From: Eledone cirrhosa
Taxonomy: Eukaryota
Length of the DNA stretch: 64,000 nucleotides
Direction of reading: 5' to 3'
Assembly: GCA_964016885.1 (NCBI GenBank)
Contig: OZ024744.1
Span: 80,848,001-80,912,000, forward strand
In this document: piece by piece, positions 1-64,000 of the stretch
How the letters are laid out: the number at the start of each line of letters is the position of its first letter
Position numbering within the stretch: position 1 is the first letter of the stretch
The notes under the pieces: model-generated
The model's input: the letters and a program-made list of their open reading frames with translations, nothing else
The model's database searches: none
Told to the model about the DNA's origin: nothing
Made by a program: the position numbers and the translations under genes

Positions 1-112
1 ATGTCAAATTCGAATGAAAGCAGCGAGCATGTTTTGATTTTATTAGCTGATGCATGTTAACTTAAGTTGGTTTGACTAGAAAAAGAGGAATATATATATG
101 AAATATAGAAAT

Positions 113-158
113 GGCTTCTACAGGACTATAACTTTTTCATTCGGAGGAAATCATCAGG
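113..158 (-). ncRNA. Hammerhead ribozyme motif, family A (5' strand of stem I truncated by inversion)
   Basis: Minus strand reads CTGATGA-tttc ctcc gaat-GAAA-aag..ctg-TA-gaagcc. Confidence 0.5.
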
Positions 159-209
159 GCTTTCCTGATAATTTCCTCCGAATGAAACGGTTCTAGTCCT
201 GTAGAAGTC
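158..209 (+). ncRNA. Hammerhead ribozyme motif, family A, G8A mutated core
   Basis: ggctttc-CTGATAA-tttc ctcc gaat-GAAA-cgg ttctagtc ctg-TA-gaagtc. Stem I ggc(t)ttc/gaagtc. Confidence 0.5.
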
Positions 210-432
210 ATTTCTATATTAAATATTTACACTCTGCTATATATTGAGTACCTTACTTACTGTGGTTACCCCCGATTGAACCCCGGATCACATATATTTA
301 TATTTGTAGTGAGGTTGCTTGGATGCATCCATAGGTGGTATGCCAGTTGAGCACTCTATGCTCCTTCAGAGCAGAGTATAATAATAATATGGAAAACGAA
401 GAATCAGTGATGCATCGGAACACAATTTATTA

Positions 433-525
433 ACGTATTACAATTGTTTCTCCCACGAACAGCTCGAGGTGCGATCTGTTTGTGGATCAAACCTGACTCT
501 GGATTCGCAAGTTCCTCAGATACGT
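433..525 (-). ncRNA. Type I hammerhead ribozyme with long stem II
   Basis: Minus strand: stem I ACGTAT/ATACGT, core CTGAGGA, stem II CTTGCGAAT...GTTCGTGGG, GAAA, palindromic stem III ACAATTGT, GUA site. AATAAA immediately downstream (426-431). Confidence 0.75.
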
Positions 526-597
526 CTAGTGACTTCAAAGCAAATCCTCTGTCTGAACAGACAGAGGATCGCACCTTGAACATAATACAAACACACA

Positions 598-695
598 CAT
601 GGTGTCCCAAAAAATGTATACACACTTAAACCGCATTCTAATAAATATTGTCTGTACAGGTAATCAAAATGTGTATACATTTTTTTTTGGGGGGG
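598..695. mobile_element. Tc1/mariner-type MITE remnant
   Basis: ggtgtcccaaaaaatgtatacac ... gtgtatacatttttttttggg inverted ends. Confidence 0.45.
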
Positions 696-705
696 GGGGG
701 GGGGC

Positions 706-748
<43 letters not shown>

Positions 749-825
749 GAGAGAGAAAGATATGCGGTGTGTGTGTGTCTGTATAGTAGTTGTGAACGAC
801 CAGCACCACAAACTTTCTTCGATAC

Positions 826-2664
826 ATTTTCATCATCATCATCATCATCATCACCGTTTTACGTCCGTTCTTCCACGCTAGCATGGGTTAGACGGGTTGT
901 CCTGTTGTGGGCAGTGTCTGGTCGGCTGACCATGCCTTGCTCATACAGGAACTGATCTGGCTTGATTTCTACAGCTGGATGCCCTTCCTAACACCAACCT
1001 CATTTACAGTGAGTGCTGGGTGCTTTTTCGTGGCGCCTACACGTCCACTTTACAGTGTGGGCTGGGTGCTTTTTTGCCGTGGCACCTCCACGACCACCTT
1101 GCGGTGGGGGGGGGGGGGGGCATATTGTTTATATGCTTCAGCATGTACCCATGGGAGGTCGGGTACCCTGTATTACTGCGTGACGCCAGAAGTCACGGTC
1201 GTGTGTCATTGACTTTGAGAGGTGTAGTTGGGTAAGGTCGGCTTTTATCACCTCATCCCAAGTCATCTTGGGTCTCCCCACTCCGCGGTTTCCATCAACT
1301 TCTAGTGCTCTGCACCTTTTTATGCAGCTGTCATCCTTCATACGCATCACATGTCCATACCAGCGTAACCGCCTCTCCTGCACGCAGCATTTGATTCCTC
1401 TTATGCTCAGTCTCTCTCTCAATTCATTTATGCTTTGTCGTTCACGTATATTACTGTTACACATCCATCGGAGCATGCAGGCTTCGTTTCTCTCTAATCT
1501 ACGTAAGTCTTCCACCTTCAGCGCCCAGGTCTCACTACCATGCAACATCGCTGTTCGGATACACGCATCATACAGTCTGCCTTTCATTCTGAGGGAGAAG
1601 CCTTTTGCAGCTAGCAGTGGTAGTAGTTCCCTAAACTTCTTCCATCCCGTTCTTACCCTAGTTATTGTACTTTCTGAGCACCCACCTCCGTTGCTAATTC
1701 GGTCACCTAGGTAGCAGAAGCTGTCTACTGTTTCTACAGGGCCCTCCCAGAGATTGGTGGTACTTGTTTCCTGTGGCTGTTTGCTTGCTGTTTCAGCACA
1801 GCTGCTGCATGTGAATCCTACATTCTTAATTAAGCTTCCTGAGATCCCGCTACATCTCTTGTGTACCCATTGTTTGCATTTGGGGCAAAGAATGGAGTTC
1901 CTACCTACACCTTTCCTACATACTGAGCAAGGCCATTTCCCTGAGGGGATCTGGGTTCTGTTTTCTCGTCTACTTATAAGGACCTTAGTCTTTGTCATGT
2001 TGACTTTGAGGCCCTTTCTCTCTAGTCCCTGCTTCCAGGTTTGGAATTTATTCTCTAGTTCTACCATAGATTCAGCTATGAGTGCGAGCTCATCAGCATA
2101 CAGGAGTTCCCATGGGCATCCGGTCTTAAACTCCTCCGTTATTGCCTGCAGGACTATGATGAACAGGAGAGGGCTAAGAACAGAGCCCTGGTGGACCCCA
2201 ACCTGTACGCTAAATTCCTCGCTATACTCATTGCCAATCCTAACTTTGCTGACTGCTCCCCTATACATGGCTTGTACCGCTTTCACAAGCCATTCATCTA
2301 CTCCTAGTTTTCTAAGAGCCCACCAGATTACTGCACGTGGAACTCTGTCAAAGGCTTTCTCAAGGTCGACAAATGCCAAGTAGAGTGGCTTACTTTTAGC
2401 TAGGTACTTTTCCTGTAATTGCCTCACAAGGAAGAGCGCATCAGTGGTGCCTTTCCCTGGAACAAACCCAAATTGCATCTCGTCTATATTCACCCGGTCC
2501 CTAATCAGCTGTGCTATAACTCTTTCTGTTACTTTCATGACCTGGTCCATCAACTTTATACCTCTATAGTTTCCTCTATCTAGTGCATCGCCTTTACCTT
2601 TGTAGCAGTTGACAATGATGCTACTGCACCAATCTTTTGGTATGGCCCCCTCTAGTATTACCTG
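826..2664 (-). mobile_element. 5'-truncated RTE-clade LINE (RT, C-terminus, 3' UTR, (ATG)n tail)
   Basis: ORF 1138..2553 has RT motifs QFGF, FVDLEKAFD, GVHQGSVLSPLLF and YADE, then YLG and the RTE C-terminal RRLRWYGHV and GRPKMTW. The 3' UTR and tail match those of the copy at 18800-20925. Confidence 0.93.
1138..2553 (-). pseudogene. Reverse transcriptase ORF (RTE LINE), catalytic YADD changed to YADE, contains C4HC3 PHD-like finger
   Basis: 471-aa ORF translation. The sister copy has YADD at about 19661-19672. Confidence 0.85.
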
Positions 2665-2973
2665 ATAGAATTTCTTCTGTCGTCAGTAAATATCTCAACA
2701 AGCATGGTGCCATACAGTCCATATCACATCCTTTAGTTTAATTTAATTTTTTATTCTTTTCGGTTTCAAAGATGGTGGATTATTACTAAACCTATTTACA
2801 GTGTGACAACAAATCAAGGGGACCTATTCTTTTGTTACAAGGTCAACACGTGTTTCTTACTATCAAATTATGTTTTTAAATGACAAGAGCAAGAGAAATG
2901 AAGAAAAGCAACAAGAGAAAATACGGAATGTCAGAATTAAAAGCAATCTTTTCTAAACTATTATGGCCGTAAA

Positions 2974-3159
2974 GGGGCATTGAATTGGCAGTATCAGTAG
3001 AGGGTCGGACACCATGCTTTCCAGCATAGTTACGTCCCTTTACGGTCTGAGTTCAAATCTCGTTGAGGTTAAACTTTGCCTTTCATCCTTACGGAGTCGA
3101 TAAAATAAAGTACCAGTAATGTACTGGGTTATTGCTGGCCTTGTGCCAAAAGTAGAAAC
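2974..3159 (+). mobile_element. tRNA-derived SINE (family 1) with 18-bp TSD
   Basis: A/B-box-like head (tggcagtatc..gagttcaaatc) and conserved core ctttgcctttcatcctt..gtcgataaaataaagtaccag. TSD aactattatggccgtaaa at 2956-2973 and 3160-3177. Confidence 0.85.
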
Positions 3160-3251
3160 AACTATTATGGCCGTAAACTCAAACGAAAATTATGAACACA
3201 ATAAAAAAACAATAGAAATACGTCAAATGAATGTCATCATATATATATATA

Positions 3252-4007
3252 TCTGTATATATATAAAGACGAAGTTTTCTGTATGTGTGTATGTGGACAA
3301 TTTTTAATGAGGGCTCATATATTCTAAACCATTCATGCAATTTCTTTGAAATTTTTTACAGAGCTTCTCCTTGCACAAAACCTGTACATGATCTACAAAG
3401 GCTTTCAAAAATCGATATTGGGGCCTTTGGAGACATTAAAAAAGTTTCGGTTATTTGTGTGAATTTTCGTGATTAAGTAAGACAAGAGTTATCTTTAAGT
3501 AAGACAAGAGTTATCTTTCGTAATTCGGCTCATTAGGATTTTATTTTACTCTTTGTACTTGAAACAAAAGCTACGCTTCCTTGAGACTAACAATATCATT
3601 TTGTATATTTCACAACCAGCAATTTCTAACATTACCAAGTTAAGTTATAGATTTGACATTGTATAATTTATCGTTTCAAGATTGATGTTCATACATTAAG
3701 TGATGTCATAACTTTTAAAATATTATGTTTTGTACATAATAGTGTCTATTATTCACTTCACTTCTCTATTTCATGATGCGTTTTTACTGTTGTCAAAAAA
3801 TTGTATACCTAGACTGGATTTCTGTTGTTACATGGTATAACGGATGACACCGAGCTCACATATCAATTATTTCGCTGGAATAGTGCCTAAGGTTTTCATG
3901 TTTACATAAAGTACGTTTTTCTTCTATGTATTCAAATTTACTTTGTTTAGTTTAAAGAGCTACATCGAAAGCTACTTGAACCGTCCAAAGGACGGGTAGT
4001 TTAGCTA

Positions 4008-4008
<1 letters not shown>
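3252..4008 (+). mobile_element. Non-autonomous Helitron-like element
   Basis: 5' TC(tgtatatatataaag) followed by (tgta)n. 3' hairpin ccgtcc-aaa-ggacgg followed by CTAG at 4005-4008. Confidence 0.6.
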
Positions 4009-4047
<39 letters not shown>

Positions 4048-4231
4048 TAGTTCTTTCGTTACTTTGGTATTGTGTGTTAGATTTTGCCTACCACAATGTT
4101 CAATTTGTCAAACTATTTAAACGTATGTTATTACTCTGAGGACCTACCTTGTCGAGTGCTTTGCTAACTCATTCATATCGTAGGTCGAATTTGCTTGCAC
4201 ACCGCCAAAGATTCGATTTTACTAAGCCTCC

Positions 4232-4297
<66 letters not shown>

Positions 4298-4427
4298 CAG
4301 TTGCTTATCACTTTACTGTATCGGCCGTCACAAAAAGTCATAGCCGGCAGGCCGTCACAAAAAGTCATAGCCGGCATGGGCTGGGGTTTGGATTCTGTCG
4401 ATCGATTGGTTATTGAAGCCACATACG

Positions 4428-4537
4428 CCGATTGATGAAGCCACATACGCCGATTATGCATTGTTGCATAATATATGCAGACAGAGGGTGCAGTGCACCC
4501 TATTGCTGCATTAAGTGTGGCCGAAACTCGATTCCGG
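4428..4537 (+). ncRNA. Degenerate hammerhead with multibranched stem II
   Basis: TTGATGA-a-GCCACAT...GTGTGGC-c-GAAA-CTCGAT-TC-CGG. Internal hairpins attatgca/tgcataat and agggtgc/gcaccct. Confidence 0.45.
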
Positions 4538-4705
4538 GAACTACTATAGGCACCCGTTTTACGTGTGTTGTATTGAAGCGAATAACTATGTGTATACTCT
4601 GGGAATGTATCCTACATTACCTATTGAGTACGCTGAGATACAACCGGTCCTGGCATTGATAAATATGCTGGGTCTGTCAACTCCTTATTAGAGAGAGAGA
4701 GAGAT

Positions 4706-4757
4706 GACTTCTACAGGACTAGAACTGTTTCATTCGAAGGAAATCACCAGGAAAGCC
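4706..4757 (-). ncRNA. Hammerhead ribozyme motif, family A (A6G core mutation)
   Basis: Minus strand reads ggctttc-CTGGTGA-tttc cttc gaat-GAAA-cag ttctagtc ctg-TA-gaagtc. Confidence 0.55.
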
Positions 4758-5669
4758 CTATAGAAGCCATTTCTTTATTAAATGTTGTATATACTCTATG
4801 TATTGAGTACCTTACTTACTGTGGTTTCCCCCGATTGAACCTGGGACACACACACACACACACAATCATCATCAACCATCCGCTAGACCCTCTTCCAGCT
4901 ATATCAAGCCTTAACCTAATTAATATACACCTTCCATATACTGTACCGGTTGTGTTGTTATTTCTGTTTACCTTTTATATACATATATATATATTTCCAA
5001 AAGAAACAAATAATGTTTCAACTATTTAATAAAGGTTTCTACTTTAGGCACAAGGCCAGTAATTTTGGGGCGAGAGGAAAGTCGATTAATCGACCCCAAT
5101 GCGTTACTGGTGCTTTATTTTATCAGCCCCGTAAAGATGGTAAACTTTTCTATAAAATAATATATTTAACAAAGACAGCACTGAGCCACTGTTGTAGATA
5201 TAAATAAATAAGTACACCAAATTTTTATTTATTTATTTATTTATTTATTTATTTTTTTTTTTTTAGAGTTATCCAGGATTTCTTGTTCGTTGACACTCTT
5301 ACTGCTGCCGTTATGAATATAAAAAGAAGGATTGCCAGATAAGAATTCATACTCTAAATCACACAACCAACCATTATAAAAGCTACTACATAAAACGATA
5401 GAGTGTCGTTTTATGTATCTACACTTTTTGACAAGTTCACACATTGCTTGGTTAGTTGGTTGGTAGGTGACAACTATCATATAAACTGTCTGATTATTAA
5501 ACAATAAATACTTAAATGTTATTGTTATGAATTAAGAAATTAAATCAAAATGTATCAATCACATACACATTAAAATCATCCGTTATTGTATAACAACAAA
5601 AAAAGATACATTTGCAGAGTAGTTTTAAATCTGAATTTATCCTCATCCAGTAATAACAACAATAATAAT

Positions 5670-6050
5670 GGTTTTTCATTTAGGCACAAGGCCAACAATG
5701 TTGGGGGAGGGGGGGGGGTCGATTAAATCGATCCTAGTGCGTTACTGGTACTTTATTTTATCGACTCCGTAAGGATGTAAGGCAATAATAATCATCATAA
5801 TAATAATTAGTATTATTGTTGTTATTTATTTACAATTTTTTTTCTACTTTGGGCACAAGACCAGCAATTACTCGAGTGCATTACTGGTACTTTATTTCAT
5901 CGACCTTTTAAGGATGAAAGGTGAAGTTGATCTCAAATAATCGTTTCTACTTTAGGCACAAGGCCAGCAATTACCCAGTGCATTACTGGTACTTTATTTT
6001 ATCGACCCCCGTAAGGATGAAAGGCAAAGTCAACCTCGGCCGGTTGAATC
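5670..6050 (-). mobile_element. Cluster of three partial SINE family 1 3' halves
   Basis: Repeated aggcacaaggccagcaa..ttactggtactttattttatcgac..aaggatgaaagg. Confidence 0.75.
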
Positions 6051-6246
6051 TCAAATAATGATAACAAATCAGTTTATTTCATTATTTCTAAGTTCAACAG
6101 ACGGCATTTGTTATTTATAATTCATTTTCACTCACTGAATTTCTCTCCCACTAACTGACAATTCGACTATTTACATCATATAAATAAATCTACCATCCTA
6201 ATCAAGCTTATGATTTATTTATTTTTAGGCGTAGCGTATTTATGTG

Positions 6247-6295
<49 letters not shown>

Positions 6296-7380
6296 TGCAT
6301 ACATACATAGTGGAAGCCGTGTATTGTGATCATTTTGGGACAAAACATTTTCTACAAAGTCCGTGATTTATCAACAAATTTCACTGTGTGTACATACACA
6401 CACATATATATATACATACATACACATATGTGTACGATATATATATATACATACATACATACAGAGACATATAGAGATATAAATAAAAAAGCTTTATAAA
6501 TAAGCGAATAGAGGGTGTATATATAGTTACGAAGGCGAAGGTGTATATAAGCAAAGGGGTATGCAATAACGGTTAACATCCCTCCCACGAGTTGAGGATA
6601 TCAAACGCGAATGTTTAGTCAATCAAGGGAACAAAAGTATGTAAATATATCCACATGATTATATTACTATACTATACTTTAATAACGAAAGGGTTGAGAA
6701 ATGCTGCCGACTAAAACATAAACAATCGTTATAACATTTATAATATTGTCACCAATAAATTTAATGTTGTTCACAACTTAAAAAGTGAAACGTGTCCAAT
6801 TATTATATGATGTACTCTTTCTTGTTCACACTTGGAATGGAACCAAATTATACACACACAAGACACACACACACAATACAGACACACACACACAATACAC
6901 AGACACACAATACATAGACACACACACACAATACATAGACACACAAACACACATATATACTTTTAGATAGACACATACACGCACAATAAACAATACACAG
7001 ACACACACACACACATATATATACTTTTACATACACACATATATACATACGTTTAAGGCATTAATGTGTGTAATTGCTTCTTAGTGTGTATGTGTAATTT
7101 TTGGAAAAACGATGTCTCCGAGATGTAAATAAAGAAAATAGAATTTAGATACTATAAATAAGAATAAATGAAAAAATAAATGATTAAGAGTTTGGATTGC
7201 CAAAAAATATTTAAAAACAAAAAGAAGACAATCGCGAATCTTTAAATAATAATGTGAATCTTACTTTATAGCAAAACTAAATCTCAAAAACAAAGAAAAA
7301 GTAGGAGCGGCATGAGAAAAACAATACGCGTTTATAGAGGAGAAATAAGCAAAAACGACACACACACAAATACACACATG

Positions 7381-7473
<93 letters not shown>

Positions 7474-8210
7474 AGAGACGACAAATTGACAGTGAACAAA
7501 AAAAATTTAAATTGACAGTGATAAAAAAAATTTAATATATGTTGATGTTATAATGATACTCACAAAACTGGTCCGTTTTTTGTCCATTTTTGTTTGTATA
7601 TATGTGTCGATAATATATAATTTTCTATTTTATTTTCCTTTAAAAATAAGAACAACCTAATTGTATTAAAGAAAATCTGGTCCTATTTATACTGTTATAC
7701 TTGCGCCATTTTAACATAATAACCAATCAAATGACATCTCTTATCCACCCAACGACCACTCATATCACGTGTTATATGACTGTATTTTTTTTTATTCAGT
7801 AGTACTATTATTATGTAATTATTGATATTTTTTCTTTATTATTTCTTTATTATTATTTCCGTTATTGTGACCAGAATAGCATTATCACATTTGTTATTTT
7901 ATTTTTATTTTCATTTTTTATTAGGTGGAGTCTAAAAGAAATAGAAAAAAAGCTATTATAATACATTGGGGGTATAAAATTACATTATGTCAGAATTGGC
8001 TCTTAGAAGAGTTGCATGTTTTCCGTTTGGTGAAGGTCTTTTTTCTAGATTAATAATAATTGAAAAAGAATGTGGATTGAAATATTTACGAAAAGGCAAA
8101 TCAAGGAAATTAATTTCTCAGATACATGATCCGCGTGAAAAACAACAGCTAAGTTAGTGTTAACATATCTAATATGGTGAGAATAAAAAAATCTAATAAG
8201 AAATATTTGT

Positions 8211-8212
8211 CG

Positions 8213-8256
<44 letters not shown>

Positions 8257-8276
8257 TTCACCACCACCACTACCAC

Positions 8277-8346
<70 letters not shown>
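8211..8346. repeat. (CAT)n/(CAC)n microsatellite
   Basis: Direct inspection. Confidence 0.95.
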
Positions 8347-8349
<3 letters not shown>

Positions 8350-8399
8350 TTTTTGATTATGCAGGACACAGTTAATCCCTAAGTAGAGGTGGGTCCTGC

Positions 8400-8600
8400 A
8401 TGATAGTACTCCTTAGTGTCCCGCTCCATGTGTTTCTGTCCTTTTTTGTCTTTCTAGGGCTCTACTGCCTCATGGATCGACATTCATCACATTACTGATC
8501 CAGCCCTCACTGTGCTCAACATGGCCATACCAGTGCATGCGTCCTCGTGTGAAGCACATCCTCGAGGTTGTTGATCAGCAGAAGAAAAGTCCACATTAGC
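8400..8600 (-). mobile_element. Decayed RTE LINE 3' coding fragment
   Basis: Minus-strand translation includes GRMHWYGHVEH. Confidence 0.5.
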
Positions 8601-8917
8601 TCAATGGCTTATATTGTTTCAGTAATTTCAGTAAATATGGGAGATAACTGTGTACATATTTCAGTGATACTAAACCTTGCAATATTTGCTGAGGCAGTGA
8701 TGGAAGAATCATCATCATCATCATCATCATTGTTTACCGTCTATATTCCACACTAGCATGGGTAGGACGGCTGCCCCTTTGTGAGGGATCTGGTCAGAGG
8801 ACCATGTTTTGCTCAGGCAGGGCTGATTTCAGCTTGGTTTCTACGGATGGATGCCCTTCCTAATGCCAACCACATTTACAGAGTGTACTGGGTGTTTTTT
8901 GTCGTGACATCTACAAA

Positions 8918-9750
8918 ACCACTTTACAGTGTGGACTGGGCACTTTTTGTCATGACACCTACATGACCACTTTACAGTGTGGACTGGACGCTTTTGACTT
9001 GACACATACATGACCATTTTACAGTGTGGGCTGGGCACTTTTGACTTGACACAAACATGACCATTTTACAGTGTGGGCTGGGCACTTTTGACTTGACACA
9101 AACATGACCATTTTACAGTGTGGGCTGGGCACTTTTGACTTGACACAAACATGACCATTTTACAGTGAGGGCTGGGCACTTTTGACTTGACACATACATG
9201 ACCATTTTACAGTGTGGGCTGGGCACTTTTGACTTGACACAAACATGACCATTTTACAGTGTGGGCTGGGCACTTTTGACTTGACACATACATGACCATT
9301 TTACAGTGTGGGCTGGGCACTTTTGACTTGACACAAACATGACCATTTTACAGTGTGGGCTGGGCACTTTTGACTTGACACAAACATGACCATTTTACAG
9401 TGAGGGCTGGGCACTTTTGACTTGACACAAACATGACCATTTTACAGTGTGGGCTGGGCACTTTTGACTTGACACATACATGACCACTTTACAGTGTGGA
9501 CTGGACGCTTTTGACTTGACACATACATGACCATTTTACAGTGTGGGCTGGGCACTTTTGACTTGACACATACATGACCATTTTACAGTGTGGGCTGGGC
9601 ACTTTTGACTTGACACATACATGACCATTTTACAGTGTGGGCTGGGCACTTTTGACTTGACACATACATGACCATTTTACAGTGTGGGCTGAGCACTTTT
9701 GACTTGACACATACATGACCATTTTACAGTGAGGGCTGGGCACTTTTGAC
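8918..9750. repeat. 47-bp minisatellite (about 17 units) inside an RTE 3'-UTR-related repeat (about 8710-9960)
   Basis: Unit accattttacagtgtgggctgggcacttttgacttgacacaaacatg, period 47 (for example 9011 to 9058). Confidence 0.95.
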
Positions 9751-11264
9751 ATGGCTCCAGAGGAACTAATTTATGGTGTGGGATGGGGACTTGGAGGGTG
9801 GAGAAGAAGCTTGGGGAAATTGAGAACATAAGTATAAGGGAGAGATGGTTGCTGCAGGTGAGGTGTATGGGAGGGCAGATGGTAGGGGAAGGTGTCGCCT
9901 ACTAGATATATGCCTCAGCTTTAGCATATGTTAGGGCAGGTCTTCTGTACAATATCCTACATGAGTAAGCATGAAACATTTGCATATTAAAAAAAAATGG
10001 TTGCCATCATCATCATCTTCCACGCTAGCATGAGTTAGACAGTTTGGTTCCACTTGATACAGGATTGGTCGGGAGACCGTGTCTCACTCGTACAGAACTG
10101 TCCCTGGCAGGTTTTCTACGTCTGGATGCCCTTCCTAACATCAACCTCTTTTACAGTGTGGACTGGGAGCCTTTTTACCGTGTCTCCTACACAACCACTT
10201 TACAGTGTGGACTGAATGCTTTTTGTTGTGTCACCGACACTGTGGACAGAAATGGGAGGATGGAGTAGGGATTTATGGGGTGGGGTGTATATTGGGTTAA
10301 GAGGTGCCTACTGACTGTAGGTTTGTATGCAAGGGAAGGCGGATCTTCTGTACAACTGCATGGCACCAATGATCTCGATCCAGTGGCATTGTCTTAGAGA
10401 GGTGTAAATGAAAAACAATAGTAAGTTCAGAGTTAGTATATTTAATGTAGGGTGCATGAGGGCTAGTGCTAAGCAGTGCTGAAGAAGACCTGACCAGCAA
10501 CATATAATGTGGCCTGCCCCTCCCTTTCCACCACCACTCACTAACAACTATCCACACCACCACTACACCCCCACACATGCACTGCACACACACACCTCAT
10601 GTCCCCACCCAACACACATTCCTAGCTGCTGCCCATTATGGAGTGGTTGGTGATGAGAAGGACATCTAGCCATGGAGGGCTTGCTAAACAAAGGGTTGGG
10701 AGGACCCTTCAGTCATATCAAGGACAGGACAATCTCTTTAGTGATGGTGATCTACACAATAAATGCACCCAGTACACTCTGTAAAGTGCTTGGTGATAGG
10801 AAAGGCATCCAACCATAGAAAGTTTGTGGGAGAGCCCTACAGTTGTGTCAAGACAATAGCCCCCCTAGTGTTTGGTGATCTACACAATAAACATATTAAG
10901 TACATGCTGTAAAGTGGTAGGTGATGGGAAGAGCATCCAGCCATAGAAAGCTTGCCAAACAAAAGGTCAGGAGAACCCTTCAGTTGTGTCAAAGACATGA
11001 CAATCTCTCCTGTGCAATCAGTAGAATGTGAGACCATACATAAGTGAGACTACAGATCCCTGGCTTGTCTGTGAGATCAGTAGCCACCGCTGTAATACTG
11101 ACTTGGTCTATGTAGACCCATCTAACCCTCGCTAACAGGGTAAGTGGACGTTAAAACATTGATGATGATGATGATGAAACAATGTTGTCTTTTCTTCACT
11201 ACATAATTATCTTGAATTAGATTTTAAATGTTCACTACAGTAGATATATAATGGAATACACCTA

Positions 11265-11877
11265 TGTTTTACCGGCGAAGATTCCAAACCGAATCTGAGG
11301 TTTCTTGCCTCTAAGATCACCCATTATTGGAAGTTCCCACAATCGCCCTGTCAAGAAACTGGTATGATAAACGTACATACCAGTTGACCTGTGACCCCAG
11401 CTTGTAGACAGGGGAAACACAGATGGCTGATCATAAATCAACCTCATATACACATCATTCTACCTATAGCATTATTATAAATACAAGGACTTTGGGAACC
11501 CAGCAGCCAGAGACTACGAAGCAAGCAGTCCGTGTTAAGGTTAACGATGTAGCAGACCTTTTACTCTTTCTCTCAGCCATAGACACAGCCAGACAGCCAG
11601 ACATGAACCAGCAGTCCTTGAGACGAATAACGTATTCTAAGAATAAACACACATAGTAAGTTTCATCTATTCTTCTGTCTTCTTGTTGCATCACTTATAT
11701 CGTATCATTGTGTTGATACATGCATGCACACTAGCTCAAAGTAGCTTGCCAGCAAATTAATGTAGCGATAAATTCTGTCACATATTGTTATTGTAAAATA
11801 AACATTGTCAACATCACCATCATGGCATTATTCTTTTCATCAAACACCCATCAAAGAATAACATTCAACCCACTACA
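11265..11877 (+). mobile_element. Possible solo LTR
   Basis: Begins TG, ends CA, AATAAA about 80 nt before the end, composition distinct from flanks. No clear TSD. Confidence 0.3.
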
Positions 11878-12067
11878 GATATGATACCACTGACTTAACT
11901 TTTTTTTTTTATTAGGATGGTGCCGCTGAGTAATTAATTAATCTCAGTGATTTGTCATCTATTCTTTTTTAAATACTAATTATAATTTTTTACATCTACT
12001 TAGTGATTCTATCATTAGTATTTTAGCAATGGTGGGGGATGTATTTTAGCGAGAAGCACTATAAGAC

Positions 12068-12295
12068 TTAACCATTTAGCATTTAAACAGGCTGTATTCG
12101 GCCCAAATTCTCTCACTTCTTTCTGTTCAACCAGCCGTAACCGACTTCTTATATTGATGTTAAGGTATTGTTCTCAAAATAAATAATATCAAAATCTTAT
12201 AGATTTGATATTATGTGAGATAATTATGTGAGATAGAGCCTTTACCATGAAAATACAATAGTAAATATAGAGTAATGTAAATGCTAAAGTGTTAA
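12068..12295. mobile_element. piggyBac-type MITE (TTAA ends)
   Basis: TTAA-ccatttagcattta ... taaatgctaaagtg-TTAA. Same family at 26600-27325, 51228-51788 and 52714-52939. Confidence 0.75.
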
Positions 12296-14195
12296 GCAGT
12301 ATTATAGTTACAGCTATTTTAGTAGCTGGTGAGAATGCCAGACAGCTGTTTCTAGATGTTTAACCTTCATTGGTGATATTTACTCACCTGGTACTAAGAC
12401 AAGAATTAGCTTATTGCTTATATAAATTTTTTCGTATGAAACATTGTTTGAAGATACTCATTTGCATATAATGCATATAAAACATTAGCTGGTGATCCTC
12501 ATTTGCATAATGTGTGAACTTGATTGGCTAGGATTAATTAGCAGTAGCACTAACATAGCATGGTTCATAATAGGAGTGTATATGAAAGAATATATGATAC
12601 GAAAATGTATAATAAACATACAAGAGTCTTGGCATGAATATTTTAACCTTCAGCATGTTGTCGGTGACAAATGGAAATTGCGACAAGAGAGTAATCTCCC
12701 TTTAATACATACTACAGTGTGAAGGGAAGCAATTCATAAAATAATTCAGCGTCCTAAAGGTTAAGCAGTAATCTAGTCACAGCTATCTTTTTCAGTTGTT
12801 GGTGAGAATGCCAGACAGCTGTTTCTAGATTTTTATTCTTCATCAATGACATTTACACAGTCGGTTCTGTGACAAGAATTTAAACTAAAGACTATATGGT
12901 TTTTGTATATGAAACATCAGCTGGATACTACGAAATTGAAAATAAAATGCATAGGTTATGGGCTGTACCAAGTAAGGCTACTTTTTTGGACTGTGTGTAG
13001 GGTTATAATTTTTATGCTTTTGTCCATGTTTTTTTATAGGTGGCGAATTGTCAAAGTGGTTAGAACGTCGGATAGAATGCTGTATGGTATTCATTCCGGG
13101 TCTCTGCTCTCTGAGTTTAAGTTATGTCGAGGTCAACTTTGCCTTTCATCCATTCAAGGTCAATAAGAAAAAGTACCAGTCTAGTGCTGGGGTTGATTCT
13201 TCCCCTCTATACCTCTTTCTCACTTCCATTCTCTCACTCACTATCCTTCTCTGGAAGAAATCCGCTATAATCAGACCTAGAGAGAAGATGGGCTCCGCTA
13301 GGTTGTAAAAATACCCTAGAAATGCTGTGTGTCAATATAGCATCCTCACGACTCCACAGGAGTTATGGGACCATGCCGTGCATGCTCGTTTTCTTTATCG
13401 TGCATAGTGTTGTTGGACCTCCATTAGTTTCAATGTCAAGTGTTCCAGCTATCCAAACAATGGAACAGCCTACTCATGAAATTAACATGCAAATGGCTGA
13501 GTATTCTACAGGCATGTGTACCATTAATGTAATTCTCAGGCAACCAACCACATCAGTAAGACATTCTTGGAAAGTATAAAAGAAAACAACACTATGAATG
13601 ACTACGTCACATTCATTAACCCTTTAGCATTTAAACCGGCCATATCTGGCCAGAATTCTCTCGCCTCTTTCTGTTCAAACCAGCCAATGACAAAGCTGGC
13701 CCTTTGAATTTATAGGTGCAACATATTTTTGCAATATGAAATAAAGTGTCTTACTCAAGGATACAACACACCGCCATGAATAATCAAACTCACAACCTTA
13801 TGATCATAAGTTAAACACCCTAACTACTAAGTTATGTGGCTTCACATACATACTACTTCAATTATTAATGGTATTGTTTTTACTTTCATAACCCAACATT
13901 CTATTTATTTCAGTTGACTTTCCCCCACTAGCACGACCACCTCCACCACCACAACTTCTTCCAGGCAATGATTTGATCATATGAGATCAAGATGTCTCCA
14001 AGAATACAGACATTTTCATTCCTGTTCTTGATAATTATATCTGGAAAGCTTGTCTTCATCTCCTTGTCAATATGGACTGACATGTTCCAGATTGTTATGA
14101 CTAAGTCATTATTGTGTTCAGTGTTTATACTGAGATTAAAGAAACTTTATTTCAATACTAGACACTAGAAATAGCGTTATTTAATGTTCTTTTGA

Positions 14196-14259
14196 GAAGA
14201 AAAAGAAGAAGAAGAAGAAGAAGAAGAAGAAGAAGAAGAAGAAGAACAGCAACAGCAGC

Positions 14260-14297
<38 letters not shown>
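14196..14297. repeat. (GAA)n(CAA)n microsatellite
   Basis: Direct inspection. Confidence 0.95.
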
Positions 14298-14316
14298 GAG
14301 AAAGTAAGAGTGGGTA

Positions 14317-14457
14317 ATAGGAACATGTTCAAGACCCCAACGGCAGAGCTCGAGCCGTTTCGACAGCTATTTCTGGACTCCTTATTTAGAAAACAGTCCA
14401 GAAATAGCCGTCGAAACAGCTTGAGCTCTGCTGTCGGAGTCTTGAACATTTTCCTAT
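14317..14457. repeat. Inverted repeat, 63-bp arms, 15-nt spacer
   Basis: 14317-14379 is the reverse complement of 14395-14457 with several mismatches. Confidence 0.9.
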
Positions 14458-14461
14458 ATTT

Positions 14462-17400
14462 CTAGCGTGGGTAAAATTCCCGAGATCCATGGACGAGTTC
14501 TCTCCAGCAGTCTCTGTCCCTCATTATCGCTGCCATCTCCTGCATCTCCAACAGACCAGTGTCTGTCCTTACGGCATCAACATACGTTAACCTTGGTCTT
14601 CCTCTTCCGGTGTGTCCATGTAGGGGCTCCCACAGGAGCACTGAGTGCAATGTCAACTCTGGATGTTGGTGAGCATGTCCAGCTAACCTCAGTCTCCTCT
14701 GTGTCACTTTTGAGCTGACTTTTGGGAGGCTCCCATACAGCTCTGAGTTTTTCATCTTTAGTGTATACAGATTAATGTTCAGAACCATCCTCAGCATTCT
14801 CGTGTAGCACCCATCCACCATCTGAGTGATTTTCTTGGTCAGTGTCCAAGTCTCAGACCCGTACAGCAACACAGACTCCACAACAGCAATGAAGAGGCGG
14901 ATTTTCAGGTCTCAACGAAGGTCTGACTTCCACACCGATCTCAAGCTGTGGCACGCCGCCCAAGCTTTGCTCTTCCTCTCAACCACATCATCTTCCGTAT
15001 TCCCAATCTTTGCTCCCAAATATAGGAAGTCCTCAACCAATTCTAGTGGCTTCCCGCCTTAGTGATCCCCTCTAGCTTCTCAACATTCTCTCCCAGATAT
15101 TTTGTTTTAGTCTCATTCATTCTCAGCCCCACACTCATCGACACAGTCTCAACCTCCTGCATCAAATCCTCTGCCTCCTTCACTGTATTTGTCACCAAAA
15201 CTATGTCATCAGCAAATTCAGCATCCAATATCTTTTTCACCTTAACTCTCCTGCTCTGAGCCGGTGCTACAGTAAAGCCAGAGTCCTGGTGTTTCTCCAG
15301 TGCAAGGCACATACAATAGTCCACTACGATTATAAAAAGGTAGGGAGCCAATGTATCTCCCTGGAGCACTCCAGCCAGTATCTCAAAGAACTATGTCATC
15401 CCATCAGGTGTAATGACTTGGGCTTTGGTGTTGGTGTAGAGCAGTGATATCAGGTCCGCTATCTTCTTGGGGATTCCATAAGCCTGTAAGATCTTCATCA
15501 GGCAGTGATGGTCCACAGAATCAAAGGCCTTCCTAAAGTCAATGAAAACCATGACTGCAGGAAAGCACTTTGCTCTAGCTCTCTCTAATATCCTCCTCAC
15601 TGGTGGTTGATCTTCCCTCTCTGAAGCCGTTCTGGTTGTCCCTGAGATTCTTCTCCATCTCAGGCTGGATCCTGTTAAGAATCATCCTGTTGAGGGTCTT
15701 TGCCACAAGTGACGTCAGTGAGATCCCCCTGTAGTTGTTGGTGTTAGAGAGATCTCCCTCCATTGGTACTGGGACGATGTTACTGATCCTCCACTGATTC
15801 GGGGCAACTCCTTTCTCCAGTGCCTGGTTACAGAACCCCAGGATGATATCATCAAAATCACACCTCTTCATCACCTCTGATGCCACTCCATCTTCTCCAT
15901 GAGCCTTGCCCTCCTTGATCTTCTTGGCTCTCTGAAGCTCCTCTCTGGTGAAGGGCTCTGTCTCAACATCCAGTTCTTCAAACAGCTGCCTGATCTCCCC
16001 AATGCTCTAGGCTGTGGAGGGTGGCTCTCCTAGTAGGGTCCTAAAATGGTCTAGCCATTTCCTCTTCCTATCCTCGGGCCCTGTTCCCTGGATCTGACTC
16101 GAACACCTTCCCTTCCTCCCTGTGATCTTGTTGATGATCATCCAGCTCTCCTTACATCCAGACCTGTCAACCGCCCTCTCCACACTTCTGATCTTCTCTA
16201 TCAGTGCCTCCTCTCTGGCTTCAGTGTAAGCGGTACAGAGTTTTTTCCCTCATCACCTCCAGAGTCTCCATCCTCTCCTCCGTAGGAGCAGCATAGCTTT
16301 CAGGTGTTCTCTGGCAGCTTTCAGGTGTTCTCTGGCTGCACACACTTTTGGGTCTGCAGAGCTGATGTGCTTCCTTTTGTTCTTTCTCCTTGGCACCAGG
16401 GTCTCACTTGCTTCTGCCACTGCATTGGTGAAGTGCCCATACCTCCTCGTCACACTCTCCTCAGTCCATCCAATCTCTCTCTCCTCTGTCTTTCCACACA
16501 GAGCACTGAACCTGTTCCTCACTTCCACTGTGAACCTCTCCTGTAGCTTATCATCTTCCTTGAAAGCTCCCCAATCATAGATTGCTCTCCGGGGCTGAGC
16601 CTTGCTCTTTCTTAAGCTCACCCGGACCTCACTCATAACAAGCCGGTGGTCACTACTCAGTGTACTGAAATAGTTGTATGGTTCTGTGTTCAGAACACTA
16701 TTCCGCCTCTTTTTCCTCACCAGAATGAAATCAATCTGGGACTTGGAATGAAATCAATCTGAGATGTAGGTCCACATCTTCCCCGGATTCTTCCTAAACC
16801 TTAGGTTGGTCGCTATCAAGTTCGCCTCCAGCCGGGTGTCTCTCAGTAGTCTTCCATTTCGGTTGGTGTTGTTATGGAAGTACCAGCAAGGATCTTCACT
16901 GCCCTCCTTACTCAGTTGTGTATTGAAGTCCCCCAAAACAAGCAGGATGTTGTGTGCCTGTGTGGTATTGACAGCTCTACACACTTCCTCATGGAACTCT
17001 TCCGCACTCACATCACTGTCTCCCTCGGTTGGACTATAGGCTGAGATGACTGTCAGTCTTGGGTTTCCATTGAAGGTCACCCTCAACACTCGCAGGGAGA
17101 CAGGTATTATTTCCCTCACCAATAGACTGGTTTTTGTGCTGAAAACAAAACCCACTTCTCCCACTGCAGCATTTGTTGTGTTCCTCACTGCCAATGTGGT
17201 GATGAGCTGGCTCATTTTCCCAATCATCACACTCCTCACGGGCTCATCGTGTAGGATCCTGTGTTCTTGGATCGCAAGTATCTGTATACCACTCTCCTCG
17301 AACAGATATCCCAACTCCTCTCTCTTCTCCAGCGTTCGAATAGTCCTCACATTCAAAGTGCCCATTTTGATGGCTCTTCTGCAGGACAAAACTGCATTCT

Positions 17401-17745
17401 TTATATTTGTCTCAGAGACAGCTGATCCATCATCCACTGGCCCTCCCTTTGGCTCTAAGCCAGCAGAGTCATAACGACCAGACTGCTCCTTGACAGTGTA
17501 ATTAGGGGCTCTAACCCTAGTGCTGTTAGACAGACTCTCCATATTTCTTTTCAATGGCTGACAATACCTTACCGGCCCCACTCGAATAAGGTAATTATTT
17601 AACTCATAAATGGGGCCCTAACAGGTACTACTACTCCGGGCCAGAGCAGACCTGGGAGTTATGACAACTAAGGGGTAACTCCACATTCCCCACAACTCCT
17701 GAACTCCCGAACTGGAGCTTTGCCACTGGATGTAGTTAATGTCCT
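14462..17745 (-). mobile_element. Near full-length, frameshifted RTE-clade (RTE-X-like) LINE: APE endonuclease plus RT
   Basis: ORF pieces: TLNVRT, IQEHR, SAYSPT, GDFN (16754-17581); SDH (16253-16720); NYRGISL and QNGFR; FIDFRKAFDS; QGDTLAPYLF and FADD; LLYGSETW and GRGRP. Confidence 0.9.
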
Positions 17746-17865
17746 ATATATATATTTATATATACATATATATATATATATTAAGATAAGCAGAACAAGT
17801 AAAATTCAATCAATTTTTCAAAATACATTAAAAAATATAATATAAATATTTACCTCTCCTAGTGG

Positions 17866-17944
17866 CCCTTACTGATCAGTTTCGCTTTGTAAAACCTCAT
17901 AAATCCGATGGATTTATGATGGAAAACCAAAGCTCATCAGAGAA
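17866..17944 (-). ncRNA. Type I hammerhead ribozyme, family D copy 1
   Basis: Minus strand reads ttct-CTGATGA-GCTTTG..TCATAAATCC atc GGATTTATGA..CAAAGC-GAA-ACTGATCAGT-A-aggg. Confidence 0.85.
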
Positions 17945-18350
17945 GCATTTTCCCTTCCTAGGGCTAAACGTCCCAGGAACGACAAAATATACAACCTCCT
18001 GCCAGCTAATAAAGGTCTGAAAGGTCGTAAAATTGACCCGTATGTAAACTGGACCGAAGTAAAAGCGGGGAAATCAAAGACTTGCTGTCTACAATTACTA
18101 CTAAAAAAATAGCAGCCAAGTAGAGCAACAGGGTTGTTCTCAACGGACGGAGAAAAATATAGAAGTTAATATGTCCAGGGATACTAGGTACCCCCAGAAA
18201 TACATAGGTTGTCTATGATTCAAGGTTGTTCAATGGTGTTAATTTGATACACCAGAACTTTAATATTAAGATAAGCAGAACAAGTAAAATTCAATCAATT
18301 TTTCAAAATACATTAAAAAATATAATATAAATATTTACCTCTCCTAGTGG

Positions 18351-18429
18351 CCCTTACTAATCAGTTTCGCTTTGTAAAACCTCATAAATCCGATGGATTT
18401 ATGATGGAAAACCAAAGCTCATCAGAGAA
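18351..18429 (-). ncRNA. Type I hammerhead ribozyme, family D copy 2
   Basis: Same as copy 1, with stem III ACTGATTAGT (G-U wobble preserves pairing). Confidence 0.85.
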
Positions 18430-18661
18430 GCATTTTCCCTTCCTAGGGCTAAACGTCCCAGGAACGACAAAATATACAACCTCCTGCCAGCTAATAAAGG
18501 TCTGAAAGGTCGTAAAATTGACCCGTATGTAAACTGGACCGAAGTAAAAGCGGGAAAATCAAAGACTTGCTGTCTGCAATTACTACTAAAAAAATAGCAG
18601 CCAAGTAGAGCAACAGGATTGTTCTCAACGGACGGAGAAAAAGGTAGAAGTTAATATGTCC

Positions 18662-20925
<2,264 letters not shown>

Positions 20926-22482
20926 ATATATATATGTGTGTGTGTATATACATGTTTATGCCATTTGGTATACATTTCCATATCAAAGTGTTGTACAAAC
21001 CTATATAACCCAATTGACATAGCCATGAACTCAGTTGTCTCTGTGTAGGTATGTACCTGGGCTTTGTAAGGACTGGAAAGCGCATTGATGATGAAATCAA
21101 TTCTCTCATTGTTCCGGGGAAACACCTTCTCTATTCTGTCTGCTGGGGCCATGGGGTGGCCAGCACATGGGACCCCATTTGCTCATAATAGTGAGAGATG
21201 GGGAGGGCGAGAGAGATGGAGGCGATGACAGTGGGAGTTCGGCTCAGACCTGATGTACATGTGTATGTATTTTTACACTATTGACCCAAATTTATTAATT
21301 CACGCAGTGAACGTCAAAACCTAATTCATTTGAGACAACACATAAATCAATGACAGTCTAAAGTAGAACTTCATGAATAACCTCAATTTTGTTATTATTT
21401 AGAAAACATCTTAAAAAAAGATTTGTAAATTTAAATGTTTATTGTGAAAATTTGCAGTATTAGAGTAAAGACTTCAATATTTCATGTTATACAATCATAG
21501 TACTATACTGATTGCATAGTCTACATAAGTTTATAAACCTCTTGCTTCATTATTTTGTTATTGGTGGCTGAGCATAAACTCTTAATGTCCTGTACCACAT
21601 GAAACTAACCACATCAGTAAGACATTCTTGAAAAGTATAAAACAAAACAACACTATGAATTTGCCAAACTAGGAGTTGAGAGAGCTCTTCATTTTGTATC
21701 AAGTCATGGCGACCTTCCTGGTGTTGGTGCCACAATAAAATGGACCCAATACACTCTGTAAAGTGGTTGGTGATAGGAAGGGCATCCAGTCATAGAAAAA
21801 TGTACTGAACAAAAGGTCGAGAGGACTCTTCACTTTTGTCAAAACATGACAACCTATCTAGTGTTGGTACCACAATGACATGTATGAAGTACACCTTGTA
21901 AAGTACAGAAATGTTGACTCCCCTGGCCTGTCTGAGAGGTCAGCGGCTCTGATCAACTATTGACTTGGTCAGTGATCACCTATCCAACCCTTGATAGCTA
22001 GGAAAATGGACATTAAATGATGATTACATACATAAGAACTTTGAATGAAGAGCAAATATTTCAGCTGCATTTGTATGAGTGAATTGTAATGTTATTTGCT
22101 TGTTTTATTTATTTCAATATTCAAATGTTTAACTTACATTGTGTAAATATAGCTCAACTGGAAATTTTATTAATTTTTTGTAACGTTTTTTATCTCTAAT
22201 CAATATCAGAGTATTACAGCATTATTTTGATTTATTAATAATATATCATCATCATCATCATCATCATAATCAGTTTTTACACCCATTTTTCTTCACATGC
22301 ATGGGTTGGACGGGTTTCTTTAGCACAACACCTTTCCATACACCACATTCCCTCATCATCTCCACTGGGATTTGAGATCAGCTCTTACCACCTCTGCCCA
22401 GGTTGACCTTGGTTTACTATATTTCTAATTAAGCATATTGTTTATTATTTTCAAATAATTACAAAATAATAATAATAGTAAT

Positions 22483-22669
22483 TGTTTCTACTTTTGGCAC
22501 AAGGCCAGCAATTATCCCAGTGTATTACTGGTACTTTATTTTATTGACACTGTAAGGATGAAAAGCAAAGTTAACCTTGGCGAGATTTGAACTCAGACCA
22601 TAAAGGGCTGTAACTCTTTGCTGCAAAGCATGGCGTCCGACCCTCTACCGATACTGCCAATTCACCACC
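22483..22669 (-). mobile_element. tRNA-derived SINE family 1
   Basis: Full-length match to 2974-3159 on the opposite strand. Confidence 0.85.
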
Positions 22670-22749
22670 CTAATAATAATAATAGTAATAATAATAAAAT
22701 AATTTTGTAGGATTTAATAACATAATTAACTTTCTCAATATTAATTTGG

Positions 22750-24060
22750 TGTATGGAACATAACTTAACAAAGGTTCTTACGTTACATCTTGACAGGCAG
22801 TTTTTAGATGTATATAGATACTTTAAAACAAACAGTGAAGAGGCTGACATAATATCTACATTCTCAAACATAGATAACAACATAAGATTTACTAATGAAC
22901 ACCCAATAAAAATGGTCCCTTGTCCCTGCTGGACTTCCAGCTTAGAATAACAGAAGGAGCTATATATACCAACGTCTATAGGAAAGCTGCCAGTAGAGAC
23001 CTGTTTCTGTATTATAGATCAGCCCTTTCCCTAGGTGCTAAAATCGGATACATAAAAATTGGACTTACGTGTATCCGGAATAAATGTAGTAAAACAGAGA
23101 ACCACAGGACTCACACTGTCCACTTTATAGATGTACTGAAGCCGAACGGATACCCAACATCCCCAGTGAATCGTAGGAATCAAAGGTGCTGCAGACCTAA
23201 GGCCCCCTCTAACACCTGCTTAATGAAAGTACCACACCTCAGTAAAAGCATAACCACAGCTATCTGCAGAGCTATCCACAAAGAAGGACTGGGCATACAA
23301 TTAGCACACTCCAGCCCTTCACTGGATGGATACCTATCTAAAAATAAATCCAGAGACAACTGCTATCAATGCTCACTGACTAACTGCCCTAGCTGCGATA
23401 CAGGTATGTGCCAGCAGACACATATGGTATACCAGATTGAATATAACAAATGTAATGCGTTCTACATTGGTAGCACAACTCGAGCACTCCACACTCACAT
23501 TAAAGAACACTTCAATCACACACATCTTCTTTAAAAAAAAACACATTGACAAATGCAGAAACACCAACAAAAATATATTGAAGCCAGAGAAGAAATGTGG
23601 GTAATTTAAGAATTAAGGAAGCCTTGCTCATACATAGACTCAACCCACAAATCAATAACAGATTAGAACTTAGCACCCAATATTTAACATAAAAGGACAC
23701 ACCCACACGCAACCTAAACAACATCTCATACAAGAAAATTGATTCCATGAAATATTACATCGGCAATTGACATCATCCTCCAGTTTCTCGTAAATAACAA
23801 AGCAAACATCAAACAGCGTTTGAAAGTAGTTTATAAATTTTAAATTTAATTCCAAAGAGAAAAAAAACAGAATATTTTTCTCCGAGAATTCTTTATACTC
23901 TGAAGAAGGGTATTTTAAGTCCTGAAATATTAGGACAAAAGAAACAACTGCAACTGCAACAAAAACAAAACAAAGATTACCAGGTAACTAACTTTGTCAT
24001 TACCTTCATCTTACTGTCCAATTTGCATTATTTAGCCTTATATCACTTTCCACATTATAT
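22750..24060 (+). mobile_element. Penelope-like element remnant (RT thumb, GIY-YIG endonuclease, 3' region)
   Basis: Translation includes NIRFTNE, SLLDF..TNVYRKA..Y.SA and C..THMVYQIE..KCNAFYIGSTTRALHTHIKEH. Confidence 0.85.
23898..23934 (+). ncRNA. Minimal, degenerate hammerhead in PLE 3' region
   Basis: CTGAAGA-AGGG tattttaag TCCT-GAAA-TAT-TA-gg. Stem I is weak. Confidence 0.5.
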
Positions 24061-25137
24061 ATATATAATATAAAAGAAAGATGTTTATTGGCTGGTTGGC
24101 TGGTTGAATCACACAAAAACTACACACACACACACACACGCACGCACGCACTCACAAATACATACACATACATCTAAAGAGAGAGAAACACAGAGAGAAT
24201 GGCAGAAAGAGAGTGATAGGCCATTATACAGAGAGAGATACAATTAAAACGTTAGATATTCACAGAGAGAAAAAGAGAGAGAGAGAGAGAGAGTGACATC
24301 ACACAAAAGTCTAGAATCGACATAAACTATAGATCAAAGTATATCAGTTGAAGGTTTAACAATATTGCATTAGCTTTTATAAAGTAGTTTTACAGTCTTT
24401 AATTTTTATAGAACAAAGAAAAATTGATACTATGTGAAATTAATCCCCCCCTCCAGCTTTTATCCATATATTACTTACACACCGTACTAACGAAGCAACA
24501 CTTCAGAAATGGCTTTTCAAATGCCGTAGATGAGATAACTTGTCCTAACATGTTTGCATTCCAGTGCCATGGACATGAGAACTCATCCTAACATGTTTGA
24601 ACTCCTTTCCAGCAGTTCATAACTTCAAAATTATGAACTTGTTCCCAAAAGTTTATAACTTCAAAATTACGAACTCGTTTCCAACAGTTCATAATTTCAA
24701 AAGTAGATGGGGTTACTAGTTTATTGATGTGACATTTGTCAATCAAAATAGTCATTTTACTGGAAAAAAAACCCAGCACAGCTACTGTAACTGTATAAAA
24801 TATATGTGGCAGTCAATAGATTAAAGAATGAAAGATGTTTCCTTTTTTAAATCAATAGTTTTAGATTTTATTTGATAATCAATTTGATTCAATTTATATT
24901 TTCTGTTGATAGTTATGACACATTGTTGAGAATTTCTATATTTAGAAAAATTGAATAAAAATACACTTTCATTATCATCATCATCATCATCATTGTTTAA
25001 CATCCATCTTCCACACTAGCATGGGTAGGACGGGCTGTCCCTTTTGAGAGATGAGGTCGGGGGGACAGTGATTCGTTCACACAGAACTGATTTGGGCTTG
25101 GTTTCTACGGCTGGATACCCTTCCTAACACTAATCAC

Positions 25138-25555
25138 ATTTACAGTGTGTGCTGGGTGCTTTTTGTTGTGATACCTATACAACCACTGTACAGTGTAAAC
25201 TCGGTGCTTTTTGTTGTGACACATACACAACCACTTTACAGTGTGGGCTGGGTAGGTTTTGTTGTGGCACCTACACGACCACTTTACAGTGTGGGCTGGG
25301 TAGGTTTTGTTGTGGCACCTACATAACCACTTTACAGTGTGGGCTGGGTAGGTTTTGTTGTGGCACCTACACGACCACTTTACAGTGTGGGCTGGGTAGG
25401 TTTTGTTGTGGCACCTACACGACCACTTACAGTGTGGGCTGGGTGCTTTTTGTCGTGACACCTACACAACCACTTTACAGTGTGGGCTAGGTGCTTTTTG
25501 TCGTGACACCTACACAACTACTATATAGTGTGGGCTGGGCTCTTTTGTTGTGGCT
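25138..25555. repeat. 48-bp minisatellite (about 9 units) in an RTE 3'-UTR-related repeat
   Basis: Unit ccactttacagtgtgggctgggtaggttttgttgtggcacctacacga, period 48. Confidence 0.9.
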
Positions 25556-25987
25556 CCAGCGGGGATCACTTTATGGAGAGTGTTCATAACTTGGAAGGGG
25601 CGGGGAAGATGTATGGGGAAATTGGAGACATAGGTATGGGGGTGGGATGATTGAGAGGGAGACTTATGGGTGGGGAGATGGAAAGGGAAGGTGTTGCCTA
25701 CTAGATATATGTCTCAGCCTGAGAATATAAGAGGGCAAGTTTTCTGTAATACTTCATTGCGCTAGAGGTCACGGTCTTGTGTCATCGCCTTAGTGAGGTG
25801 TAATTGAGCAAGGTCAGCTTATTGATAAATAAAAATGTTTCTTTTATTTTAGTTTACCTCTTGTGGTGCTTAAATTAGTCTTGCCATTGTGCACTTTTAC
25901 TCGACCTTATTGTAAACCCCCACTGTCCCTGTCTATTGTGTTGTCCCCTACATGTCGGCCCTTGTGGCCAATAAATGAAATCATTAG

Positions 25988-26380
25988 GGCGGTGGATTGG
26001 CAGTATCGGTAGAGTGTCGGACGCCATGCTTTGACGCAATTGAGTTACGGCCCTTTCCATTCTGAGTTCAAATCCTGCCGAGGTTAACTTTGCCTTTCAT
26101 CCTTACGGGGTCGATAAAATAAAGTACCAGTAATACACTGGGTAATTGCTGGCCTTACTGTAAAGTGGACGTGCAGGCGCCACGAAAAAGCACCCAGCAC
26201 TCACTATGAATGAGGTTGGTGTTAGGAAGGGTATCCAGCTGTAGAAATCAAGCCAAATCAGTTCCTGTATGAGCAAGGCATGGTCAGCCGACCAGACACT
26301 GCCCACAACAGGACAACCCATCTAACCCATGCTAGCGTGGAAGAACGGACGTAAAACGGTGATGATGATGAGGATGATGA
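25988..26380 (+). mobile_element. SINE family 1 abutting an RTE 3' UTR fragment
   Basis: SINE at 25988-26155, then RTE 3' UTR and (ATG)n tail at 26156-26380. Confidence 0.8.
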
Positions 26381-26599
26381 TTAATTATAATTATTATTAT
26401 TATAATCTGGACATTGAAACAATTTCAGATAAGATTCAAAACAAAAAAATACATTGAGTAATTAAAAAATTAGCTAAATATATATTTACTAATAGTCCCA
26501 ATTATTATATACTGTATATGGATGTATGTATGGTCTCGTAACTCCTGATAGAGTCGTAAAGGCGCTGCATTGACATATGGCGTTTCTAGGGCATGTTTA

Positions 26600-27325
26600 A
26601 CCAACCCTTTAGCATTTTAACCGGCCATATCCAGCCAGAATTCTTTCACCTCTTTCTCTTCAAACCAGTTGTTATCAGCCACTCATACTGATGTTAAGAT
26701 ATTGTTCTCAAAATAAATAATATCAAAATCTCATAAATTTGATATTATGTGAGATATTATGTGAGGTAAAGTCTTTACCATGAAAATACAATAGTAAATA
26801 TAGAGTAATGTAAATGGTTTGTGATATATTATGTAAGATATTATGTGAGGTAAAGACTTTACCATGAAAATACAATAGTAAATATAGAGTAATGTAAATG
26901 GTATGTGATATATTATGTGAGATATTATGTGAGGTAAAGACTTTACCATGAAAATACAATAGTAAATATAGAGTAATGTAAATGGTATGTGATATATTAT
27001 GTGAGATATTATGTGAGGTAAAGTCTTTACCATGAAAATACAATAGTAAATATAGAGTAATGTAAATGGTATGTGATATATTATGAGATATTATGTGAGG
27101 TAAAGTCTTTACCATGAAAATACAATAGTAAATATAGAGTAATGTAAATGGTATGTGATATATTATGAGATATTATGTGAGGTAAAGTCTTTACCATGAA
27201 AATACAATAGTAAATATAGAGTAATGTAAATGGTATGTGATATATTATGTGAGATATTATGTGAGGTAAAGTCTTTACCATGAAAATACAATAGTAAATA
27301 TAGAGTAATGTAAATGCTAAAGGGT
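26600..27325. mobile_element. piggyBac-type MITE with internal 82-84-bp tandem expansion (7 units)
   Basis: Ends ccttttagcatttt.../...taaatgctaaaggg. The motif ccatgaaaa occurs at 26778, 26862, 26946, 27030, 27112, 27194 and 27278. Confidence 0.85.
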
Positions 27326-27699
27326 CCATCCCTCTCTAGGTCTGAATATAGCAGATTTCTTCCAGAGAAGGATAGAGAGTGGAAGTGAGAAAGAGACACA
27401 GAGTAAGAATCGACCCTAGTACTAAACTGGTACTTTTTTTATCGACTTTGAATGGATGAAAGTCAAAACTGACCGTGGTGGGATTTGAACTCAGAGAGAG
27501 CAGAGAGCCAAAACAAGTACTACAAAGTATTCTACCCGACGTTCTAATGACTCTGTCAATTTACCACCCACATACTGTATATCACCTTGATCACCTTGAC
27601 CGACCAGTCTGTCAGGCGTCCATTCGGCACGGCTGGTCACAACACGTCGTGCTGTTTTAGCCATAAGATAACGCCATCCCACTACATGAATATATACAT

Positions 27700-28291
27700 A
27701 CTGTATATATTCATGTAAAAGTCAAATCTTTTAGACCATTTTTTAAGGTTGAATTTATGGGGTCGACTTTTACATGGATAATTATTTTGAGGGGCTTGAA
27801 ATTCAAGCTAGAATCCAAAGTAGCATATCAGTAGGAGAAGCATAACAGATCTCTAAATGAATAAAAACAAAAACACAATGAATTTCAATAATATTACTGA
27901 TTCTATGCATCAAAACACACGTTCTAGTAAATAACAAAATCCATAAACAAAGCTGCATAGCTCTTATAAATATTTACACTTGCTCTTTTACTTGTATCCA
28001 TCAAACTCAACAGCCTAGCTTAATACAATCAATTTATATCTCATAATTACTGTATATTACTATGGGTAATATAGTTACTAGTATGATACTACCTACGGTA
28101 ATACTGTGCACATGGCCGATACCTCCTTGGCGTGTTTCACATCACAACTCTCCAATCACATTATTTTCATATATGTGAAATACCAGGGTCGACTTTTATA
28201 CAAGGTCTATGGAAAATTCCAGATTTTTTTTGCCCCAAAATAAGGGGACGACTTTTACATGAGATCAAGTATTACTCAAGTATATATGGTA
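27700..28291. mobile_element. pogo/Tigger-type MITE
   Basis: TA-ctgtatatattcatgtaaaagtc ... tattactcaagtatatatgg-TA, with internal gacttttacat repeats. Confidence 0.55.
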
Positions 28292-28319
28292 TATATATAT
28301 ATATATATTAATATAGATA

Positions 28320-29406
28320 TATGATGTAGTGGGATCACAGGTAAGCTAACTAAGAACATAGATTTTACATGTGGCCGGTGTTCTGGTGCAATAAGTAGCA
28401 GCAAGTGCCCACACAATACTAGCTCTTTCAATTGCGCAGAGGGTTCTATAGAAATAGTGGACAGCTTCCGTTACCTGGGCGATAAAATCAGCAGTGGGGG
28501 AGGGTGCTCTGAAAGTACTGTAGCTAGAGTCAGAACTGGTTGGAAAAAGTTCAGAGAGCTTATACCACTATTAGCTGCTAAAGGGTTCTCCCTAAAAATG
28601 AAAGGCAGGTTGTACGATGCCTGCATACGAACAGCAATGTTGCATGGCAGTGAGACCTGGGCATTGTGTGCAGAGGATATACGCAGACTAGAGAGGAACG
28701 AAGCTTGCATGCTCCGCTGGATGTGTAACAGTAATATACGTGAACGGCAAAGCATAAACGAACTAAGGAAAAAATTAGAGATAAGAGGGATCAGATGTTG
28801 TTTACTCGAGAGAAGGCTACGTTGGTATGGACACGTGATGCGCATGAAAGTCGATAGCTGTATAACAAAGTGCAGGGCAATAAAGATAGACGGTAGCCAC
28901 GGAATAGGCAGACCTAGAAAAACCTGGGACGAGCTGATAAACTCCGACCTCACACACTTACACCTCTCCAAGACAATGTCACTGGACCGAGACCTTTGGC
29001 GGTACTCAGTAACAGAGAAGACCCGCCTTGCCAGTAGGCATCTCTAACAAAATACACCCCGTCCCACCACCACCACCCCCACCCCATCCACACCACCCCG
29101 TCCTATGTAAAGTTATGTTGGTGCCGCGCCATCCGGGCCGAAACAAATGAGATCGTGTAGGTGTCACGACAAAAAAACACACAGTCCACGCTGTAATGTG
29201 GCCGTGTAGGCAACACGGTAAAAACCTCCCAGACCCACACTGTAAATGTGGTTGGTGTTAGGAAGGGCATCCAACTGTAGAAAACCTGCCAGACAGTCCT
29301 ATGCGAGCAAGACAATCACTCTTGCCTCAAGTGGGACTACCCCCGTCCAAACCCATGCAAGCGTGGAACACGGACGTTAAACGTTGATGATGATGATGAT
29401 GATGAT
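28320..29406 (+). mobile_element. 5'-truncated RTE LINE 3' end
   Basis: ORF 28457..29047 is highly similar to the C-terminus of ORF 1138..2553. (ATG)n tail. Confidence 0.9.
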
Positions 29407-31289
29407 ATAGATATTTTTTTTTTTTAGCTAAAAGTAGTTCATCAGATTGAAAATGTTCCTGACCCTTGATGTAGAGTTATAGAAAAAAAAATCAAATTTT
29501 AGCAAACGTGTATATATATATATCTTTTGATGAACTCAGAGTTCTAAACCTTAAGAGATGTTTATATTTTTTGTAATTCTTGAAATAAGAGGAGAAAGAA
29601 AAGTCTGAAATGTCAAAAAAAAAAAAAAAAGGGAGAAAACATTTTAACCCTTTCGATACCAATCCACCTGGAACAATTCTGGATTTATGATACCAAACTG
29701 CTCATTTAAAAGTGTTTATATTTATATTAAAATCGTCCATCATAATTTTCTTTTAGAAATTATTCTTAAGTAATGTTCTAAATATCAGCTTACTAATAAA
29801 AAAAAAACTTAGTTATTTTATTAAATTCCTCCAAATTAATTGAAATATACAGATTGTGTATTTGATTAAAAATAAGGTAACGAGAGTCAAATTTTAAATT
29901 ACAGACTGTTCCTTTGGATATTCTGACCACATGTTCATAGTATCAGAGATGTGATTTTTTTAAATTCAGAGAGATAGCTCTACCTGATGCAACTCCCTGT
30001 CCTCTGAACTAAGCACTTTATCGGAGAAATCCCATTTTGGCTGCTTTTATTAGCACGATTGTATTCTTTAGGCGATTACCTAAGATTCATGACTATAGTT
30101 AAGGGTTTGCATGAATACCAATCTGAAGATAGCGAGTTAGACGTTTACACTGTGATACCTTCTTCTGACCAAATGCTGATGCTGGCACATTACTGCACCA
30201 GCTCCTGCAATTCTTGCACTTAATTCAGCTTCGAGATACTTGAACTTCTCCACTTGCTTCAGTGGAACTCCACTCACATCATCATCATCATCATTACTGT
30301 TTAATGTCCAGTTTTCTATGTGAGCATGGGTTAGACAAGTTATCCCATTGTGAGGCAAGTCAGATCAGATGACTGTGTCTTGCTCATGCAGAAATCTTTT
30401 TGGCTTAGTCTCTATAGCTGAATGACCTTCATTAATGGCAATTACATTTACAGTGTGGGCTGGGCACTTTTTGTCATGTCACCAACACAACCACTTTAAA
30501 GTGTGGACGATGCACTTTTTGTCAAATCACCAACATGACCACTTTACAGTGTGGACAGGGTGTTTTTTGTCCCCTCACCAACACAACCACTTTACAGTGT
30601 AGACTAGGTGTTTTTGTCATGGCACCAACACGACCACATAGGTACTTTTACGCACCTTACCTAAACTAAAAATAACTCTTTTGTTATTTCCAAGATCTTA
30701 GATATTCTATCAATAAATGGCAAAACAGAGAGCCATCTAGTCACAACATAGCAGTTACGGAAATGGGTTATAGGTTTTTTTTCTTGTGTATTAGTTTATT
30801 TTAGGTTATTGTTCACCTAATTACAATCTGAGATCAGCCATCAGTTTCCAGGGCCCACCATAGGGGGAGGGGGGGGGGGGGGGTCAACAATCTTGGGCCC
30901 TAGGAGTAAGGTAAAGTCTGTGAAGCTGAGGTTGGAGGAAATAGACACTATAATCTGCTTCTCTGTGAAAACTGAAAAGTAAGGGGAAAGTCATCCCTCA
31001 GTGTACTCCTACCCATTTCCCTCACTGACTTTAACAGATGATAATTATCAATATCCATGAAATCACGAAATTCCTTTAACCTTTAGCACGCTGAATTTTT
31101 ATTTTATGAATTGTTTCCCTTGACACTGTATTATATATTAAGGGGAGATTACTCTATCGGCAACTTATGTCGAAGACAGTGCCACAAGGGTTAACTGTGT
31201 GTACCCGGTTTAGAATTGATACACCATATCCCTGCATGTTGTAAGAAGCAACAAAATGTGTTATTGTCATGAAGAGCATCTCAATAATA

Positions 31290-34200
31290 CTAATAATGAA
31301 ATTATTGTGTACAGTGCTCAGGTGCACTACAACTCGTCAAAGGTGCATGTATAGTACATATAATCATATACAAATGTCAGAGAAGTGAACAGTGTATGAG
31401 TCATGATATATCATACATGTGGGCGTGTGTATGGAGGGAGGGGTATCAGATGTAATGTTGGCGAATCTCAGGAAACATGGAGATTTTAAAGGATCCAGTG
31501 TCTCGACAGCTAAACAACTGATGTAGGGAGTTTGTTCCATGGAGGTTTTAAAGGATGCAGTGTCCCAGCAGCTAACAACTGATGCAGGTAGTTTGTTCCA
31601 TGCTTCAGAAACTCTGAGCATGAAAAAATGTTTCAGAAAATCATGGGAGCTGTGCTGTTTTCTGACTGTGTGGGCATGCCCATGTGTGTTAGACACATGG
31701 AAATCAAAAAGGTACTCAGGGTTGTTATTGGTAGGATGGTTAATAATTTTGTGGGTGTTTACCAAGTCAGTTACCAGACGTCGGAGATTCAATGTATCGA
31801 TGCCCAGGGAAGCAAGGCGTTCAGAGTATGGTAGATGCCTGATGGAGGGTATTCGCTTGGTTGCACGTCTCTGAACAGTTTCCAGGCAGTCAATATTCTG
31901 AGCAAGATAGGGGTTCCAGACTGGTGATGCAAATTCTAAGTGTGGCTGCACCATAGCTATATACAGCTTTAAATAGGTAGCTGGAGAATGGCTGACAAAG
32001 GTCTTGCTGAGTGATGCTAAGACACCCTCGGCCTTCTTGACAATTTTAGAGACGTGCTTCGTCCAACACAAATCCCTGCTGACCGTAATGCCCAGGTCAT
32101 GTTCACAAGAAGACTTCTTGATATTAGTGTTGTGGAAGGAGTATGTGGACGCTGGGTTTTTACTCACAAAATGCATGGTGGTACACTTGTCCACAGCCAA
32201 CTTGAGTTGCCAGTCCGTGATCCATTGTTGCATTGTGCCCATGTCAGATTGCAGGCAAGATCTATAGTGTTCAGGATCTGTCCTTTTTATCTCAAGGTAC
32301 AGCTTGATGTCATCTGCATATTTCAGTACTGTGGCATTCTTTAAGTTGGCGTCTATGTCATTAATATATGCCACAAACAAAAGGGGGCCAAGAACAGATC
32401 CCTGTGGTGAGGAATGCTGTCCTAGAACCGTAACTACCTCTCTTTGACTGAGAATAAAGGACTTCAACCAGTTAAAAAGATCATCCTTCACACCCATTGC
32501 AGAGAGTTTTTCCATAAGTATTTTGTGTGGCACAGAATTGAAAGCTTTAGCAAAGTCAAGGTAAACAACATCCACCCATGAGCAGCTATCAGTGATCCGG
32601 GTGATGTCTTCAAGAAACTCGATAAGTTGATCACAGCAGCTGAAATTAGGGATAAATCCAAATTGCGAGGGCCGGATAAGACTGTGAGGGTTCCAGAAGT
32701 TCCAAAGCGTTTCACTGACACAGGATTCCATCAGTTTGGCAATGCAGCTAGTAAGACTGACTAGATGATAGTTGACAGGTGATGTGCGGTCACCCTTTTT
32801 GAACAGAGGAATGACACTGGCAGTTTTCCACTGATCTGGAGTAGTACCGTTGTTCAGACAGAATTGGAAGAAGCGTGATAGCTGGTACAGAAGGAAGTAC
32901 CCATCACATTTGAGAAGCAGGTACATAACATCATCATGACCAGGAGAGGCATGGTTGCATTTATTTTTAAGGTGACATTGCAGCATTGCAGGTGTAAATT
33001 CCATAGTTGTAATAGAATCCGATGTCAGAGGTGGTGGAGATGGTACACTCTGGTCATCAATAGTGAAAATGCCTGCATAGCATTCAGCAATGAACTCTGC
33101 GCATTCCTTGAGGTCATCAGTAACCTGGTTTGTGTGGGGATTGCGAAAAGGACCAACTGGAGAGTGAGGCCTCTGCTTTGAGTGAACATACTTCCAGAAC
33201 ACCTTACTGTCAGGACTGGTTGCTATGCGCTGCTCAAATTGAAGTACTGCCTTTTGTGTCACCTGTTTGAGATGGTTGGATGATTTATTTCCCTTCTTCT
33301 TATTGACATCTGATTTATGCAGTTTGTACTCACGTTCAGCATTACCATGTTCTTTTCTGCCGCAGTCTCCCAAATTGCACTATTGGGATGTTTTTTCTGC
33401 TTACGTGGCACTGATGCTGCACATGCTGTCCATATTGAGTTCAGGATGTTCTGGAGTACAGTGTTGACATCTCCAGAGTTGTAAAACTCAAGCCAGTTTG
33501 GATGTTGCAACTCGGTGCAATAACAGTTCCAGTCTGCTTTATTCCAGTCAAAGTGAGCAGTTTGAGATGGTTGTGGTTTTTGTTACTGCCCATAAGGGAT
33601 AGATTGGCAATGATCATAGCATGATCAGAGTCACCTAAAGGTTCCTCAGTAATAACACTAATAACCATTTCAGGAGTAGTGGTGAAGAGTAGGTCCAAAG
33701 TGTTGTCACATACTTGGGACCAGTTCAAGTCCAGCACTTGCTCAAGGAAGTCATTTTCACTTGGTGGCCAATAAAAGGTTTCCCAATCAATCTCAAGGTG
33801 ATTGAAGTCCTCTGCAATAAAAACATAAGTGGCTGTTTTCCTGGCAACAACTCTGAGGATATCACAAAGTTGAGTGTCCTGATGGTAATTTGGGGGATGG
33901 TAAACGACTCCAAGTAGCAGTGTTGATATGGTCATATGTATATTGCCGAAAAATTTGACCGAACGTAGACCATTACACCACCACCACGATGATTAATGCG
34001 GTCTTTATGAAACAAGTTGTAGCCAGTTATGTTGAAAACCCCATCACAGAGTAAGGAATGTGCCCATGTTTCCATGACTGTAATGAAGTCAGGGTTGATA
34101 CTTTTGACGTAGAAGTAAAAAAGATGAATCTTATTGCATAGACTATGTGCATTCAAGGACAACAATTTGTACCTTGATTCAAGTCTATGCTTATGTGCAA

Positions 34201-34400
34201 GGGATGGTAGGTTGTTCTGATTTAGTTTCCCAGAGTTTTTTCAGTTTTTTTATTGTCAGTTGTTGTGGGTACAGTGTTTTCAGACCAACTGGTATCTCAT
34301 TTCCATGTTTCACCAGCCTTAATAAACTTCCATATCTGCCCATCATAACGTAGGCTGAAGCTTTCATGTTCTGCCGAACTGCAGTAAATATAAAACATTG
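31290..34400 (-). mobile_element. CR1-clade LINE (endonuclease plus RT, frameshifted; ORF1 3' remnant)
   Basis: LNAHSL..ETW..GGGV, GVVYHPP..DFN..LDLLFT..SDH, QFGF, YLDFAKAFNSV, QGSVLGPLLF, YADD, CR1-type C-terminus (HLEFASPVWNP, ETVQRRATK). (AAT)n tail. Confidence 0.92.
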
Positions 34401-35019
34401 CTTCAAAAATGCCAGCATGGAAAATTCGATGTAAAAATGTTGTTGTTGATGATGATGATGATGATGATGACAATGATGTGGTGTTTGTTTATCTGAAATG
34501 CTGAAATGATTGTACATATTGGGGACAATATAATCAACATAAAATTTCAGTTGTTTTTTTGTTTTGTTTTTGTCTGTTCCATTGTGAGCCATAAGAGTTA
34601 AACTATTTACAGGAACAATATATTTTCAGTCAGTGTTGTGTTTTCCATAATCTACACTTAACACTGTCAGCAGTATAGGATATGATATGCAGACACTATA
34701 TTCAGATATAAACATGATAGCTTTAGTTTAGATAGTAGCTGATTTTGTTATTTCTTCTTATGATTCATTGTTATCTCTGTAAAAGTCATGTAAAACCACG
34801 TTACACTGCCTTCTCGAAATAGAAATATCTCAGAAGTATTTTGAAACATTTTGTTGCACTTTTCTTTGAAGTATCACTTACTATAAAAAAAAACTAAAAA
34901 AAACAGGGCAAACCGTCAAACCAAGTACTTTGGGTTCCATTCATTTTGAGTGAAGTAATTTTGAGCGAAGTTATTTTGAGCGAAGTTAATTTTTAGCAAA
35001 GACATTTTGAGTGAAGTTA

Positions 35020-35340
35020 TCCTAAAGCTGACAAGTTCATAGGCTGACCAAGATACTCTCATGGAATGACCAAATGGGAGCATATTCCCTAGAAAGAAAC
35101 AATATAGTTATTATATGAGAAGAGTTGAAATTAATACAAGATTTCACAGCTCTAGCATCACTCCTTTATAGGCTGACCAAGATACTCTCATGGAATGACC
35201 AAATGAGGTTTATTTTTCAACATAGTCTCTGGAAAGAAACAATGCAGTTATTAATAAGAAAAGTTGAAATTAATGCATGCAAGATTTAACAGCTCTAGCA
35301 TATTTGATAGTCAGCCTATGAACCTTTTAGCCAACACAGT
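35020..35340. mobile_element. Mariner-type MITE family (also about 52060-52250 and about 53120-53275)
   Basis: gctga.aagttcataggctgacc ... gtcagcctatgaac.tttagcc inverted ends, present in three copies. Confidence 0.55.
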
Positions 35341-35377
35341 ACCACAGCCTGATTTGTACACGATATTGTTATATATA

Positions 35378-35548
35378 ATTGTTTCTACTTTTGGCACAAG
35401 GCCAGCAATTATTCCAGTGCATTACTGGTACTTTATTTTATCGACCCCGTTAACCTTGGCAGGATTTGAACTCAGACCGTAAAGGGACGTAACTATGCTG
35501 GATAGCATGGTGTCAGACCCTCTACCGATACTGCCAATCTACCGCCCC
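35378..35548 (-). mobile_element. tRNA-derived SINE family 1 (internally deleted)
   Basis: Match to 2974-3159. Confidence 0.8.
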
Positions 35549-35736
35549 TATTGTTATATATACATATATATTGTTATATTATACATATATGAAAAAAAAA
35601 TATCCCATGTCTTTCAATCTACCTATATTATAAAAGAGAATCTGTTTCTCCCTCTGTCTGTTCATCACAATATTTATGTAGGAAGGGGAAAAGGAAGGAG
35701 TGAAATGTTGTTATTGTTGTTGTATGTGTATATATC

Positions 35737-35774
<38 letters not shown>

Positions 35775-36102
35775 TTCATCATCATTCCATTTTACGTCCG
35801 CTTTTCCCTGCTTGCAAGGGTGGGACGGGAACTGATGCTGGCTTGATTTCTACAGCTGGATGCCCTTCCTAACACCAACCTCATTTACAGTGAGTGCTGG
35901 GTGCTTTTTTGCCGTGGCACCTCCACGACCACTTTGCAGTGGAATGATATGGACCTCAGTCCCTATCATCTCATTTCTACAGCTGAGTAAACTGGAGCAA
36001 TGTGAAATAAAGTGTCTTGCTCAAGGAAACAACACATCACCCAGTCTGAGAATTGAACTCACAACCTTTTGATTGCAAAGGCCAATGCTCTAACCACTCA
36101 GT
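35775..36102 (-). mobile_element. tRNA-derived SINE family 2 with RTE-like 3' tail
   Basis: Inverted near-copy of 61051-61386. Confidence 0.8.
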
Positions 36103-36103
36103 C

Positions 36104-36142
<39 letters not shown>

Positions 36143-36144
36143 AA

Positions 36145-36510
36145 CGGAAAAAATGAAACGAAATTTCATTTCCCACTCTTAGTACGGCTGTTACTTAAAT
36201 ATAAGTATGTACACGTACATACATATATGTATACAGACGTACAGTAGTATGTATATATATATACATACATGCACACATATATATATATATGTACGTATGG
36301 ATTCACCGAACATTTATTATAATGCTCGGTGTGTTTGTAAACAAACATCCCGTATTAAGCCGTACGGTGTCTAGCAACCATTGTTGCTCGCTTGATCAAC
36401 ACTGACAAAGGAACGCTGTACTAGTTTCAAGCTTATTAGCTATCGTCAGCAACGTATACCTTCCTGCCAGATAGTTGAACATATATACTTACCTTATGCA
36501 TATTAACGCA
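36145..36510 (-). mobile_element. Hammerhead-carrying non-coding element, family E (partial monomer)
   Basis: Highly similar to 58944-59450. Flanked by (TA)n. Confidence 0.75.
36413..36455 (-). ncRNA. Type I hammerhead ribozyme, family E
   Basis: Minus strand reads ACGTTG-CTGACGA-tAGC taataa GCTt-GAA-ACTAGT-A-CAGCGT. Confidence 0.85.
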
Positions 36511-36596
36511 TATATATATATGTAAATATGTATATATATGTGAGAAATATGTATATATAGATGTGAGAAAAACCACAGACCCTCCATCTCAACTCA

Positions 36597-36634
36597 CCTT
36601 TTGAAAAGCAGAAGAACTGCGAAACCGGTAAAGG
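36597..36634 (+). ncRNA. Minimal type I hammerhead, U3-A8 core variant
   Basis: CCTT-TTGAAAA-GCAG aagaa CTGC-GAA-ACCGGT-A-AAGG. AATAAA at 36640-36645. Confidence 0.8.
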
Positions 36635-36762
36635 AACCAAATAAATATATATATTTTTTAAAATAAGACTCCAGTTGCATTTTCAATTTCATCTCTTTTT
36701 CTTTATACTTTCACTCGTGTAGGACTCCTCGGTTATTTTTCATTTTGTAAAAAAAAACTCAC

Positions 36763-36812
<50 letters not shown>

Positions 36813-37146
36813 AGGTCGTGTAGGTATCATGACAAAAAAACACACAGTCCACGCTGTAATGTGGCCATGTAGGTAAAAACGGTAAAAAGCTCCCAATCCA
36901 CACTGTAAATGTGGTTGGTGTTAGGAAGGGCATCCAGCCGTAGAAAACCTGCCAATCTTGCCTCAAATGGGATAACTCCCGTCTAACCCATACTAGCGTG
37001 GAAGATAGACGTTAAACGATGATGATGATGATTATATATGTAGAAAACCCGCCAGACAGTCCTATGCGAGCAAGACAAACACTCTTGCCTCAAGTGGAAA
37101 AACCCCCGTCCAAACCCATGCAAGCGTGGAACACGGACGTTAAACG

Positions 37147-37468
37147 TTGATGATGATGATGATGATGATGATGGCACTGCCCTCCCATACTCATTATACT
37201 TTTTAATGGTGGTGGTGGTGATGGTGATGATGATGGAGGTGGTGGTGGTGGTGATGATGATGATGATAATGGTGGTGGTGGTGGTGGTGGTGATGATGAT
37301 GATGATAATGGTGGTGGTGATGATGATGATGATGGTGGTGGTGGTGATGATGATGATGATGATAATGGTGGTGGTGGTGGTGGTGATGATGATGATGATG
37401 ATATGATGATGATGGTGATGATGATGAAGATGGTGGTGATTGTGGTGGTGATGATGATGATGATGATA
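37147..37468. repeat. (GAT)n/(GGT)n compound microsatellite
   Basis: Direct inspection. Confidence 0.95.
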
Positions 37469-37685
37469 TTCATTTATTCCGAAATAATTCCGTCTTAGAG
37501 TTACTGCCCAATTAAAATGCCCACCCAAAATGTTCAGAAGCCGCCACGCCTGTCCACTCATCCAACCCCCACACCCCGATCACTCACCTCTCTCAAGCAC
37601 TAGAAGCCTGGTGACATGACACACATGTCATGTGGCTAGAATATTTTCATACGGAGGAACTCTTTTGCTTTAATTTTCCCATTTG

Positions 37686-37858
37686 TTATACTGTTCACTG
37701 TCATGAGTTGCCAATAGATTTTACAACCAAGTTCTGCAACAAAGCTTTCATTCTTTTACTTTGTCTTGATCAATCAAGACAAAGTAAAAGAATGAAAGCT
37801 TTGTTTCAGAACTTGGTTGTAAAATCTATTGGCAACTCATTGACAGTGAAAAGTATAA
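37686..37858. repeat. Near-perfect palindrome, about 85-bp arms, 2-nt loop
   Basis: ...ctttgtcttgat-CA-atcaagacaaag..., centre at 37771-37772. Confidence 0.92.
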
Positions 37859-38173
37859 AACGAACAAAATATTTTATATATATTGATGGGGATATATGCA
37901 TTTTAATATATTTTAATACATATTTAATAGTTATTTAATTAGGCATTAAAGATAAATTGTTTTAAAGTTGTAGTATAATATTAATAGAATATTTTACCTT
38001 ATAATAAAAAATTATAATAATCTAGAATGAGCTAAATTAAATTAAATTAATTGAAGCATATAAATTTGTAATTCACTTAAATATTTGATTGCTATAGAAA
38101 GTAATCTATGCCTAATAATCTGGATATAATATAAACTTATAATTAACTAAAGCGTAATCCAATACAAGCGGTA

Positions 38174-39539
38174 TCTATACTATAAAGCTGACGGCCGTAT
38201 GTAGGTAACAAACTTTCCGCCAAACGGCTGGACCAAACAGCACCAAATTTGCACCATAGATGTAACTTTTTCCAAGTAAAAATGTGAGGGCATTTTTGTC
38301 TACTGAAGTTTGTTAAAAGATTAAAGATATTATTTAAATATTCATTTCTTTAACATTTCAAATGTCAACACTTCCGGTTATACATTATTCCTCACTTTTT
38401 CTTATGACGTTGCACAACATTCCCCCCTTTTTCTTATTCTGTATGTCTGGCTGTCTGCATTAGATAACGTTTTTCGAAAATATTTACTTTTGCGTTCACA
38501 GACTCAGTTTTTAAGTTTCAGAAGATCCCGTTAAAGGTGAAAGCAGCGATTCTTTGCTTAAACTTTAATCTGTTATTTTAATATACAGATATTTTTGCAT
38601 ACACAAAAACAAAAACCTATTTATTTCATGAAAGCACAGATGGCTTATCGTCATTGTTACTGTTCGAGGTTAGAGGACCACAGTCTTTCCAAGATCTGAG
38701 AACCATCAATGGCCATCAATGTTCCACTTACCATTTGGCTTGCCAGATGCGTGGTATGTTACACGATGACAGCCATTGGCACCTCACTCTGCAAGAAGCA
38801 ACAACTGTTAAAGTCCCTTCTCAGCTGCGAAAACGTTTTGCTATTATGCTGCACAACTGCGATCTCACCGACCCTCTCGCACCGTGGAACAAACACCGCG
38901 AAAGTCTAGCTGAGGAAATTCTCCACCGCACACGCAGACACAATCCAAACGTAACATACAATGTCGTTGTCAATGAGACGCTCATTTATCTTGAAAACAG
39001 TGTTCTGGAGATTGGTGGTAGGCCTTTAAGTCACTACAGCTTACCTGCTCCTGACAGGAGTGTCCAGAGGTCAACGTCTACAGAGCTTCTCCATGAGATG
39101 AACTACGAGAATAGTACTTCTCCCATGGTCAATTGTATGTAGGATGCTCTACAGTGAGCTCGCCAAACAATCCCTTCATCTTTGTTCCGGATGGCCGAAC
39201 AAAAAATATTGTATACTCTGAGGCTCTGACAATGAAATTTAAATATTTTCTGTTACTTGGAATTTCCATTATGGTTGTATAAATTATTGTTTCTAAAAAA
39301 TGTGTTCTCTGTTCAGCCTTTATTGTTGTAACTATCAATCTTCTTTAACATACTGGATACTGAACTGGGGAATCCTAAAAACTATTCAAACCCAACAGAG
39401 CACGTTAAGCCCCTCCCCCACCCCACCCTCACTGACTTGAGAGGGCTAGCGGCATCTTTGCACTAGAGTGTAGAGGGGATTCCTGAAAAGATAAGATGCC
39501 GGTATACCTAGCTAGGCGCCAGCTGGACAGGCCAGCTAG
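38174..39539 (+). mobile_element. Internally deleted Helitron
   Basis: A|TC 5' end, 3' hairpin followed by CTAG|T. ORF 38654..39142 matches the RepHel linker (LL..VRGPQSFQDLRT.NG..TY..AC..RG.L.DD..W). About 39120-39230 encodes the helicase C-terminus HGQLYVGCS..TKNIVYSEAL. Confidence 0.88.
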
Positions 39540-39963
39540 TTCACTGATAAATATGAAAAAATTTTTAATTTTTAATTTTGTCTAGCATTTGAATTCAACA
39601 GTTTTTATTCTCCCCTCTATTTTATCCGTTCCTTTTCCTCTTCTTCGTTTTTATTTATTCCCCTTCTTTTTTTTCTTTTTTCTCCCCACATCTTCCCTTT
39701 CTTTTGTTTTTATTCCCCTTCTTCTCTCTCTACATCTCTTTTTTTCTTCTTTTCTTCATTTATTTATTTATTTATTTATTTATTTATTTGTTTATTTCCC
39801 TTCTTTTTCTTCGCATCTTCCTTCTCAACTCCCCTTCTATATTTCTACCTTGCTCTACGTCCTCTTCTTCTCTAAGCTTATCATATTATTTGTGGTATAA
39901 ATCACTGCCACTATTGGAATTGAATAATTAAAACCGTAGCAGTATGTCACATATCCGATCTCT

Positions 39964-40034
39964 TATATATTTTATCTGATGAAAACGTACTTAAACACCA
40001 TTGTACCTTTGAAATATGTATAATAAAATATATA
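39964..40034 (+). ncRNA. Type I hammerhead ribozyme, family F
   Basis: 12-bp stem I TATATATTTTAT/ATAAAATATATA, core CTGATGA, stem II AAAcGTAC..GTACcTTT, GAA-ATATGTAT-A. Confidence 0.85.
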
Positions 40035-40088
40035 TTTTGATTATAAGAATATTTTTCATTTATTAATATTTTGAATAATATATATATA

Positions 40089-40176
<88 letters not shown>

Positions 40177-40376
40177 CCAATGTGGTATTTCAACCCTCAT
40201 AATTTTAGACATACAATTTACTGTGTTTATTTCTACATATATTATATATATATCCAAAATTAAATTAAGGGTGTTATGTCCAAGAGACATGCACCATATC
40301 CACTGTAGAATATGCTCAAAGATTCCAATGAATAGATCCGCATTTACTGTGTAAACACAGATAGTTAAATCTTCTC

Positions 40377-40440
40377 CCTTGTTGAAAATCCAGGATTTGA
40401 CTACTGTGATTTACGGATTGATGGTGAAATATATACAAGG
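40377..40440 (+). ncRNA. Type I hammerhead, U3-A8 core variant with long loop II
   Basis: CCTTG-TTGAAAA-tCCA...TGGt-GAA-ATATAT-A-CAAGG. Stem I extends with AATCTT/AAGATT. Confidence 0.7.
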
Positions 40441-40619
40441 AAGATTAATCATTTTAAAAGGTATCTATATTTAAAGTTCTAGTTAAACTTTAATTAGTTA
40501 CCTACCTAGCTGTGTGTGCTTACACACTTTACAAATTATTCCCTGTGATTGTTGTTTCATGTGTTTATTTTAGATATATATATATATCAATCAATTTCTA
40601 GTTGATATATATATATGCA

Positions 40620-40661
<42 letters not shown>

Positions 40662-40662
40662 C

Positions 40663-40990
40663 AATCGAAAGGTTGTGAGTTCAATTCTCGAACCGGGTGA
40701 TGTGTTGTTTCACTTTGCTCCAGTTTACTCAGCTGAAAATGTGTACCAGCAATAGCTGGAGGTTTAACCCTGCGATTGACTGGCGTCTTGTACTCTCAGT
40801 CGCTTCACGCCATGAAACCGAGATAAACGCCGGCCAAATGAGCCTTCTGGCTTAAGACAGACTTTAGACTTACGGCCTGCCCGCCCAGCCAGTGGGATGG
40901 CATCATCGTATGGCTAAAACAGCACGTGTTGTTACCAGCGGCGCCAAATGGCGCCCAACAGACTGGTCGGTCAAGGTGATCGAGGTGATA
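40663..40990 (+). mobile_element. 5'-truncated tRNA-derived SINE (family 2-related head)
   Basis: ggttgtgagttcaattctc..ccagtttactcagctg. The 3' part matches 27580-27685 on the opposite strand. Confidence 0.6.
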
Positions 40991-41121
40991 TATATCATAT
41001 ATATATATATATATTTTTATTTTTACTTTTATCATTATATTGTATTTTTTACTTAGTAACTTCCCTCCTTAAAAACCCTCCTTACTCCCTCTCTGAGTTC
41101 CTGTTCTTCCCCTATCCGAAC

Positions 41122-41157
41122 TTTCCTCGTGAAGGACTTCTGTTCGAAACGTTGAAA
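41122..41157 (+). ncRNA. Degenerate minimal hammerhead
   Basis: TTTC-CTCGTGA-a-GGAC ttct GTTC-GAA-ACGT-T-GAAA. Core positions 5 and 6 are mutated. Confidence 0.45.
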
Positions 41158-41289
41158 CATCCTCCACTTCTACCAAGCGTGAACCTAATATAATTGTGTA
41201 CAATTGCCTCCTGTGTTTTGTTCGTTCATTTTCAATTATATATATATATTTATATAATTTATATAATTATATATATATATATATTTATA

Positions 41290-41321
<32 letters not shown>

Positions 41322-41324
<3 letters not shown>

Positions 41325-41687
41325 ATGGAAGCTACAGAGTGGATAGACCAAGAAAAACCTGGGATGAGGTGATAAAAACTGACCTTGCTCACTTACACCT
41401 CTCTAAGACAATGTGAATGGATTGAGATCTTTGGCGCCATGCAGTTGTACAGAAGACCCGACTGGCATTGCATACAAACCTACAGTCAGTAGGCACCTCT
41501 TAACCCAATATAGACCCCACCCCACACACCCTACCCCATCTGCCCATTTCCGTCCACTGTGTCAATGACACAACAAAAAGCACTCAGTCCACACTGTAGC
41601 GTGGTCATGTAGGAGACACGGTAAAAAGCTCCCAATCCTCACTGTAAATGTGGTTGGTGTTAGGAAGGGCATCCAGCCATGATGATG

Positions 41688-41690
<3 letters not shown>
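41322..41690 (+). mobile_element. RTE LINE extreme 3' fragment
   Basis: Encodes DRPRKTWDEVIKTDL, followed by the 3' UTR. Confidence 0.8.
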
Positions 41691-41736
<46 letters not shown>

Positions 41737-41988
41737 AAGTTAACAGGTTATAATTCACTTCGTTTATTCATAATCATTGTTAATTATAACCTGTTGACAT
41801 GTAATTCCTGATTCCAGAGTAAACAGACCCACTTTTGTACTTTGTTGTGTGATCTGCCCTGCATACTAAAGTGTCAGTGAAAAACTAACACATACTCTAA
41901 TTTATATATATGTATATATTGGGTTGTGTTGTATGAAAGTTTTTTTTCTACAAATTTCTACAAATTTCATACTTGACGATCCAATATA

Positions 41989-42036
<48 letters not shown>

Positions 42037-42092
42037 TAGAATAAGAAAAATGCGAAGTTGTTGTAGATGTTAAAGAGTCCTTTATTAATAAG

Positions 42093-42167
42093 GCTGTGAT
42101 ACATATTTCAATGAAGTCAGTGGCCATGTGATTTCTCACATCCAGTGTCATAATCTCATCAGACAGC
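42093..42167 (-). ncRNA. Type I hammerhead ribozyme
   Basis: Minus strand reads GCTGT-CTGATGA-GAT..(ATGTGA gaaa TCACAT)..ATT-GAA-ATATGTAT-C-ACAGC. AATAAA at 42081-42086. Confidence 0.8.
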
Positions 42168-42200
42168 TTCATTATGTAATAAGGTTCTGGTCCTTTTTAT

Positions 42201-42314
<114 letters not shown>

Positions 42315-42436
42315 AATATGAAATATTCAAAAGAAACAAATCAATCGAAATCAAAGAAAAAAAAGTTACATTGCACAACATTATAAATGAGATGAAAAGA
42401 AGAGAAAGGGCAAGGATTATTAAGATAAAATGACAA

Positions 42437-42800
42437 AGGCATTGTCACAGAGAATGACCAGAGACACCTGCTGCAACAAGCCACTCCACCATGTAGGGCC
42501 CCTTCCTCAGATGGGTTGCTGTCAATTCTGTTTCCTAGAGGAGGTCAGTTGTATGCTTGAGGCCTCGACAGCAACTAGTGCAAAGAAGAAGTGGCCAGAC
42601 AAGCCCTGATAATTGCTTGTCTTCCTGCCCGCTGCATTGTAGGCCGCAGTACCAGGGATTGTAGCTGAAGGGACTAAGCTGGAGACGGAGAAACGTGTCA
42701 TGGCATGTCGTGTCCTAGGTCCCTGATAAGGGATTTACCTCCCTCGAATGGGAAGAGAGTAATTATGTTGTGGCACTTCCTGTCTCCACAGTCAAGGCTT
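42437..42800 (-). mobile_element. CRE-like non-LTR restriction-like endonuclease remnant
   Basis: Frameshifted translation GDRK..ITLFPFEGGKSL..DTTCHDT..AAYNAAGRKTSNY..FALVAVEASS..WLLQQVSLVIL.DNA resembles the CRE C-terminal consensus. Confidence 0.6.
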
Positions 42801-44796
42801 GCTAGCTCCCAGGAACAAAACGTAAAAAAAAGAATATCACGATGTCAGTATGAAGCAGGGAAATGTGAACATACCAAGGTTAGAAAACCACTCTTGTTAC
42901 ATTTGTTCACATATTTATACTATATTGGATGCAGCATGGCCGAATGGTTAAAGAGTTTGCTTTGCAACCATTAGGTCTTGGGTTCAATCTTACTGCATAG
43001 AATCTTGAGCAAATGTCACTTACTATAGCTTCGGGTCAACCCATCCCTTATGAGTGGAATTGGGTAGTCAGAAACTGTTTGGAAGTCTACGAGATGAACT
43101 GTATCTGTAATTCAATTGGCCAGCCTTGTTACACATATACTGTGTCATGTTGAATCTCCCTGAAAACTATATTAATCTTTAGCATGCTAGTAATTTTTAT
43201 GAGCTGTTTCCTTTGTCACTGCATTATCTATGAAGGGGAGATTACTCATATGATGCCATATGCCGCTGACTACGTGTTAAGGGTTAAGGATCTATGTGTC
43301 TGTGGGATGTTCAGTCACTTACATGTTGATTAAATGAACAACTGAAACACTTATCGTCAAAATCAATAAAAAAAATAACATTCTATTGGGGTAGTGAACT
43401 GGTAGAATTGTTAAAGAGTCAACCAGAGCTTTGTGGTATATGTTTCAGTTCTGTGTATTCTAAGTCCAAATCACACCGCCTGCCACCACCAGTGGTGACA
43501 CTTCTGCCTAGAGAGAGATATATGTCTTCAATGTAGGAAGTGAGATAATTGAATTGTTACTGGTATAATAAATACTAACAAAGGTGGCAAATGGACAGAG
43601 TTGTTAGAACTGATTTGCAGTATTTGTTCTGGATCTCTGCTCTCAGAGTTTTGTTACTTGAAATGGCAGAGTCGTTAAAATGTCAAACAAATGCTTAACA
43701 GTATTTGTTCTGGCTCTTTACATTCTGAGTTCAAATTCTGCCAAGGTCAACTTTGCCTTCCATCCATTCGAGGTCGATAAAAAAAGTACCAGTCTAGTAC
43801 TGGGGTCAGTCCTTCCTCTATATCTCTTTCTCGCTTCCATTCTCTCACTCTCTATCCTTCTCTGGAAGAAATTTGCTGTATTCAAATTTAGAGAGCGGAT
43901 AGGCTCTGCCAGGTTTTAAAAATGCCCTAGAAATGTTGGTTGTCAATACGGCACCCCTGATGACTCCCTCAAAAGTTATGGGTTCATACAATGCTAGAGA
44001 AGTTGAGAATGCAACAAAGACAGAGGAAGTGTGTATTAGAGTTTGTTAGCTAGAGAGAATTTACACCAACCAAAGTAACCAGTAACTGGTAGTCTTTATT
44101 GCTGATATACAGGTGGACTCATCACCAAAGGCAGGAGGTAGTGAGGATCCACTCTATGGCAATTTCCCCACCTCACATCACCCACCTTACATTTCAATGG
44201 TGCACCTTCAGATTTAAAAAATGTTCTCAAGTCTTCTCAGGCACCAGCACCTGGTGCCATGCCTGTGTGGAGGCAAGAGAGGTGAGTGATAGGAAGAAAT
44301 ATATCTATATATGTAAGAACGGACACAACCTTTCATAACGAAGTTTAGAATACAAGGATTTTTTTAAACGCGTTGATGTGTATGTATATATGTGTGTGCA
44401 TGTGTATGTAAGTGCATATGCATACATTTATATATATGAATATAAGTGTACACACACAGACACACTTACAAAAATACACACTTACTGACATACATTCACA
44501 CAAATACAGATACTTCACACAAACACACACACACACACATTGTGTGACAGACGGATGGATGGAAATCACTCAAATTTATATATAGATACACTGTAGAATG
44601 GACAGCAGAGATGAGTTAAAGGAAGGAAAAGAGAAAGAGAATTAATTTTGTATCTCAAGAGAAATAAGATGTGTGATTTGCATATAAGTAGAAGAATGGT
44701 AAAATGATGACTGGAACAAAACCCAAATACGTAGAAGAGAGACAATTGTCTCATTAAATACTTTGCTATTATTACTGGTAATTTTCACAGGAAGGA

Positions 44797-45615
44797 CCCC
44801 ACCACCACAACCACCACCACCACCACCACCACCACCACAACCAACACCACCACCACCATCACCACCATCATCACCACCATCACCACCATCACCACCAAAA
44901 AAAAAACGTATCTATTCCTCACTGCCAGATGAACTAAGCTAATGTAATATTAGATAGTTTATCATGAAACCATCATCATCACCATCACCATCATCATCAC
45001 CATCATCACCATCACCATTCCCATCATCATCATCATCATCATCACCACCATCGACATAATCATCATCGTCATCATCATCATCGTCATCATCATCATCTTC
45101 ATCAACCTCATCATCATCATCATCATCGACACAATCATCATCATCATCATCGTCATCATCATGATCAGGATCATCATCATCATCATCATTATCATCATCA
45201 TCATCATTATCATCATCATCAACATCATCATGATCATCATGATCATCACTATCATCATTATCATTGCCATCATCATGATCATCGTCATCGTAGTTATCAT
45301 CATCACTGCTTAACATCTATTTTTCCATGCTTGCGTGAGTAAGACGGGTTGCTAATGTAGAATTAAATGGTCTATCCAAAAGAAACTTCCACCACCACCA
45401 CCACCACCACCACCTCCAGCACTACCACTACCATAACCATCACTCACAACATCACCCAAGCCACACCACCACCACCACCACCACCATCACTCAACCATCA
45501 CCCACAGCAGCAGCAGCACCACCACCACCACCACCACCACCACCACTAAATCACCAGCACTACCACCATTACCAACACCACTACCACCATCTTGTCATGG
45601 CACTATCACTACCAC
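44797..45615. repeat. (CAC)n/(CAT)n compound microsatellites
   Basis: Direct inspection. Confidence 0.95.
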
Positions 45616-45956
45616 CTTTGTTATCATGTGTGTTACGCAAGTGTGTGATAGTAATGAGGCTATCAAATCTAATAAAATCTATTAAATATTAAATTAGGTT
45701 CAATCATTGAACTACATTTAACATTTTCCTTTTATATAAAATTACGTATTTTGACCCCAAAATTGCCTCATGATTCTTATATTAGACAGTTTTATTCCAG
45801 TTCAAAACAATTTAGTGTTTGAAAGTTAACATATGACGAAAAAAAAGGAAGGCAAAAACACTAGATGGAGTAAAAAGATACAAAACATTTAGATATTTTA
45901 AGCCCTGCTTCAACAAAGAACCCTGTTTAAAACATTAGTTTCATATACCTCAATAC

Positions 45957-46274
45957 CAGGGCCGGTGCCAGACTATCTGGCACCCTAGTCAAGGTTAGAC
46001 CCCCCCACCCCCACCCCCCACCACCACCACCATCTTGCCCAGAAAAATATCAATTTCAAAATTTTTAAACAATAAATTTAAAAAAATATTTTTTCAACAT
46101 TTATTTGTTCCTGTATGAAATAAACCAGGATAAAAAAAAAATGACCCTCAATAAAACTGAAATTTATTTATCTATTTATTTTTCAAAATTTTTTGTTGAT
46201 TTGGAGAAATGCATCCTCTGAAATCAGCGCCCTAAACGGCTGCCAGGTTTGCCTATTTGGTAGTGCCGGCCCTG
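45957..46274. mobile_element. hAT-type MITE with 8-bp TSD
   Basis: TIR cagggccgg/ccggccctg. TSD ctcaatac at 45949-45956 and 46275-46282. Confidence 0.85.
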
Positions 46275-47420
46275 CTCAATACTAACATTTACTTCATTTG
46301 TTTATATTTGCTTGTTACATAAATTTTTCTCGCCAAAGAAGGGTTTGGGGTTTATATCGAAGAATTTGTAAGGCAGTCATTTGTATTTGCCAGAAATTTT
46401 ACTGCCTAAAAATAACAACCCATTTCATACCAAACTGCATGAAACTGCACCTGGTTCTATGATGCAAAGCTGTTTAAAGTATTTATATTTATCTAGAACT
46501 TCCGTCATAATTTTTATTAAGCCCCGTTGTTAAGCTATGATACAAATACCAGCTTAAAAACAAGAAATTTAGTTATAATAGATGAGGGCGATGTCTTCTC
46601 CTTCTTTCTGTCACACACACACACTCTCTCTCTCTTTTTCTCTCTAAACAAATGACGTTCCTTTTCTCTCTCTATCTATGTACATAATCTCTTGCTTGGC
46701 GTCCCCTCCTCCTCTCTCTATATATAGATGAGGGCAACATCCTAACTTTCTGTCTATCTATCTCTTTCTGTCACCTTGAAAACACAAGGCGTTCCCTTTT
46801 CTCTCTCTATCTATGCGCATATCTCTGATTTGGTGCTCCCTTTCTCTATATAAAGGAAGCATGATCGACAGACAGACAGACAGACAGACAGCGTTCTTAT
46901 AATATAGTTTACTAAATTCCTCTATTTTCTTGATTATTTAAAAAGAATATTTGAAAATCATATGCAGCATCTTTTACTAGAAATGTAATCCTGAATGCTC
47001 ATAAAAATTCAGGCTCATATTTTGGAAATTTCCATCAGGCTTTGACGCCAACTGGTCTTAAACCATACCGTATCAACCCTTTTTACAAAAAGACTTTTAC
47101 AAAAGGTAATTTCAAAAATTCATTTTAAAAATTATTAAATAATTTTTCAACAATTTCTTTTTTGTTGTATTTCTTTATAGTTTTCCATCCAAGTTTTCCA
47201 ATAACCCTCTTGGCACCAAATAACAGGAAGTTGTCCCTGGTCCTATGAAAACAAAACTGTTAGAAGCCCAGCTTCACCAAATGTCTTGAAGGCAACAGGC
47301 TGAAAAAATTGTTGTAGCATTTTAGAATTTTATTCCATTCAACCACAGAGGCATCTAGGATGTAAGAAAGAGTTGCTAACTGTGGCATTCCAAATAAGAC
47401 ATTTACCTCATACCTAGAGG

Positions 47421-47969
47421 CAGAGGCATATATAGGGTATGGCAAGCATAGCATGTGCCATGGGCGCCACTTGAAAGGGGGTGCTAGCTGGACTAGGAGC
47501 ACTTTCTATTAAAGTCAGATCAGCTATCGTGAGAGAGTGAAAAAAGAAACTTCTTCAGATGTATGATATCTCTTTGATTATCATGGGTGAGAAACACTAT
47601 TGGTGGCTGGATCATTAAACCATTTATATAGACTATTAGGCCCATAGGTAAAAATACAGTGCTGGGAACTACATGATCACAGAGGTATACCTCTTACTAT
47701 GACTTGTCAGATATTTTAATAGGGTTTTAATATTTGTCAAAGATCAGTATTACACAGATCACTCCCTTTAAATACACTTTTGCCAATACTTTACATATAC
47801 TTAAGCATAAAAGATATCTGTCAAAATGCAGTTTAATACCCTAAACCCTCATTTATTTAAACTGCACTGTCAATCCTATTGTCTAACAACTACTATATAG
47901 CTTGTTGCATAGGCAGGGGCGCAATTTCAATGTTTGCCATAAGTGCTATTTTCCCTTGTAAAACCTTTG
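47421..47969. mobile_element. hAT-type MITE with 8-bp TSD
   Basis: TSD cctagagg at 47413-47420 and 47970-47977. Degenerate cagagg/cctttg ends. Related fragment at about 48414-48480. Confidence 0.75.
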
Positions 47970-48370
47970 CCTAGAGGCAAATGGTAAGACAATCTAGCCT
48001 CTGTCCATCAACCCTGGACAATCCAACTGGCTCCAGAATTGAGAGATATTGCATCTATAGACAAATGGAATAAATTTTTAAAATACCAGGAATCATCAGC
48101 AAAATATTATATGATAGTTTCAAAAAAAGCCTGCAAGACTAAGTCATCACACTGCCCTGTCTGTTTTCTTCTCTTCCCCCTTTTTACATGTTCTATGCCT
48201 CAGTTTCATTTTTTCTCTTTTTGTTGAAACTATATATAATAGTTGAAATAATCAATATTGTTTCTTTATTTTAGAAACTATGGTAGGGAGACGATTATAT
48301 GAGTTAGACTAATTTATTTTAGTCGGTCTGACTTATACTCTTAAATTGAAATTTAGGTATAGGTTTAATG

Positions 48371-48420
<50 letters not shown>

Positions 48421-49565
48421 TGACAAGCATGGAACGTGCCATGGGTGCCACTTGAAAGGGGGCGCTACCTGGACCTGAGAGGCCTCTCAAGAATTTCTCA
48501 CTTGCAACGAACGCGTCAAGAAACAGTCCTTTTTAAAGAGGTCTCTTGCTAAGCCCTATCAACCTCACAGCGATGATGCACTATTATAATGCATAATACG
48601 TTGCAAATGAATTCGGCGAAACTGCAGTCGGGACTTTGAAGAAAAAAAGGTATTTTTTTGTCTATACACATACAAATTTAAGGTATTTAAAACATATCAA
48701 TTATGCTTGATATTTGTGCTTCTCAATAAAAAAAGCTCTACGGACGTTTGTCCAGAGTAATAATAATTCAAATTAAAAGATATGTGTACTCAATAAAAAG
48801 CTTATATATCTTTTAACACACACACACACACACACACATACATACACTTACACACACACACATATATATATACATATACATACACATTCTTTCATACATA
48901 CATACATATATGCATACATACACACATATATACATATACCCACATATACTTACACACACACATTCAAACATACACACAAACACACGTGGCGTACTATTAT
49001 GGATGTTGACGGTAACGAAACGGGTTAAACTGTGCTAATAATAGCCCCACCCTCCAAATTAATGTCACATTACTGACCTAACCCACCTACCACTTCCAAT
49101 GAATCATCCATCTAACACTTAAACACTACTACTCCTACTCTGTAAACATATTCTTAAAATTATTTCACCAAACTTGTCTATTCTGTGTTGCATAAATTCT
49201 AACTAACTTCACTTAGTAACAACTGTTGTTCATAATATAAAAAAAAAGAAAATAAGATTTAAAACAACACACACAAAAATACACAAAAAAATACACCAAA
49301 AAATAACAAGAAAAAACAAACGAACTGGTTTACAGTGGGCGTTCGGCTTTTCTGTGTTCGGACTATTACATAACAATATATAAAACTAACTTTACTAGCA
49401 ATAAATAACTTATTTAAAACACATTTTTATATAACATTTATACAAACTAGCTTATTGTTTTCGTGTGTTTACAACAGTTACACTTTGTCTCTAGTTTAGA
49501 TTAGAAGTTGTGTAGGTTTGAAGTTAAGAAAGGAGAAAAAAAAGAACACCCACCCACACTTACAC

Positions 49566-49612
<47 letters not shown>

Positions 49613-49690
49613 CACACACATATATATATATATACACACACACTCATACGCACACACACATATATATATATACACACACACTCATACGCA

Positions 49691-49747
<57 letters not shown>

Positions 49748-49964
49748 ATACACACACAAATGGTAAGACAACGCAAGTAAGTTATCTGCCTATAGCAAAA
49801 AAAAAAAAAATTAAATGAAGAAATAAAAAATATAGAGAAAGATATACTCTTGGCATTTTAGAGACATCATCAGTGAATACGGTTTTTTTTAAAAAAATCA
49901 TTCTTTGTACATGTGGGGGACTTGATATTTATAGAAAAAAAAACCCTGCCCCACCGCCGTCTCC

Positions 49965-50012
49965 ACTGCTGCTGCTGCTGTTGTTGTTGTTACTACTACC
50001 ACTACCACCATC

Positions 50013-50043
<31 letters not shown>

Positions 50044-50071
50044 TTACTACTACTACTACTACTACTACCAT

Positions 50072-50128
<57 letters not shown>

Positions 50129-50312
50129 CATCACTACTACTACTACTACCATCACAACACACCCCACCGCCACAACCCGCCGCCGCCACTGTCACCACCA
50201 CCACCACCGCTACCACCGCTACCGCCACCACCACCACTACTACCATCACCACTGCTATTACCACCACCACCACCACTCCAACACCACCACCACCACCACT
50301 CACTCCCACTAC
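49965..50312. repeat. (CTG/TTG/CTA/CCA)n compound microsatellite
   Basis: Direct inspection. Confidence 0.95.
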
Positions 50313-50397
50313 CAGGAAGTATATATGGTATTACATGTCTTACACGAAGTTCTTACCAGCACAGAGCAGGAAGCTAACGCCTCATTCGCCAGTACTT

Positions 50398-51185
50398 TCT
50401 GTGTCGGTTACCTAGCAACCACATCATAAACAATCTGTGTCAGTTACCTAGCAACCACACTACAAACAATCTGTGCCAGTTACCTATCAACGATAAACTG
50501 ATTTCTGTTACTTACCTAGCAACCACAGATATTCTCTGTCACTTACCTAGCAACCTCAGACAATCTCTGCCATTTACCTAGCAACCACAAACAATCAATG
50601 TCACTTACTTAACAACCACAAGCAATCTATGTCAGTTACCTAGTAACCACATTCCAAGCAATCTGTGTCACCAAGCAACTGCAACCAATCTGTGTCAGTT
50701 ACCTAGCAACCTCAGACAATCTCTGCCATTTACCTAGCAACCACAAACAATCAATGTCACTTACTTAACAACCACAAGCAATCTATGTCAGTTACCTAGT
50801 AACCACATCCCAAGCAATCTGTGTCACCAAGCAACTGCAACCAATCTGTGTCAGTTACCTAGCAACCTCAGACAATCTCTGCCACTTACTTAGCAACCAC
50901 AAACGATCAGTGTCACTTACTTAACAACCACAAGCAATTTATGTCAGTTACCTAGCAACCACAAAGAATCTATGTCAGTTGCCTCGCAACCACAAGCGAT
51001 CTGTCAGTAACCTAGCAACCACACCACAAACAATCTGTCTCTCATCTAGCAACCACAAACAATCAGTGTCACTTACCTAGCAACCACAAGCAATGTAAAT
51101 CAGTTGCGTAGCAACCACAAGCAATGTAAATCAATTGCGTAGCAACCACACTACAATCAGTGTCTCTCATATTAGCAACCACAGT
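50398..51185. repeat. About 31-bp minisatellite (about 25 units, about 156-bp higher-order repeat) with core GTTACCTAGCAAC
   Basis: Unit tgtcagttacctagcaaccacaa.caatc. The higher-order block recurs at about 50542, 50698 and 50853. Confidence 0.9.
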
Positions 51186-51227
51186 TATATATGTCAAATA
51201 ATTTCACAATATCCTCCTCATTGATTA

Positions 51228-51788
51228 TCAACCTTTCAGCAATTAAACCAGCTGTATCCGGCCAGAATTCTCTCACCACTTTCTGTTGTTCAAACTGGCA
51301 GTAACTGGCCGCTCATACTGATGTTAAGGTATTGTTCTAAAAATAAATAATATCAAAATCTCAGAGATTTGATATTATGTGAGATAATTATGTGAAAAAA
51401 AACCTTTACTATGAAAATACTGTAGCAAGATGACGCCACTTGGTGTCTGGTTACTACTACTATTAACTGCCCTTAGACTGTTACCTGCCCTTAGTTCTGA
51501 CGTCAAGTTCTGAGGTCATTAGCTAAAGGCTAGAATATATAGAGTAATGTAAATGGTAAAGGGTTAACCCTTTAGCATTTAAATCAGCCATATCCGGCCA
51601 GAAATCTCACCTGTTTCTGTTCAAATTGGTGGTAACCAGTCACTCATTCTTATGTTAAGGTATTGTTCTCAAAATAAGTAATATCAAAATCTCAGATTTG
51701 ATATTATATAAGATAATTATGTGAAATAAAACCTTTACCATGGAAATACAATAGTATATATAGAGTAATGTAAATGGTAAAGGGTTAA
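51228..51788. mobile_element. Two adjacent piggyBac-type MITEs sharing the TTAA at 51564-51567
   Basis: ...taaatggtaaaggg-TTAA-ccctttagcattta... Confidence 0.8.
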
Positions 51789-52713
51789 ATTAAGTTTATC
51801 ATATTAACAGCAAACACATTTACATCAATGATAATCATTTTCACAAACTTTACCATAATCCACACAAAAAATTATATTTCAGTCTGCAGAACACAATAAC
51901 ACTTGTAATGAACTAATATAGGCCACCACAACAAGGATGTTTATGAGGAGACACATTACCTGCAATTAGACTTGGCTTACTTAAACCCTTGGGCAAAATA
52001 AGTACATGCTTTGGACCTCAGGTAAAGGGGGGAGGGGGGGTTCCAGTTTCAGATTTACAAGAGTCAACTGAAAATGTTCATAGGTTGACCAAGATACTCC
52101 CATGGAATGACCAAATGGGGTTTATTTTTCAACATAGTCCCTCCCTGGAAAGAAACAATGCAGTTATTGATAAGAAAAGTTGAAATTAATGCATGCAAGA
52201 TTTCACAGCTCTAGCATCACTCTTATGGACTTTTCAGCTGACCCTCGTGCAGTGGACCATGATGTAATATTGCAGCTGAACCTAGACCTATAAAAAGGAT
52301 GGGATGGGGTGGGAGGTTGCAATCTTTACAGTGCTTAGAGCCTCTAAAGGTCTTCAGCCTGCAAGAAATATCAACCAAATCTTACCATATGCCCATTGCC
52401 TGGTCTGATAAAAGAAAAAATGCTGTAGAATACATTGAATAAAATAAGTTTCTGGTTTAGGCACAAGACCAATAAATTTAGGGAAGGGATGTCGATTAAA
52501 TCTACCCACTTTATTTTATCGACCCCTGAGTTCAAATTAGTGGTATTTGAACTCAGAATGTAAAGGGACATAACTCTGTGCCGCAAAACATGGTATCTGA
52601 TGCTCTACCGATACTGCCAATCCATTGTATAAAATAGCGTTAATTGCACTGTCTGAAAAAAAACGGGGTGGATGGGATTGGTCACGGGAGGAGCATCTTG
52701 ATTGTGGGTTTGC

Positions 52714-52939
52714 TTAATCCTTTAGCATTTAAACCAGCCATGTTTGGCCAGAATTCCCTCACCTCTTTCTGTTGAAATTGGCTATAACTGGTCACTCATG
52801 CTGATATTAAGGTATTGTTCTGAAAATAAATATCAAAATCTCATTGATTCGATATTATGTTATGTTATTATGTGAGATAAAGCCTTTACCATGAAAATAT
52901 AATAGTATATATAGAGTAATGTAAATGTTAAAGGGTTAA
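52714..52939. mobile_element. piggyBac-type MITE
   Basis: TTAA-tcctttagcattta...taaatgttaaaggg-TTAA. Confidence 0.8.
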
Positions 52940-53684
52940 TAATGATTGACCAGGAACTAAACAAAAACACAGATAGACACTATAATAGTGCATTGCATGC
53001 TTCCAGAGAAAATAATAGTACAAGTTTTCAAAAAACATAACTTAAAAGGCAGCTTAAAAAAAAATATATAACTCCAATTACACAACTGAAATAAAAGAAA
53101 TTGTCAACCAGATGATAACCTCAACCTAATTCACCACCTTGCATGTATTAATTTCAACTCTTCTTATTAATAAATGTATTGTTTCTTTCTAGGGACTATG
53201 TTGAAAAATAAACCTCATTTAAACATTCCATGAGAATATCTTGGTCAGCTTATGAACTTTTCAGCCGACCCTCATACAATGTCTGACTATAATTCCAGCC
53301 TGTTTTTGCCCATGGTCCACACGTGTTTATCATATCTCTTACACATAAAAATTTGGCTTACACAGAACACTTCAATGGCTTGCCTGCAGTCTTCAGTCCT
53401 ACCTATTGCTGAACCCTGCTTTAGCACAAATAGTTTCTGTTGATTTGGAAACTAGGGTGCTCTATGTATCATTTTTGAGCCCTCTAGTACACAGTGCGAA
53501 GTAGTTGGTGTAAGGAAGGTTGTCCTACCACAGAAACCAAGCCCCCCCCCAAAACAAAAAAAATAGACCCTCCCCCCCCAAAAAAATAGACCCCCCCAAC
53601 CCCCCCAAAAAAAGAGAAACAAAAAAGAAACCCATTGTACTGGGAATTGTACCTTAAGTGTCCAATTATTGGCCACTCTCATAG

Positions 53685-53860
53685 GTTTGTGGTAGAGCCT
53701 ATAGCAGTGGAGACTTCCGGTGTTCTTGGCTCGCAAACCACATCCCTACTGACTGCTAGCGGAGCAGGGTTGGCCATTCGCATGTGCGAACTCTACGAGG
53801 TGGAGTAGCTGTTCCAGCACATCTCACGTAATATTATGCTCCATCCTGTCAGCTAGAACC
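53685..53860 (+). mobile_element. CRE-like endonuclease C-terminal remnant
   Basis: Translation FVVEPIAVETSGVLG...EVE*LFQHIS. Confidence 0.5.
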
Positions 53861-54091
53861 ATGAGCCGGGGCTGGGGGGGGGGGAGATAGCTGGAAATGG
53901 AGGATACTCATTTGGATGTCACTTTCCTTCAGGCCAAGATCATTACTTACAAAAGTTATTTTTAACACTTTCATTCTCTAGTGAGGAGTGCAGAGAAATA
54001 AGGCTTGTGCTCTGAATCCACCTTGATTCTGCTAATATAATAATAATAGTTATTATTATTATTGTGTACAGTTATTATTATTATTGTGTAA

Positions 54092-54264
54092 GGGCGGTGA
54101 ATTGGCAGTATCGGTAGAGGGTTGGACGCCATGCTTTCTAGCATAGTTACGTCCCTTTGCAGTCCCACCGAGGTTAACTTTGCCTTTCATCCTTACGGGG
54201 TCGATAAAATAAAGTACCAGTAATGTACTGGGTAATTGCTGGCCTTGTGCCTAAAGTAGAAACA
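54092..54264 (+). mobile_element. tRNA-derived SINE family 1 inserted at a CR1 tail
   Basis: Match to 2974-3159. Flanking direct repeat ttattattgtgta. Confidence 0.8.
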
Positions 54265-54810
54265 ATTATTATTGTGTACAGTGCTCAGGTGCACTACAAC
54301 TCATCAAAGGTGCATGTATAGTACATAGAATAATGTAGAAATGTCAGGAAGTTGAACAGTGTATGAGTCCTGATATACACACAGATACATGTGTGTGTAT
54401 GGAGGGGGAATATCAGGTGTAGTGTTGGCGTATATTGGGAAGCATGGAAGTGTTAAAGGATGCAGTGTCCTGACATCTAACAACTGATGCAGGTAGTTTG
54501 TTCCATGCTTCAGTAACTCTGAGCATGAAAAAATGTTTCCGAAAGTCATGGGAGCTGTACTGTTTTCTGATTTTGTAGGCATGTCCACGGGTGTTAGACA
54601 TATGGAATTCAAAAAGGTGCTCAGGGTTGTTGTTGGAAAGATGGTTAATAATCTTGTGGGTGTCTACCATGTCAGTTGCCAGATGTTGGAGCTTTAATGT
54701 ATCCATTCCCAGGAAAGCAAGGCTTTCAGAATATGGCAGATGTCTGATGGAGGGTATTTATTTGGTTGTATATTTCTGAACAGTTTCCAGGAGATCAATA
54801 TTCAGAGCAA
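54265..54810 (-). mobile_element. CR1 LINE 3' fragment (same family as 31290-34400)
   Basis: ORF 54413..54706 (NTRGHAYKIRK..FRKHFFMLRVTEAWNKLP) and a matching 3' UTR. Confidence 0.9.
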
Positions 54811-55560
54811 TAATGGCATAGAGTTGGCTACCTACAGGTGTGAGCCTTGCGGGCTGGAACAGCTCTTCCAAAACATCACTCTCACCATCCTCCAGCGAAA
54901 CACCTTCTCTGTTCTGTCTGCCAGGACTACAGGGCAGCCAGCACTTGGGCTTCCATTTGCATATAATAGTGAGAAATGGGGAGAGTGGGAAAGACAAAGG
55001 CAGTGAGTGATAGAAAGAGAACATAAACACACTTGATAAGACAGAAAGTCCCAATCAATAAATAACCCTACCCTTCCAACCTCTATTTCTTCTCCTACTT
55101 CACACCTACCCACTAATCACTGCTACCCCACACACTACTCCCTTCTCTGACACCCCCTCCTTGCCTGTCAAGATACACTTACCACAGTCTGAACATGCCC
55201 TCCCCCCCTCTCTATTTTCTTCTCCATCAGACCAGTTTACTACTATGATAATTTCTACCAAAACACTACCAAGACCAGTGTCATACAAACAGACAGGACA
55301 ATGGGCAAAAAAATAAATAAAAATAAAACAAAAACAAAAACAAAAAAACATGTCTGTACTGCTTACTGCCTTCCATACAATACACCACTGCTGCTAAAGC
55401 CTGCTAACTCAGAACTGACCTTGGGCTACACAATTCAACAACAACAATGCTGTTATGATAACCTAAATGTGTACTAAATATCTAGTTTCAAATAAATGAC
55501 TAGATAAGACTAGAATGTAGGGAAACAAAAAAATAAACAATTACCTGGATAATTATATAT

Positions 55561-56487
55561 CATCATCATCATCATCATTTTACGTCCGCTCTTCCCTGCT
55601 CGCAAAGGTGGGACGGGTCTTATTCAGCACAGCATCTCTCCACTCGTCATGGTCCTTCGTCATCTCCACTGTGAGCTTCAAAGATCTGAGGTCTGTTCTC
55701 ACCACCCCCGCCCATGTTTTTCGTGGTCTACCTCTACCATGTCTTCCTTCAACTGGCATTTCCTGGCACTTCTTCACCCATCGGTCATCCTCCATGCACA
55801 TCACATGTCCATACCACCTCAGTCTCCTCTCCCGTACACTACATTCTATCCCTCTCAGACACAATTTCTCTCTCAACACATTCATGCTGGGTCGTTCATG
55901 CACATTTACACTGCACATCCAACGGAGCATGCTTGCCTCATTTCTCTCCAGCCGTCGCATATCCTCTGCAGTTGCTGCCCATGTCTCACTACTATGCAGC
56001 ATCACGCTCCTCACACAGGCATCATACAACCGGCCTTTCGTATGCAGGGAGAAACCCTTCTTCATCAGCAGAGGAGGCAGCTCCCTAAACTTCTTCCAAC
56101 CCGTCCTTATTCTAGATACTATGGCCTCGGAATCCCCCCCCCTCCCATGCTAATCTGATCTCCTAGGTACCGGAAGCTATCCACCACTTCTATAGCACCC
56201 TCCTGCATTTGAAAAATGTGTCTATCAATGCGACTTCTACTGTCTAATTTCCCTGTACATCTACTGCATACATATTTCTCCCTACCTGTTAGTTTGCCTG
56301 CTATCCCACTACATCTCTTGTGTACCGAGGATCTGCATCGTGTGCATTTTATAGAATTTATGCCAGTTCCTTTTCTGCATATCGAACATGGCCATTTCCC
56401 TGACGGAATCAGGGTTTTGTCCTCTTTTCTACTCATCAACACTTTTGTCTTAGCTAGGTTCACTCTCAGTCCTCTTGCTTCCAACTG
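55561..56487 (-). mobile_element. 5'-truncated RTE LINE 3' end (related subfamily, with PHD-like finger)
   Basis: ORFs 56119..56484 and 55580..56065. (ATG)n tail. Confidence 0.9.
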
Positions 56488-56558
56488 CTGTATATATATA
56501 TATATAGATATAGATATAGATAAATATACACGGGTGTGTATGATTGTGTATAGAAGAT

Positions 56559-57097
56559 TATATTAATAAAAGGAATTCCAACTTTGTCTGACTTACTCGT
56601 TTTATTTACAATCCTTTAACATTTATAATGGTATTAGAATGAAATAGTATGGTAGAATATTAAATGTTAAGTGTTAATTGAACGGTGTGTACAAAGGGCA
56701 AGGACATGATTGACGCGGGCTGATGACCCCCGCCTACCGGGAATTCCTCGTTCACAGGGTTGGTTCCAAGCCCCGATCCCTATCACAGGAGGTGGTTCAG
56801 AGGTTTCCCGACCCTCTCAGGCTGGGGAAGTGGCGCCCGCTGATACCTCCAGTGTAGCGCGCGTGCGGCCCCGGACATCTAAGGGCATCACAGACCTGTT
56901 ATCGCTCCACCTCATGCGGCTTTCTGCCGCCCGTCCCTCTAAGAAGCGCTGCGTTCGCCAACCGACTGGCCCGTTCAATTAACACTTAACATTTAATATT
57001 CTACCATACTATTTCATTCCAATACCATTATAAATTTTAAAGGATTATAAATAAAACGAGTAAATCAGACAAAGTTGGAATTCCTTTTATTAATATA
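56559..57097. repeat. 127-bp inverted repeats (56559-56685 and 56971-57097) enclosing an 18S fragment
   Basis: Arms are reverse complementary with about 4 mismatches by manual alignment. Confidence 0.92.
56683..56970 (-). pseudogene. 18S rRNA 3'-region fragment (about 285 bp)
   Basis: Minus strand carries universal SSU motifs CTTCTTAGAGGGAC, AACAGGTCTGTGATGCCCTTAGATGT, GCCGCACGCGCGCTACACTG, AACGAGGAATTCC and CCCTTTGTACACACCG. Confidence 0.95.
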
Positions 57098-57125
57098 TAT
57101 ATATATATATATATCTTTATTATAT

Positions 57126-57559
57126 ACTAGCAGTGGTACCCGGCGTTGCACGGGATAAGGTATTTTGGAACGCGGGCCGCCAACAGACCTAATCGTGGAA
57201 AAACTGCATGCCAGGACATTATGTAAAGAAAATAAACCGAATACTTTGATGGCTGGATAATCTTTAATATTTTCCTCGATGAAGAAGGAAAAATGCAGGT
57301 TTTCATCTAAGGGATCAAGAAAATGAACTTTTTTTATGTGCATAATATGCCTTGAAATTTCGGGAAAATCGGCTAGATGTATCACCTCAAAAACACCCTA
57401 AAAAGCTTTTAAAAAACGCAGTTTTTCACCTAATGCGGGCCCTAGAAGATCAAAAAGTTGAATTTTATTATGTGCATAACACTCCCTCAAACATAAGTAA
57501 TACACATGTAAAGTTTGAAAAAAATCGGTTGGATACTTCTCGAGTTTTAGGGATTCAAA

Positions 57560-57602
<43 letters not shown>

Positions 57603-57866
57603 CCTCAGGGAAGTGGCGTAATGCAGACAGCCAGACATTATAAGGGCGCAACGTTATATGTATGTATCTATCTAAAAAGAGAAAGACTAATGCGGTCCCT
57701 AGGGCATTGAAAATTTGAAATTTGTTTTGCTTAGAACACTCCCTAAAACATAAGTATTACATGTGTAAAGTTTGAAAACAGTCAGTTGGATGGTTCTCGA
57801 GTTTTAGGGATTCAAACTCACATACAGACAGACAGACATTCTCAGTTTTATATATATAAATATAGA
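57126..57866 (-). mobile_element. Non-autonomous Helitron-like element
   Basis: Minus strand begins TCtatatt..aaaactgagaa(tgtc)n and ends with hairpin cccgtgcaacgccggg followed by CTAGt. Confidence 0.7.
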
Positions 57867-57957
57867 AATGACTTCTACATGGCTATGTGAACGAAACAGT
57901 TCTAGAAGTCATGTCATATCGTCATATATATATATATATATGACGATATGACATGAC

Positions 57958-58925
57958 AGCTGCGCGAAAATAACCAACAACTTAACCTAAAATGGGATCT
58001 AATAGTACTACCCCTGCATATTTCCAAGGACAGGGATTTTGTAAATTGTGCAATATGGAAATATTTTGTATTATGAAATCCAAAAATATTTTATTAAATA
58101 ACAGAATAGAGCGATCATTATACTGTAACCATCGCTTGAAATCTACATTTTCATATTACAAACGCTACCAGGATTGAACACCTGTCTCCATCTCCGTTTG
58201 ATTGTCAAAATACATATTAACATTCTCTATTACTCTTAATTCTATCAACTCTTCTATTCTTTACCATTTAATATAAACTGCTATAGATTAAATGAGATTT
58301 CTTAATTCAATTCCCTAATGCATATACCAGCAGGCTACCAGCATTGTTGTTATACAGTAGCAGTGAAAATCTCTCTCTTCCTTACTTGACACTTTATATC
58401 TGTATTAATACTACTACACCAAACGTCCATTGTTCAACTGGTCAAATATAGATTAAAATAGGCACTCCCAAAAATTCTTATTTAGATCAAATAAGCCATA
58501 TACTCATTGTATTCTCATTAAAAACCTTCTATATACTTGTTTACCAGCAAATTGAATTGCCATCTGTCATATATTATCCCTTCTCTTCTTCCTTTCTTAC
58601 AACTAATATAAATACTTTAATTTTTCTGATGTTTTCCAATTTATCCAATATCTCTGAAGAAGTGACAACTGATTATACATTTGCTATCGAATACTTGCTA
58701 ACATTATATGATTACGCAAGCAGCGATACATAGGTATTGCGTCTGTTACAGAAACATATGTCAATACCTAATAAATTCCTTTATAAAAGCACTTTCATTT
58801 TATATTCATCTTTTCTACATTTTCTCCGGAATATAATTTATACTCGTTGAGCAAACCTACACGTACGCTGTTCATCTCTAACGTGACGATATATTATCAC
58901 TACATTATTGATAACTTGAAATTTT
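57958..58925 (+). mobile_element. Penelope-like element 3' remnant (GIY-YIG C-terminus plus 3' non-coding region)
   Basis: ORF 57992..58177 (CKLCNMEIFCI..LLNNRIE....CNHR) resembles the PLE motif CxLCxxE..LLNxRxE....CxH. Confidence 0.7.
58648..58766 (+). ncRNA. Hammerhead with about 90-nt stem II in PLE 3' region
   Basis: CTGAAGA-a-GTGACA...TGTTAC-a-GAA-ACATATGT-C-aata, followed by AATAAA. Confidence 0.65.
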
Positions 58926-58943
58926 ATATATATATATATATAT

Positions 58944-59450
58944 GGAAAAAAAATGAAACAAAATTTCATTTCCCACTCTTAGTACGGCTGTTACTTAAAT
59001 ATAAGTATAAGTATGTACACGTACATACATATATGTATACAGACATACAGTAGTATGTATATATATATATATACATACATGCACACATATATATATATAT
59101 ATGCACGTATGGATTCACCGAACATTTATTATAATGCTCCGTGTGTTTGTAAGCAAACATCCTGTATTAAGCCGTAGTGTCCAGCAACCATCGTTGCTCG
59201 TTTGTTCAACACTGACAAAGGAACGCTGTACTAGTTTCAAGCTTATTAGCTATCGTCAGCAACGTATACCTTCCTGCCAGAGTGTTGAACGTCTGAAAGT
59301 ATATACTTTCCTTATGCATATTAACGGCTGAGTAGCCCAATTTGCATATCGAGTGGGTTAATCGGCCGGGTGCACCGAAAACGATAAATGGAAAAAAGAA
59401 ATGAAACGAAATTTCATTTCCCACTCTTAGTACGGCTGTTACTTAAATAT
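58944..59450 (-). mobile_element. Hammerhead-carrying element family E, about 1.1 copies of a 448-bp unit
   Basis: atgaaac.aaatttcatttcccactcttagtacggctgttacttaaatata at 58953 and 59401. Confidence 0.75.
59223..59265 (-). ncRNA. Type I hammerhead ribozyme, family E copy 2
   Basis: Identical to 36413-36455. Confidence 0.85.
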
Positions 59451-59539
59451 AGTCAATTGACTATCCGGGAGCTTCCAACAGAAATGGTCGTATTCTTTAA
59501 GGGTATGTCAATATTTATTTATAAAACTGATCTATATTA

Positions 59540-59604
59540 TATTTTATCTGATGAAAGCGCACCATAATTTGCCTTGGTGTCCTTGAAATATGTATAATGA
59601 AATA
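59540..59604 (+). ncRNA. Type I hammerhead ribozyme, family F copy 2
   Basis: TATTTTAT-CTGATGA-AAGcGCACCA..TGGTGTcCTT-GAA-ATATGTAT-A-ATGAAATA. Confidence 0.85.
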
Positions 59605-59744
59605 AATATGGTTTTATAAATATAGTTTCCATTTGTTAATATATTGTATTTTTACTCCAATAATTTGTTGAGTGCTTTATAATAGTTATAAAAATATTTG
59701 CTTGTTGTATCCCAACAAATTAAATATAACTTCTACATATATAT

Positions 59745-60851
59745 ATATATATATAATTAAGTATGTGTGTGTGTCTGTGTGTCTGTGTATTACCTATAGG
59801 GGCCTACATCTTACGACAGATTTTCATGAAACTTTACAGGCTCATAGATTAGTCATCGGGGAGTGTTTTCTATATATCAACGTATCATTTTTTTTTATTC
59901 CGGGATCATTCAGCTGATAAAAGTCGATAATTTTTTAGGTATCGAAAAATAAGATTTTTGGCTCTAACTCCCACATTTTGCCACCGATTTCGTTCAAATT
60001 TTAAAGCAAAATAGAATTTATCATTGCACATCTGTTGTTCAGGGACGGCGTGGCAGCCGCTTAAATATTCAAACATACCACTTTTAGACTCAAATTTCCA
60101 CATTAATCAACCTACTTTGTTCAAATTTTACACTACGCTAGATCTGATTATTTCACATCTTAAGGTGGCTTTAGATTTTGGATTTTTTGTTCAGGAACGG
60201 CGTGGCAGCCGCTTAAATATTCGAAAATACTACCCTTTCGCTCAAATTTCCGCCTTTTCGGCTCTAGCTCCCATATTTTTCAACCGATTTCGTTCAAATT
60301 CGAAACTTCGGCTCCACCTCACACATAAATCAATTTATTTGGTTCAACTTTTATACTACACTAGAACCTAGTAGCTTTACACTTTGCATTTTTGGTTCAG
60401 GGACGGCAACCTATCATTAGCTCCCACATTTTTCAACCGATTTTGTTCAAATTCGAAACTTCGAATCCACCTCACTCATAAATCAATTTATTTGGTTCAA
60501 CTTTTATACTACGATAGAACCTATCAATGCACATCTTATAGATAGTCAAAGGCAAAACGATGGCCACTGACGTCGTCTGAGCTTTTAGTTGTGTTTTTGA
60601 GAATTCATCGGTTTCCAATCAAGTAGCGTGAGGAAATTTGGCTTAGTGTTAGAGGTCATTACCTCCCTCCACCAGCATGCCCCTTCATTAGTCACCCGCG
60701 TTTCTCATTGATAGAGGTCATCACCACCCTCCCCCGCATGGCCTGTGTGTGGCCATAGATGACTCATCGAGAAGCATTCGCTAAGATCAACACCTTTTTA
60801 TCAAAGCAGATATTATTTTACCTACCCAGGCAACGCTGGGTACTGCTGCTA

Positions 60852-60852
<1 letters not shown>
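59745..60852 (+). mobile_element. Non-autonomous Helitron-like element with internal imperfect tandem repeats
   Basis: 5' tataattaagta(tg)n. 3' hairpin cccaggcaacgctggg followed by CTAG|T. Internal repeats caaccgatttcgttcaaatt. Confidence 0.65.
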
Positions 60853-60885
<33 letters not shown>

Positions 60886-61050
60886 TCATTATCATCATCA
60901 TCATCATCGTTTAACATCTATCTTCCATGCTAGCATGGGTATATGTAATAAAGATGCATATACTCTACCGATGTATTCAGTACATTTTTTAACTGTGATG
61001 CCCCCACCCCAACTCAACTTCAGAATCTATGTGTGTGTGTGTGTATATAT

Positions 61051-61386
61051 GGCTTAGTGGTTAGAGCATTGGCCTTGCAATCGAAAGGTTGTGAATTCAA
61101 TTCTCAGACCGGGTGATGTGTTGTTTCCTTGAGCAAGACACTTTATTTCATATTGTTCCAGTTTACTCAGCTGTAGAAATGAGATGATAGGGACTGGGGT
61201 CCCTATCATTCCACTGCAAAGTGGTCGTAGAGGTGCCACAGCAAAAAAGCACCCAGCCCACACTGTAAATGAGGTTGGTGTTAGGAAGGGCATCCAGCTG
61301 TAGAAATCAAGCCAGAATCAGTTCCCGTCCCACCCTTGCAAGCAGGGAAAAGCGGACGTAAAATGATGACAAAAAAAAAATGATGA
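61051..61386 (+). mobile_element. tRNA-derived SINE family 2 with RTE-like 3' tail
   Basis: A box ggcttagtggttagagc, B box gaattcaattc, core ccttgagcaagacactt, tail gcagggaaaagcggacgtaaaatgatga. Confidence 0.8.
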
Positions 61387-61484
61387 TATATATATGTGTA
61401 TGTAAACAGAAATTGCAGCACAAATGGTATAGTATGCAGAAGGAATATATTATTAGTTTAATGTTTAAAATAGCAGAAAGAAGG

Positions 61485-61520
61485 TCTCAACGTTTTCAAC
61501 GCTAGTCTTTCATCAGAAGA
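61485..61520 (-). ncRNA. Minimal hammerhead-like motif
   Basis: Minus strand reads tctt-CTGATGA-aa-GAC tagc GTT-GAAA-a-CG-TT-gaga. Confidence 0.5.
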
Positions 61521-61554
61521 AAGAATGAGAAATTAAGAAAGATTGAGGCAACTG

Positions 61555-63591
61555 GCAGATTAAGGTCGCCATACTCTGCTTCAATTTGTTTTAGAAATTC
61601 TTGAAACTGGCGATGATTTAGTCCTCTTGACAGTATAAAATTCACTGTTTTCATGACCACTGTTTTCATGTCCTTAAAATTCAGTGACTTTGCACATAAT
61701 GCTTCTTGATGAATAATGCAATGAAGTTTGATTAGTTTTTGATCAATACCGATGTGGTTTTGGAGCAATGCAACAAACCCCTTTTTCTTTCCAACCATTG
61801 CTGGTGCTCTATCTGTGATTACTCCAGAAAGCTTTGATAAATCCAGATTCATTTCGGTAATCCATTTTATTTTGCTTTCCAAAATATCTGCTCCAGTGCT
61901 AGTGTCCTTCATATGAATCAATTGTTCAAATTCTTCCACAATATTAAATGTTCACAAACACTGCAAGTTGACAAATATCCTTCACATCTGTGGTTTCATC
62001 GATAGCAATGGAATAATACTCCAGATTATTTAAAATGCCCTCCAAGCCACTTCTGACATTTGCTGCCAGCTCTTCAATTCACCTTGCTACTGTTCTTGCC
62101 GATAAGCTGATTGCAGAAAATAATTCCCTATTTTCTGGACAAACAATATCTGCTACCTTCAACAATAATTCTTTGAAGAAATCTCCATCAGTAAAAGGTT
62201 TCATCCTTTCTGCAATTAGTTTTGACACCTCATAGCTAGCACGAGTGTTTCGGTCACTTTCTTCAACTTTTCTAGTGAAAAAGGATGATTGTTTTGTTAC
62301 ATTATTTCTCAGCCGTGCAACTTCGCTTACTCGTGCTTTTCCAGTAAAACTGTTGTAATGATTATGACGAGTTTCATAATGCCGTTTAATATTTGAAACT
62401 TTCTTCACGGCAATGGTTTCCGAAGTGCTCAATGAAAAAATAGTTAAGTGTCCAGCCATCGTTAAAAGTTTGGCACTCCAAATCCACTTTTCTTTTCTTA
62501 GCTTCCATGGGCTTGTTTTTGTTCAAACAAAAAAGATTTATGGAAAGGAAAAAGAACAAAAAGTATAATAATCAGAATGAAGAAATAAGAAACAATGAAA
62601 ACAAATGTAAATGCAAAAACAGTAATTGTTTCTACTTTAGGCACCAGGCCAGCAAATACCCAGTGCATTACTGGTACTTTATTTTATCGACCCCGTAAGG
62701 ATGAAAGGCAAAGTCAACCTCGGCGGGATTTGAACTCAGATCGTAAAGGGACGTAACTATGCTGGAAAGCATGGCGTCCGACCCTCTACCGATACTGCCA
62801 ATCCACCGCCCAATAGTAAATGCAAAAACAGTAATGCGATAAAATATGATAATTGTGAATAAATTATATAAAACCAGGTTTCTAACAACATTGTTAGATC
62901 AGGGTAGCCATTTGTTTTTTTAAACCACTTTTGACCTAATTCTAATAATAATAATTCACACAATTTATCACAAATAATTAAATAAACGTTATTATCGAAT
63001 AAAGATACCTACTGTATAGTTATTATACTACCAGACAACAAACTCAAATGAAAATACTCTGGGGAGGAGGGAACAAAGTAATTTTTCCAAGGACAGCTTT
63101 ACCTTGTACGGGGGGCACAGGTAAGGTCAGGCAAACGAAGATGACAATAATTCACAAGTGATTTTATTGAATGACAATATGGGTATAAAAGTGAGTCATG
63201 CGAACCGTAAGGTAGTATACCTCCCAGTCGCTGACGAAAAGGCATATTTCCAGCCAACATTTGTGTTTGTTGACTGGAACAAAAACACATACAGGAAATC
63301 ACAGGAAATAATAATACAGGTGATATAATGCTTGGCGGAAAGCCCAGAAAAAGATGGATAAGAGGAAATAATAATAAATGGAAAATATAATAAGGTTTAA
63401 AGGTATCTGTAAATATATATGGTATGAGCAGCGATTTGTGATGGGCATCAGGTCGGCACAACCTTGAAGTGAACTACTGTATCTGTATTCAATACTAATT
63501 AGATAATTAGTGTCCAGTGTAAGATGGCGGGCTGGACAAAAATCCCTCGAGGGCCGGATGTGGCCTGCGGGCTGGGGATTGCCGACCCCTG
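61555..63591 (-). mobile_element. hAT (Charlie/SPIN/GTF2IRD2-like) DNA transposon, 3'-truncated and frameshifted
   Basis: 5' end CAGGGGTCGGCAA..GCCCGCAGGCCACATCCGGCCC at 63591. ORFs: NIKRHYETRH..KPFTDGDF.KE..ISLSARTVAR; SIAIDETTD; ITDRAPAMVG..HCIIHQEALCAK..LNHRQF. Confidence 0.88.
62627..62815 (-). mobile_element. tRNA-derived SINE family 1 nested in the hAT element, 20-bp TSD
   Basis: TSD gtaaatgcaaaaacagtaat at 62607-62626 and 62816-62835. Confidence 0.88.
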
Positions 63592-64000
63592 CCCTAGAGG
63601 ATGGTGAGGAAGATGCACTGGAAGAGCCATTCCAACTTATGAGGCTCACACCTGTGGGAAGCCAACTCCATGCTATTCCAAATACCAACTTAATAATTCT
63701 TACTTTCTAACATTGACACAAGGCTAGTAATTTGAGGGAATGAGAAAGTCATTTATATCAGCATTAGTAGTTGACTGGTGCTTTATTTTATAATAATGAA
63801 AGGGATGGTAAATGTTAATAATGTTTGGAGTTTCCGGTGAAATAATAGAGAACAATATAATATTTATATATGTATGAATCACTACCTCCCTATGGACAAC
63901 TGACGCTGCACACACGGAAGAGGCGAATTCCAACTGTCATCGCCTCCATCTCTCTCACCCTCCCCATCTGTCTCTATTATGAGCAAAAGAGGTCCCACGT

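What the first reader, a model, noticed from the sequence alone, without database searches (positions are those of the whole stretch)
39964..40034. Family F: two diverged hammerheads showing covariation
Seen: relative to 59540-59604, the core and stem III (ATATGTAT) are identical, while stem II changes from AAA/TTT to AAG/CTT and from GTAC/GTAC to GCACCA/TGGTGT, keeping a C-C mismatch. Stem I A-U becomes G-U. Flanks are only loosely similar. Inference: structure-level purifying selection, the best internal evidence that these motifs are functional RNAs.
Basis: partly seen in the sequence, partly recalled or inferred. Interest (0 to 1): 0.7.

Follow-up and report, generated by a model that had tools for sequence, protein, structure and literature searches.

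The report
Covarying hammerheads of Hydra-type Penelope retrotransposons
The two motifs are real hammerhead-ribozyme folds at the ends of two subfamilies of a Penelope-like jumping gene, among about 82,000 such motifs in this genome; their paired changes show that the fold was kept during the element's evolution, likely because two ribozymes pair up to cut the element's own RNA, while these two truncated copies are likely inactive.

Summary
Observation confirmed. Both motifs are type I hammerheads in the pseudo-LTRs of Hydra-clade Penelope-like retrotransposons. The core pattern has 82,093 genomic matches against 176 for the control. Two copies alone give only two double changes. Across 16 multi-copy subfamilies, 158 of 160 stem cells pair, the C·C mismatch holds in 16 of 16, and a tree-aware test is beaten by 0 of 250 nulls. 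The centre of stem III varies only among TA, TG and CG, as a double hammerhead would need. Selection acted on active master elements; private mutations in copies are not significantly rarer in the fold (p=0.13), and both window copies lack the ORF. Cleavage is untested: 0 of 345 copies end at the cut site, and copy B runs from the likely capped RNA start through it. Copies end just before either of two conserved hairpins, one of each in 36 of 36 classifiable inverted pairs; the scan had noted this before on other DNA of this genome. Known kind (Cervera 2014, Craig 2021); new families.

The parts
39540..40080 (+). Copy A: 5'-truncated Hydra-clade Penelope-like insertion (end of 3' UTR plus pseudo-LTR), short 3' end, followed by (TA)n
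   Evidence: shared start 39540, ends near 40077-40081; same subfamily lies about 1.2-1.3 kb downstream of the GIY-YIG domain in longer copies
39896..39907 (+). TATA-like box and initiator-like CACT (A at 39904); the spacer between them is about 24 nt shorter here than in other copies; likely the element's promoter
   Evidence: promoter role inferred
39964..40034 (+). Type I hammerhead A; predicted cut after 40022
40014..40021 (+). Self-complementary stem III of A (centre TG), predicted to pair with a second hammerhead
40080..40170 (+). (TA)n target microsatellite
59459..59736 (+). Copy B: stub from the likely RNA start (A59460, preceded by a G where long copies have C) through the hammerhead to the long 3' end, followed by (TA)n
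59540..59604 (+). Type I hammerhead B; predicted cut after 59596
59654..59676 (+). First of two bulged hairpins of the 5' UTR (outer stem ACTC/GAGT, 3-bp inner stem, 2-nt bulge); short copies end 0-9 nt before it
59650..59736 (+). Tail: the part of the 5' UTR present only in long-end copies; it stops just before where the second hairpin lies in full-length relatives
42093..42167 (-). Third, more diverged hammerhead of the same type (same stem III, H17 = C, longer stem II)

Best explanation
The two motifs are type I hammerheads in the pseudo-LTRs of two subfamilies of a Hydra-clade Penelope-like retrotransposon, and their covariation records selection on the RNA of past active elements, where the upstream and downstream hammerheads likely pair through the palindromic stem III and would cut the full transcript. 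Shown: the element context; the hammerhead both about 200 nt before the ATG and after the 3' UTR; the covariation; two fixed 3' ends beside two hairpins. Inferred: transcription starts 72-89 nt upstream of the core; the enzyme starts copying internally at the two hairpins, one per cut DNA strand, into (TA)n. Uncut capped RNA gives short stubs such as copy B. Inferred with less support: double-hammerhead cutting yields a unit RNA whose ends are held or joined, which puts both hairpins downstream of the ORF and so allows full-length copies with a new upstream promoter. The two window copies are likely dead.
For: Context: RT plus C-terminal GIY-YIG with Hydra motifs upstream of subfamily A hammerheads; B aligns along its whole 240 nt to the 5' UTR of ORF-bearing relatives and sits beside Hydra ORF fragments in L253, L216, L067; 26 of 60 copies picked by their ORF start have an intact hammerhead 180-213 nt before the ATG. 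Covariation: 158/160 cells paired in 16 subfamilies of 3 or more copies, 26 of 28 branch changes keep pairing, summed score 56.5 against a null maximum of 27.5; with all 73 clusters 301 against 64, and pair 10.3-11.3 at E<0.004 (similar). Core tested without selecting for it: in 33 copies picked by ORF start, 0 of 12 core columns have a second state in 4 or more copies, against 12 of 13 loop columns, 6 of 14 stem II columns and N7. Dimer: subfamily consensus centre TA 8, TG 7, CG 1; genome counts TR 82,093, CG 1,376 in whole subfamilies, CA 378 and NY 510 scattered over subfamilies; the double hammerhead is 11.6 kcal/mol more stable than two monomers with a 2-bp stem III, for both A and B. Ends: 36/36 classifiable head-to-head pairs are long plus short; 112/145 short ends and 27/33 long ends lie from 9 nt before to 1 nt into the two hairpins; 7 of 8 copies ending exactly at the initiator A have a G before it. 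Internal starts at two sites and a protein-assisted hammerhead were shown for a lizard PLE (PMC11167929).
Against: No cleavage evidence: 0 of 345 copies end at H17 and 5' ends of 60 near-full copies do not pile up at it. In PMC11167929 ribozyme mutants did not change insertion in vitro and no RNA ends were found at the site. Naiad PLEs thrive without canonical hammerheads (PMC8557442). Most single pairs are not individually significant (only 10.3-11.3 below E 0.05). In 10 of 16 subfamilies pair 10.1-11.1 is A-U rather than the usual G-C. The predicted minimum-energy fold of A is not the hammerhead, and for B competing folds are more stable than the double hammerhead. The strongest palindromic centres GC and AT were not seen as a consensus in the sampled subfamilies, although one search lists a few AT copies of one diverged family. 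No full-length subfamily B element was found.
Confidence: 0.85

Rival explanations
1. Same identity, but the cut only trims the read-through 3' end of the transcript. Full-length copies arise when the enzyme runs off the capped 5' end and jumps to the repeated pseudo-LTR at the 3' end, as in LTR elements, with no circle.
For: Stubs end at the likely RNA start with an extra G, like strong-stop DNA; the start-to-hammerhead segment is repeated at both ends of full copies.
Against: Needs displacement of the cDNA without RNase H (recalled: PLE RTs lack it); does not by itself explain a palindromic stem III.
Confidence: 0.25
2. The fold is kept as a protein-binding or RNA-dimerisation structure and catalysis is vestigial.
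For: No copy ends map to the cut site; A-U at 10.1-11.1; invariant C·C; ribozyme mutants insert normally in vitro in PMC11167929.
Against: The conserved positions are exactly the 12 catalytic-core positions while N7 is free and H17 is never G in 73 cluster rows.
Confidence: 0.12
3. These genomic copies have been co-opted by the host and cut host transcripts.
For: Both cores are intact; private substitutions are somewhat fewer in the core (6/933) than in flank and loop (113/8999), p=0.11.
Against: Both copies are 95-100% like many dispersed copies, so intact cores reflect youth; the difference is not significant; isolated copies lack a partner in cis.
Confidence: 0.04
4. The covariation is a mutational by-product of hairpin-templated correction in DNA or cDNA.
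For: Inverted repeats can homogenise without selection (established knowledge).
Against: Such correction would remove the C·C mismatch, which holds in 16/16 subfamilies; G·U intermediates are common; stem I arms are 47-49 nt apart; the unpaired core is the most conserved part.
Confidence: 0.03

Closest known systems
Hydra clade of C-terminal EN+ Penelope-like elements (Craig et al. 2021, PMC8557442; section 11, passages and supplementary Files S1, S2, S7 read), including Hydra-1_Obim
   Same: CxCX5C linker, DKT, RW-basic motif, CxxC and CxH, (TA)n targets, type I hammerhead near the 3' end, inverted 5'-truncated arm, one-sided tail; similar bulged hairpins are visible by eye in the tail or 5' UTR of the printed Amil, Ajap and Crog consensus sequences.
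   Different: Different families: the Hydra-1_Obim hammerhead differs in all three stems; none of the 26 Hydra rows of File S2 has the ATA-NN-TAT stem III or an internal C·C in stem II; tail about 90 nt rather than 30-40; about 82,000 motifs.
Metazoan PLE hammerheads (Cervera and de la Peña 2014, PMC4209133; parts 1-2 of 4 read)
   Same: Located in pseudo-LTRs, mostly solitary in truncated copies, consensus families with covariation, palindromic helix III, proposed dimer, cut-and-circle model.
   Different: Here helix III is 8 nt and its centre covaries as an intermolecular pair; G10.1-C11.1 is not conserved; stem I reaches 8-12 bp.
Poseidon element PAc of Anolis (Frangieh et al. 2024, PMC11167929; parts 1-2 of 4 read)
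   Same: Two internal start sites that define the tail; both DNA strands primed; hammerhead upstream of the start sites.
   Different: [quoted passage not shown]
Non-LTR retrozymes (Cervera and de la Peña 2020, PMC7229834, passages; Li et al. bioRxiv 10.64898/2026.07.22.740005, part 1 of 5)
   Same: Type I hammerheads in very high copy number (126,247 in axolotl), dimer-dependent cleavage in amphibians.
   Different: Retrozymes are tandem 150-450 bp non-coding repeats; these are dispersed ends of a coding element.

Membership tests
Type I hammerhead ribozyme | Core CUGANGA and GAAA...UH conserved, N7 free, H not G | tested here: met
Type I hammerhead ribozyme | Three helices with stem I open, supported by covariation | tested here: met
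   summed score above 250 of 250 nulls; one pair individually significant
Type I hammerhead ribozyme | G10.1-C11.1 pair (usual, not universal) | tested here: not met
   A-U in both copies and in 10/16 subfamilies; published Hydra rows also vary here
Type I hammerhead ribozyme | Self-cleavage after H17 | not testable with these tools
   genomic ends do not mark the site
Double (dimeric) hammerhead | Short self-complementary stem III whose centre keeps intermolecular pairing | tested here: met
   the x-y pair alone was not significant
Hydra-clade PLE | Single ORF with RT then C-terminal GIY-YIG | tested here: met
   read directly from translations; Pfam did not detect these domains
Hydra-clade PLE | CxCX5C linker, DKT, RWK-like motif, CxxC and CxH, no CCHH | tested here: met
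   by eye against section 11; RWH or RWR in place of RWK
Hydra-clade PLE | Insertion into (TA)n; hammerhead near the 3' end; inverted arm and tail | tested here: met
Hydra-clade PLE | Placement in the Hydra clade on an RT tree with reference elements | not tested
   reference proteins were only in a paper supplement and were not loaded
Hydra-clade PLE | Subfamily B linked to its own full-length ORF | tested here: inconclusive
   adjacent ORF fragments and close kinship to ORF-bearing subfamilies; no full copy found
Non-LTR retrozyme | Short head-to-tail tandem units, non-coding | tested here: not met
   dispersed or head-to-head copies tied to an ORF

The most novel reading that the evidence does not exclude
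In these Hydra elements the two pseudo-LTR hammerheads form an obligate double hammerhead, so only a complete transcript is cut and closed into a ring; a dimeric enzyme then starts at two tandem 5' UTR hairpins, one per DNA strand. Uncut capped RNA gives the tens of thousands of stubs and the ring gives full-length elements. The invariant C·C would be a new tertiary contact. This would explain why PLEs keep hammerheads, and their tails and head-to-head arms, in one cycle.
Probability: 0.3. Interest if true: 0.72.

Novelty: new member of a known kind. Interest (0 to 1): 0.4.

Why it matters
The role of hammerheads in Penelope-like elements is stated as unclear in PMC8557442, and the one in vitro study read found the ribozyme dispensable for insertion. 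This genome holds about 82,000 motifs in dozens of subfamilies, enough to read selection position by position. It yields testable points: a stem III centre that keeps intermolecular pairing, an invariant C·C, two hairpin-marked start sites, and a likely capped start upstream of the cut. The two window copies themselves are ordinary dead insertions.

Tried and rejected
Rfam scans found no hammerhead or other fitting family in the window or in two full 5' UTR loci. Pfam missed the Hydra proteins. No RNA holder was listed for copy B; laying four contig sets added nothing on expression. The idea that cleavage sets the 3' end was rejected (0/345); that it sets the 5' end was not supported (about 4 of 60 ends within 12 nt of the site, two of them blurred by TA repeats). 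The one hit for a full-length B copy was a chance match in flanking DNA. One search's shared-upstream lengths were confounded by inverted arms and are not used; one search stopped after subfamilies A and B. The motif 2 row was mis-indexed and is replaced. One search dropped 7 of 64 clusters by hand (no stem II, shifted or deleted); one search dropped none by hand. Core invariance is built into the search pattern and is not counted as evidence. Loci are not a random sample: many come from the start of contig 1, from CG, CA and NY searches, or from best BLAST hits. The null model is my own substitution-shuffling test, not R-scape. Paper searches found no paper on these families; in PMC8557442 and PMC3846280 'hairpin' did not occur in the main text. 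Subscription journals and bioRxiv supplements were not searchable.

Full report
Observation. From A (39964-40034) to B (59540-59604) there are two double changes in stem II, two changes to G·U, an unchanged C·C, and identical core and stem III. A third motif of the same type lies at 42093-42167 on the minus strand. Rfam reported no hammerhead family.

Abundance. Each motif belongs to a dispersed repeat: 1,399 candidates for A and 122 for B, with best hits 93-100% identical. A pattern for the shared core gave 82,093 matches against 176 for the control. The first 100 listed places were sparser (about 9 per Mb against a mean of 27), so I checked 17 arbitrary 10-kb regions: 4 matches in 170 kb, in line with the mean. 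The genome is 3.0 Gb and rich in microsatellites; that it is a cephalopod is my guess and was not tested.

What the repeat is. [quoted passage not shown] These motifs match the Hydra clade as defined in section 11 of PMC8557442, whose File S2 lists hammerheads for Hydra elements. The RT segment has 45,324 candidate places, of which 150 were scored. L248 is a full element: inverted arm, upstream pseudo-LTR, ORF, 3' UTR, hammerhead. Of 60 copies picked by their ORF start, 26 have an intact hammerhead 180-213 nt before the ATG. Subfamily B aligns over its whole 240 nt to such 5' UTRs and lies beside ORF fragments in three places; no full B copy was found.

Covariation. I clustered 280 distinct copies. 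In the 16 subfamilies with 3 or more copies (200 copies), 158 of 160 cells of ten proposed pairs are standard pairs, and on the tree 26 of 28 changes keep pairing, 8 of them double. The summed APC-corrected G score was 56.5 (null mean 0.3, maximum 27.5, 0 of 250). With all 73 clusters it was 301 (null maximum 64); the five top-ranked of 496 column pairs are all proposed pairs, but only 10.3-11.3 is individually significant. One search, on 57 rows with two nulls, agreed. C·C at 10.4/11.4 held in 16 of 16 subfamilies and 55 of 73 clusters. Because those sets were selected by the core, I tested the core in 33 of the 60 ORF-selected copies that extend past it: identity 0.98 and no second state in 12 core columns, against 0.63 and 12 of 13 columns in loop II.

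Level of selection. Within subfamilies A and B (36 and 42 copies), private substitutions were 36/3890 in the fold and 113/8999 in flank and loop (p=0.13); core alone 6/933 (p=0.11). Variants shared by sub-lineages fell in flank and loop (17) and once in stem II, where B's G·U alternates with A-U. This fits selection on masters and drift in copies; weak selection on copies is not excluded.

Dimer. As a monomer stem III can form only 2-3 bp. As a duplex of two copies all 8 positions pair if the centre is self-complementary. Subfamily centres were TA 8, TG 7, CG 1. Genome-wide, CG (1,376) marks whole subfamilies, while CA (378) and centres ending in a pyrimidine (510, stricter pattern) are scattered single changes in the first 100 listed. 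The double hammerhead is 11.6 kcal/mol better than two monomers, but competing folds are similar or better. PMC4209133 proposed such dimers and found low activity in vitro.

Ends. Copies stop about 50 or about 140 nt after H17, next to (TA)n; none of 345 stops at H17. Of 42 head-to-head pairs, 36 were long plus short, none long-long or short-short, and 6 had an arm of another class. The tail is the start of the 5' UTR. Each end lies just before a copy of one bulged hairpin: 112 of 145 short ends and 27 of 33 long ends that could be aligned. Its inner stem pairs in 111 of 123 cells, against 46 and 38 when slid. Similar hairpins are visible by eye in published Hydra consensus sequences. I reached this before looking; earlier scan notes report the same in this genome. 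PMC11167929 showed two internal start sites for another PLE.

RNA start. Following a lead, I mapped 5' ends. In A and B many lie at or just after an initiator-like CACT 72 and 89 nt upstream of the core (10 of 29 within 0 to +8; 17 of 37 within -2 to +10; the queries favour copies that reach this far). Seven of 8 copies ending exactly at its A have a G before it, as a copied cap would give. Copy B is one of them, so its template was likely uncut at the hammerhead. 5' ends of near-full copies do not gather at the cut site.

Mechanism. Long ends stop before hairpin 2, so a single inserted element has no hairpin 2 downstream of its ORF. Yet ORF-bearing arms with long ends exist (L100, L102, L103, L104, L241). 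Their template must have had the 5' UTR after the 3' UTR: a ring, a tandem, or a jump between the repeated ends. A double-hammerhead cut of the complete transcript followed by closure would supply this and explain why the core is kept; I give this step about 0.4, the jump about 0.25. The identity and the level of selection I put at 0.85.

Verdict. Real and well supported, but a known kind: new families of Hydra-clade PLE hammerheads. Interest 0.4, for the position-level constraints and the testable cycle.

Noticed in passing
window 17870-17940 and 18355-18425 (-): Two near-identical hammerheads of another family, 485 nt apart in a direct repeat, with a 10-nt palindromic stem III differing at one centre base; could form a double hammerhead in cis.
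   Followed up: partly
window 22899-23534 (+): Decayed fragment of another Penelope-like element with a weak GIY-YIG match (E 0.024).
   Followed up: partly
window 37688-37856: Long near-perfect hairpin of about 170 nt.
   Followed up: no
window 56750-57042 (-): Fragments resembling 18S rRNA, below the gathering score.
   Followed up: no
window 38582-39142 (+): 186-aa frame that I recall as Helitron-like; no Pfam match. It lies just upstream of copy A.
   Followed up: partly
window 1138-2682 (-), 18973-19635, 28325-29047, 55580-56149: RTE-type LINE fragments; the first has RVT_1 and a PHD finger.
   Followed up: partly
L287, L256, L248 5' UTRs: A long helix joins the tail to the stretch just before the ATG and differs between subfamily groups while keeping pairing; it may gate translation or the second start site.
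   Followed up: partly
L143-L166 and listing: Another abundant hammerhead family with a 9-nt stem III appeared as a by-product of the pattern search.
   Followed up: no
L249 409-1582: Four hammerheads of one family in a tandem plus inverted array with a 10-nt palindromic stem III.
   Followed up: no
L011, L016, L017, L035, L042, L103: Different subfamilies are often nested in each other's (TA)n runs.
   Followed up: no

Follow-up and report, generated by a model that had tools for sequence, protein, structure and literature searches.

A type I hammerhead in a non-coding repeat of Eledone cirrhosa, with two mutually exclusive predicted partners for its 5′ flank: a candidate transcription-timed switch

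How the RNA circles of animal retrozymes and the templates of Penelope-like elements avoid being cut by the ribozyme that they carry is stated to be an open question in the accessible part of one account (PMC7229834), and what the Penelope hammerhead does is unclear according to what is available of two others (PMC11167929, PMC8557442); that of Anolis is assisted by a protein and is dispensable for insertion in vitro (PMC11167929). In the circles of viroids and plant retrozymes, as far as the accessible text goes, the ribozyme is blocked by self-pairing (PMC7229834). Pairing may also act in the other direction: the available sections of PMC3088659 describe pseudoknots between loop II and a flank that speed up hammerheads with a stem II of 1–2 bp. 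As for the core, U3-A8, U10.1·U11.1 and a 2-bp stem II figure among the published natural variants in PMC3088659 and PMC4209133, and G3-C8 is a laboratory mutant that only partly rescues (PMC8495972, PMC11167929). A natural G3-C8 core was not found in the literature searched, where only the rescue mutant appears, and the supplements of PMC3088659 and PMC4209133 and the alignments of Lunse 2017 may contain it.

The locus that we consider lies in a stretch of 64,000 nucleotides analysed as a whole (hereafter the window), rich in microsatellites and retroelement fragments, from the 3.0-Gb genome of Eledone cirrhosa. It carries at 40373–40444 a type I hammerhead, recognized from its sequence anatomy, with a U3-A8 core and a predicted cut AUA^C after 40435, within a repeat unit of 539 nt (Table 1). 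Animal non-LTR retrozymes, as depicted in the accessible parts of PMC7229834 and of the preprint of Li, Clavereau and Pollet (2026, bioRxiv 10.64898/2026.07.22.740005), are likewise non-coding, low in GC, endowed with one type I hammerhead, arranged head-to-tail and dispersed; the present unit falls inside the 51–972-bp range of the preprint, and the U·U with which stem II begins in our family is shared by HHR_Amex2 of the axolotl. The latter differs from the retrozymes so depicted by a stem III of 9–11 bp, a stem I of 9 positions, a loop II of 29–33 nt and a pseudoknot of ~21 bp, and also because no long arrays were seen, the longest segment within 3-kb loci amounting to 1.7 units. According to the same part of PMC7229834, the ribozyme is predicted to remain accessible in most metazoan retrozyme circles; for our family, by contrast, the prediction is a block by self-pairing. 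With Penelope-like hammerheads, including that of Cercyon in Schistosoma (PMC4209133, accessible part), the family has in common the type I fold and the U3-A8 variant; it differs from them, as they are described there, in being without ORF, in having a complete stem III and not a minimal palindrome, in G3-C8 being its commonest core and in showing no G10.1-C11.1. The pseudoknotted hammerheads of PMC3088659 likewise associate pairing of loop II with the stem I-side flank, a very short stem II, U10.1·U11.1 and natural U3-A8, but the pseudoknots of its accessible part are of 4–6 bp and have no rival partner, whereas ours reaches ~21 bp and meets a competing downstream strand. Such a combination was not found in the literature searched, and the supplements of PMC3088659 and PMC4209133, like the alignments of Lunse 2017, may hold long pseudoknots. 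Finally, the hammerheads of viroids, plant retrozymes (PMC7229834, as far as accessible) and satRPV pass through a transient active fold and a stable inactive one, as proposed here, but these are type III motifs of plant RNAs, whereas ours is of type I and is carried by a genomic repeat of an animal, with one strand changing partner. The element, with its pseudoknotted type I hammerhead, is predicted to work like an animal retrozyme or like a non-autonomous derivative of Penelope.

Table 1. Features of the repeat copy and of other hammerhead-like motifs in the window (positions are those of the window)
Feature	Position	Strand	Remarks
Inverted 3′-end piece of the ~540-nt unit	40243-40345	-	shares a 12-base overlap, 40334-40345, with the forward piece
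Forward piece of the ~540-nt unit, 5′-truncated	40334-40609	+	ends at an internal TATATA tract, runs into (TA)n 40605-40658
Flank F	40348-40372	+	partner is loop II (helix P) or R; pairing span 40351-40372
Stem I, 5′ strand	40373-40381	+	9 positions; C·A mismatch 40376/40441 in the subfamily of the window copy
Catalytic core U3-U4-G5-A6-A7-A8-A9 (TTGAAAA)	40382-40388	+	
Stem II, 5′ strand	40389-40392	+	U·U mismatch and 3 bp (CCA/TGG) with 40422-40425
L, part of loop II complementary to F	40393-40414	+	3′ end 40410-40414 alternatively pairs 40424-40428 (hairpin X over G12-A14)
Linker, 7 nt, joining the distal end of helix P to stem II	40415-40421	+	can also pair 40445-40450 (helix Q)
Stem II, 3′ strand, and GAAA core box	40422-40429	+	strand 40422-40425, GAAA 40426-40429
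Stem III, shortened to a palindrome, with the AUA triplet of the predicted cut	40430-40435	+	TATA 40430-40433
Stem I, 3′ strand, and tail	40436-40450	+	stem I strand is 40436-40444
R, second conserved complement of F	40506-40527	+	~70-90 nt 3′ of the predicted cut
Other type I hammerhead-like motifs, other repeat families	36601, 39976, 59548	+	
Other type I hammerhead-like motifs, other repeat families	36449, 59259, 42162, 18425, 17940, 519	-	

A DNA search of the genome returned at least 95 matches (40 of 3,392 candidates scored), and a 19-letter core pattern has 709 exact matches genome-wide against 1 for its control, so that the family comprises at least 709 copies; its oldest subfamilies are ~70% identical to the young ones. 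The low-GC unit runs on continuously from head to tail, and no ORF was found attached to it in 134 scanned loci and three extended ones. Insertions were counted as 278 segments within 3-kb loci: their 3′ ends cluster at TATATA tracts, 87 in one 10-nt bin and 96 in another, their 5′ ends are dispersed, inverted pieces occur often, and one ribozyme is present in 171 segments and two in 8. These 5′-truncated partial tandems with inverted copies, fixed internal 3′ ends and (TA)n targets reproduce the pattern that the accessible part of PMC8557442 gives for Penelope-like elements, and the unit was likely mobilized by Penelope-like enzymes. Near three loci, in the same (TA)n tracts, we noticed broken ORF fragments of reverse transcriptase and GIY-YIG type (L135:4745-6158, L136:4571-6105 and L137:2584-3937; motifs seen by eye, one weak RVT_1 match, L136 and L137 being of one family, 88% alike); they are separate insertions across (TA)n in which no sequence in common with the unit was seen, and are candidates for the mobilizing partner. 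At a further locus (L063) both inverted copies of one insertion carry the rare A at core position 3, which suggests one template for both pieces. Ends of copies do not pile up at the predicted cut site in the 278 segments, and 179 of these span an intact site, so that the templates would have been either uncut or religated. Pieces of the unit also occur in DNA contigs or reads of other organisms' runs (six such runs were compared, and one of the same species), clearly in X4 and X10, and are too fragmented for covariation.

The copy of the window consists of an inverted and a forward piece set between (TA)n tracts. The sequence-only reading had announced there a hammerhead with core UUGAAAA, and this is the anatomy that we find; the 'first' U3-A8 motif to which it added this one is probably the unrelated motif at 36601. 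All nine positions of stem I can be placed in register, with a single C·A mismatch where 68 of 136 copies have C-G, and 18 nt of stem III, compared with the full stem of the family, have been lost between two 10-base direct repeats, leaving a palindrome. This copy is truncated and inverted and has lost most of stem III; to judge from its structure, it is probably a dead derivative unable to cut as a monomer. The idea that the short stem III might be the ancestral form was rejected: it has 27 exact matches genome-wide (control 3) and, among 86 parsed copies, is present in 7, which belong to two U-A backgrounds, so that at least two subfamilies carry it. A conserved hairpin at 40456–40499, between the tail of the ribozyme and R, appears in every fold shown, and the old subfamilies retain it although its sequence has changed; a small hairpin TTTAC/GTAAA at 40343–40355 is weak and missing from the oldest ones. 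Directly after the (TA)n tract, 40662–40880 is a stretch that we take, by eye, to be SINE-like with a tRNA-like head.

A motif scanner proposes about ten type I hammerhead-like motifs in the window, and Rfam none. The motif at 36601 has a U3-A8 core, those at 36449 and 59259 have U·U at the base of stem II, and those at 17940 and 18425 make a tandem pair, 485 nt apart, with a long stem II; a degenerate word resembling a minimal hammerhead (TGAAGGA ... CGAAACGTTG, 41095–41160) failed the scanner. Fragments of LINE-type reverse transcriptase lie at 1138–2682 and 31364–33992 on the minus strand, one followed by a PHD finger, one placed after a piece of AP-endonuclease. For our hammerhead Rfam gave no hit, either at gathering score or at E ≤ 10, a miss explained by a long loop II and a variant core that are outside its models; a covariance model run on the 64-kb window found this hammerhead only.

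The family displays the type I signature, with core NUGANNA and a Watson-Crick 3-8 pair, GAAA, A15.1-U16.1 and H17, on three stems of which stem I is open and covarying, stem III being reduced to a palindrome in the window copy. Positions 3 and 8 make a Watson-Crick pair in 640 of the 709 matches (G-C 378, U-A 165, C-G 97; 69 other), G3-C8 being the commonest core and U3-A8 the second. In a tree built from the flanks only (75 of 136 rows, with a midpoint root, so that the order of events is not readable) the G3-C8 copies make one clade (98/90), the U-A copies enclose a group with C-G (100/97) and the old C-G copies fall separately, an arrangement which implies at least three two-sided changes of the pair. 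We judged this pair from the genome counts, its 100% score on 42 of 137 copies being circular since rows were picked by core type. Stem I covaries at 40378/40439 (U-A 66, C-G 57) and its extension TCT/AGA (40373–75/40442–44) forms standard pairs in 124–134 of 135–136 copies; stem III is 97% paired, and stem II, made of U·U and 2–3 bp, has one-sided changes only. Repeated compensated swaps in the 3-8 pair and in stem I are what selection would leave, and on this comparison of copies the hammerhead fold is under selection. In one old subfamily (L117, L127–L129, L131, L133, L134) several copies have C4 in the core (CCGAUGA), and it spread in this form (6 copies), which may reflect either tolerance of C4 or a time when cleavage was dispensable.

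Complementarity of loop II to 40351–40372 over about 20 bp, the central claim of the sequence-only reading, was borne out: helix P has 21 bp, or 22 with U40350·G40415, with bulges at A40361 and A40409 and G·U at 40366/40399 and 40372/40393. The F:L duplex reaches −23.3 kcal/mol, where the 24-mers of the window average −7.0 and none of 21,280 is as strong; no flank among 5,000 shuffled ones pairs L as strongly as F, and the region has a z of −2.5. A duplex of −15 kcal/mol or below is present in 92 of 120 parsed copies (167 examined). The check by covariation in homologues that had been recommended came out in favour of the helix, which is kept, with compensatory changes, in nine of nine subfamilies; two-sided changes link loop II to the stem I-side flank at 40353/40412 (A-U 101, G-C 15) and 40358/40406 (C-G 97, U-A 21), and the bulges shift register in the oldest subfamilies. 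With the same numbers of substitutions placed at random, P is as strong in 0.3–0.4% of trials for the two oldest subfamilies and in 3–11% for four others, and in a substitution test with another base it is kept in 0.1–27% of trials. Among 42 chosen copies, 59 cells have a two-sided change against 22.7 in shuffles (0/500), the number of pairs with such a change is not above shuffles (9 versus 8.4, 223/500), and RNAalifold returns no pairs from these decayed copies; within subfamilies P decays neutrally in single copies (G·U 68, A·C 67). Helix P abuts stem I without strand overlap, so that stem I need not be displaced. A straight helix of 20–22 bp needs a linker of 8–10 nt; the family has 7, 8 or 11 nt, mostly 7–8, and in most copies either 2–4 end pairs of P would therefore fray or the helix would bend, fraying of the far end freeing the arm of hairpin X. 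Taken together, P, a conserved and covarying helix, fits a long pseudoknot. The additional pairing of cggat with atccg (40336–40340) did not survive, although the words exist: 40339/40415 is standard in only 38 of 133 copies, and the pair is an accident of the inversion junction, 40334–40345 being the joint, and it requires C40414, also used by helix P.

Flank F has a further complement. F:R amounts to −22.2 kcal/mol in the window copy and −16 to −22 in nine of nine subfamily majorities; two of 2,833 control stretches of the window pair F as strongly, and F:R is at or below −15 in 87 of 120 parsed copies (167 examined), as against 8 of 120 for an upstream control. In all nine subfamilies the ribozyme strand forms stronger versions of both F:L and F:R than the complementary strand does. 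Taken alone, F:R is borderline in the substitution test (P 0.04–0.23), with mostly one-sided changes and subfamilies that are not independent. From these duplexes, F is predicted to have two mutually exclusive conserved partners, L and R. Folding of the whole unit gives helix P a probability of only 0.11–0.35, because F has this second partner. In folds of growing transcripts P dominates before R in nine of nine subfamilies; 60 nt past R, F:R dominates in seven; at 150 nt it holds in five, P being kept or regained in three and one being mixed. The segment from F to R folds with F:R winning in all nine and in the window copy (z −3.3). In this state stem I forms, stem II has at most 0.07 bp in subfamilies and 0.27 in the window copy, and the freed end of L pairs GGUGAA as hairpin X in seven of nine subfamilies; X is not predicted in the other two nor in the window copy, all of which have G at 40415. 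The overlap of the loop II pairing with AATCTT/AAGATT, pointed out earlier, is real, these words being an alternative register that belongs to the late F:R fold.

We regard it as an even bet that this type I hammerhead, in a ~540-nt non-coding repeat likely mobilized by Penelope-like enzymes, makes of the two conserved partners of F a transcription-timed switch. During transcription, F would pair with loop II in a long pseudoknot, a transient ON state that would hold stems I and II together, support the weak stem II and mask those bases of loop II that are able to pair G12–A14, so that cleavage would occur within that interval. After synthesis of R, ~90 nt beyond the cut, and likewise in RNA that is religated or of unit length, F would move to R: loop II would be freed, stem II unformed, and in most subfamilies hairpin X would cover the general base G12, an OFF fold in which the RNA may stay intact as a template for reverse transcription. 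P is assigned to ON by analogy with the accessible part of PMC3088659 and because the arm that would cover G12 is hidden in it, and F:R to OFF as the stable fold; since a pseudoknotted state is beyond the scoring of ViennaRNA, the ON label is a matter of logic and precedent. A template-protecting F:R fold fits the 179 segments with an intact site. That a strand-displacement timer, ~21-bp pseudoknot for ON and downstream anti-flank covering G12 for OFF, was kept while the 3-8 pair moved through C-G, U-A and G-C is a more tentative proposition, for which the chances are somewhat below even. Offered as alternatives, a long pseudoknot and an exclusive fold thus both seem true together, the main arm of the latter, R, lying outside the interval 40336–40446 where it had been placed; the polarity is probably opposite to a reading in which pairing blocks cleavage. 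The short linker, the lack of X in two of nine subfamilies, F:R holding in only five of nine at 150 nt and the C4 subfamily count against the switch, as do the absence of ends at the cut, the mere 8 segments with two ribozymes and dispensability in vitro (PMC11167929).

Several of these points also speak for there being no switch at all, the helices being kept for RNA stability or for recognition by reverse transcriptase, or being relics of old inverted duplications, next to a slow or dispensable ribozyme. Cores that are slow, G3-C8 giving only partial rescue (PMC8495972, PMC11167929), a stem II of U·U and 2–3 bp, a C4 subfamily, no ends at the cut and a hammerhead that insertion in vitro can do without (PMC11167929) all go in this direction; compensation in P and the strand asymmetry speak against neutral relics, and the repeated swaps in the 3-8 pair and stem I betray selection on the hammerhead fold; we hold this explanation to be rather unlikely. 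The reverse polarity, closest to the switch first imagined, would have P as an early inhibitory trap and R as an anti-inhibitor that frees loop II and extends stem I, for a delayed cleavage possibly helped by a Penelope protein. Inhibitory loop pairing with a switch exists in the satRPV hammerhead, a full-length P is sterically strained, and stem I (4–9 bp) forms only in the F:R state of nested folds. Yet its absence from the P state is produced by the nested folding itself, and the F:R state is predicted with a stem II of 0.00–0.07 bp and with G12–A14 paired in seven of nine subfamilies; we hold this explanation to be unlikely.

The geometry of the linker invites another view, which we deem unlikely: P, too long for 7–8 nt, would be OFF in cis, and the ribozyme would be made of two hairpins, one being P with the core in its loop, the other Q and stem III with an internal loop, active only when different units or molecules come together, P, stem I, Q and stem II then forming a four-way junction, with cleavage limited to multimers. 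Stems I, II, P and Q do meet with 0–1 unpaired base, the two-hairpin fold is a local minimum in six of eight majorities and in the window copy, Q is 94% paired as against 1–47% when slid, and cleavage of dimers only is known for animal type I hammerheads from the accessible parts of PMC4209133 and PMC7229834. But Q has no two-sided change, equals its shuffles and hardly occurs in the full-context ensembles, few insertions contain tandem ribozymes (8 of 278), and R is left unexplained.

Were the transcription-timed switch true, the self-pairing of F with R would provide an answer to the question of how animal retrozymes and Penelope templates escape their own ribozyme. For work on this question the family supplies a construct of 190 nt whose helices are named, together with compensatory variants and three core pairs that occur in nature. 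If there is a timed ribozyme switch here, RNA engineering could make use of it as a natural part. It is also worth emphasizing that motif searches that require C3-G8 and short loops overlook this family, as Rfam did.
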